NCBI GenBank assembly: GCA_951406725.2
Contig: OX597828.1
Coordinates: forward strand, 15,252,001-15,316,000
Origin: Octopus vulgaris
Lineage: Eukaryota
Reading direction: 5' to 3'
Length of the DNA: 64,000 nucleotides
The translations under genes and the position numbers were made by a program. Shown here in pieces: positions 1 through 64,000 of this stretch. Every line of letters starts with the position of its first letter. Positions within the stretch are counted from its first letter, which is position 1. A model generated the notes under the pieces. It ran no database searches. It saw only the letters and a program-made list of their open reading frames with translations, and had not been told where the DNA came from.

Positions 1-3000
1 TTTTTAAGAAAGGAAACCCCCTTCCCTTCATAACCCTTTTTAGGGCCTCTTAAATTAGTGGGAAAGATGGGAGGAAGTTATTGATAGACAAGAGAGCTGA
101 AGAACAATTGCAACAAAATGGATTCCACTAACTGCATTCAAAGACAAGGTGATGGTGAAGGTGTTGCTGATGGTCTTGAACAAAATGACAGATTAAGTCT
201 ACAACCAATAAATAGAAATGGCTCATTTGACAGGCTTCCATACAGTTTCTGCTTACCAAATTTCACTCATACGATTTAGCTCAAAACAAAATTAGGTTAG
301 AAAACCAAGGTGCTGCACCAAGAGACTGAACTGAAAACCATGTAGTTATGAAATAATCTTCTAAACCACAGAATCATACCAGCACCCAAATGGTTGTATT
401 GAGTTTGTATAATATCCTCTCAGTTGAGGGGGCCTTGTTTTGGGAGTTACTTGGTGAATTCTCTAGTGCTGGTGCCACATAAAAAAGCATCCAGTACACT
501 CTGTAAAATGGTTGGCATTAGGAAGGGTTTCCAGCTGCAGAAACCATGCCAAAATAGACACTGGAGCTTGGTTCGGCCTTCTGACTTGCTAACTCATACT
601 GAATCATCTAACCCATGCCAGCATGGAGAATGATGATGGCAATGATTATAATGATGATGATGATGATGAATTTCCTACATGAACAAACACTATTTTTCTC
701 CACACTAACAAACATTTATTTTTTGTCTTCATATTTATTGTACAAGAAAGTTTAATTACCCAACAAACAACTATTTGATCAAATCATCTGAATACATCCC
801 TAGAATGAGATAGTTGTAAAGTGAACTGCTTAACCACAGAGCCATAGCTGCACCTCATGGTTGTATTCAGCTTATATTTTATCTTTCCCACACTAACAAA
901 CACTATTGTACCCCATATTAATTGATTAATTTTTTTATCTAAAGTTTAGAAGAAAGTATTGCAACCCAAAAATAAATATTAAAAAAAACAAAAACTGAAA
1001 TTCAAACTGATAATAAAAGTATTGTTTTGTGGGTGTTTTGTAAGTAGTGTTGTTGTTGTTGCTGTTGTTTATAATCCTAGGTCATCCTTTATCAAGAAGA
1101 CATATTTTCAGAGGCATTCCCATCATGACCATTCTACCTAATTTTAAGATGGTACAGATGTGACTTCAGGAAAATGAAATTTGGTTATTATTTCTAGTGA
1201 GTCAAGTGTCTATGTAGGGGCTTCCCTCACTGACACATGCAAAGAGATGTTGTTGACACTGTTTAACCCCAAGTCAGTCACAATCAGAAATGTTCCAGCT
1301 TTGACCATCCCTTCTCTTTTTTTTCTCATACATAATGAATACAGGGTAACATTATCCAATGTCCTTCCTTTATTAAGGCAGTAAGCAGAGAAAGGGAGCA
1401 GATGAAAGGTCCGTCTATTTGACAGTTATTTTTAGCAGACTGAGTATTTGTTGGTTGTGCAAATAGGTGTTGCTGATGTTTAATTCCTGGTTACTCTGAT
1501 TAAGCAGTCATATGATCAAAAGGCATCCCAACTCTGACCACCCTATCTGTTGTTAGACCTATATTATCTAATATGTCATTTTATTTTTTAAAACAGTAAG
1601 GTTGGGGAGTGAGAATGATTTCAGAGGAAAGTTTGGTTGCTATTTCTAGCAGGTCGAGCAACCATGTAAATTCTCCCAGATTGACCGTTTTTGCAAATAG
1701 AGATTGCAAAATAGGTTTCAGTCTGAGGAGTATTATACTCTTGGTGCTAATGCCCTGGTATCACATTGAAGGAAACCCAATACACTAAACACACATCACA
1801 GAAGCAGTGGCATATTTAAATTTTGTAAGATTTCCTACAACCAGTTTCCTCACTGAAATAATTTTGCTTTTGACTCCACATACTGATACCTTCCTGGCTC
1901 CAGGCCAACTTTTATGTGAGGTATGATAGGAGAAAGCAGTAGCTATTGGTCTATTTCTTTTAAATTGAAGGGAACCAATCTGCCCCAAGATACATTTCAC
2001 TGCTTTCCAAATTAACCCTTTTCTTTTTTTATTTGTTAAAATAAAATACCTTAGTTTCAATTATTTTTGAAAATAATCAAGAATCTAGTAAAATAACTTT
2101 ATCATCATGACAGTGGCATTTGTTTACAATTTACAATTAATGTATGGAAGCCTCTGAATACAGCGGTATAACATTATTGGGATATCATCATCATCATCAT
2201 CCAGTGTTTTAAATCCGGGTTTTGTCCCCATTAATGGGGGTGGCTGGATCTACTTCAATGCCATAGCAACCAAGGTAGGCAGGTGCAGCCCACCCCAACC
2301 TTTGGGCTGGCTGCTGTCCATTCTCCCTTGCTATCACAAGGCCGTTTTCGAAGATGGATATTCATTTTCCATTTTATTTAGTTTCAGCTCACGAGCTGTG
2401 GCCATGCTGGGGCACCGCCATTATGCCAATTTTACATGTTAAACACATTCCTGTATTTAGGGGCTATTTAAGCAATGTGTTCATGGATGATTAAGGGGTT
2501 AGATGGGTGCTGATGAAGGGGCATATACGTCCATTACCCTTTTTGCATTTTCGATCTCATTGTTCGTTTACATCTGACAGCTCGGATACAAAATGTCGTA
2601 ACAAAAATCTGTGCTGGCTATAATTTCTATAGAATGTCTTTCGTTTCTTTCATTTTTCTTTTATCTGTTTCAGTCATTTGACTGCGGCCATGCTGGAGCA
2701 CTGCCTTTAGTCGAGCAAATCGACCCCAGGACTTATTCTTTGTAAACCTAGTACTTATTCTATTGGTCTCTCTTGTTGAACCACTAAGTGACAGGGACGT
2801 AAACACACCAGCATCAGTTGTCAAGCGATTTTGTTGGGACAAACAGAGACACACGCACACACACACATATATATATGATGGGCTTCTTTCAGTTTCCGTC
2901 TACCAAATCCACTCACAAGGCTTTGGTCAGCCCGAGGTTATAGTAGAAGACATTTGCCCAAGGTGCCATGTAGTGGAACTGAACCCGGAACCATGTGGTT

Positions 3001-3068
3001 GGTAAGCAAGCTACTTATCACACAGCCACTCCTATGCCTATATATATATATATATATAAATATATATT

Positions 3069-3477
3069 GTTGCTATTATGCAAAAGTGTCATAAGTCCAA
3101 AATGTTGCTTTTTCAGAAAACGAAAAAATAGCTTCGCAATTCCATTTTTTGTTACATTAGCAACAGTTTCAGCTTAACAATAATACTTTGTTGGGTGCAC
3201 AAAATCGTAACTCCATGCATGTATGATATTTTCAGTCAGAAATATTTTTGCAAAACCGTCATATGTGGGACTTACTACACTTTTGAAAAATGCTAAAACC
3301 ATTGTACTAAACTTTGACAATTTTTCATATCATGGCACCTGATGCAGCTGGAGATACGACAGTTTGACCAAAAGAACCAGCTATTGCAAGCAAAATTAAA
3401 TATTGCAAAAAAAAAAAAAAAAAAAAAAAAAGCATTTGACCAAATTTGGACATACGACAGTTTAACATAATAGCAAC
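3069..3477. mobile_element. MITE with ~33-bp TIRs
   Basis: GTTGCTATTATG.AAA.TGTC.TA.GTCCAAA occurs at both ends in inverted orientation. Confidence 0.75.
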
Positions 3478-3591
3478 ACTATATTTTACTAAACACTTCC
3501 AGATTATTGATTATTTTGAAGAGTAACTGAAACTTAGACATATGTATTTCATTAAAAATATATTGCCAAAACAGATGATTTTTATACTTAC

Positions 3592-3647
3592 TTCGTGTAA
3601 CGGGAAAGCAGAAACATAATATCCATCACTTATCATTTTCTTTATAC
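3592..3647 (-). CDS. ANO: Anoctamin exon, 56 nt, GIKKMISDGYYVSAFPLHE
   Basis: tctcttgcag| acceptor, GAA|gtaagt donor, phase 1-0, and the G.Y.xA(F/Y)PLH(D/E) motif. Confidence 0.94.
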
Positions 3648-6600
3648 CTGCAAGAGAGGAGATAATTACATTTTTTTAATATTTCTTCATAAGTGTATCA
3701 CATTTCATGTCTAGTTTATCATTTCATTTATTTCTATTTTTCTGCATTTTTATCTTTTATTTCTATTTAAACAGCAGTGGTTTGGTGGGATTAATTGAAA
3801 TAGTAAACACAATATTTTGCAGTAGTATTTAGTTACAGTTCCGTATATTCTGAGTTCAAATCCTGACAAAGTTTACTTTAATTTCATCTTTCATCAATCT
3901 GAGGAAGACGAAACAAAAATGGATAAAAAAAGATAAAGCTCTCTCCTGAATCATATAGACAGATAAAAGCTAGTTTCCTGGTCCATCACAGGAATACTCA
4001 TTTTTACCAGCTGTCGGGACAGGAGCAATATGAAATGAAATGTGTTCAAGAATACCTCATACTGCATAGTCCAGGAATTGAAACCATAATCTTAATGATG
4101 ATGAATCCAGCACCCTAACCACTAAGTCATGTACCTCCACTGGGAAGAAACAAAAACTGCTAAAAATAAGTACCAGACAAGTACTGGAATCAGTATACCA
4201 TATTTCCCAGCATGCAATTTGATGCATAAATTAAACATGAAGTGTAAACATTTAAATATCATCACTATCTTTCCAAGTCCTGCTGCATTTTACATGAAAT
4301 TTTTGGTCGTCTGAAATTGTATTGGTGCATAAATTGATTTGCCATTTTTGACTGTAAATTTTGGTCTGAAAAATTCAACTCATGCTAGAAAATAACAGTA
4401 ATAGACTTCTTCTTCTCCAAGAATTTGTGGACTCTTGCCTGTGGTATATATCATAGATTTATATTGAAGGGTAGTGAGGTAATTCAAACAGGAAAACACA
4501 AAGGATAAGATGCTTTTCAGTATTAGGTTACATCCCTCTTAGTTCTGCTTTTTATTCTTCTGAAGGCCATATTATAAGTACTAATTAAATAACATATTAT
4601 AAGTACTAATTAATAGCATCACTAGGTGAGACAAGCTGACACTGAATTAGCTTCGCTGACTGACAGATGACGGTCATTTAGAGAATGCATGGGCTAAGAC
4701 TACGTGCCTTCATTGGTCAGTTAAAGTTGAGACAGTGTCATGTGACAACTTGCTAGGGCTGCCTGCTGGAGCCTAGCAGCAGGTATTTAAAGGGAAAAAA
4801 TTTGACAAGTCAGTCAGTTGCCCGCTGACACTCGATGCTACATTGAAGAGGCCAAGGAACAGAAGAAAGAAGACATGCACCCAACACCAGAGCTGAAGAC
4901 ACCTCCGAAAGTAGGGGGGGGGGCTGCCACAACGGTAGAGGAGTAGGGGCCGAAACCAGATGTGGGTCCTCCTGATGATGTCTTGAGCTAACTGAATCCT
5001 ATAAAGGAGCTGTTGTGATAGAAGACCACAAAACACGTTTGAAATTCCTAGTGTTGAATTGGTAGTTTTAGATAGTATGAAAGCCTAATAGAATTTATCC
5101 CATCACTCAGCTTTATGAGAGCTATAGTAGAAGACACTTATCCAAGGTATCATGCAGTGGGATTGAACCCAAAACTATGTGGTTGGGAACTAAACTTCTT
5201 AACCACACAGCCACACCTGCACCATTACATTAAGAAGAAAGCAATGTAGATCTTACACACATCTCCTTCCTAACCTAATTGCTTCAGAAGCCAATGCAAT
5301 TACACCTGCTTGAATTCCACATAAATTAATCCACATATTTACCACAGGAATATGATTCTGCATCTTTATCTCCAAATGAAGTTCTTCTTAAAATGTAATC
5401 TACGATTCGAGTTCTCATGCCTTGACTGAAAATTGCTTCATGATTTTCTGGATATGCAAATCTGGAAAAATAAACATTAATTTAATAAAAAAAAAAACAG
5501 GAACATGTTTTTATTTTTTAAATCTATAAAAATATTAGATAACTATAAAGGTATATATATCTGTGTGCACATGCATATATGTGCATATAGGTTTGGGTAT
5601 AGTTATGGTATATATATATATATATATGTATGTATGACACTGAAGCTCTCCAAATTAAACACCAATATCTAAGCATTTTCCAAGCTTAATAAGATTATCT
5701 ATGAGGAAAACAACCAATATCAATGTAATCTCCACAGGCATAGGAATGGCTGTGTGGTAAGTAGCTTGTTTACCAACCACATGGTTCCAGGTTCAGTCCC
5801 ACTGCAACTGACTGACTTGGGCAAGTGTCTTCTACAATAGCCTCGGGTTGATCACAGTCTTGTGAGTAGGTTTGGTAGATGGAAACTGAAAGAAGCCCGT
5901 TGTATACATGTATATATATATATGTGTGTGTGTGTGTGTTTGTGTGTCTGTGTTTGTCCCCCCAACATCGCTTAACAACTGATGTTGGTGTGTTTACGTC
6001 ACCGTAACTTAGCGGCTCGGCAAAAGAGACCGATAGAATAAGTACTAAGCTTACAAAGAATACGTCCTGGGGTCGATTTGCTCGACTAAAGGTGGTGTTC
6101 CAGTATGGCCACAGTCAAATGACTGCAATAAGTAAAAGAGTAAAGAGAGTAAACCATGAATCTAGAAACACTTCCTATTTGGTGGTGTCAAGAGTGTTGA
6201 CAATATGCGTTGACAGTGTTGTGTAACTGGAATGTAAAAGGCACCTTTTGAATGTTGGGTTTCATGGGGGCAGTGACAAAGGACCAAGACCTCTGACTAT
6301 ATACCATGCTTGAGAAGACCAGTCAAGCCAAGTGAGATTGTAGTTGTGGGGCCAATGCTGTTGTTTCGTAACTGGCTCCTATACCAGTGGCATGTAAAAA
6401 ACACCCATTACACTCTTGGAGTGGTTGGCATTAGGAAGGGCATCCAGCCATAGAAATCATGCCAAATCAGACTGGAACCTGATGCAGCTCCCCAGCTTAC
6501 CAGTTTTGAGTCAAACCATCCAACCCATGCCAGCATGGAAAGCAGATGTTAAATGATAATAATGATGATGATGACTGTCTGGGAATCAATAGTAATCAGA

Positions 6601-9600
6601 AGGAGCAAAACATCAGTATACTATGTCCATTACAACACCTACCTATTACTTCAAGCAACGACATCAAATTAAACAAATTATAGTTACAATATAAATAACA
6701 TGCATACACACATGCATACATATATATAACAAAAAAAAAACCTTCATTCACCAGTAAACAAATATCCGGTACCCTATGATTCAGCAATGAATGAGAAGTA
6801 ATGGAAAGGATACATCTTTCTCACAAAAACCAAGTGTGTTGGCAGCAGCAAGAGCATCCCATGCATAACATAAATCTACCTCAAAAGGTTTCATCTAACC
6901 CATATCAGCATAGAAAAACAGATGTAAAAACAATGATGATGATGAACAAGGTTTACAGATATAAGCAAACAACATTCGAGCGAGGTCATTGCCAGTGGCA
7001 CTGGACTGGCTCCTGTGCTGGTGGCATGTAAAAAACATCATTTGAGCATGTCCATTGCCAGTACTGCCAGACTGGCCCTCATACCAGTGGTATGTAAAAG
7101 CAGCCACTGCACTCTCAGAGTGGTTGGCATTAGGAAGGGCATCTGGCTATAGAAACTCTGCCAGATCAGATTGGAGCCTGGTGCAGCCATCTGGCTTGCC
7201 AGTCCTCAGTCAAACCGTCCAACCCATGCTAGCATGGAAAGCGGACGTTAAAGGATGATGATGATGATGATGATGAAGAAGAAGAAGACAAAGTACTCAA
7301 TACTTTAGGCTGTACTGTTGATTATTACATTTTACTTTTATTTGTTTCAGTCATTGCACTGCAGCCATGCTGGAGCCCTGCCTTGAAGCATTTAATCAAA
7401 CAAATCAACCCCAGTATTTATTTCTCTTTTTTCTTTGGTCCTTATTTTATCAGACTCTTTTGCTGAACTGTTAAATCAGAAGGATGTAAACAAACCAATA
7501 CTGGTTGTCAAGTGATGAGGGAGACAAACACACACAGAGACACATATGCACGACAGGCTTCCACACATTCTCCATCTATCAAATTCACTCATAAGACATT
7601 GGTCTGCCTGTGGTTGTTGCAGATGACACTTTCCGACAGACGAAATACTACTAAGCATTTTGCCTGACGTGCTAACATTTCTGTTAGCTTTCTGCCCTTG
7701 TAAATAAAGTAATATTCTTTGTTCTAACACAAGCTCCAAGTAAATTGGAGATTAAGATAGCCTTTAAGTACTGGAGATGATTTGCTTAAATAAATCTTTC
7801 AAAATCATGCTTCAGCATAAGTGCAGTTCAATGAGTGAATCAACTAAAATATTAAAATATAAAAGATAATATATCAAGTGCATCTTTAGACAGAGACTCT
7901 GTAAAAAGTCAGTAACTATTGTCTTTTCACCTCTGATATAGCCATAAAAAGAAAATTACTGGTGGAACACATCGTCCTGAACTTAACATCTATGTATGGA
8001 TGAGATGTATGTGCGGATTAGATGAGATTTGTTGAGGTAGAATTTCTATGGCAGGATGCTATTACTGTTGCCAAGCTTCACCTGCTTCCAAGAAATTTAA
8101 TATGTCTCAGAGTTGACCTTAGTGGAATTTGAACTCAGAATGTAAAGCCAGAAGGAACGCTGCTTAGTATTTTGTCCGGTATGCTAACGATAACAGGCAC
8201 AGGTATGGTTAAGTTCACCTTGGAACCATGTGGTTAGAGGTTCACTCCTGTTGTATGGGTGTTGTTGGCTAGAGTTCTCTATTATAGCCATGGGTTGACT
8301 AAAACCTTGTGAGTGAAGTTAGAAGATGGAAACTGAAGAGAAGCTTTTTGTATATATCAAGCATCTTATCAGTACATGCATGTACGAGTGAGTGCATATG
8401 TGTATAAGTGTGTCAGGGCTGTGGAGTTGGAGTCGTGAAGTTGGAGTCGTGAAGTCGGAGTCAGAAACAATTAAGGGATAGCTGGAGTCGGAGTTGGTAA
8501 AATTATACTGACTCCGACTCACAATGTCTTTATTCTTTAATATAAACCAGTTACAACATATAGGCCTATTCAAAGTACAAGGGTATGCATATGCCTTATG
8601 AGATATGTAGACCGTAATCACTTAATTACATAAAGAGGAGTCGGAGTCAGAGGTGCCAATAGTAGAGGAGTCGAAGTTTTTTGTCTTGACTCCACAGCCC
8701 TGGTGTGTGTGTGTGTGAGTGTGTGTGCATATGAGAGTGTGTGTGTGCATATGAGTGCATACATGCATGAATGTATGAGTGAGTGCATATGTCTGAGTGT
8801 GCGTGTGTGTGTGTGTGGATGTGTTCATATTTTCCCTCGTTTGCACATAAGTGTGTGTGTGTGAAAGTTTGTGTGTGCATGTTTGTATGCGTGTATGTGT
8901 GCATGATCGTGTGCATGCATGTATGCGTGTGTGTACGTGCGCACATGTTTGTGTCTGTGCATGTGTGTGTGTGTGCTCATTAAAATCAAAAGGCTTAACG
9001 ATCCAAACAAGTGCAGTTGTTTGATTGCAGTTCACTGTGTAAGCCTGTCTGAGCAACTAGACATGTTCTGACAAGTTCTGCACTGATTGTGAACAATAGT
9101 CACACCATTACTAAAGAAAAAATTGTCCTTTTATTTGCAGTCTTCTGTGAAAGTGTGTACAGGCTGTGCATTGTGCAGTTAGACCTGGGTTGTTATTACC
9201 TTGCTTGGAAACAGGTGAGGATTGGCATCAGGGAAGGCATCCAGCCATAGAAAGCTCTGCTCCAACATAATCTCGTCTGAGCCATACAAGCATGGAAAAG
9301 TAGACATTAAATTGATGGTGATGATGATGATGATGATGATGATGATAGTGGTGAAGAAGAAGGATGGGATGATGATGGAGTAGAAGGATGAAGAGGAGGT
9401 AGGGTAAGAAAAGTAAAGGAGGAGGATGAACAGAGGTGAGGGGGAAGAGTGGGGAGGAGACAGACAGTTGAGGTGAGGAGGAGGGTTGGAGGCAGAAGAG
9501 GAGTGGAAGAGGCAGGGTGGAGGCAGAGGAGAAGGCAGAAGATGAGGTGGGGTAGGTGGAGGAAGAAGATGAGGTGGGGAAGGGGAAGGCAGAAGAGGAG

Positions 9601-12600
9601 GAAAGCTAATGGAAGCATACACATAAGGCAGACAATTGTATACAATTCATTATTCTCTTTTATATTATATATATTGAGGTGCTTCAGCATGGCCACAGCC
9701 CTTGAGCAGAAACTAATAAAAAAAACGATATATATATATATATATTATATAAGCCCTGAATACTTACAAATAATCTTTATCACGTGAGAACGGACATTTG
9801 TACTCTTTAGGTGTTGCTTTAAACACCTCTTTGTTGTAATCAAATGGAGATTTCAATTTCTCAGACAGTTGTTGCCATAATTTATGCAACTTCTTTATAG
9901 GTCCATCACCTTTTACGACCTGCTAAAAAAAAAAAAAAAGAAATAATCACAAAAAACAAAAATTTGTCAAAAAAACCCATTAATCCTTTTGTTACCAACT
10001 TATTTCTGTTGAAATAAACAGTCTTTGATTCAGTTAAAGTCTCTAAATAAGGAAGAGTTCAGTAATATAAGTTTGTTCATTATTAAGTTGATATTTGGAA
10101 CATAAATTAATGTGATGCTGTGTCTGGTAGAAGCCCAACATCTCCCTAAAGATCAAGAGTTGTCTTTTCTGCATGCTGGTTTTGCCTGTCCTCCTCTACA
10201 GTGCTGATGCCTGGACTATCCGCAAACAAGACCTGAACAAGTTTGAGGTGTTCCAAATGTGGTGTCTTTTGTTAGATCCTTGGGGGGTCTCTACGTGACT
10301 GAATCTCAAACAACAACATCCAAGAACAAGGCCAGCAGCAGCAGCCGACCGTTGAAGACCAAGTTTGGCAGTGCAGGCTACAGTGATTTGACACCGGCAG
10401 GATGAGCACCAGAAGACTACCACACCAACTTTTTGTCGTGACAGCAACCCATGCACTAAAGAATCCAGTGCAGCGTGCCAGAAAAGACACAAGTGAAATA
10501 AATTGAGGAAGACCTGAAGTCATAGTGTCTTGACTTTGAGCATGCTAAGACCAGCATCATAGATGGGAAAGCATGGAATAACAGCATCATAGATGGGAAA
10601 GCATGGAATAACAAAGTTTGTCATCCAGCGATACCCAGAGCGATGTATTGGTTGAGAAACAGCCTCCTCCTCTGGTCACCAGGTAGAGACTTTACTTACT
10701 GTTATGTTGTGTATGTACATGCTGGGTGTAAAACAGTAACCGATATGGTCGACCAACACTGTTCACTGCCTCTGATAGTTCACACAGTTTTTTATTTATT
10801 GAAATCCATGAGTCCACTTTCAGTCATGTAGGGGTGTAAAGGATTCTCCCATAACACTTAACATGAAATTGTAATGGAATGTTATAATTCACATCATTTT
10901 AAAACTGGAAGTTTGTATCATAGGACTGAGACTGGTCTCTGGTGAGTTTGCAGCAAAAGGAAGTATTGGTTGTAGGCATGTCTCAGTGGTTAAGAAGTTT
11001 GCCTTGCAAACCTATCGTTCTAGGTTCAATCTCACTGTATAGCACCTTTGACAAATGTTTTCCTATGATAGCCACAGGTTTATCCATGCCTTGTGAGTGG
11101 AGTTTGGTTAACATAGATTCTGTGAAAACTCGTGTGTGTGTGTTTGCGTATGTGTACTTGCATTTCTTTCACTAATATAGTGAAAAATATAAATATCATC
11201 AGGAAGACCGATGAAACTACTTTTAAATAAGAATATTTTGTATTTTTTCTGCCTAAGATGCACACACAAGGCCTTCTCACATTAATAATACAAGCAAATC
11301 ATGGGTTTGTAGCTGTTTCCTTTAATATTTTCTTTTATAGAATCTGTATTGATTAACCATCTTACTAACAATAACTCTGAACACCTTTTCAAACTCCAGC
11401 TATCTAATACCAGTGAACATGTTTACAAAGTCAGAAAACAGCACAGCCCCCATGACTTTCAGAAACATTTTTTCACGCTGAGAGTTGCTGAAGTATGGAA
11501 CAAACTGCTAGCATCAGTTGTTAGTTGTCGGAGCACTGCATCCTTTAAAACTTCCATGCTTCCTGAGATTCGCCAACACTACACCTGATTTTCTCCCCTC
11601 CATACACACGCAAGCATGTATCTGACTCTTACATTGTTCGGTTTCCAGACATTTGTACATTATTGCATATGCTTTATATGCACTTTTGACAAGTTGCAGT
11701 GCACCTGAGCACTGTATACAATAATTTCATTATTGTTTTATATATTATATTATAATTATATTATCATTAAGGCAGTGGGCTGGCAGAATCGTTAACATGT
11801 CAGGCAAAATGCTTAGCAGCATTTCATCCAACTTTATGTTTTGAATTCAAATTCCGCTGGGGTTGACTTTGCCTTTCATCGTTTCAGGGTTGATGAAATA
11901 AGTACCAGTTGAGCACTGGGAGCAATGTAGTTGACAAGCTCCCTCCCCACCAAAATACCAGGCCTTGTGCCTATAGACTAAAGGATTGTTATCATTTAAA
12001 ATAATAAATGCGCCCTTTTAAAGCTTAGCCAGGCTCATGGGCCCGGTTTCCTGGTTTCTATGGCGTATGTGTTCTCCAGCTGGATAGGACGCCAGTCCAT
12101 CGCAGTGTTACTCATTTTTGCCAGTTGAGTGGACTGGAGCAACGTGAAATGAAGTGTTTTGCTCAAGAACACAACGCGTCGCCCAGTCCAGGAATCGAAA
12201 CCACAATCTTATGATCATGATGCTGACACCCTAATCACTAAGCCACACGACTCCACATTGTTATCATTTACAATGTAATATATGTGAAGGCATATGGATT
12301 AGTAGTTATTGTATTTAGCTCACGATTCTAAGGTCATGAATTAGATTCCTGGGGCACATTCTGTCCTTCAGCAAGATACTTTATTTCACATTGCTCCAGC
12401 CCACTCAGCTGGCAAAAATGAGTTGTACCTGTAGTTCAATGGGCCAGCCTTGTTACATTGTGTCATATTGAATCTCCCTGAGTACTAGGGTATGTGTGTC
12501 TGTGGAGTGCTCAGCCACCTGCACATTGATTTCATGAACATGATATTAGGTTGATCAAATCAACTGTAACATATGTCATGACTGACAATGTACCTGACCC

Positions 12601-15600
12601 ATATTATGTAACATACTATAACATAATATAACACACACAGACACACACAATAAATTGTTATATGCCTGTTGAACAGTGAGAATCAGAACACTGACACACA
12701 TATTCATTCTTAAGATGGTGAGCTAGCAGAAATGTTAGGATGCCGGGCGAAATGCTTAACAGTATTTTATCTCCCTGTAGGTCTGAGTTCAAATTCCATC
12801 AAAGTCAACTTTGCCTTTCATCCTTTTGGGGTTGATAAATTAAGTACTAGTTGTGTACTGGGGTTCATCGGCTGGCCCCCTCCCCCAAAATTTTAAGCCT
12901 TGTGCCTAGAGTACAAAAGAATACATATTCATTCTTAATACATTGCAGCAAATTCAAACATGAATATGTTAATCACTTGTATTTCATTGAGAACAACTTG
13001 TCCTTTCAGATGAATGCAGGTTTGTAATACACTTGATTCATTAGTGTATGGGGACTTTAGAACTCATGTTGTTTCGACCCTGCCTAATGAATCTAACAAG
13101 AGCTGATGACTTTTGTTTATTCTCTCATGCAAGGTTATATCTGCCAACCAATAAATCATCATAAGCATATTATTAGTAATAATAATAATGTTCAGTGAAG
13201 GCGCATGGCTCAGTGGTTAGAGTGTCAAGCTTACAATCATGAGGTTGTGAGTTCAAATCCCGGACCGGGCTGCATGTTGTGTTCTTGAGCAAGACACTCA
13301 ATTTCACATTGCTCCAGTTCACTCAGCTGTAGAAATGAGTTGTGATGTCACAGGTGCCAGGTTGTATCGGCCTTTGCCTTTGCCTTTCCCTTGGATAACA
13401 CTGGTGGCGTGGAAGGGGAGGCCTGTATGCATGGGCGACTGCTGGTCTTCCGTAAACAACCTTGCTCGAACTTGTGCCTGGGAGGGTAACTTTCTAGGTG
13501 CAATCCCACGGTCAGCCATGACCGAAGGCGGTCTCAGCAATAATGTTCACCATGCATACGATGCATGGGTTGCCACCACACTGCAACAAAGACTAGGCCA
13601 CATATTCTGCCATAACAATGAATCCTGTTTCATTACATGCTTTTGGTGGTTTCCGGTGAAAAGGTTTAATGTTTTGACTTTATGCTGCAATCAAGAGTTC
13701 TTTGGTTTTTCAGCTTTGAGTTCAGAACTTCACAGACAATGTTGTCTTTTGTGGTTGTCTTCTTTTTAAACTTGTGCTCTTATTTCATTAAAAACTGAGA
13801 GATCTTTTTCTGAATTTTCTGTCTTTTACAGTATATTTGTTTGGCATGGTGTTTGTTTGGGTTTTGTTTTCATAGTCCTGTCTGAGTGGATCAGAGGCTT
13901 TAACCATTTTCCTCTAATAGCTACAGTGTCTGCAGCATATAAATACATTATCATTGATTAACCAGGTGATAATGATGTTTCTATCTGTTTTCATTATGTC
14001 CATGATGGCCAGGCTTGCAATTTCTTTTTTATTCTTGTTGCTATTTTACCATTGAATTTCATTCTTCAGAGGTACATGGCTGGGGTTTGTTATATACTTT
14101 ATTTCACACATGCTAGGTCTATCCTCACAATTTATGTTTACAATGCCGTTATTCTAGAGCAGTGCTTTTCAATCTTTTTGCTGGAGCGGAACCCCAAGAA
14201 ACATTCCACTGGCTCATTCCCTGTGCAATAATTTAATAGTCTTCTGCACAGGAGAATTAAAAATTACTGCCGATTTTAGCAGTTTTGTAACTTCTTGCGG
14301 AACCCCTGGACTGTACTGGCAGAACCCTGGTTGAAAACCATTGCACTAGAGGCTTGTTTTGTGTACATTATTTCTCTTTTCATTAGGTATTATTATTATT
14401 ATTTTTGATTTGACTCAGGTTTGTTCATATTCCTGGTAGTATTTATGTGGGTTACTACCGGAAACCTTAGATAGTGCTTAAAACTCTCCTGATAATCTTT
14501 CCTGTCCTTAATAGGCAAACTTTCAGTAGAAGCTCTGGAGGACATTCCATTCCAATCTCCTTCAACCATTTGTCTATATCTTTACTCACTGACCCTTATA
14601 CACCAAATAATACAGGTACAACCTCTACAGTTTTCATATTCCAAATTCTTGCAATTTCAAATTTTAAGGGATTGTATTTTTAAAATTTTTCATCTCCTTT
14701 CTTTACAATCCTTGAATCAGACGGATATGATGGATCAATTAGTAAGCAACTTCACTTTTCTTTGTCTATTATTATGTCTAGTTTATTATTTAACATTAAA
14801 GACTTTTTCACTTCCCGAGCATTATTCTAATACATCTGTCAATTGTCTACACCACCTGTCTTCGTCTTTTGTTTTTCTTTTGTGAATTCTCCCCTTATTA
14901 TTTTCTAGCTTCTTATCTGTATGATTATGAAAATCCCCAAAATTCTTGCTTTTCTCCAACTCAAGCATTCTTTTAACTCAAAGATTAGTGTTGTTGCTGT
15001 TGTTATAATTATTATATGCTTTCTCATCTATGTTGCACACTAGATTAATAATCACTACTATGCTTTTGATGCACACTACAAGTCTGATATTGTGTCCTAT
15101 GGTCTAAACAGGTTACAAGCAAATACTAACATCCATTGATTAAGCATATTGAAGAACAACCCTATCACTGAATACTGTACTAAGTTCAGCTGAAATGTTA
15201 TTTCCTGCAAGGAATTAGATTACAAGGACAAAGGGACATTACAAGTGTCAAGCAAAGCCAAATGTGTACATAAATACACACACACACGCATGCACGCACA
15301 CACACACACACACGATCCAGTCATCAAAATTACAATTAATTCAGGACAAACAGAAGAAAATAAAATTAAATCTCTATACTTTTTATAAACATGTTATTTA
15401 TAGACACAATTTATTCTGAAACCTAAAAAAGAAAAAAGAAAAAGAAAAAATCATAAAATCAAGTTACTTAATTCCAAATAAAAAGTTAATACTTTTATCA
15501 AAAACTGATATAAATGAAAAAGTTAACTATTAATAATTCATATTTTTAATTAAGTTCACTTATAAATAATTTAATTTCTTTTCATTCATTTAATAAAGAT

Positions 15601-17952
15601 ATTTATAAGAAAGTCAGTATATTTCAGTGACTAAAAGCACTATAAGATTTAATTATTTTGTCTAATGATATGTAATTTTATAACAGGTCAATCTGCTTGA
15701 GTTAATTAAGACTGCAATGGAAGAAATTAGTAATAGCATACAAAACAGTTTCATTAATGAACTAAAATAAAAAACCATATCATTAAGTTGATTGAATTTC
15801 CACCAATTTCTTAAAACCTGGCCATTTTGATTTTAATTTTTCTTTTTTCCCACTTTCAAAACAAGCATGCATAATGTAGCATTAAACCAAATGACTTCAA
15901 CTTTTCATAAATTTCAGAGTCACAACTGTTATTTTGAAACGCTGTTATAATTTTTGTCCCATAAAATGAACCACATGTTTATTGAGCCAATGAAGGAGGC
16001 TTTAATGTAGTCACATGCCTAGCTAGAAATAGCAGTAAAATCTTGTTCAAATCAAATAACACCATTTCAAACAAAGAAAAAAAAAAGACAAGTTGGATAA
16101 TGTAGTGTTAGTTATGTCTAAAAGACATGATGGTCATTGAAGGATTACATTTGATCAAATCCAAGCTCAGACAAGGTTGCCCTGGGGTTTAACAACAACT
16201 ATGACCAAAGATATTACAGCTATGATTTTCATTTTTTTTTTTTTGTATGTTAATGATGGGTTAGTTACATCTTAAAAGACATGGTGGTTATGGATGAAAT
16301 ACATTTGATCATATGTCTGCTCGGTTAGGGTTGTCCTGGAGCTAAACTATTTTCTTAACTACTAATTTTACTTCAATGGCTGTGTGGTAAGAAGTTGGCT
16401 TCCCAACAACATGGGCCCAGGTTCAGTCCCACTGTGTGACACTTTGGGCAACTGTCTTCTACAGTAGCCTTGGGTTGACCAAAGCCTTGTGAGTGGATTT
16501 GGTAGGCAGAAACTGAAAAGAAGCCCATTGTGTGTGTCTGTGTGTGTATAAATATGTATAAATATATATGTGTGTGTGTATGTGTCCTACCACTGCTTAA
16601 CAACCAGTGTTGCTGTGTTTATGTCCCCATAACTTCGTGGTTTGGCAAAGGGACCGATAGAATAAGGACCAGGCTTTAAAAAAGAAATTAATACTGGGGT
16701 CAATTTGTTTGCCTAAACATTCTTTGAGGCAGTACCCCAGCATGGCTGCAGTCTAATGACTGAAACAAGTAAAAGAGGAAGATAACAGTGAAAGCAACAA
16801 AGTTATTTAAAATGTTTGAATTTTGGAGACGTAGAAAAATGAAGCTTGGCATTAAGTTCATGAGATTATGTCATAAACTGGGACATTTGAGTGTTAGTCT
16901 TTCTGATATAGTAGTGTAGCTCTGGAAAGAAGTGAGAGAGTAGTCCACCCAAGGCAGTGCTTTTGGGCCAACTGTATAAGTCTTTATGGGAGCATAGCTA
17001 GAGAGAGAAGGTGGTGAACTTAAGGGTTACTCCAGGTAATACACACTCAAGCTACATCACTGTTCTGATATCAACCTACCAATGATCAAATATGTTAGGC
17101 TTTCGTGTCTTTTTATATATCAGTTTCAAATTTTGGCACAAGGCCAGCAGGTTCAGGGGAGGGGCTAAGTCAATTAAATCAACCCCAGTATCCAACTGGC
17201 ACTTATTTTATTGACCCAGAAAAGGTGAAAGGCAAAGATGACCTTGGCAGAATTTGAACGCAGATGACATGTCACTAAACATTTTCCCCGGTGTGATTCT
17301 GCCAGCTTGCCACCTTTAGGTTGCGGATCCGTGGAATAAGCTGCCGGACGAGATAGTGAAGATGCCGACGACCGGTCGGTTCAAAGTCTCTCTTGACCAG
17401 AAATGGCCTCAACTCTTTGCATGAACACCACCCTGTACATAACTCCATGTCCCCCTACATGGCCTTGCTTTTTGCTTTTTGAGCCAAAAAATTAACTTAA
17501 CTTAACTATGACTTTTTATGAATCAATGACTCCGTAGTTCTCAGTGATCATTCAGTAAGGGTGTGATTTGAAGAAAATCTGATTGCATTTCAAGAAGTTT
17601 TCAGCAACCAGGTGAGTAGTATCTCCCTCATTAGTAACATGTACAGATAATGGATACTGTAACATGAATGGTATAACAGCAGAAAGCACACAATGTAGCT
17701 ACACACCTGTTTTGATACCAACCTACAAGGTAGCATCCAAAGGTTCCTAGACTCTTTTACTTGTTTCAGTCATTTGTTTGCGGCCGTGCTGGAGCACAGC
17801 CTTTAGTCGAACAAATTAACCCAAGGACTTATTCTTCGTAAGCCTAGTACTTATTCTATTGGTCACTTTTGCCGAACCACTAAGTTACGGGAACATAAAC
17901 ACACAAGCATCGGTTGTCAAGTGATGTTGGGGGGGACAAACACAGACACAAA

Positions 17953-17985
<33 letters not shown>

Positions 17986-20477
17986 CATATACATGTATAC
18001 GACGAGCTTCTTTCAGTTTCCGTCTACCAAATCCACTCAAAAGGCTTTGGTCGGCCCGAGGCTTATAGTAGAACTTGCCCAAGGTGCCACGCAGTGGGAC
18101 TGAACCCGGAACCATGTGGTTGGTAAGCAAGCTACTTACCACAAAGCCACTTCTGCGCCTATGACTAGTTATGTTTAATAAAAATAAATTATTTATCTAA
18201 GTTTAAACATCATCTCCTTTGAAATAGCCATGTTGCACAGCAATACACCAATCCAAGCATGCCTGCTACTTTCGGAATCCGGTCTGGAAATTGTTTTCCA
18301 TAAGCAAGTCAAGGACCTTCAACAATTCACTCTGGATCTCAACAATGGTGTTTAAATGGTGACCTTTGAGCTGCATTTTCATCATGGGGAAAAATATGGA
18401 ATTCCACAGGTGCTAAATCTGGTGAAAAGAGCAGGTGCAGAAGCAAAGCCATGTTGATTTTGACGGGTGACTCACAAGTGAGGAAAGCTTGGTGACAGGG
18501 TGCATTGTCATTGTGAAGAATCCAATTCTTCGCACTCCACAGATTGGTTGCTTTCTCTGAATATCCTTCTTCAAGCGCTTTAAAATGTCACAGTAGAACT
18601 TTCAATTTAAGGTCTGGCCCTGGGGGATAAATTCTCGATGCACAATACATTTCTGGCGATGATGCTCATGCAAGGTCTTCCAGATTATTCATTGTCTTTC
18701 AGAGATATTCTTTCTGCTTTTGAAGAATCCATGCCACTTGAAATATGGCATATGACCCATTGCCTTGTCACTGTTAGCTTGCCAAAACATGCTCAATGTC
18801 TCTGTAGCAGACTTCCCAAATTTAACGCAGAATTTGGTTCTTTGTTCCTGTCCATGACAAAATCACAGACTACACCAAACACACGATCACAAAAACACAA
18901 ATTTCACAACTTGCAAAGTAAAAACAGTGATGTCACTGTGCACGCAACCACGTGCTGCAATCTGTTGGTGTGCTACAAAACCAATCCAGGAACTGTTTAA
19001 TATCACCTTGTACCTCTGATTAAATATGTTACATTTATGCTTCCATGTCTTTTTATATATCAATGACTACATAGCTCCCTGGGATCTTTCGATAGGGGTG
19101 TGATTTGAAGTAAATCTGATTGTATTTCAAGAAGGTTCAGTAACTAACTGTGTAATATCTCCCTCATTAGTAACATGTACAGATAATGATATTGTAACAT
19201 GAATGGTATAATAGCAGAAAGAAGTGTTGTGTCTATTTGATAAGATATATCTTTTTTGAGGGGAGGGAGGGTTTGGTGGTTTACTCAGGAGAAAGGAGCT
19301 GTGTTTATGACATTCACAGGTCCTCAAATATTGATTTCAAATTTTAGCACAAGACCAGTAATTTAACTGATACTTACTTTCTTGACCCTGAAAGGATGAA
19401 AGGTGTGGATGACCTTGATAGAATCTGAACTCAGAACGTAAAGATAGATGAAATGCTGTTGAGCATTTTACCTGGCATGCTAACAATTTTGTCAGACTGC
19501 TGCCTTATAGCCCTTAAAATATTGGTTAAAATGAATGTTGATTTCAACCAATCTCTGTTCAGTTTGAACAGTAATTAGTTGACATCTACAGGAAGAACAT
19601 ACGCAGTGGGGGGACTCCAAATAACTGATGTTCTGGGGTGAAAGGGATGGACATAATGGTTACTGCAATACTTAGGACAGGGGAGATGTGACACAGTAAA
19701 AAACAGGGGAGAAGAACAGAAGAGATGGATGCACCGCTTGGGTAGGGTTTGGTGAAGGTGATATGCAACAAGATAGTTCCAAGGAGTACAGGCTGTTGTA
19801 GCAGAGGCAGAAAAGTCAGGAGTTTACCAATGAAAGAAAAATAAATCCCTTAAATTGATTAAAGTTATCAGATTATAAATATTTTAGAGAATGGGAATAA
19901 ATGCATACATAGCAGCATTGTTGTGTTCAGGAACAAAGATGGGTCATGAGTGGGGCATTTGATAAGGTGGCTTTTCGAAAAACAGCAGGGGGACACTTAT
20001 AGATGTCATGGCCTAAGTGGGCCTGGCTTTCTTAGAGTGTTGGGAATTAACGGGCTGAATCACCTGCTTGACAGGAGTTCTTCCTCCGAAGATTACTCGC
20101 CCCATAATGAATTTCCATTTACTACACTGCTAAATAAAAATGCATGCTATTAATGGCAATCATCATCATCATCATCATCATCGTCATTTAATATCTGCTT
20201 TCCATACTGGCATGGGCTGGATGATTTAATTGAAAACTGATAAGCTGGGGGGTTGTAGCAGTCTCCAATCTGATTTGGCAAGGTTTCTACAGCTGGATTC
20301 CCTTCCTAGCGCCAATAGAATGAAATGGCTGGGCATAGCTGTTTGGATGCTGAGGATTTGGTACAGCTGACTGGGAATTCAACCTAAGTTGACAACAGTA
20401 TATTTTGGTGCTAGACGCAAACACACATACACATGCATGTGTGCGCAGAAATATATACATACAAATAGAGAGAGAGA

Positions 20478-20516
<39 letters not shown>

Positions 20517-22641
20517 TATACATACATACAAGGATAACTAGATGTTCATACAGAGAGAGAGAGAGAGAGAGAGTAGGAAAAGAATGATAGAAACATTAAA
20601 ATGTCTGATGTCAAGTAGACCAGCATCAAATTAGCAATACAAAATAAGTGGCACCAAGATGGCAGTGGACAAAATGCCTCATAGCCACACCTGTAATCAA
20701 AATATGAAGTCAGAGTTGATTAAACTGGCCCTTCTAATCATCATCTACTCCATTCCATACCATTCTTTGACAGGTGTTTAGTGTATCAACCCTGGGAATG
20801 ATAAAAGACTAAGTCAACCTTGGTAAGACTTCCAGTCAGGATCTAAGAGGGACAAAGATAAATGCTGTGTAAAATAATCTGCCACTTCACCATTTCTACT
20901 CTAGAAGAAGGAAGAAAAGAAGGAGAAGAACTTTCTTTTTATCAACCATGCAGGGATGAAAGGCGAAGCTGACCTTGGTGAGATTTTGAACTCAAAATGC
21001 AATGAGCTACAACAAATACATTTTTTTATGATGCTATAAGGATTTTGCCTATAATAATAATAATAATAATAATAATAATTTTAAATCCTGGCACAAGGCC
21101 AGCAAACTAAAAGGATGGGTATAAGTCAATTACATCAACCCTAGTGCCCAGCTGGTACTTCTTTTAACCTTTAGCATGTTGCAGGCACATCACATTGCTG
21201 TATGAGTTTTCTCCTTTCTCAATGTGACACAGTGCACCTGCATTTACAGGGGAGAAAACTCGTATGGTGACATGATGTACCTAAGTATGCTAAAGGTTAA
21301 CTGACTCTGAAAAGAGGAAAGGCAAAATTTACTGCGGCAGTTTCTGAACTCAGAACATAAAGCCGGAAGAAATGCCTGTAAGCATTTCATCCTGCGTACT
21401 AATAATTCTGCCAGCATTGGAGGGGGAGGGTGTAAATGGATTACATCAACCCCAGTACTTGATTAGTACCTTATTTTATTGATCCTGAAAGGATGAAGGG
21501 CAAGGTTGATTTCAGCAGGATTTGAGCTCAGAATGTAAATAGCTGGAAGAAGTGCTGCTAAGCATTTTGTCCAATGGGCTAATGATTCTGCCAATGATGA
21601 TGATAATGATGATGATGATTTCTGACAATAATAATTACAATAATAATTAATAGTGGTTAGTAGTAAATATCTTTTTTAAAAATGTATTTATTAATGTCAT
21701 TCAGAACACACTCACCTTAGCCTACATGCAAAATAAAAAGATAAAAAGTCTCAAAATATAAAAAAAAACACTTCAGTTGTCTTCTAAAACAACAAAAAAG
21801 CAAAACAAACTTTCATGAAAATAATTTGCATACCACTTGCTCTGTTCCATCTGTATCCAGATAAAACACCTACATAAAAGCAACCTTTTGTTATTGAACT
21901 GAATATAAACATTTGGATGAAATGTCTGAACAATGAGGAATGATGGGAAAAACAACATGACTGAATTTTTAGATAGGTACATATCAGAAATTTGAAGACA
22001 GGGATTAAATTATTAATCCTTTAACATTATACTGCCCATATCCAGCTCAAATGTTCTAACTATATTATGTTCAGATCGCCTAGATCCAACCTCAAACATT
22101 TACCCTACAACGTTATTCTGAAAATAAGTAACCACATCATTGAAATCGCAAAGCAATGAGATAATGCAAGATTAATTTTAATTGATGTGAATAAGTATTA
22201 CATTTGACAGAGTAATCTGAATGCTGAAGGGTTAAATCAACCCTAGCACCTGACTGGTACTTAATTTTATCAATCCAAAAAGGATGGAAGGCAAAGTTGA
22301 TCTCAGGGTGATTTGAACTCAAGATGTAAAATAGTGAAACTTAATACCAAAGGCATTTTGTCTGGTGCTCTACCAATTCTGCTGATCAATGCCCATAATA
22401 ATATTTTCTACTATAGGCACAAGGCCTGAAATCTGGGGGGATGGGGTTAGTTGATGAGATCAACCCCAGTGTTCAACTGGTGCTTATTTTATCAACTCCG
22501 AAAGAATGTAAGGCAAAGTTGACCACCAGCAGAATTTGAACTCAGAATGTAGAAATGGACGAAATGCTGCGAAGCATTTTGTCTAGCATGCTAATGATTC
22601 TGCCAACTCAGTCTTCACTGCCTATTATTATTATTATTATT

Positions 22642-22692
<51 letters not shown>

Positions 22693-22694
22693 TA

Positions 22695-22756
<62 letters not shown>

Positions 22757-25700
22757 TGATGATGATGATGGCTTCAAATTTTGACACAAGGCCAACAATT
22801 TCAGGGAAGGGGGTAAGTCGATTTCATCGATCTCACTGCTCAACAGGTACTTATCTTATTGACCCTGAAAGGATAAAAGGCAAAGTTGACCTTGGCAGAA
22901 TTTGAACTCAGAACATAAAGATGGATGAAATGCAGCTAGGCATTTTGCCCAGTACAGTAATGGTCCTGCCGCCAGCTCACTGCCTATAATAATAATGATA
23001 ATTAATTTCTTACATAAACACAAAGTTAAAAACTGTGAGAGAGAACAGTTGATTATATCAACCCCAGTATTTCACTAGTACTTTGTTTTAGCTAACCTAG
23101 AGGGATAAAAACCAAAGTTGACCTTGATGGAATTTGAACTAAGGATGTAAAGAACCAAAACAAATACCACAAGGCATTTTGTCCAACCTTTTAACAGTTC
23201 TGTCAATGCACCAACCCAGATAAATATAAGGATTTCAAATTTTGGTACAAAGCCAGAAATATTTTTTGGGGAAGAGGTAAGTTGATTACATCAACCCCAG
23301 CACTCAACAGGTACTTATTTTATTGACCCCTATGGGATGAAAGATAAAGTTGGCCTCAGCAGAATTTGAACTCAGAACATAAAGACAGACAATATGCCAC
23401 TAAACATTTTGCCTGACATGCTAATGATTCTGTGACCTTCCCACCATAAGCCCAGATAAATAAATAATAACATAAATAATTTCGGTTCATTATTTATAAT
23501 AATAATAATAATAGTTTCAAATTTGGGAAGAAGGCCAGTAATTTCAAAGGAGGTGGTAAGTTGATTACATCGACCCCAGTACTTATTTTATTGACCCTGA
23601 AAAGATGAAAGGCAAAGTCGACATCAGCGGAATTTGAACTCAGAACATAAAGAGTTGGAAGAAATAACACTAAGCATTTTGCCCAATATGCTAATGTTTC
23701 TGTTAGCTCACTGACTTTATATTAATAATAATAATCCTTTCTACTATAGGTGCAAAGCCTGAAATTTTAAGGAAAGGAGCTTGTCAATTACACTGACACC
23801 AGTACGCTTAAGTGGTACTTATTTTATCAACCCTAAAAGGATGACAGGCAAAGTTGATCTCAGCAGAATTTGAACTCTGAACATAAAGCTGGACAAAATG
23901 TTGCTAAGTATTTTGTACAGTATACTAACAATTCTGCCAGCTTGACACCTAAATGATAACAACAACAATTTTTATTAATAGGCGCAGGAGTGGCTGCATG
24001 GTAAGTAGCTTGCTTACCAACCACATGGTGCCAGGTTCAGTCCCACTGCGTGGCACCTTGGGCAAGTGTCTTCTACTATAGCCTCGGTCCAACCAAAGCC
24101 TTGTGAGTGGATTTGGTAGATGGAAACTGAAAGAATCCTGTCATATATATGTATATATGTGTGTGTGTGTGTGTATATGTTTGTGTGTCTATGTTTGTCT
24201 CCCCAACATCGCTTGACAACCGATGCTGGTGTGTTTATGTCCCCTGTAACTTAGCGGTTCAGCAAAAAAGACCGATAGAATAAGTACTAGGCTTACAAAG
24301 AATAAGTCCTGGGGTCGATGTGCTCGACTAAAGGCGGTGCTCCAGCATGGCCACAGTCAAATGACTGAAACAAGTAAAAGAGTAATTCAAGCACATAGCT
24401 GATAATTTGAGAGGAAGGGGCAAGTCAGTTACATCAACCCCAGTATCTGACTGGTATTTTATATTACTGACCCTGGAGGGATGAAATGGACAGTTATCCC
24501 TGGCAGAATTTAGAAGTTAGAACATAATGAGTTGGAAGAAATCTCACAAAGCACTTTGTCTGATGCTCTAAGAACCCTGCCAATAATTACTGGTTCTTTA
24601 TTTGCCACAAAGATGATGAATGGGAGACATTACAAAGACAGGTTGCAAAAACAGTGGGAGTTTTATGTAGAGTGAAACAAATAAAAAAACGAATAAACAC
24701 ATGCATCAAAAGGAAAAAAAAACATAAAATATATAATGTATATATATCTCGAAAGTGGAGCATACACTCAGAACAAAGCATGGCACCCCATGAATATTTA
24801 AATGTTCTTCAACACTAAAGTTTTCTCCTTGTTAGGAAATTACATATGAAATTTGAGATAGGAATCAGCCAGGAATACTATGCTTGCCACTTTCAACCAC
24901 TTTTCACCAATTTTACTGGAGGGCAGCACTTCACTCTCTGCTTTCACTCATCTTTTCAAAAGGACATTGAAAAAAGTTGGTAACATGTTTACTCTGATAG
25001 GAAAATGTTTGTCCTTAGACCCTGCAATTTTGTTCACCAACTACACTAATCCCTTTTGTTCTAGCTACCAGACTGCAAAAAGCCTAAAACTCAGCAGGCA
25101 GCTAGATTTGTACTATTCATAATAACAGGTAACCCTACAACTTAGTAAAGTTTGGATACTGAACAAGTGGACACAGGAAATTTTATTGCTCTACATCAGT
25201 GATTCTCAACTATTTTTTTTTTAATCTATGGATCCTTTTGATTCCTATTTCACTCTACTGGACCCCCATAGCCATTTGGTATTGAAATAAAATCCTATTG
25301 CATTTTTATAATTGAATATCAGGAATTGTATTAAAAAAACTTTTGTAATATTTTGTGTTATGTAGAAGCACAATCAATTTTACTGCACATAAATTTTAAC
25401 AACAAAATCTTAGGCTGACTGCCAATGGCTATATAGACCTTGGTTGAGAGCCACTGCTCTACATGTGTCTCAAACAGGCCAGAATAAGAGCACTGCCATG
25501 TCTATAAAGTTTATTTTGGATTATTCTGTGCCACACCACCACCACCACCACAATCAATAGCTGACGCCACCAACCAATCTGAAAGTGTATTAGAAGAGTT
25601 TATTCAGACTGTCCTCATTGATGCCTAAGCTTGTTCATTGGCTGTCGGTGCTTACACACTCCACCAACCTCAACTATTGATGTGGACATTCCACTGAGTG

Positions 25701-27494
25701 CTTTACCCATCTGGGTGCCTGATAATAGTCCCGATGTCACAAGCCCAACTTCAGTCTGAGCTTGACATAGAACTATAGTGCTTACTTATTAAAGTTTTAG
25801 ACACTCTTAAAAAATCTGAATGGTCAAGGCTGGGATAACCCTGATCATATGACTGCTTGATCAAGGCTGATTCGAGGTTAAATGCCAATAACCATCCTGT
25901 AAGGCATTCGTTAAGCAGAGTCTCCATGTGGTAGAAATATCAGCAAAATTTCCTTCAAATCACATCCTAGTCTTAAAATAAAATGGGATGGTCATGACCA
26001 GAATGTCTTTAATCGTAGGTCTCCTCAGTCATAACTGACCTGGGGCTAAACACCAACACCCTTCACCATCACCACCCTCATCACTATGTTGTAATACTTA
26101 AATTGAGCTATAAGGAGTTGCCTAATGTAATTTCAGTTTCTTGGCCTCTTGCACAATACAGTGCCAGTGATAGGAAGGGAACCATTGATCTCTCTGTAGG
26201 TCACTCAATAACCAATTGACTCGGTTACCCATACTGCAGAGGCTATTTAATGAAAAACGATATAAAAGAAATGGTGAAAATTATAGATTTCTAGACAACA
26301 TAGTAATAAAATCAATGACAGATCTATATAATGGGGGAATCAACAAACTATAGAGAAGAGTAGTAAAAGAATTGCAATATAGAGACCTTTCGAAAGATTC
26401 ATTGAGAATTGGAAAAATAACAGAGATAAAGAAAAACATGTAAAAAAAAAAAAAAGAAACTAATTTAAAAGCACACATACACATACAACACATAAATACT
26501 ATAAACAGAACGACTGAATTCAATCATCTGCCAACCATAAATATATAAAAATATCAGATGCATTATCTTTAACATAATATGGCAATTTACATAGGAGTGG
26601 AGGAAGAGTATTGGTGGGGAGGAGGAGTTTAAAACTTATAGCACAAATAAGTTGTTATATATATATATATTTCTGACCATATATGGCATTGTGGTATCAC
26701 TCTAAATATTTATAGTACTGGTTAGTGTAAAAGACTGGACTTTGGTATCATTTCCTCCTGCAGTGATGTATTTTTAAAATAGAGCAGAGATGATGATGAC
26801 GAACAATTGATGGTGGTAGCAACTGCAGCAGTGGTGGCAGTAGTAGCACCACCAGTGCAACCATCATCATCATCATCATCATCATCACCTCTACCTGTCC
26901 TCATAATCATCACCACCACAATCACCTCACCCATCATCATCAATACCACCACCACCACCACCATCATTTTTCCCATGCTGGTAAGCATTGGTTGGATTTT
27001 CTGAGGCAGAGTTTTGTGACTGGATGACTCTCCTACCTTCAGCAAAAGAGACGAATGGAGTAACTATCAGATTGAGCAAGAAAGAGAAAAAAGCAAGTTT
27101 CTTACCACAAAGTCACTCTTATATATATATATATTCTTTGTTTTATTCTTTTCTACTAGTCCCAGTCATTTGAATGCAGCCATGCTGGAGCACCACCTTG
27201 AAGGATTTTAGTTGAACAAATCAATCCCAGGACTTATCATATTTTAAGCATAGTACTTATTCTATTGGCCTATTTTACCAAAACACTAAGTTACAGGGAT
27301 GTAAACACACACACACGCATAGATACATGTACACACACACACATGATGGGCTTCTTTCAGTTTCCATCCATCTACCAAACCTACTTGCAAGGCTTTGGTC
27401 AGCCCAAGGTTATAGTAGAAGGCATTTGCCCAAAGTGCCACATAGTGGGACTGAACCTGGAACTATGTATCTTACCACACAACCATACTTTTAT

Positions 27495-27551
<57 letters not shown>

Positions 27552-28172
27552 CCCAAATGTGGAAGCATGCTTCTTAACCATGTAGTCTTGGGTTCAGTCC
27601 CACTGCATGGCACCTTGGGCAAGTGTCTTCTATTGTAGATTTGGCTCAACCCAAAGGTGTGCGAGTGAATGTGGTAGATGGGAATTGAAAGAAGCCCCTC
27701 ATATATGTGTGTGTGTGTGTGTGTATTTGCATGTATCCTTGACTAGACATCATTTGATGGTTATAAATGAACATCATCACCATAAAAAGAAGATTGTTCA
27801 TTTCCAATCTTCTGTGAAAAACATGCCTGGCCATGGCAAAATATTATATTGCTTAGAAACAGGTGAGGGTTGGTGACAGCAAGGGCATCCAGTCATAGAA
27901 AAATCTGCCTCAACAAATTCTGTGCAGGCATCATAGAAAAGTGAACATTAAATGATGATTATACTCTTTTACTCTTTTACTTGTTTCAGTCATTTGACTG
28001 CGGCCATGCTGGAGCACCGCCTTTAGTCGACCAAATCGACCCCGGGACTTATTCTTTGTAAGCCCAGTACTTATTCTATTGGTCTCTTTTGCCGAACCGC
28101 TAAGTGACGGGGACGTAAACACACCAGCATCGGTTGTCAAGCAATGCTAGGGGGACAAACACACAAACACAT

Positions 28173-28223
<51 letters not shown>

Positions 28224-28488
28224 CCCAAATGTGGAAGCATGCTTCTTAACCATTCTACTATAACCTAATGAAGAATGAAGCTGGATCTCTTCCTGTCAGG
28301 TGTCCCAGATGAACCAACTTCACGGCAGGAGGGGCAGATGAGGGCAGCTGCATCGAACTCTCTCATGCACCAAATGGCAGTTGCTAGAAAGCTTTCGTGA
28401 AGTGAAACCAAGTAGCAACACCAAATGGCGGTGCCCCAGCATGGCCACAGCTCATAAGCTGAAACTAGAATCAATCAATCAATCAATC

Positions 28489-28519
<31 letters not shown>

Positions 28520-28893
28520 TATGACAGGCTTCTTTCAGTTTCTGTCTACCAAATCCACTCACAAGGCTTTGGTCGGCCCGAGGCTATAGCAGAAGACACT
28601 TGCCCAAGATGCCACGCAGTGGGACTGAACCCGGAACCATGTGGTTGGTTAGCAAGCTACTTACCACACAGCCACTCCTGCGCCTATATACATATATAAT
28701 AATAATAATATAAAAAATATATAAATATATAGGCGTAGTAGTGGCTGTGTGGTAAGTAGCTTGCTTATGAACCACATGGTTCCGAATTCATTCCCACTGC
28801 GTGGCACCTTGGGCAAATGTCTTCTACTATAGCCTTGGGCCGACCAAAGCCTTGTGAGAGGATTTGGTAGATGGAAACTGAAAGAAGCCCGTC

Positions 28894-28931
<38 letters not shown>

Positions 28932-31900
28932 CTATGTGTATATGTTTGTGTGTCTGTGTTTGTCCCCCCACCATCGCTTGACAACCGATGGTGGTGTGTT
29001 TACAACCCCGTAACTTAGCGGTTCGGCAACAGAGACCGATAGAATAAGTACTAGGCTTACAAAGAATAAGTCCTGGGGTCGATTTGCTTGACTAAAAAGG
29101 TGGTGCTCCAGCATGGCCACAGTCAAATGACTGAAACAAGTAAAAGAGTATATGCATATATACATACATATATGTACATACCTACATCTATATGTATATA
29201 TACATGCATATATGGGTACAGGACATAAAAAAAAAACGGTAAACACAATGAGAAACGGAAGCATAAAAACAAAAAACATAGAAACAAACTATTTTTCAAA
29301 CAACGAAAAAACAGAGTACAAGATATACAACATAAGGAATATTCCCCTTCTTCAGTTGTCCCTATTTCGTCTACTCCATCATCATCATCATCGTTTAACA
29401 TCCGCCTTCCATGCTAGCATGGGTTGGACGATGTGACTGAGGACTGGCGAACCAGATGGTTGCACCAGGCTCCAATCTTGATCTGGCAGAGTTTCTAGAG
29501 CTGGATGCCCTTCCTAACGCCAATATATATATATAAAGACTCTACATATTTTTAATATAAGGTTATATTGAGCACTTTTCATGTCTTTATATTACAAAAT
29601 AACAGTAAAGACCTCCTTTGGTCATGAATAAACACGGGATTGCATCTACAAACTTACCCTCTGAGGCACAAATGTGAGTAAGGTTGTTTATGGAAGACCA
29701 GCAGTCACTCGTGCATACCAACCACCCCACCCCACACCACTGATGTTGTCCAAAGGGAAGAGGCAAAGGCCAATACAGCTTGATACCAGTGAAATAAAGT
29801 ATCTTGCTCAAGATCACAACACAGCCTGGTCTGGGAATCGAACTCACTACCTCATGATTGTGAGCCCGATGCTAACCAGTGAGCCATGCGCCTTCACAAA
29901 ACAAGATAAACAAACAATATATACCATAATGACCAGAAGTTGTGAATATACACAGACATTATTACATGAATATGGAATGCAAACAATGAAAAGAATAGAC
30001 AGACTACTTAATGAGGCCCACCAAATGTCCAGTTCTTGTGATGTAGTGGCTTGTGTATCTTAATGACCCTGAGAGATATGCCAGTGATAGCAAGCTCTTG
30101 GTAGGGCCTCCATTGCTGGAGGATAGGGGTCAGACTAATATGGTAGAGGTGAAAATGGGTTTGCATAGGGCCAACACCCTTACTTAGAAAAGAGCAAAGC
30201 TAAAAAAGGATTGAAAATAATTCAAAACCAACAAGACCTAGGAGATGACATCCACATTTGATGGCCCGAAGTTAAGAACAGTAAAGAAAAGTTGTCAATG
30301 GTCTACACTCCATAGCAGGTGAAGGGCTTAAGTCAAGGAAATCACTCAATGAAACACATTTTAATTCCTTTCAGGGAATGTCTACTTAAAATACTCATTG
30401 AGGGTACAAAAATGCATGATAAAACATGTGCAATAGATGATTTGTTTCTATTTGAACAAAGATTACAAAACAATATAAAAGAAAAAAATGGTTCTAGATT
30501 AAAATTATGAAGATGTTAAATCTATATATTATCTTAGATAAATTTCAAACTAACTTCATAAGTTTAATGAAAGAACATTTCTTCATGCCTTAAACCCACA
30601 GACTGATGAGGGTAAAGCTTATTTTCAGATTTTCAAAGCATTTAAGCTCAGGATTCCCCACTGGATAGGTTGCCAGTCCATAGCAGTGTTAAGAGCCATT
30701 GGTAATCATTTTCAACAAAGTGTACTGGAGCAAAGTGATATGAAGTACCTTGCTTAATGATACAATGCATTGCCAAGTCTGAGAATCAAACCCATGATCT
30801 AATCATTATGAGCGTAACATCCTAACCACTAGACCAAATAAGGAAATAGAATTTTTTTTAAATGAACAAACTAAACCAAGATTTAAACATGGTCAAATTT
30901 TCTAAACATCTGTTCATATTTGCAGTGTACACAATGGCATATCAAATTTCTATGAAAAACAATACAAGGGTGACATTTACAGTGAAACCAATGCAGAAAC
31001 CACAAATAGCCAGATAGCCACAAAGCATAAAATCCATGAAAAACTTAAATGACACACCAAGAAAATAAAGAGAAAAGAAACTTAAGCCAACTGAAAAGCC
31101 ACTAAAACAATTTCAAAAACTCACCTAAAAGTAGACTCATTAATCCTTCCAAAAGTGATTTTGGTATAGTTAATAAGATATTAGGGTAAATGCTGACATA
31201 AACAGTCTACAAATTTTAATCTGTGGAACAACACTGCATCAGTTATTTCGTGTTCTATGATGTCAAAAAGAAAAGGAAATGCAGATATATCCAATATGCT
31301 ATCACTGGCTATTTTTGTTCCATAAACTAGGATCTTCTAAAATCTGTCCAATTCACCAGGACATACACAAATATTACACAAAGTGATCTGGAGATTATTA
31401 TGTATTTACAAAATGTCATAGTCTCCCATTGTATATCCAAACACAATCTAACCATCCACTAAATATTACTAAGCATGTACTTATATAAGCATTTGCAAGA
31501 GGATGAATGTACTGTTTCCCCAATGAAGCCCCACCCACCTTAACAAGGCCACTGTGTGCTACAATGAGGCACTAACATGTATTTCTTCAAAAAAGGAATG
31601 AAGAAGTCACCAACAATTACTACTAACTATCCTAAAAATATGAAGAGAAATATTTTATGGTATAACCCACCATATAACATCAATGTTAGTGTTGTTACTC
31701 TCCCAAATCAGAAGATACATCATGAGCAACCACAAATTTCCTTAGTTGTTGAACAAGAACAACATAACAATGAGCTGCATGATACATGTCAAGTGATAAG
31801 TAGAGCAACAATGCCAAAATATTACAAAGAGTAAAAGGATGATATTTAATTACTGTAATATAGATCTTTACAACCTAAAGAACAGATAAAACTAAAGTAA

Positions 31901-33996
31901 AACGGTACTGTAATACATAAACAAGCTGTACAGGACTCACAAACCCCTCCTTCAAAATTCAGCTGCTTCAGTAAAATACCTCATTCTGTCATCAAAACCA
32001 TACAACTTTCAACATATATTTGGAAGTAATGAAAAGTATAGTAAATGAATTATATCATTTTCCCCAATACTTTAAATTTCATGGTTTATAAAGCTATCTT
32101 CAAATGGAAGTGATTCCAGTGAAATTTGTCTGTCAAATACTGATTTTATTTTAGCATTCTCCATCCATGTCAGTGTTGTCAATATGACAATATCCATAAA
32201 CCATCAACATGCTGCCACAGACTGATAGCATTTAATCCTAATGGTTATAATACAGAGGATAATCATTATTACTACATGTAGTAATGATTATTTAATAAGC
32301 ATATTCACTCCATGCTGTACTGAGTACTCTCGCTTTTGTGGAATGATTATTTTCTGCATGTCAGTGTGTGCGATACATCTTGCCTTTGTGTAGGCATTCA
32401 ATAGGAGTCAATCATGGAATATGTCCCAAACTGTGTACCCTTGGCATAAGTAATTGGGGAACTAGGTGAGTCACTGTATGACTTTTTAAAAGGCAAGGCC
32501 CAGGAGATTTTAGTCAACAGAGTTCTTTTAGAAAAGACATTAATTCTAAATTGTAGTCCCTCAGGGAACTGAAATGGGACACTGCTGTTTGAGGTGGCTC
32601 TTTCAGACATGTCCTCAGTCAAAAAGACAACCATTTTCACCAGCAATATTGATGATATGAAAGTATTGCAAGCTATCAAGAACTATGTGAGATCTAAACA
32701 CAGTCAAGAACTGAGCTGAAAAAGTACCCCAACAAAAGTCGTTCAATGCTGGAAAATTTCAAGTCCTCTTTTGTAAGTCCACAAACAGATTGCAATCAAA
32801 ACACACAGATCCATGGGTTTCTAATTCCAGAGTCAGAATCAATGCATGATCAGGGAATCAATATATAAGTAATGACACATCATTCTATATGAATATTACT
32901 AATAACAATCCAACAGATGACTGGCTGGCTGGCTGGATTCTGAGATCATTCAGAACAAGAGAAGAGAAACCATTATTGTTGGTCCTGTAGAAGACATTTG
33001 TTCTCAGCCACTTGGATTATTGCTGCCAATTATGGTCATTGCATAGTGTCAAACTAATTGTGGAACCTGAGATAATCTAACACTGTTACAAAAAGATTAC
33101 CTCAATGCAATTGATGATCAGATAGGAGAGGGTGAAAGAACTGAGGCATTACTTCCTGGGGTGAAAACATGCAAGATATGCATTGGCGTTAGGAAGGGCA
33201 TCCAGCTGTAGAAACTCTGCCAGATCAGATTGGAGCCTGGTGCAGCCATCTGGTTCGCCAGACCTCAGTCAAATCATCTAACACATGCTAGCATGGAAAG
33301 CGGACGTTAAATGATGATGATAATGATGATGATGATGCATACATATATGCATACACACAAACACACACACTGAAGATCTTGGAGTATATAGTGCCAAATT
33401 TTGGGATTGAAAGCTATACCTATTCCTGAACTGGACATCACTGCATATTACAAAAGGTCACATGCTCTCCATTTAGAGTAAAAGCCCAACAGAATCATAG
33501 TTCAGTGTCCAAAAGCCTACAACTTTTCTATACCTTGTTTAAAAACCTAAGAGATCCACAAAGCATAGATGGGGATATACTCAAAAAAAAAGAAAAAAGC
33601 TCAACATCTTTTATGATAACTCAATATCACCGCAGATGAACTTACATCATAGTAAGAAACACAAATGAGGGCAATGATAACCAACTCTCTCATTCACCAA
33701 AAATTAAGCACAGACAAAAGGTTGTGGAAAGGAAATAAATTAAAAGTAATGGTGATGCTCCAGCAGAGCAACGACCAATAGGCAGAAACAGGTAAAAGAT
33801 TATATATATATATATATAATTTGCAATGCACAATATTATATATCCATTACAGCTGATCTTACTAATCAGTTTCATACTAGGGATTCAACAAAGTGTTAGG
33901 TATCAATTTGATTATGTAACCTTACATTCATCAGAGGCAGCCAATATGGAATGAAATATGTGTGTGTGTATGTATGCATGTGTGTGTGTGTGTATG

Positions 33997-34071
<75 letters not shown>

Positions 34072-35520
34072 AACACACACACGCACACACATATTTCCCA
34101 TGATTTTCTTTACTTTTATACACACATACACATTCACGTATATATATATATTCATACATATGGATAATGGCTTTTGAATATTTATGAATATCTATAGTGG
34201 AAACCAAAAGGGAAGCTCACAATATACATTGTAACAATCCTGGTCTAAGCAAACATCAGTGTACAATCTGTAACAAATACTTCTCTACTAGAATAGGTCT
34301 TCTTAGACCCAGATGAACAAATAAACGAGCAATGCTCTTCTGCTTTCTTCCTTCTTTTCTCCTCTCATTTATCTAATTTTTCTTTTAAGTTTAATGTTTG
34401 ATGCTTAGTCATGCCATTCCATATGTACACATACATATTTTCTGTTGCAGCTTTGTTTAAGCACAAAAATTAGTGATACCATTTAAAGATGACAACATAT
34501 CAAATGAACGTTCAGAAATGTTAGATTACTGCAGGCATTCTTTGAAGTTCTTTATAATTATGAACTGCCAAATGGCTGATTGAAGCAGTAATGTACTTCT
34601 AAATAGTTGATTAAATCAGTTAATTTACAGAAACTGGAATATCATTTTTTTAAACATTTCCATTTTTAAAGACACTTGATTTAAGTTTCTTCTGTTATAT
34701 TGTTGTTCTTTTCTTATTAACACATACAGTTGACAACATACATATATTTTTCACACACAAACTAACATACAGATATACGCACACACATATATATAGTCTT
34801 ATGCCTGCAATATTGATTGTAAAGTTCATTCTTATTTTTATCTCGTTAAGTACTAGATTCTCTCTGCGTTTTTGAAACGATGGTTACATTATTAACCAAT
34901 TACATCACTTTCTCATTCGATATCCACCAATCAGTGTTCAAACTTTTTTACTGTATGCTCACTGTATACCAAATTTCATGCCCTATTTTTTTTTTATCCA
35001 TAATCATCTTTAGATCAGCAACAAGAAAGCCATGGTAACCATATATGATGTTTCAGGCTTCCAATCAATTACATCACTCTACTCTCAGTATTGTGAACTT
35101 CCTTTTCTTCTGCTTGCTTACAATTATATCCTCATTATATATATATATGGTACCATTCTGAGGTACATTGCTGCTTCAATAGTCTAACCCATGCCGATAT
35201 ATAAAATTATAATAATAATATGAGCACTGTAGTTCGCTTGAAGCATTGTAATATAAAAGAGGGTAAAAAGAGAGAAAATAGAAGATTTCTGACAATGCAG
35301 AAAGTTTTGAGTTTCATAAAACTTTTTTTATTTCAGGCATAAAGGCCCATCTTCAGAAGAGAAACAGTCTGAGAAATGTCCAGTTAATAGCACCTGTATA
35401 ATTGGATATTTCCCAGGCCATTTTTCTTTTGAAGATGGGCCTTGTGCTTGAAGTATAAAGGTTTTATAAAACTTTCTGCATTGTCAGAGGCTTTCTATTT
35501 TCTTTCTTTTTACTCTCTTG

Positions 35521-35558
<38 letters not shown>

Positions 35559-35578
35559 TAATAATAATAATAATAATG

Positions 35579-35609
<31 letters not shown>

Positions 35610-38600
35610 TACGTGTATATATTTTGGTAGCAAATTGAATTAAAACCAGCAGTCATGTTGTAAACAATATCAATTGCTCATATTCAGTGTATATATTTTG
35701 TTTGTTTCCTGGTTCACTATGGCGAACAAACAAAACACATACATTGAATATATGCAGTTGATAAAATATATTTGTTGTTTACAACATAAGAATTGAGAAA
35801 CTTCAAGCAACATGAAATAAATTGTTTTCAATGGTGAAACTCAAAGTAGATAAAACTATAAACAGCAATCTTTAAATATTGAGTTAAAAAAGCTCTTCTG
35901 ATGGAAAAAAAAAAGTTGAAAGCTGTCAATGGGACATGAACATATGAATTCATATCATTGGCTGACATGACAGATGTTTTACCACATGACCAAAGCAATC
36001 CCTCAAATTTGTTCATTTATTTTAGATTTTGTTCTTAACAGCAAGAATTGTACATTATTTATGATATATAAGAATTAAATAACTTCAAGAAATGTGAAAT
36101 AAGTTGTTTTTAATGGAGGAACTCGTTCTTTATACCAATATTTATATGCTACTTTTTATAGTATTATCTACATTGAGTTCCACATTAAAAATAATATATA
36201 CATATATATATACAAAAATTATAATTTAGGGTATCTAAGAGATACCACCACACTTGAAATAACAGTCAAAACTTGACTCTAAAAATACATTAAATTTCAG
36301 TGACTGAAACAGCTGTCATGCTTCAAACAGCTTACAAGGACGCTGCCATGAGCAAAACACAAGTTTAGGAGTGATTTCCATGCTTCAGGAGTGGTCACTT
36401 GAAGACCAACCTCATTCAGGACAACTGTCAACCTCCCAAATAAATGAATATTTAATGTGGTTTTAGAGTCAAGTTTTGACTGCTATTTCAAGCGTGGTGA
36501 CATCTCTTAGATACCCTAAATTATAATTTTAAATAATTATTACCTTTGAAAGGTTTTTATTCCCATGCTGGCCACCTGATAAGATCGGTATTTGAATATC
36601 GATCTTATCCTTATTTATATACACACACACACACACCAATGCTAGATGTCTAACAAGTTTTTACAATAAGCAAGATGTTTTGTTTTTTTTTAACTTTATC
36701 AAATAACAGGTACAAATAAAGAAGAGATAGAAGATGAAGTTATTACCTGCTCATCATACTGTTTAGCAAAATGTAGCAGTTCAGGAGTCTAAAAATTAAA
36801 AAGAAACAGAAATAATTTAATAAATGACTTTTGAAATACATCTCATTGATTAATGGACTGTCAATATATAAGACTAGCACTATGACTTGGCAACGCCGGG
36901 TCATAATGCTAGTGCACGCATATACAGCTGCGTGCGTGCGCACATACACGCGAGTATTGTCCAAATCTCTGACCAATCACATACAGCTAGCTGGCATTCA
37001 ATTGGTGTATCAAGTTTTGGGCATTTTGATTGGGTTTTGGATAGAAAATTCACAAAAAAGTCACTTCTATCGATTTTTTAATGGCGTTGTGGGGTGACTG
37101 GGGAAATGTAAAGATGTGCACGACCACCCTTGGACGGTTTTGAATGACCATAGAAAGTGCGAGGGGGCCCAGTTGATTAGATTGAACCCAGTATGCAACT
37201 GGGTCTTAATTTATCGACCCTGAAAGGATGAAAGGCAAAGTCGACTTTGGTGGAATTTGAACTCGAAATGTAGCAACAGACAAAATACCGCTAAGCATTT
37301 TGCCCAGTGTGCTAATGTTTCTGCCATCTTGCCACCTTAAAAATATTCTTTTCTACTCTAGGCACAAGGCTCAAAATTTTGGGGGAGGGGGCCAGTTGAT
37401 TAGATCAACCCCAGTATGCAACTGGGTCTTAATTTATCAACCCTGAAAGGATGAAAGGCAAAGTTGATCTCAGCAGAATTTGAACTCAGAACGTAAAGAC
37501 AGACGAAATACTGCTAAGCATTTCGCCCAGCATGCTAACATTTCTGCCAGCTTGCAGCCTTGTAACATTGAAAATATTGACAATAAAATTATTATATTTA
37601 CTTCTTTCATTGGAACTTTCAGTTTAAGTAGTTCTGCATAACGACATAAAACTTTGAATGGTGCATGGATTTTCATAAAATGGATTTCGGAATCACTCTG
37701 AAACAGTAAGAAAAACAGGATTTAAATTAAATGTCTGAATGTCTGAGATGAGTCTTATTATAATTATAATATAATACATCAACCCCAGAGTTCAACTGGT
37801 ACTTATTTTTTTTAATAACCCTGAAAGGATGAAAGGTAAAGTTGACCTTGGCAGAACTTGAACTCAGAATGTTTTGTCTGTCCTTACATTCTGAGTTCAA
37901 ATTCCACTGATGGTGATAGTGGTGGTGGGAGTGGTGGTGAAGGTGATAGTAATAGTGAGAGTGGCAGTAATGGTGAGAGTGGTGGTGACGGTGAGAGCGG
38001 TGGTGATGGTGATAGTGATGGTGATAGCAGTGGTAAGAGTGGTGGTGGTGAAAGTGGTGATGATGGTGAGAGGTGGTGATGGAGAGAGTGGTAGTGATGG
38101 AGAGAGTGGTGGTGATGGTTGTGATAGTGATGGTGATGATGGTGGTGTTGGTGATGGTGAGCGTGTTGGTGATGTGGTGGTTGTGATAGTGGTAGTGGTG
38201 ATGTTCATGATAGTGATGGTGATGATGGTAGTGTCGGTGATGGTGGTTGTGACAGTGTTGATAATGGTGGTGATGACTGTTGGTGATGATGGTGGTGATG
38301 ATGATGGTGATAATGGTGTTGGTGTCGGTAGTGGTGGTGATGGTAGTGATAGTGCCTGTAGTATTTAACAAGACATAACTTACGGTATCAACTTCAAGTT
38401 CTAGGAACTCTTTCTTCAAGTTATCATGAAAAGTCGAGCGAGCGTTCTGTGATTCTGTCATCTTCTTACTATGTCTATTCCATGCAATGATATAATCGAT
38501 CCGTCGCACTCCATCTTCAAAATATAATTTCCTTCCCTAAATAACAAAAGAAACAAAATATAAAAACTTTGAATGCTGCATGGATTTTCTTAAAATGTTC

Positions 38601-40169
38601 TTGAAATGGTTATCAGAATCACTTTGAAACATAAAAGGAAAATAAATATTAACAAGAGCGCAAACCTCTGCCAAGGCAACACCAACGTCCTAGCAATGAT
38701 TAGCCAGAGATGATTTTTAAAATGTAAATATCTGAAATAAACTCGACTGCTCTCACAAACGAGAATACTAAAAATTAACCTGACCGCTCTCAAAACTTAA
38801 TCCTTTCATTACAGTATTTATTTTGAGATGCTCTGTTTTTCTTTCAATTAATATTAAATATAACAAAGAATTTAGTAAAATAACTTAATTATCATTAAGC
38901 TAGTGTTAGGAACATAAATTGTGACTAAGATTTGGTGGAAGATTTTAATTCAAAACTTATGAAAACAAGACATTTGTACCTCAGAGCCAGAGCCGGTTTC
39001 AGTTGGGTTGGTAACAAAAGGGTTAAGCAAAAAAAATAGGAAAAATAATCCAGAATCCTTGTCCAAAACTGGATCGATGCCAAAAATTAATCTGTTTGTG
39101 CCAGTCACGAGGCCAAACATCCCTGAAAATTTCATCCAAATCCATCCAGCGGTTCTTGCGACTGAAAGCAATATCTCTGCCTTCGCTAATGTGGAGGTAA
39201 TATATACGTTTGAGTATGCATTTCACATACGTTCTTTCACACTGGCATAGTTCAGACAAATAATTATAATTGAGGTATGGATTTATAGCTGGATGCTCTT
39301 CCTGCTGTTGATCCTGTCTCTCAAGTTTTGGATTTTCCATTCCATTCTTCTTTGAAACATGGAGAGTTAGTTCTTCTATTGTTTTACTTGTTTCAGTCAT
39401 TTGAGTGCAGCCATACTGGAGCACTACCTGAAGGGTTTTAGTTGAAGAAATCGACCCCAAGATTTATTCTTTGTAAGCCTGGTACTTATTCTACTGATCT
39501 CTTTTGCCGAACTGTTAAGTTATAGGGACATAAATAGACCAGCATCAGATGTCAAGCTATGTTGGGGGGACAAACACAGACACACACACACATATATGAT
39601 GGGATTCTTTCAGTTTCCATCTACCAAATCTGCTCGCAAGGCTTTGGTCAGCCTGAGGCTGTAGTAGAAGACATTTGCCCAGGGTGCCATACAGTGGGAC
39701 TGAACCTGGAACCATGTGGTTGAGTTGAGAAGCAAACTTCTTACCACACAGCCATGGCTGTGCCTATAATCTTCTGACAGAGAACTGCCAACAAACATCA
39801 CCATTTACAAAAGGATGCTTTTTTTTTATGCAAACTACAGAATGTAAACAGTCACGCATGATTTGGAAAGCAGTTAATAGGTAAGTGTTCGCAACAGGAA
39901 GAACATCTAGCTACATCTCATCATCAGCACTTAGTGTTTCCTGGTGGTGATGGTGATGCTGAACAAGAATCACTTAGCATTGTTAGTAAACCAGGCTGTG
40001 TGGCTAAAAAGTCCAAGATTCATGCAGTGGGTTTTTGATCCCACTGCATGGCATCTTAGACAAGTGTCTGCTATAATAGCAGTGGAATTTGGTTGACAGA
40101 AACTATGCAGAAGCTTGTTATGTGTGTATGTTTGTGTGTGTGTGTATATACATATATATGTGTGTGTGC

Positions 40170-40249
<80 letters not shown>

Positions 40250-40545
40250 CTGTTATATGTGACAATTATTCGGTAGCCATGATAAAACTCCGAGTTTTGG
40301 ATGTCGGGGTGGAAACCACACTGCCATCTCTTCAGTTATCCAGCCATCGGAAAAAATGCTATCACTGCTATTTTTTTCGATGGCCGGATAACTGAAGAGA
40401 TGGCAATGTAGATTTCCACCCTGACATCCGAAACTCAGAGTTTTATCATGGCTACCGAATAATTGTCACATATTAGAGATAAATTCCTCTATTTACATAA
40501 TATCAAGGTCTCTTTCATTCTTTGGTTGTCTTACCATTTCTAGTA

Positions 40546-40594
<49 letters not shown>

Positions 40595-40800
40595 CATACA
40601 CACACATATATATATACACACACACACACACATATATATATACACACACACACACATATATATACACACACACACACACACACATAATATACACACACAC
40701 ACACATATATATATATATACACATGCACACACACACATATATATATATACACACGCACACACACATATATATATATACAAATATATATATAAACACACAT

Positions 40801-40856
<56 letters not shown>

Positions 40857-42470
40857 ACACACAGGTATTGCTTTCGATAAGAATCCGGTGTATATAAAAT
40901 GCAATAGTTTTTTTATGAAATCCAATAAATATAAAGGGTAATATCTTGTGTGAGATCCAGTGATTGTATCAGTTTATCAAATTATTCTATAATTGACAGA
41001 GACACTAGAGTGTTAACATGAACAAAGATAGGATATTACTGCTATAAGGAAAGTGGTTATGCTTGACAAGCACTAAAAGTACAGGTAGAAATTTCATAGG
41101 TGTACTTTCATTGTAAACAATAGACAGACAAGAGGTACAGGCAGGATGACAAGGAAAGTAGATTTTGTATGTGATAGATGAACAGGAGTAGTTTACAGCA
41201 AAAGTATGAGAAATATTGCTTCAAATTCTCAGAAGACTACTTAAAAGTAGTTGATAGCTTTGGTAGTTAGATGACCTAATTTAGCAGTGGGGATGGGTGC
41301 TCTGAAAGCATAGTTGCCAGAGTGAGAACAGGATGGAAAAAAATTCAGCACGCCCTTACGGCTACTGGTAACAAATTGTTTCACTATCAGAGCAAAGAAC
41401 ATATTATATGATGCAGTATGGTAGCAAGATATGTGTGTCTGTTTTGAATGTAGAGGTTGGAAGGAATTGAGGTGAGTATGTTCCACTGGATGTGTAGAAT
41501 TGCTGTTTCATGAACTATGGAGCACAAATGGTTTGAGAGAAAAAACCCCGGGTAAATGGGGAATCAGCTGTAGTGTGCAAAAAAGATAACAAAGCTGGTG
41601 TGGATATACAATGAGTACAGAAAGTACCACTTATACAAAGAGGCACCAGTTATATTGGCAGCAATAACATTGCATTTGTTCTATCTGTGTTCTGCCCGAT
41701 ATTCTGTATTGCTAACCATCACTCTGTCTACCTCTCTCCTCATATCACTTATCCATTATTATAAATTACTCCCTTTCCTTTACCCTCATCCATCTTCATT
41801 ACTTTCACTCCTCTCCCCACACGCTCTCTCTCTCTCTCTCCAGTCAGACACTTCTATCATTCTGGCTATTTTCCATTACTCTCCTTGCTATCACCCTCAG
41901 GTTCTGGTCCTCTACCATCACTCTCTCCTCAACCTGCTGGAACAAGACAAGTGTCTGGTGCTAGTGAACAAACACATAGGAACAACATAAAATAGAGAGA
42001 GAATTCTTTAGTCTTGCAAGGGACAAAGCAATCTCTCTAGTATTGGTGCCATAATAAAATGCATCCAGTACACTCCATAAAGTGGTTGGTGAGCAAGCAG
42101 AAACAACATACAGTAGAGAAGACTCTTTAGTCTCGCACAGAGCATGACCTCACTATTACTGGTGTTACAGTAAAATACACCCAACACAATCAGTAAAGCA
42201 ATGGGCAACAGGAAGGGCATCCAACCATAAAAAAAAATGCCAAAATGTAACAAGAGTGAAGTCTGATATCCAACACATCTAGGAGGGCAGTAACTCTTAA
42301 AAAGACCTGACTTGGTATATGACAATCTGTCCAACCAATACCAGCTTGCAAAAGCTGAAGTATAAATGATGCTGCTGCTGATGATGATGAGGAGGAGGAG
42401 GAAGTACAGATGATAAATATCTTACCTCAGCAGTTTCATCAAAGTCCTTATAAAAACTCAATGATTCCAT
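3592..42470 (-). CDS. ANO: Anoctamin/TMEM16-family protein, 5' part of a spliced gene (8 exons in window, 3' end outside window)
   Basis: Manual splicing at GT-AG sites gives a continuous 224-codon frame: MESLSFYKDFDETAE|GRKLYFEDGVRRIDYIIAW...KKEFLELEVDT|SDSEIHFMKIHAPFKVLCRYAELLKLKVPMKE|TPELLHFAKQYDEQ|AK|QVVKGDG...CPFSRDKDYL|FAYPE...RTRIVDYILRRT...SCG|IKKMISDGYYVSAFPLHE. Motif order matches the anoctamin N-terminal domain (ANO1-type YFRDGxRxxDxxLVY, FVKIHAPWxVLCxxAE, PFSREK, R.xIVxxIL.R, AAYPLHDG). The paralogue cannot be assigned by eye. Confidence 0.93.
5343..5461 (-). CDS. ANO: Anoctamin exon, 119 nt, FAYPENHEAIFSQGMRTRIVDYILRRTSFGDKDAESYSC
   Basis: ttttccag| acceptor, G|gtaaat donor, phase 2-1 fits both neighbours, and the R.RIVDYILRR motif. 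Confidence 0.94.
8414..8702. mobile_element. MITE with CAGGGCTGTGGAGT TIRs and internal GGAGTC repeats (hAT-like)
   Basis: 5' CAGGGCTGTGGAGT and 3' ACTCCACAGCCCTG, inserted in a (GT)-rich tract. Confidence 0.8.
9311..9606. repeat. (GAT)n plus purine-rich GA tract
   Basis: About 290 bp strongly G/A-skewed on the + strand. Confidence 0.85.
9768..9922 (-). CDS. ANO: Anoctamin exon, 155 nt (152 nt with the distal NAGNAG acceptor), QVVKGDG...CPFSRDKDY
   Basis: Poly-T tract plus tag|cag| acceptor, |gtaagt donor, phase 0-2, and the PFSRDK motif. Confidence 0.93.
10111..10850 (+). mobile_element. Decayed RTE-like LINE fragment interrupting a TTAA-type MITE
   Basis: LLYSADAWTIRKQDLNKFEVFQMWCL..ILGVS is an RTE-type post-RT motif. 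MITE halves lie at ~9980-10110 and ~10850-10960. Confidence 0.6.
11349..11760 (+). mobile_element. CR1-clade LINE 3' end, same family as 62522-62978
   Basis: The ORF remnant (KHFFTLRVAEVWNKL) and 3' UTR are clearly homologous to the 62.5 kb copy. Confidence 0.85.
13196..13537 (+). mobile_element. tRNA-derived CORE-like SINE family C (representative copy)
   Basis: A box TGGCTCAGTGG, B box GAGTTCAAATCC, core gtgttcttgagcaagacact. Related copies: ~12001-12256(-), 12286-12590(+), 29610-29897(-), 49825-50152(-), 58540-58800(+). Confidence 0.85.
14160..14343. mobile_element. hAT (Charlie-like) MITE
   Basis: TIRs CAGTGCTTTTCAA / TTGAAAACCATTG with an imperfect 8-bp TSD ttctagag / cactagag. Confidence 0.75.
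14440..14985 (-). mobile_element. RLE-type (R4/Dong/NeSL-like) non-LTR retrotransposon 3' relic
   Basis: Minus strand gives ILGDF..TDK, NK.DII.DK..CLLID..P.D, KY.PL..EI.RIW, VVPVLFG..GSV and LLLK.CLL.T.KIIRRVL, the restriction-like endonuclease C-terminus. Confidence 0.7.
17318..17507 (+). mobile_element. Short CR1-like LINE 3' end (second family)
   Basis: RVADPWNKLPDEIV...FKVSLD..W* followed by a short UTR and an (AACTT)n tail. Confidence 0.7.
17724..19012 (-). mobile_element. Degenerate mariner (Tc1/mariner) DNA transposon with a SINE inserted at ~17754-18160
   Basis: TA-bounded imperfect TIRs (TACAAGGT..GTTCCT.GA.T at both ends). The minus strand encodes WILHNDNAPCH, SPDLAP, FP.MKMQLKG and GYFKG transposase remnants with stops and frameshifts. 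Confidence 0.88.
21164..21300. mobile_element. Small palindromic TTAA-flanked (piggyBac-like) MITE inserted in a SINE
   Basis: TTAA-CCTTTAGCAT...ATGCTAAAGG-TTAA with internal complementarity (gagttttctcc / ggagaaaactc). Confidence 0.7.
21716..21721 (-). CDS. ANO: Candidate 6-nt microexon GCTAAG (Ala-Lys) of the anoctamin gene
   Basis: Minus strand reads ctttttatctttttattttgcatgtag|GCTAAG|gtgagt: long U tract, consensus donor, phase 0-0 inside a phase-0 intron. Confidence 0.65.
22624..22770. repeat. (ATT)n/(AAT)n/(GAT)n microsatellite
   Basis: Direct inspection. Similar AAT arrays occur at 35521-35606 and 44704-44942. Confidence 0.95.
23979..24384 (+). mobile_element. tRNA-derived SINE family A (representative full copy)
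   Basis: A box TGGCTG..TGG, B box GGTTCAGTCC, internal (TA/TG)n, tail ggcggtgctccagcatggcc..gactgaaacaagtaaaagag. Other copies: ~2660-3037(-), 5736-6151(+), 16377-16780(+), 17754-18160(-), 27140-27480(-), 27963-28684(-), 28731-29148(+), 39381-39765(-). Confidence 0.9.
25197..25456. mobile_element. hAT MITE
   Basis: TIRs CAGTGATTCTCAAC / GTTGAGAGCCACTG with a perfect 8-bp TSD CTCTACAT. Confidence 0.85.
28253..28489 (+). mobile_element. LINE ORF2 C-terminus and 3' tail (L2/CR1 group) inserted in a SINE microsatellite
   Basis: KLDLFLSGVPDEP..RAAASNSLMHQ* followed by the tail ggcggtgccccagcatggccacag..ctgaaac and (AATC)n. Confidence 0.7.
30990..32030 (+). mobile_element. Decayed, internally deleted Penelope-like retroelement (Naiad-like RT plus GIY-YIG remnants)
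   Basis: Fragments PKSRLINPSKSDFG, NLWNNTASVI, CRYIQYAI..YFCSI, YIQTQSNHP, KRNILWYNPPYNINV, YTGLT..FK and TTLSTYIWK occur in the expected order. Confidence 0.75.
32200..33170 (+). mobile_element. Highly decayed CR1/L2-group LINE reverse-transcriptase fragment
   Basis: Remnants AFNR..HG, LYDFLKG..Q...VN, (V)PQGT..G.LLF and S.IDD.KV with many frameshifts. Confidence 0.6.
33183..33337 (+). mobile_element. RTE-related 3' tail repeat family D (representative copy)
   Basis: tggcgttaggaagggcatccagc..catgctagcatggaaagcggacgttaaa(tga)n. Copies at ~460-670, 6380-6575, 7090-7275, 20160-20315(-), 29377-29524(-), 47550-47700, 63940-64000(-). Confidence 0.8.
36300..36437 (+). mobile_element. Mariner transposase N-terminal HTH fragment
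   Basis: Translates TETAVMLQTAYKDAAMSKTQV*E*F..FRSG..EDQPHSGQLSTS, resembling the mariner HTH/GRP region. Confidence 0.7.
36747..36788 (-). CDS. ANO: Anoctamin short exon, 42 nt, TPELLHFAKQYDEQ
   Basis: Strong U-rich tract ttctttttaatttttag|, donor CAG|gtaata, phase 0-0, no stops. It falls in the variable linker, so there is no motif support. Confidence 0.72.
36873..37160 (-). mobile_element. Helitron-like element copy, inverted relative to 49119-49423
   Basis: About 200 bp closely match the reverse complement of 49197-49400. Terminal hairpin ACTAGCACTATGAC..GGC aac GCCGGGTCATAATGCTAGT. Confidence 0.55.
37602..37697 (-). CDS. ANO: Anoctamin exon, 96 nt, SDSEIHFMKIHAPFKVLCRYAELLKLKVPMKE
   Basis: tttcag| acceptor, |gtaaat donor, phase 0-0, and the KIHAP..VLC.YAE.LKLK.P motif. 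Confidence 0.95.
37908..38357. repeat. Degenerate (GGT/GAT)n trinucleotide tract in the 686-bp intron
   Basis: Direct inspection. It produces the spurious His/Thr- and Gly/Asp-rich ORFs. Confidence 0.9.
38384..38536 (-). CDS. ANO: Anoctamin exon, 153 nt, GRKLYFEDGVRRIDYIIAW...ELEVDT
   Basis: Pyrimidine tract plus ttag| acceptor, |gtaagt donor, phase 0-0, and the hallmark FxDGxRRIDY motif. Confidence 0.95.
38560..38640 (-). pseudogene. Decayed partial duplicate of the 37602-37697 exon and its acceptor
   Basis: Aligns to 37646-37712 (aaactttgaatg-tgcatggattttc-taaaatg...gaatcact-tgaaaca) with an ~11-nt insertion and the acceptor CAG changed to CAA. Confidence 0.75.
38797..39026. mobile_element. 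TTAA-flanked MITE family
   Basis: TTAA-TCCTTTCATTAC...GTAACAAAAGGG-TTAA. Related copies lie at ~2012-2150 and ~9980-10960. A second TTAA family occurs at ~22013-22235 and ~42625-42770. Confidence 0.65.
40381..40454 (+). ncRNA. Type I hammerhead-ribozyme-like motif (Penelope-associated type) in the right arm of a palindrome
   Basis: GATAA-CTGAAGA-GATG..CATCC-GAAA-CTCAGAG-TT-TTATC. Both core boxes are intact, stem I is GATAA/TTATC, stem III is short and palindromic, and the cleavage triplet is GUU. Stem II needs a 1-nt bulge. Confidence 0.55.
40546..40863. repeat. Compound (TA)n/(CA)n microsatellite
   Basis: Direct inspection. A mirror-type (TG/TA)n tract at ~40120-40249 lies on the other side of the palindrome. 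Confidence 0.95.
42426..42470 (-). CDS. ANO: Anoctamin probable first coding exon (exon 42426-42484, ATG at 42470): MESLSFYKDFDETAE
   Basis: Acceptor tttcag| at 42485 and donor GAG|gtaag at 42425. Ends in phase 0 and joins the GRKLYFEDG exon in frame. The start codon assignment is an inference. Confidence 0.72.
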
Positions 42471-43043
42471 ACTGTCCAAAAATTCTGAAATAAACAGATA
42501 TTATGAATTTAAAATCCTTTTCAGAAGAAAATTTCACGGAAATATGTAACATAAATGTGGGTAAGATTAACTTTGTTATTGTAATTTATTTTTCCTACAC
42601 TGATGAGTCAAAAGAATCTTATTATAACCCTTAGCATTCTGATTTCTATATCAAATGCAATACTTATTTATTCACATTGTTTTGAATTAATCATGCATTA
42701 CCTTGTTGATCTGAGATTTTGATGATGTGATTGCTTATTTTTAGAATAACATTAAAGCATAGGTGATATTAATCAAATTAATATTATTCAATTTTTCATT
42801 TTAAATTATTTTAAATGATATCTATATATGTATGTATGTATATGTTTGTGTGTCTGTGTATGGCCCCCCCAACATCGCTTAACAACTGATGCTGGTGTGT
42901 TTACGTCCCCGTAACTTAGTGGTTTGGCAAAAGAGACCAATAGAATAAGTACTAGGCTTACAAAGAATAAGTCCTGGGGTCAATTTGCTTGACTACAGGT
43001 GGTGCTCCAGCATGGCCACAGTCAAATGATTGAAACAAATAAA

Positions 43044-43084
<41 letters not shown>

Positions 43085-44307
43085 ACCTCATGGAGACAAT
43101 AGCAAATGACTAAGGCCTTTGGCAATATGCTGTGCTTGAGAAGGAAGATCCATCAAGCCAAATGAAATTGTAGTCATGGCAGATACTGTGCCACACAACT
43201 GGTACCCATTATATTCTCAGAGTGGTTGGCATTAGGAAGGGCATCCAGCCATAGAAATCATACCAAACCAGACAAGAGCCTGGTGGAGCCTCTTAGCTTA
43301 CAAGGCAAATGTAAGATGTATTACAGAACAAATGTTTTAATAAATGTTTGATGTGACTTGATAAATGTTTTTCATCAGCTTACCAATATTATCAGTGTAT
43401 GAGGACATAGGTTGGCTAACATCAAGCAGCTCATGGTCAGTACTTGAACTCATTTTGTCTGTTCTGGATTCAGAAAAGAAAGAGAATTATGAATAAATAA
43501 GTAAACAATAGTAACAATAAAATAAGAAGAACAAGAAAAAGAAGAACCCTTTCTGTTATGGGTACAAGGTTGGAAATTTTGTTGGGGAAAGGGTTAGTTG
43601 ATTACATCAACCTTGGTACTTGAACTGGTACTTATTGGCCCTGAAAAGTGGAAAAGCAAAATTGGCCTCAGCAGAATAAAGTTGCATTTAGCAGAATTTG
43701 AACCAAGACCGTAATGCTGGAAGAAATGTCACTAAGATTTTATATGGCATGGGAATGATTCTGACAGCTTGCCACTTTAACAAGAACAACAATAGCAGCA
43801 GTGGTAGCAGTGTCAGCCATTCAAGAATTTGGACCTGGAGATCTCCATTTCCAGCAACTTCGAGGGCCACCTCTCAGTGGTGTCGGGCATCAACGAAGAG
43901 CCCTCGACTACAACAAGACGACCAAAGTTTTTTTTTTCCAAGGTCTGGGGTCTCCCGGCCCTAAGCCCTAGACCATCACCTAATCACCCTTACCCATCTT
44001 GTTGCTTAACAACAACAACAACAACAACGGCAGCAGCAGCATCAACAACAACAACACTCTCTACTGTAGGCACAAGGCCTGAAATTTTGTGGGAGGGGGG
44101 CCAGTTGATTAGATCGACCCAGTATGTAACTGGTACTTAATTTATCAACCCCTGAAAGGATAAAAGGCAAAGTTGACCTCAGTGGAATTTGAACTCAGAA
44201 TGCAGTGACAGGCAAAATACTGCTAAGCATTTCGCATGGCATGCTAATTATTCTGCTAGCTAACAATTCTGCCAACAATAATAATAATAATAATAATAAT
44301 ATGACAG

Positions 44308-44700
44308 AGAATAAGCATTTTGAGAGAAAATTTGGATATAAGAGGCATTAGATGTGGTGTGCAAGAGAGATGACTGCACTGGTATGGTCATGTGAGGTGT
44401 ATGGATGAGGACAGCTGTGTAAAGAAGTGCCAATCTATAACTGTAGAGGGAAACTACAGTAAAGGTAGACCCAGGAAGACATGAGAAGAGATGGTGAAGT
44501 ATGATCTTCAAACTTTGGGCACTGTGGAGTGACTAGTGACTGAACCATTGGTGATATGCTGTACTTGAGAAGACCTGTCAAGCCAAGTAAAACTGTAGTC
44601 ATGGCACCTGTGCTGGTAGCATGTAAAAGCACCCATTACATTCTCAGAATGGTTGGCATTAGGAAGGGCAGCCCATTCCAGCATGGACAATGAACATTAC
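44308..44700 (+). mobile_element. RTE-like LINE 3' region
   Basis: LRE.LDIRGIRCGVQER*LHWYGHV..MDED..VK...EG...GRPRKT, followed by the common tggcattaggaagggca..gcatgga tail. A related fragment lies at ~41255-41635. Confidence 0.7.
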
Positions 44701-44796
44701 AGGAATAATAATAATAATAATAGTAATAATAATAATAATAAAAATAATAACAATAATAATAATAAAAATAATAATAATAATAATAAAAATAATAAC

Positions 44797-44852
<56 letters not shown>

Positions 44853-44912
44853 CCAAGGGACACAGAGCTGCGCTCGGTAGTGAAGTGAAAGCACGCTATA
44901 AAAATAAAACTA

Positions 44913-44946
<34 letters not shown>

Positions 44947-46349
44947 GCCATGATGTAGTACCAGGCAGTGGCTCTCGTGGCTTTTGATCTTAACTGATTG
45001 GAAGTGTTATCATGTACATTGTTTTGTCGTGGTATAAAAGATGGGCTACATCAAATATTCTGCTCAATAGATTTGTTTGTCAGTTGTTTGACTGTAACCA
45101 GTTGAGCATGTCTCTTAATGGCTGACGATATGTGTTGAGAGGGATTCTTTGGGGTTTGTATAATTCACCTCTGGAGACATAGGTGTTTCATTCAACATCC
45201 TTAAACAACCCTTGTTCAGGGACCTTTTGAGCAGGATGGGTTACTCGACCAGAAGAAAATTCTAACTGCAAGATCATGTGCTGTTTATCTTGATATGAGA
45301 TCACCATGTTGCGCACATATGGTTGTGATGCGTGTACCTAGTGTACCCTTATCAGACGGGTAGTCATGATGGCAAGGTTGCGCACATATGGTTGTGATGC
45401 ATGTGTCTAGTGTACCCTTATCAGACGGGTAGTCATGAAAGGCAAGGTTGATCTTAGTTGGGATTTGAACTCAGACGATATAGAGCTAGAATAAACACTT
45501 CAATTCACCACCCTGAAATCTTTTCTAATATAAGCACAAGTAAGGTGGTGAACTGGTAGAATTGTTAGCATGCTGTGTGAAATGCTTAAGGAGCTAAACA
45601 TAGAGGGGACAAACAAGGACAGACAAAAATGACTGGGCTTCGTATATTTTACCCCAGTGTCATTTTGATGGCATGCACTGCTCGCTCACTTGATAAAAAT
45701 AATAATAACAATAATGATAATAAGCTTATTATTTACAATGCTCAGGTGCACCATAACATGTCAGAAAAGAATAAAAGAGGGTAGAGAAAGCAGTAATAAG
45801 TCAAGAAAAGAAAGACAGCAATAAAAGCCAGAAATACATGCACAGTATACAGAATAAAACACAAAAGACAGAAAAATGAACCGTAAAAGAGCCATAAAGA
45901 GGAAAGCAAAGACAGATACATCAGGAGTAGAGTTGACATATTTGAGGCCACATGGAAGTTTTGAAAGATGTAGTGTCCTAGCAACTAATTCGGTTAGTTT
46001 ATTCCATGTGTCAACAATTCAGGGTGTGAGACAGTGTTTCCAAAAGTCATGGGTGCCACCCTGTTGTTTTTGAAACTCGTGAAATAATTGCAAATTAAGT
46101 TTAATTGATTTTTACATCCTTGAATGACTGACTATACTTTAAAACTACTAATTAAGTTTTTCTTTCCCTTTAATTATAAATAGCTCCTGAGATCCCAAAG
46201 GAGCATATAAGAGCTTTCCCTCTGAACCAGTTTTGTAGTATTAAGTACTCAAAAGACAAATATCTTCTTTGATGGGATACTGGTCTCTTTCAGTTAACAT
46301 TCCCTGATATTTTGCTAATTGTTCCTTATAGTCACTAAAAGAGACTATC

Positions 46350-46848
46350 TACCGTAAATCCTCAAGTATAATACGCAGGGGATTTTTAGGGGGCTGTACC
46401 TCTGAAAAACCTAAACCTTGTGTATAATACGCACCCCTTCTCTAACTTGAGTCAAGGTTGTCTATATAACGTCCTTGGTTTGTAAAAATGTATACGGTAA
46501 CGTACTTTATTATTATTGTACATATAACATAATGCAAACGTGTAGCTTTTTTGTGCATTTTGTTCACAGAAAATAAAGAAATAACAGTAATAACGTTTAA
46601 TAAATGTTGCTTACTGCAAGTTATGGATGATTCTTTTATGACTTCATTGCTTTCAGGCTTAGCTTAAGGTATTTTTGTGTCCAACATCATAAAATGCATC
46701 TAAATAAACATTGCCAGACAACAAATAGAGACTCGGACATTACTTAGAAAATATTTTTCATTTTTAACCTCATATATAGTACGCACTACGAATTTTTACC
46801 TTTAAATTTTGGGAAAACATTGCAGATTATACTTGAAGATTTACGGTA
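46350..46848. mobile_element. TA-flanked MITE (Tc1/mariner-pogo type)
   Basis: TIRs TACCGTAAATCCTCAAGTATAAT / ATTATACTTGAAGATTTACGGTA. Confidence 0.85.
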
Positions 46849-49118
46849 ATTGCTTGACCTGCTAGAAATAACAGCCAAATTTCCATCATATCATTAACGA
46901 AAAAGAGAACACGATGATAATATAATCTTTGATAAACTGTAGCTGAACAAAAAATGGCATGGTCATAGCAGGAATGATTTTAATCATCTGTTGACTTAAT
47001 TAGAGCTGACCTAGAGAGAAAAATACCACAAATGGAAGCCTGTATGTGGTCACTAAACCTGCAAGAAATAGCAACCAAATCTCCTCAGATCACACCTTAC
47101 TATTTAAAAGAAATAATATATTAGTCAATATATAAAAAGACGGAATGGTCATGGCAGGGGTTGGTGGCGACCCCTGTTGTTCTCTTTTGCCACAACTTTC
47201 TCTTACTCTCTCTTTCTATTTCTTGTGTAACACTGCGATGTTCTGGCGTCCCGTCCAGCTGGGGGGAACACATACGCCACAGAAACCAGGAAACTGGGCC
47301 CATGAGCCTGGTTAGGCTTGAAAAGGGCGAAAAAGAGAACGATGTACTAAAATTACAATAATCTTGGATAGTTGTAACTGCCTCTCCTAAAAAGTCTCAA
47401 AACTTCTGGAATACACCTTGTACATCAATAAAATGTATTTAGCTAGATCTCCAGTTACAGTTAGGTACACAGAGTAATTAAGCTAGCATAGATTATTATT
47501 ATTATTATTATTATTACCACTACTACTATTATTATTATTATTATTATTTTGGCGTTAGGAAGGGCATCCAGCCATAGAAACACTGCCAGATCTGACTAGG
47601 CCTGATGAAGCCTTCCGGCTTCACAGACCCCAGTTGAACCGTCCAAGCCATGCTAGCATGGAAAACGGACGCTAAACGATGATGATGATGATGATGATGA
47701 TTATTATTATTATTATTATTATTGAAAGGTAGTGGATGACATCTCTGATTGGTTGATAGACTGATAGACAAAATGTAGTGTTGATATTTAGTCATGTCCT
47801 TTGTATTCTGTGTTCACATTCTGCCAAAGTCGACTTTGCCTTCAGCTGTTCAGGGGTTGATGAATAAATGTTAATCAAGTACTAGAGCATTAACTAAATT
47901 AATTACACCCACTCACAACATGTGTGACCGTGTGTTGGTGACAGGTTGATAAAATCATTAGAGTATTCAACAAAATTCCTTGTGACATTTGTTCAGTTCT
48001 TTATGTTCTGAGTTCAAACCCCATTGAGGTGAACTTTGACTTTCATTCTTCTAATGAGTTTAATAAAGTAAATTATTAGTCATGTACTACTCCCTCTACT
48101 CACAAAAGTCTTAGGCCCTGTGCTTATACTGGTTTCATATTTTGGCATAGGGACAGCAGTTTCAGAGGAGAGGTTAAGTTGATTACATTGACCCTAGTGT
48201 TCAACTCTACATATTTTGACCCTAGTGTTCAACTCTACATATTTTGACCCTAAAAGGATGAAAAGCAAAGTTGACATCAGTGGAATTTGAACTCAGAATG
48301 TAAAGACAGATGGCAAGCTGGCAGATATGTTAGCACGCCGGGTAAAATGTTTAGTGGTATTTCGTCTGCTGCTACATTCTGAGTTCAAATTCCGTCGAAG
48401 TCAACTTTGCCTTTCGTCCTTTTGGGCTCGATAAATTAAGTACCAGTTGCACACTGGGGTCGATATAATCGACTTAATCTTTTTGTCTGTCCTTGTTTGT
48501 CCCCTCTATGTTTAGCCCCTTAAGCATTTCACCCAGCATGCTAACAATTCTACCAGTTCACCACCTTACTTGTGCTTATATTAGAAAAGATTTCAGGGTG
48601 GTGAATTGAAGTGTTTATTCTAGCTCTATATTATCTGAGTTCAAATCCCAACTAAGATCAACCTTGCCTTTCATCCTTCCAGGGTTGATAAAATAAAATA
48701 CCAACCAGCTGCCTTAAGGTAGTATAATGGGCTCGTTCACTCCCCTCAAATTCGAAATCTTGTATCTATGTAAGAAATCATTAGTATTACTATTATTCAC
48801 CTGTATTTCATTGTAACTACGTCCTACAATTTAATCATTACCTACAGATGTTACACTTACCTTAGAAGTCAACACTTTACCTACCTTTTCCCAATCAATA
48901 CTCTAACCGCTTTTTGATTTTATGTCTGAAACCAACTCGCCTAACATCACTAAAGACTTTGGTAGAAACAACAATATCACAACTTGCTAGCTATTTCCTT
49001 CTCCTCCCTAAAAACATCTCAGGCATGCTTCAAGTCTATATAACAAACAAAATATTTGTCACTCTCACAGTCATTTCCTTTTGCCTAGCTCTCAAGTGTA
49101 TAGCATTTTTCAACACAA

Positions 49119-49423
49119 TCTCTCTATATATAAATGGCAAAATGTCTGCGTGCGTGTCCTTTATACAAATCCACAATTTTTCAGTTAGAGGGCTTACACT
49201 TTCTATGGTCATTCAAAACCGTCCAAAGGTGGTCGTGCACATCTTTACATTTCCCCCAGTCACCCCGCAAAGCCATTAAAAAATCAATAGAAGTGACTTT
49301 ATTGTGAATTTTCTATCCAAAACCCAATCAAAATGCCCGAAACTTGATATGCCAATTGAATGCCAGCTAGCTGTATGTGATTGGTCAGAGATTTGGACAG
49401 TGTTGCCGGGTCATAGTGCTAGT
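49119..49423 (+). mobile_element. Non-autonomous Helitron-like element
   Basis: Starts A|TC(TC)TATATATAA and ends gccgggtcatagtgCTAG|T. An inverted homolog lies at 36873-37160. Confidence 0.55.
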
Positions 49424-50953
49424 ATTTCTATAAAGGGATATAGCTTCTGGCTGTTCAAATGCACACACATACACCAAGTATGTTATATTATTTAAAGCTT
49501 TCACTAAAAAGCAGCTTCTATTGCATAATTTGAATCTTATTCTGCTTACGGGGTGCCTTTGCAAATCAGTGTATAGTATATATATTATCTCTATATACTT
49601 TAAACTAGCTGATTTGATTTCCTTTCAAAAATGACAAGAGTCTCTGACATTGACAAGCTGAAACAACAGCAAAATATGTATTTGTGGCTCTCATAGCCAC
49701 TTCTGTGGTGATTTAATTTTGCCTGCTCTGAAGTGTCTCATGTTTTTTTAACACAATATATCTATAAAGGGATTTTTCCCAGATGAAAACTGCAGCTACT
49801 GACTTTTCAATGACATACATGTTAGGGTAAAAACCCCCTTCAGTCATGAATGACCATGGGATTGCACCTAGAAAATTACCCTCCAAGATATAAATCCGGA
49901 CGACCAGCAGTTGGCCATGCATACCAGCCTCCACTTTCCATACCACCAATGTTATCCAAGGGAAAGGCAAAGGGACCGATACAGCTTGGCACCATTGACG
50001 TGCAACTCATTTCTACAGTTGAGTGAACAGGAGTAACATGAAATAAAGTGTCTTGCTCAAGAACACAACACATAGCCCAGTCAAACTGAATCAAACTGAC
50101 TACCTCATAATTGTGGGCACAATGCTCTAACCACTGACCCATGTGCCTTCACATGTTAAGTATGTTATATTGAAAAAGCTTTTGCTATAGAGCTTTTTTT
50201 ATTGCACAGTTTGACTTTTATTCTGCTATTGCAGCATCTTTGCAAGCCATTTATATTTTCTAACACTGTTGTTCACCCAGATTTACTTACACACATTCAT
50301 ATATAAGCTCAGCATGTAATGTGATATGCATGCTGTTGGAAAGACTTCCACTGGTCTGGGTTAACCATATATTTACATCTGAATACACAGACCTGGACAA
50401 AATTTTTTGAGGAAGACTGACAGCTGCCCATGTATAGGAGTTGCTCCTCGCAACACCAACAATATTGTAAGGGAAAAGCCACTGTTTTAGGGCTGGTGCA
50501 GGTTGATACCAATGTTAGATCACAAAGAGCCAGAACACAGACAACACAAGGCATCTCATTCAATGCTCTAAAAGTTCCGCCAACCCACCACTCTTGATTA
50601 CTACATTTTTATCGACCCTGAAAGCATAAAAGGTGAAGTTTACTTCAGTCAGATTTGAACTAAATGTACACAGAGTTAGGACAGATACTGCAAAGCATTC
50701 TATCCAATATTCTAAAAACTTTGCCAGTCAACTACTTATACAGGTTATGCATACATTTACGTATATTGGTTTCAAATCTTGGTGCAAGACCAGCAAGTTC
50801 AGGAGATGTAGTTTAGTCAATTACATCAACCCCAGTGCTCAACTGGTACTTATTTTATTGACCCCCAAAAGGATGAAAGGTAAAGTTGACCCCAAAGAAA
50901 TCTGAACTCAGAATGGTAAAGATGGACAAAATACCCCTAAGCATTTTGTCCAG

Positions 50954-51187
50954 AAGGCAGCGAGCTGGCAGAAACATTAGCATGCCGGGTGAAATGCTTA
51001 GCAGTATTTCATCTGCTGTTACATTCTGAGTTCAAATTCCGCCGAGGTCGACTTTGCCTTTCATCCTTTCGGGGTCGATTAAATAAGTACCAGTTACGCC
51101 CTGGGGTCGATATAATCGACTTAATCTGTTTGTCTGTCCTTGTTTGTCCCCTCTGTGTTTAGCCTCTTGTGGGCAATAAAGAAATAA
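50954..51187 (+). mobile_element. tRNA-derived SINE family B with a Nin/Deu-like core (representative copy)
   Basis: Head aaggcagcgagctggcagaa..gagttcaaattcc and core gtcgactttgcctttcatcctttcggggtcgat..aagtaccag. Dozens of copies, e.g. 11769-11985, 12712-12920, 20780-24590 (cluster), 37163-37560, 44057-44260, 56295-56670, 61022-61435, 63167-63390. Confidence 0.9.
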
Positions 51188-54100
51188 GCATTTTGTCCAG
51201 TATGGTAAATATTCAGCCATCTTGCCACCTTATAATGGCAATGTATTGACATAGATATTAGTTTCTGTGCCTCATCTCAAATCTTGCTACAGTCAATAAA
51301 AGATTTATGTTAAAATTAAATCCATCAGCTGATGAACTAAATTTTCTCCTACAAAAATCACATTATGTTAAATTAAAGTCATCATCATTTAATCCACTTT
51401 TCTATGCTTACACGAGTCAGACAGAATTTGCTGAGGCAGATTTTCTATGGCTGGATGCTCTTCCTGAAATCAACCCTCACCTGTTTCCAAGTGAAATATT
51501 TTCTCATAGCTAGTCATGTTTCTCACAGAAGACTGCAAACGAACAATCTTGTTTGTATGATGATGGTGATACTCATATACAAACAGCATACAACATCTAG
51601 ACAAGTGTAAACACACACACACACACGGCAGGCTTCTTTCAGTTTCTGCATACCAAATCCACTCACAAGGTTTTGGTTGACCCAGTATTATAATAGAAAA
51701 CACTTGCCCAAGGAGACGTAACCAAATCAAAATCGGTTGTCGAATGTTGGAGTAGGAAAATCACACGCTCACACACACATGTATACATATATACAATGGG
51801 TTGCTTCTAGTTACAGCCCACCAAATCCATTCACAAAGCTTTGGTCGGCCTGGGGAATAGTAGAAGACACTTGCCCACGGTGCCATGCAGTGTGACTAAA
51901 CCCAGATCACATGGTTGGGAAGCGGGCTTCTAACCATATAGCCACGCCTGCGCCTATTATATATTAAATATGCCATCTGCACGAAAAATAATAGTTGAGT
52001 TAATTTTTATTAGCCTCATCGATTTACGTTAAAATACGGGAGTTCCTCTCCATTCCGCCTACATAGTCTGGTCTTGGCTGTTGTCAAAGACAACAAACTG
52101 AAACTATGTAAGACAGTGGGCGTGGACTTCGGTTTGACAATGAGTTATATTGTTAGACGATATCCTGAAAAATTTTAAGTTGTTCTTGGTTTTTGCCGAC
52201 AACACACATTTTGACTGTGTGCTATGGTACAGTTCTTGAATAACGTTGTGCATTGAATGAAAGTTACATATAGTTTACAGATAAATTATTCCTTTAAATG
52301 ATACTGACTTTCTGACAGAATGCGGGTCAAAGGAAAGCAGAACCAGACATTCACTAAATATATTTTTTCGTCTTTTTTTTTTTCCTTTTCATTTCTTCCC
52401 TCATCTTACTAACATTTTTCTCCTTTTACTCCAGTCATGTATTTTGATATTATTTTTAAATCAGAATGCGAGAGATAGAACTAAAGTGGAAACAAAAATT
52501 GTGTAAGAGAAGTTGTCAAACATAAGTGACCTTTATCTGACAGAGGTTTAGTATTTTTTCTCACAAAGTGCAAAGCTTAATTTGAATAGGGAAAGTTGTG
52601 TATGTTATCGCCTAAGTCGACCCCAGTGATATTTGAATACCGAATTATATCGAGGGAACAGACGTAATGGTGATAGCGACAGTAGAGTTTTCATGAATTA
52701 ACCACTAACCCACCGATGAATTATATTTCCGTACTATCTCCTTGTAGATCAGAAGAAAAAAAACAATCCAATTTCCTTATATTTATACCCTATCTTTGAA
52801 AAGAGAAGAGACATAGATAGACAATGCGGGAGAATGCCTGTGGTAACATTTCAGCTTAGACAGATCCGACCTGGGATTAAACAGCAATAACAATGATATC
52901 TGTGTCTCCGACCTAACAAACCGTGAACCGCCCACGTCCAAATATACCCGCTTCATTTCTGCTATTATCTGCTGTATCTCGCTCTATATAACTTTGCACT
53001 AACTTTCCAGTACTTGGATCGCTTTAGAAAACAACATTCGGGAATTCCCTCCTTGTACACAATATCTTTATAATCATCGATATCCAAAAACCTAATTCCA
53101 ATAGCAATCAGCCACTTTGACCACATAATCTGGTAGGGCCGCTACTAGAGAGCTACGAACTCAACCCTTCTTAATCGAACTAACTACAAACGAAATGGGT
53201 ATGGTGTCTCAGAATGCCGATCCTGGATCCACAACCCCGAGAGTTGTAGGGACAAACTGTGCTTGTTTTTAACACTTATGTATATTGATTAAGAGCTACA
53301 GAACTGATTTTAGTTCGGCACTCAAGGTTTTCCGCCTTTTTTCGTTTTTTTTTTCTTTAGTTGATAAGTTTTTGTATAGTTGCTATGTGTGTGTGTGTGT
53401 GTGTATAGGTTATATCTATATATATAGATATAACCTATTATTATGCACTCATTAAATGTGAAATTACCGTAACGTATTTGTCAGTTAAATACTGACTGTG
53501 GCAGGGTGTAACACTAGCAAGGTGTGTATGTATATATATGTATGTGTTGTGCATCTGTCCGAAAAAAAAAACACACTATCGAAAAAATTTTTTAGGCAGT
53601 AAAATTTAATATAGTTGTTAGTTATGGCCGGTCATATGAGGAACCCGATTCCGAGAAGTTTAGTGATGGCCTGACTTTATCAAAAAGAAAGAAAAAAAAA
53701 AACAGTATATGAAATTCGCAAATATGGATAACTTGTTTAGCCCCAGGCCGATTGTGATCAAAAAGATATATGATCAAAGCATGCTCGCAATCACCATCAC
53801 GTCTTGTGTATGTGCCAGACTGTGATCTCGGGTCGTGTTATAGAATGTGCATTTAAATAAAAAGACTCTATGGTGTTGCTTGAAGGAGGTTCGGGTGGGG
53901 CTCGTTCTGTTGGCTTACATAATTAATAAGTTTGTAAATCGAGGTTAATTCACGAATCCTAACGCAGGGCAGGGCAGGGCAGGGCAGATAAAGGGCAGGC
54001 CCCAACTCTACCGAACGTGGCTACACTTTACAGTAGAAGCGTAGGGATTCTAAAATCTTCACGACATGCTAATGTTTCTTTCTCATAGGTTAATAAATAT

Positions 54101-54243
54101 ATCATCCTAAAAAGGAGAAAAACAACGTGTTTTTCACGTGCACTAATTTTTTTTCAAAAATGGAGATCGCTGCCGCGTCACGCCTTATTCCATACAGTAA
54201 GCTAAAGATAGTTAATTATATATATATATACATATATATATAC

Positions 54244-54293
<50 letters not shown>

Positions 54294-55569
54294 CAGAATG
54301 ATAATACAACAGAAGGGGATTATAAGTGATTATATAAATATTTTCAAACTGATTAGTGGTGTTTAAAATTATTTAATCAACAAAATGCGAAAATCGTACG
54401 ATGTTGGATTGTTTAAGGAATTCTGGTAAAAGGAAAGTGTCAAATGACATAACTTCTAGAGCAAATGTATTCTATATATATACAGCTAGATATAGACACA
54501 CACTCACATCGGTAAACCTGTTAAAAAGCCAGATACAGTCTGGTGCACTGGAGCGAAGAAAAAAAAATGTTCTTTCTTGTGTTAGTACAGACTTTAATCA
54601 GACGAATAGTCTCAAAAATGTATAGGTTGAGGAAGTTAAAAACCAAAGAGAAGCAAATTTAAACAAAGGTAGCTGAGTAAGTAATCATGAGGACCGTTTG
54701 CCATAGATACCCTAATTTGTGTTAACAACAAAGAGAAAAATACCCGTTTTCAACGGTTGACGAACGTTACATATATATAAATGTGTGTGTGTATAGACTC
54801 ATATCGAAGGAAGTTTGATGAAATGTGTTGTATGCGCGCTAAAAGCGGCAAAAATCAATTTAATAAATTAATGACAAAATGTTAAATTATAGCAAAGACT
54901 GAAGTGGAGAAGATCAATTAAAATCAATTAAAAAATTAAAAGATATTTAAGTGACAATGTGAGATTAATGATAAACTGCTAGATAATAAATATTAAAGTA
55001 GTCTATCGGTGTTAGAACTGTAAAAATAAAAGCAAACAAAACACTATTATCTCGACGTAAGTACAATAAAACCTGATAAAACAAATCTGAAGTAAATTTA
55101 AGTATCCTTATCTCCTAACTCATACAAACAACTGTATTTCTTCTACAGGTGAATAATTTCTTTTAAGCTCCTTAGACATCGAGTAAATAAAGACAAATAT
55201 CTTAAAAGCCCCACTTACTTACTACAAAACAAATTACTTATTTGAACTTGCACTCTATGAATAGTTTAAATCTAATCCATTAAAAGCATATATGGAAAAA
55301 AGATTAGATAATATTAGATCTACAAGTAGATTAACAATTCTGATATCAAACTATGAAGGTTAATTTAATTAATGAACTTATTTTAACGAAATACGCAAGC
55401 AACACACACGCACTCTTACACATAATCGCAAACATGATATTAAAATAAAGTAACTCATTCCAGCAATGATTGATAAGATTCACTTGAAATCTACATAACA
55501 AACAATAATGTTTTGATAATTAATATATGAGACAGTATCAACATAGATCAGGGTGGACTAACGACTTAC

Positions 55570-55820
55570 CTTATCTCGAATTTATCTACTGTTTACTTAG
55601 CACGTACGAACCTGTTACACTCTATTTACAGATGGATAAATAAAATATACACACATGCACGAACACATTATATATATAAAGCGAAAAATAAATAAATAAA
55701 AATGACTTGGCATCGTGAAAAAAATTAACGTTACGTAATTACCTCCCCTTTAATCAGACCGGTTACTTTTGTATTGCGAACATTCTCACTAATTACAGAC
55801 TTCGAGACGTGCGGCACTGG
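55570..55820 (-). promoter_or_regulatory. Candidate non-coding first exon / promoter region of the anoctamin gene
   Basis: Consensus donor AAG|gtaagt at 55569 within a TE-poor stretch (~52-56 kb) that retains more CpG than the surrounding DNA. The upstream boundary is a guess. Confidence 0.3.
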
Positions 55821-56167
55821 TTAGTTTAGGAGTGAAATAAAATTTAAGGAAAAGCCAAAAACCAATCCTTCTTCGTTTTATAGGTTAGATGAACGATATT
55901 GTGGCATCGAACACGTAACCTAACTGAAAATAGAAAAGCTAATAAGGATGGAATGAATAAGAAGCGGCTTTGTAATTATACGCTTGTAATTATTTTAATT
56001 ATATAATTAATGACACGCACACACACACTCAATAAAATAATGCTTTAAAAATACTAATAAAGTAGGTAAGTTCATGCATGCTTTTGGTTAGCTATATAGA
56101 TATATCTATATATTTAATATAGCTAAGCAAAACCAATTGTCACTCTGACCAACCATAACAATCAACT

Positions 56168-56292
56168 TCATACATACATACATACATACATACATACATA
56201 CATACATACATACATACATACATACATACATACATACATACATACATGCATGCATGCATGCATGCATGCATGCATGCATGCATGCATGCATA
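56168..56292. repeat. (CATA)n-(CATG)n tetranucleotide repeat
   Basis: Direct inspection. The (CATG)n part is self-complementary. Confidence 0.95.
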
Positions 56293-56971
56293 CTATTCTT
56301 TTCTACTTTAGGCACAAGGCCCGAGATTTTTTGGGGTGGGAGGCCAGTCGATTAGATCGACTCCAGTACGCAACTGGTGCTTAAATTATCGGCTCCAAAA
56401 GTATGAAAGGCAAAGTCGACCTCGGCGGAATTTGAACTCGGTACGTAAAGACAGACGAAATACCTATTTCTTTACTACCCAAAAGGGGCTAAACACAGAA
56501 AGGACAAACAAACGGATTAAGTCGATTACATCGACTCCAGTACGTAACCGGTACTTATTTAATCGACCCCGAAAGGATGAAAGGCAAAGTCGACCTCAGC
56601 GGAATTTGAACTCAGAACGCAATGACAGACGAAATACCGCTAAGCATGCTAACGTTTCTGCCAGCTCGCTTACAAAGGACTATAAATAACATCCGTTTTC
56701 CGTCACGCACACATACACACATGGCAAGCTGTTGGTCGTTTCACGGTTAGGGGAATACACACGTGCCAAAGCTGTCACATGGTGGGATCGAACCGGGAAT
56801 TATATGGTTGCACGCACACATACAATACACATACGTATGCACTTATGTACCTAGGATACGCTAAGTATTTGTGAACAAACTTTAGCATGTAATAAATGGA
56901 AGATGGCTTATTGTTATATTACACGGCATACACCAAACTTAAATTTTCTCATTTCTTTTCTAGACGTATGG

Positions 56972-57652
56972 CAAAAATTTGGGTAAATTTTTATAGTAAC
57001 AACCGCATGATTTTCGCTAAGAGAAAGAAAACTCGGATTTTTTTTTTTTTTTTTGCGTGGAATCAATTACTCTGACCTCCTAATATGCTGCTAATTCCTT
57101 GTTTTGGTTTGGAAGAGACGGGGTGAAGGGGAGACCCCTCATTTTTTCGGTTTTTTTTTTTTTTTCGTTGAATGAATTCCTGTGACCTAATACGCTACAA
57201 AACCCTTGTGGGGGGAGGTGCGAAAAACGGGGTGGGGTGAGGTGGAAGCCTCGAAAATTTCACCCCCACTCCTATTGATCTTTTCACCCGCACAATTTTC
57301 ACTAAGTAAAAAAATTTTCTTTTTAATCGCGCCCAAACTAATTTTTGTGTGTGGGCGAGGGAGAAAGATAAACGATTTAAAATAAATATATTTTAATTGT
57401 TCTGTGAGAGAATATATATATTCTAAGAAAAAAAAACATTTTAAGGAAATAAATTTTCCAGAGTGAATTACATGGTTCATTATTAATATATCCCCCCTCG
57501 CCCCCGTCCCCACCTTTTTCCGAACCAAAATAAAGGATTTACAGCATATTAGGAGGTCAGGGTACTTGATTCCATGCAAAGGATTCGAATTTTTTTTTTT
57601 TTTCGTTAGTGAAAATCGTGCAGGTGATGACATAAAAAATTACCAAAATTTG
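56972..57652. mobile_element. Fold-back/MITE-like element with ~160-bp imperfect TIRs
   Basis: ~56972-57135 is the reverse complement of ~57495-57652 (e.g. tgacctcctaatatgctg / cagcatattaggaggtca). Confidence 0.7.
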
Positions 57653-58363
57653 ACTAAAAAAATGGAAAAGGCACTCTGTGTTCATGATTCTAACCGCCAA
57701 TAACCATGTTTGGAAAAACGGCAGCTTCTTGCCTGAGAGTAGGTTTCTTCATGGCCAAACTCAAGAAAAGCTGGAAACCTCTCCCAGGAACGAGTTACTC
57801 TTGGTAAAGAAAGGGCAAGACATTCTTGATGGTCAGACATCACTGGGTGGCTAATTTGGGTCAGAAAGTTGAAAGCATCATCGACAACGACCCTCGTGAA
57901 TCAGGGACATGCATAGTGACAGACTCTATCATCAGATGTGTGGGGACCCATCTGTGTAGTTAGAAGTTTGCTTCTCAACCACCTGGTATTGAGTTGTCCC
58001 ACTGTGTGGGCCCCTTATGCACAAGCGTCTCCTTAGGGTTATAGTAGAAGACACTTGCCCCAGATGCCATGCAGAAGAACCTAAAACTTCTTAACTGCAC
58101 AGCCATGCCTGTGCCTATAGATATATTTATATATAGATAGATATATACAGGCGTTGCTGTGTGGTAAGAAGCTTGCTTCCCAACCACATGGTTTTGGGTT
58201 CAATCCCACTGGGCAAGTGTCTTCTACCATAGTCTTGGGCTGACCAAAGCCTTGTGAATGGATTTGGTAGATGAAAACTGAAAGAAGCCCATGTGACCTC
58301 GTGTGTACCGTTGGCGATTTGTTTTCCTCTGTCTTCCCTTCTCAGGATCTTTCCTTCTCCTAT

Positions 58364-58398
58364 GTTTCCGACAAAGAGCTCCGCTCGAAACGTTAAAC
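58364..58398 (+). ncRNA. Degenerate minimal type I hammerhead motif
   Basis: GTTT-CCGACAA-AGAGC TCC GCTC-GAAAC GTT-AAAC. Stems I and II and the palindromic AACGTT stem III are present, but the CUGANGA box is mutated. Confidence 0.5.
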
Positions 58399-59000
58399 CC
58401 TCCTTCTTCCCTTCTTTTCTGAGCGTCCAATAATACTATATTTGTTCCACGTCCTCGCGTTGTTGTGTTTTTTTGTGTTTTCTTGTTTGGATTAACTATA
58501 TATATATATATACATACATACTATGTATGTATATATATAGGATTGTGGTTTTGATTTCCAGACCGGGCGTTGTGTGTGATTATTGAGCAAAAACACCTAA
58601 AGATCCACGCGTCTCCAGCAAGGGTTGGTGGCGACCCCTGTTGTACTCTTTCGCCCCAACTTTCTCTCACTCTTTCTTCCTCTTTCTTGAGTAACGCTGC
58701 AATGGACTGGCGTCCCGTCCAGCTGAGGGGAACACATATGCCATAGAAACTGGGAAACCAGGCCCATGAGCCTGGCTAGGCTTGAAAAGGGCACATAAAT
58801 AAAAGAAATATAGGCACAAGGCCTGGAATTTCGCAAGAGGGGGCTAGTGGATTACATAAATCCCAGTGTTCAACTGGTACATATTTTATAAACCCAGAAA
58901 GGATAAACTCAGAACATAGAGATGGACAAAATGTGGATAAGCTTTTTGTCTGGCATGTTAATTTTTCTGCAAGCTTGACAACGACGATGATAATAATAAT

Positions 59001-59715
59001 TGTTTGGGGTGATTCATCGTGAAGCAGGAAATAATAGTAAATTAACTAACATTCAGTCAGTCAGAATCTGCCAGCCATATGTCAGAATCTCTTTGTCACT
59101 GCCAGAACAAAAGCTTTCTTCTTTGTTTCAGATGCAGAAGGCAGGCATGAACTGAAGGACCTGTTTTTTTGAACTGGTAGGAAGCGAGTCATTTCTGATA
59201 GCATTTCTGTTGGCTTGACTTCTGTATCCAACAGAAAGGAGTAGTGCTCCAGAAAGTGGTCTCTAAGTTTGCATTTTTTTTGCCTTCTGCACCTGGAACA
59301 AAGAAAAATGGTTGAAATTACCAAAATACAACTTTAACAAGAAATAACTTCCAAAATACAGAATTTTCTCAGCAATGCCAAGAGTAAAAGATGTTTTATG
59401 TGAAACATTCTACAAGTATACGAAGTTTGAAATTGTTTAGTTACAAAAAATTATTTTTTAAATCTGTCGGTCAAAAGGTAAAGACCCGAAAAATGCTTTT
59501 GTTCTGGCAGTGACAAAAAGGTTCTCCGGCAGGGGGTGGTGATCCCTGCTGTACTCTTTCACCACAATGGCGGTGCCCCAGCATGGCCACAGCTCAAGAG
59601 CTGAAACTGGAAAAACAAAAAACAAAAAACAAACATACATGGCTAAAAGTTCTAACTGACTGACTGTTAGTTAGTTTGCTATTGTCTCTTGCACCATGAT
59701 GAATCACTTCAAACA
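59001..59715. mobile_element. Fold-back element with ~115-bp TIRs, right TIR interrupted by an insertion
   Basis: 59001-59114 matches the reverse complement of 59495-59525 plus 59634-59715. Confidence 0.7.
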
Positions 59716-61452
59716 TTTATCATAATTGTCATTGTTACTTCTGCCATTATTATCAATGCTTAGTAGGGACGTTTGTTTGTTCAATTCGTTTGGGGTATAA
59801 GTGACACACGGTACGCTGTATAAAGTAGTTGGTGAATCAAGCAGAGACAACACAAGGTTTGAGAGGACTCTTTAGTCTTGCTGAGGTTAAGATTAAGACA
59901 ACCTTTGTAGTGCTGGTGCTATGAAAAAATACATCCAGCACACTCAGTAAAGTGGTTGGTGTTAGGAATGGTATCTATTAATACAAACTATTATGAAACT
60001 GAGACATTGGATTAAGAGATGGTCCTCCAACTCATTGGATCCGCTCAAACCATACAACTCACGTCAGAAAGGGGAGCTAACAAAAAATGGTGATGATAAT
60101 GACTCACAGACAACAACAAAAGTACTAATATACTAATACACTACTTATTAAGTTTTGTTCATATTTTCGTATTTAATACAAATAAGTGGCACAACTGTAG
60201 TTGTGAAGTACAACCCTTTCCAGATTACTGAATTTTTTTTAACCAGGGGTGGTCACCTTGGTCAATACACTCTAAATTGAACAAATATTAAATTTACTTA
60301 AATAATCAAATGAAGTACTGGTACATGTACATTCGTATAAATGATGCAAGTTTAATACTGTACTGTGCAAGGTACTGTGAAACAGGGATTCCAGGTAAAC
60401 TAGTCTAGTAGATGTGGGAATTTGAAGTTCCTGCTCAAGGTGCCACACAGTGGAACTGAGCCCAAAACCAGATGGTTGCAAAGGGACCTTCTTACCCACA
60501 TGGTCATGTCTGCACCTGTAATAATAATAATTTCTAATTTAGGCCATCAGCTTTGAGCAAAAGGTGTTAGCTGGTTAAATTGATTTTGGTCCTTGACTGG
60601 TACTTTATTTTATTGACTCCAAATAGATGAAATGTGAAGTTGATTGATCTGAACAGGGTTTGAACTCAAAATCAAAAGAGCTGGAAGAAATACCACAAGG
60701 TATTTTGTTCTATGCGCTAACAATTATGCCAGACCACTGATCTGCTACAAAAAATAGCAGCCAAATCCCCCTAACACCACGTGTCTTTAAAAAAGGGAAA
60801 GACACATTAATGTAGTCTTACATTATAACAGGATAATGACAGCATGGCTAGTTTTGGTTATATAGACTCAGGCATGGCTGTGAGATGGAGAAGCTTGGTT
60901 TCAGTGTGGTTTCAGGTTCAGTCCCATTGTGTGACACCTTGGGCAAGTGTCTTTTACTATAGCCCCAGGCTGATCAAAGCCTTGTGAGTGGATTTGGTAG
61001 ACAGAAACTGAAAAGAACCATAAGGCGGTGAGCTGGCAGAAACTTTAGTACGCCGGGCGAAATGCTTAGCGGTATTTCGTCTGCCACTATGTTCTGAGTT
61101 CAAATTCCGCCAAGTCGACTTTGCCTTTCACCTTGATTAAATAAGTACCAGTTACACACTGGGGTCGATGTAATCGACTTAATATATTTGTTTATCCTTG
61201 TTTGTCCCCTCTGTTTCTAGCCCCTTGTGGGTAGTAAAGAAATAGAAATAGGTATTTCATCTGCCGCTACGTTCTGAGTTCAAATTCCACCGAGGTCGAC
61301 TTTGCCTTTCATCCTTTCGGGGTCGATTGAATAAGTACCAGTTACACACTGGGGTCGATATAATCGACTTAATCCGTTTGTTTGTCCTTGTTTGTCCCCT
61401 CTGTGTGTAGCCCCTTGTGGGCAGTAAAGAAATAAGAAACTAAAAAGAACCT

Positions 61453-61532
<80 letters not shown>

Positions 61533-62300
61533 GTGTGTGTGTGTGCATGTGCTACTGTCACCTTGTCTTGATATCATGTTGTGAACAAGTGTCACTGTCA
61601 TGAAATTGGTGTTCTATATTTGTTATCTTCTGCAAAGACATCTGACCATGGTGAAATATTATCTTATTTGGAAACAGATAAGGATTGGCAACAGGAAGGG
61701 TGTTCTCACTAGAAAACCCACATAAAGAAATTCCATCCAACTGTGGGCGCTAAAATGATGATGATGATAAATGCTAATGAATTACACTGCTTATCAACCC
61801 CAAAGAGATAAATGGCAGTGTTGAACTTGGTTAGATTCGAACTCAGAATGCAGAGAGTTGGAACAAGTAACATAAGGCACTCAAACCACAGCTCTACCAT
61901 TTTACTACTTAATAAAAAATAGAAAAAAATAAATGAGTACATATGCGTGTGTGATGGGGTATCCTGTAATCGCCCACTTACGAATCTTATGATGTAATTT
62001 ATCTAGAGCAACATAACACAGAACAGCCCATCCTTTTCTCCTTTTCAAAGCCATACCCATTGTATATTTTGAATTCCTATGTCTGTAGGCTTAATAAAGC
62101 ACTTACTGTCACTTACAGTGATGAACTGTTATATGATATGGTATCATCCAGGTGGACTGTGGCATTTGAAATTGTAACTTTGTGACAAGTTGTAGGATAT
62201 CATATTTTATTCATAAAACACAGCTCTTCCCCCTTCCCTCACATTATCTCATATACACACACACACACACTGTGTGTGTGTGTGTATTAAATATGTATAT

Positions 62301-62382
<82 letters not shown>

Positions 62383-62521
62383 AAATAAGAAAATGGAGAA
62401 ATATATCTAAATCATTCATCAACTATCAGATAATACCGAATCATATACTTTATTAAAACACTACACAAGAGCATTAAGATTAGACATTAATACAGTACAA
62501 TAAATATATATATATATATAA

Positions 62522-62978
62522 CATTGACCTCCTGGAATCTGTCCAGAGACGTGCAACCAAACGCATACCCTCCATCAGACACCTACCATATTCTGAGCGC
62601 CTTGTTTCCCTGGGCATGGATTCACTGAAGCTCCGGCGTCTGGCGACGGACTTGGTAAACACCCACAAAGTTATCAACCACCTCACCAACAACACTGAAC
62701 ACCTTTTTGATCTCCATGTGTCCAACACACGTGGACATGCCTACAAAGTCAGAAAACAACACAGCTCCCATGACTTTCGGAAACATTTTTTCATGCTCAG
62801 AGTTGCTGAAGCATGGAATAAACTGCCTGCGTCAGTTGTTGACTGCCATGACACTGCATCCTTTAAGGCCCTCATGCTTTCCGAAATCCGCCGAAACTAC
62901 ACCTGATTATATATACACTTTAGATGAGTTGTAGTGCACCTGAGCACTGTACACAATTATTATTATTATTATTATTAT
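62522..62978 (+). mobile_element. CR1-clade LINE 3' end (5'-truncated)
   Basis: IDLLESVQRRATKRIP..LPYSERL..L..LRR..DL..HK..NTRGH.YKV...RKHFF.LRV..AWNKLP, followed by a 3' UTR and an (ATT)n tail. Confidence 0.9.
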
Positions 62979-64000
62979 CCTTATATATTATATATTAATA
63001 TATTTTATATCTTATATGTAAAACATGATATGTTATACATGTATGTATATTCTTGTAATTGTCAGTTTAGTAAATAAATGAAGAAGTTAACTTAATATAA
63101 TGTCTAAAAGTTGATGAACCACCTATTGATCCCCTCCATTTTCTTATTACTATATATATATATATATTTCTTTACTACCCACAAGGGGCTAAACACAGAG
63201 GAGACAAACAAGGACAGACAAACGGATTAAGTCGATTACATCGACCCCAGTGTGTAACTGGTACTTAATTTATCGACCCTGGAAGGATGAAAGGCAAAGT
63301 CGACCTCGGCGGAATTTGAACTCGGAACGTAACGGCAGACGAAATACAGCAACGCATTTCGCCCGGCGTGCTAACGTTTCTGCCAGCTCCTCTTCTTGAT
63401 ATAAATTGGAGTGATGTTTCTCTGTCCATTACATTTTTATGTTTGTTAACTCCTCCTAAACCGTTGGTGCAAGTGCAGTGAAACTCAAGCCAGCAACTCT
63501 CCTAATCCCAGGGAATGTCCTAAGTAGGTTTATATTTTAAGGGCCACCTAATTGGAGCTCCACTGACCCCCTATTTTCATTGCATTTTAAACTAAATACA
63601 TGGCATTGGTGACCAAATCGGAGCAATGACAATGAATTTCATACCATGAACCCTCAGGGAGCATCATAAGGCGGTTCAATTTCTGAAGGGCCACTTAAAT
63701 GGGGACCCATTGACCCCACTATTTTTACTGCATTTATTTCACTCCTATGCTTATTGACTAAACTATGATCAACATCAATGCTTAGCACATTTGCAGAAAC
63801 AAGTTTCATTAAACAAAGGAAGAGGGTCACAAAGTGGCCCAATATTGAGGCTGCATGCCCCAAAGCTACCCTCTGCAGGAACTAGCGTGAATGCTGCCCA
63901 ACGGGTAGCTTCGAGGATAGTATATATATATATATATATATATCATCACCATCATCATCATTTAATGTCCGCTTTCCATGCTAGCATGGGTTGGATGATT

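Follow-up and report, generated by a model that had tools for sequence, protein, structure and literature searches.

Does the segment GCTAAG, which lies on the minus strand within a large interval of an Octopus vulgaris anoctamin gene, serve as an optional exon of six bases, and if so, what controls it and what would two additional residues do to the protein? The segment follows a U-rich tract and TGCATGTAG and is followed by GTGAGT; read as an exon it encodes Ala-Lys. The window, which means here the whole stretch of 64,000 nucleotides from contig OX597828.1 that was analyzed, had been given an initial annotation in which this arrangement was described as a tissue-regulated two-residue switch, and the sequence was found as described there.

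The host gene and its optional segments

The translation of the exon downstream of the candidate matches an Octopus anoctamin cluster, and an O. vulgaris protein model maps exon by exon across the window and the adjoining DNA. PF04547, PF16178, and the TMEM16 fold were all found in the host protein, which assigns it to the anoctamin/TMEM16 family. The six calcium-binding residues (N650, E654, E702, E705, E734, and D738 in mouse) are all identical in the octopus alignment. The octopus protein scores 695 bits to ANO1 and 609 bits to ANO6, a gap that leaves undecided whether it functions as a channel or a scramblase. RNA contigs from all four runs examined at the downstream exon, out of 20, showed splicing from position 9768 to the exon at 5343..5461. 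At the upstream junction these contigs yielded no letters, their alignments breaking off at the T-run, and their lengths do not reveal the isoform; no read or contig containing the six bases was observed in O. vulgaris.

The interval between the exons at 36788-36747 and 9922-9768 is 26,824 nt, and both exons break between codons at the junction. The frame-preserving length in a phase-0 intron was thus correctly read at the outset. The length of ~27 kb also held, although the interval does not consist of intron alone: an annotated 36-nt exon lies within it at 21869-21834. This cassette ends 112 nt upstream of GCTAAG. Its acceptor, which has a UGC at -13, scores -0.6, far below that of every other exon of the gene. 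The last six bases of this acceptor are identical to those of the microexon acceptor.

What had been described as a two-residue switch is one member of a stack made up of the 36-nt exon, the 6-nt exon, and an optional Gln, the other two members having been missed. For the same reason, the single junction proposed for RNA-seq mapping is blind to forms that contain the 36-nt exon or lack the Gln. A protein of the decapod cluster (P0014) begins with a few residues that resemble read-through of the downstream acceptor and end in Gln, which suggests that CAG is the older of the tandem acceptors. The features are listed in Table 1.

Table 1. Features of the anoctamin gene in the window, in the order of transcription
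Feature	Positions	Strand	Basis
Anoctamin coding exon	43384..43463	minus	model mapping, splice scores
Anoctamin coding exon	42426..42484	minus	model mapping, splice scores
Anoctamin coding exon	38384..38536	minus	model mapping, splice scores
96-nt exon, likely equivalent to mouse Ano2 exon 4	37602..37697	minus	alignment to mouse TMEM16A reaching residue 180
Upstream exon, 42 nt, 14 residues, predicted helix	36747..36788	minus	model mapping, AlphaFold
Annotated 36-nt cassette exon, 12 residues	21834..21869	minus	5 of 9 O. vulgaris/sinensis models
112-nt intron from 36-nt cassette to 6-nt microexon, U-rich	21722..21833	minus	sequence
Microexon 3' splice site TGCATGTAG, UGC at -9 within UGCAUG, UAG end	21722..21730	minus	sequence
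6-nt candidate microexon, Ala-Lys	21716..21721	minus	phase 0 on both sides; splice-site scores; O. bimaculoides Ala-Glu insert
Microexon donor GTGAGT, score 9.2	21710..21715	minus	gene-derived matrix
Downstream exon, tandem acceptor at start, predicted amphipathic helix	9768..9922	minus	models, AlphaFold
Optional Gln, tandem (NAGNAG) acceptor	9920..9922	minus	models with and without Gln
Anoctamin coding exon	5343..5461	minus	RNA contigs, model mapping, splice scores
Anoctamin coding exon	3592..3647	minus	model mapping, splice scores

Strength of the candidate splice sites

Splice sites were scored with matrices derived from the 23 acceptors and 22 donors of the anoctamin gene itself, whose exon borders were set automatically and may be off in one or two cases. 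The microexon acceptor scored 9.8, as compared with 7.7-17.4 for the real acceptors of the gene, and the donor, previously called consensus, scored within the real range of 2.2-11.6. GCTAAG has the size (3-27 nt), the AG/GT borders, and the preserved frame of a cassette microexon.

When all 79 sites of the form AG-6nt-GT in the 26,824-nt interval were ranked, GCTAAG came first with 18.9 bits, whereas the runner-up reached 9.2. In a background of 400 kb, taken as 20 stretches on both strands, none of 1,098 such sites reached 18.9 and three reached 15, which gives an expectation of ~0.2 sites scoring at least 15 per interval of equal size. A search for frame-preserving candidates of 3-27 nt at real-site thresholds returned two on the sense strand and two on the antisense strand of 144 kb, both antisense candidates containing stops, and one in the 400-kb background. 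Within the limits of the repeat search, the microexon DNA is single-copy and non-repeat. The exact motif string was not enriched genome-wide, with five matches as compared with four for the reversed control.

Several weaker candidates were also observed. Two stop-free, frame-preserving ones lie on the minus strand of the same interval, at 29891 (15 nt, 6.3/6.1) and 22983 (3 nt, 7.6/6.4), and an intron of the membrane region has on its minus strand (L006, ~2746) another of 24 nt that preserves the frame and scores at threshold (7.7/6.4); no protein model supports any of the three. A dispersed repeat with a strong donor-like site produces many false short-exon candidates (window positions 28683 and 60515; L005:9963; L010:8155).

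A two-residue insert at the same junction in Octopus bimaculoides

Two of the three O. bimaculoides models span the junction (UniRef A0A0L8GUI3 and A0A0L8GUA4), and their sole difference is an Ala-Glu located exactly there; A0A0L8GUI3 without Ala-Glu is identical to A0A0L8GUA4. This pair bears out the proposal of an optional two-residue exon. The codons for Ala-Glu are one base change away from GCTAAG. A random 6-mer lies within one base of these codons with a probability of 0.016, and the interval contains six such six-base sites. GCTAAG is the only one of them with usable splice sites (9.8/9.2), the acceptors of the other five scoring 1.4 or lower. Since the O. bimaculoides model has a matching two-residue insert at the same place, the octopus 6-nt exon is likely real, and the Ala-Glu insert, judged from one automatic protein model, is likely orthologous to GCTAAG. 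Conservation in this relative is thus observed at the protein level, in one of two junction-spanning models. Taken together, the signals around the segment and the insert in the relative make it highly probable that GCTAAG is a genuine optional microexon.

It would be rather improbable for GCTAAG to be a chance pseudo-exon, with the Ala-Glu of O. bimaculoides owed either to an alternative acceptor that lies six bases upstream or to an artefact of annotation. In favor of a pseudo-exon, a single model carries the insert, ~0.2 sites scoring at least 15 are expected per interval, and the downstream exon already possesses a tandem acceptor. Against it, the coincidence of the best-scoring site with the Ala-Glu insert has a probability of ~0.001-0.003 when roughly combined. 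A tandem-acceptor origin would moreover require the main acceptor to end in GAG, which none of the 23 acceptors of the gene does, and the U tract to differ at several positions, where the microexon needs one base change.

Ala-Lys itself was found in none of the nine O. vulgaris/sinensis models, in agreement with the initial expectation that standard annotation would overlook the exon. The 36-nt cassette was present in five of these nine and in neither of the two junction-spanning O. bimaculoides models. Such a distribution is what one would see if the exon were genuine in O. bimaculoides and had decayed or fallen silent in O. vulgaris, with the 36-nt exon taking its place. We regard this as very unlikely, since both O. 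vulgaris splice sites are intact and score within the range of used sites, and six-base exons are often missed by short-read aligners.

Beyond O. bimaculoides no two-residue insert was detected: one of the 453 compared proteins has it, and it was found neither in the one Argonauta protein nor in the three junction-spanning proteins of the decapod cluster. A search of the 50% clusters yielded nothing further for this junction. The O. vulgaris and O. bimaculoides proteins are 95% identical. The swap of Lys for Glu, and thus of charge, between species so close counts against a residue-specific role and suggests that length matters more than charge. RNA editing (A to G) was considered as a source of the Lys/Glu difference and set aside, since automatic protein models normally reflect the genomic DNA sequence.

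Length variation at the junction in other animals

Twenty-two protein clusters, hand-picked among 120 listed, with at most 15 members of each compared and close species mixed within clusters, were examined at this junction. Among the members listed, the length between the same two anchors varied in 13 of the 22 clusters, that is, in 10 of 13 molluscan clusters and in three of nine others (Tribolium, Palaemon, and eel ANO3). In the automatic isoform models of these animals, the inserts are unrelated in sequence, at least five residues long, often combined, and in frame; judging from these protein models, they are presumably encoded by exons. In six clusters, molluscs among them, some isoforms lack the segment corresponding to the 42-nt exon. 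The eel ANO3 models (P0081, P0437-P0442) contain one of two unrelated segments at the same site, an arrangement resembling mutually exclusive exons.

Possible regulation of the microexon

A profile search of the genome gave a match to PF15230 above the cut-off, and a second eMIC exon was located 24 kb further on. This second exon completes the eMIC motif; the motif used to find it had one match in the genome and none in the control. The Srrm234-like gene thus has an eMIC domain split over two exons 24 kb apart (C25:37317492-37317626 and 37341779); at distances of up to 20 kb no second eMIC exon was found. If the reading frame of the first eMIC exon is continued into the intron, a stop follows after a few codons, which would yield a form lacking the eMIC. 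The acceptor of the second eMIC exon has a UGC at -5.

The UGC noted just upstream of the microexon 3' splice site is indeed present. Both cassettes of the anoctamin gene have a UGC no more than 20 nt from the AG, as compared with two of the 23 other acceptors (Fisher p 0.02) and 36 of 232 background acceptor-like sites. In flies, ion channels are over-represented among the eMIC targets, which have a UGC near the acceptor; further marks described for these targets are long AG-free zones, CUAAY branch points, UCUC tracts, and weak sites (PMC8797185). In human, 74-79% of eMIC targets were reported to have the UGC, which is not an absolute requirement (bioRxiv 10.1101/2024.09.17.613571). The octopus microexon lacks all four of the other fly marks, namely the long AG-free zone, the CURAY branch point, the UCUC-rich tract, and weak splice sites. 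The zone free of AG extends over 26 nt, less than at most other acceptors of the gene. The 112-nt intron between the cassettes contains neither a CURAY branch point nor UCUC, and has additional UGCs at -81 and -109 and AGs at -30, -51, -61, -64, and -90. The 36-nt cassette may be a better eMIC candidate than the 6-nt microexon.

It is possible, though we consider it the less probable course, that the exon is real but neither eMIC-dependent nor neural. It would then be a tolerated spacer whose inclusion is low in all tissues, takes place in muscle, or is set by Rbfox at the UGCAUG. The ordinary strength of the splice sites, the missing eMIC marks, the unconserved charge of the insert, and the acceptance of 0-36 unrelated residues at this site in other animals would all fit; the presence of UGC beside both cassette acceptors and few others argues against it. 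As for Rbfox, the UGCAUG pointed out in the initial annotation is there, and Rbfox bound upstream of microexons can raise their inclusion according to a review (PMC12221596). The Rbfox reading is nevertheless weak because TGCATG is common in this region: 97 sense and 72 antisense copies were counted in 144 kb, where 29 are expected, the sense count being more than three times the expectation from base composition. Moreover, no UGCAUG occurs within 300 nt downstream of the microexon, and a search for Fox-1_C gave no match, which does not imply that the domain is absent.

Primers from a study of the O. vulgaris gastric ganglion (PMC5736919) match the host anoctamin gene. Neural control of the microexon through the eMIC is plausible, and our analysis of the acceptor and the genomic eMIC domain inclines us slightly towards it.

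Position in the protein and predicted effect

The junction is located inside the N-terminal domain PF16178 assigned by Pfam. The switch proposed for an N-terminal linker is thus N-terminal as stated, but it lies in a folded domain and not in a free linker. The predicted fold matches TMEM16A and TMEM16F. In the AlphaFold model with the insert, Ala-Glu (146-147) is at the end of helix 133-148, which is followed by a five-residue hinge and helix 154-173, whereas the model without the insert has helix 133-147 and a four-residue hinge, the confidence at the hinge being only 62-69 (AlphaFold's own scale). Amphipathic character (moment 0.60) and a basic net charge (+4) mark the helix after the hinge.

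The junction aligns to residues ~181-188 of mouse TMEM16A, directly after segment 161-179, which has been described as an assembly segment (PMC5089938) and which, in the structure, does not take part in the dimer interface (PMC5470873). A role for the microexon at the dimer interface was considered and rejected because the N-terminal domains make no contact with each other in the mouse structure, as reported in PMC5470873. An Ano2 exon 4 primer (PMC10327929) translates to a peptide matching the exon at 37697-37602.

We suppose that the six-base exon would be skipped by default and that eMIC binding at the UGC would help the acceptor to be recognized. Inclusion would lengthen the end of one helix together with the hinge before the basic amphipathic helix by two residues, and the 36-nt exon, the 6-nt exon, and the Gln together could provide several settable hinge lengths. 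From the models, the two-residue insert would tune the protein slightly by altering the length of the hinge; the prediction is a modest shift, not an on/off switch, affecting calcium sensitivity, kinetics, or delivery to the surface.

The complete reading is that GCTAAG is a real optional exon adding Ala-Lys to the anoctamin N-terminal domain, likely common to O. bimaculoides in the form of Ala-Glu, and that its inclusion in neurons is probably brought about by Srrm234 in its eMIC form. We hold it to be somewhat better supported than not. A far more speculative extension, which we think doubtful, would make the intron that follows the Ano2-exon-4-like exon a hotspot across bilaterians, each lineage having built there its own set of short phase-0 cassettes. 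The octopus stack would then be an eMIC-driven, neuron-specific dial for the length of the hinge by which the basic amphipathic helix is placed; in ganglia and sensory neurons it would tune a calcium-activated channel, through a site of regulation undescribed for anoctamins.

By itself, an insert of two residues that differs in charge from one close species to another amounts to a modest finding. The anoctamin named as a nociception candidate in O. vulgaris is presumably the product of the host gene, and its isoforms are for that reason worth knowing before expression and recording. The candidacy is given in PMC12919962.

Comparison with known systems

The literature search found no paper pairing an anoctamin with a microexon, none combining eMIC, microexon, and mollusc, and none on the octopus exon or the O. 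bimaculoides model pair; the supplements of a preprint that covers O. bimaculoides (bioRxiv 10.64898/2026.09.05.749416) may list the exon. The candidate thus offers a concrete target for a cephalopod eMIC microexon programme, of which none was found described, and draws attention to a spot in the anoctamin N-terminus that splicing varies in many animals and whose effect seems unstudied.

The octopus exon resembles the neural microexons controlled by eMIC/SRRM3-4 factors (fly Srrm234 and human) in its size within 3-27 nt, its preserved frame, the UGC between U tract and AG, the ion-channel host, and the eMIC domain in the genome. It differs from the fly microexons in lacking the long AG-free zone, CURAY, UCUC, and weak sites, and its neural inclusion and dependence on the eMIC are predictions. 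With the O. bimaculoides pair it shares the two-residue difference at the junction, although that pair has Ala-Glu in place of Ala-Lys and consists of automatic models. The optional inserts of other molluscs, Tribolium, Palaemon, and eel ANO3 are at the same position, in frame, and variously combined; those inserts are unrelated and at least five residues long, whereas the octopus insert has two residues and was found within Octopus alone.

Segment c of vertebrate ANO1 (EAVK) and exon 14 of ANO2 (ERSQ) are likewise tiny in-frame cassettes of calcium-activated anoctamins, and they change calcium sensitivity and kinetics (PMC8835819, PMC10327929). They sit within the first intracellular loop, whereas the octopus exon is in the N-terminal domain, so that EAVK was rightly placed in a different region by the initial annotation. 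The octopus intron at the place of segment c contains no microexon candidate with scores of acceptor 2/donor 3 or better. This intron (L005:869 to L006:8341, minus strand) has the weakest donor of the gene, 2.2.

With mouse Ano2 exon 4 and TMEM16A 161-179 the octopus exon shares an N-terminal region, the octopus stack beginning right after the likely counterpart exon. Ano2 exon 4 has been reported to be alternatively spliced and required for current (PMC3664704). When mouse Ano2 exon 4 is skipped, a part of the conserved core is lost, whereas the octopus cassettes add residues after the core.
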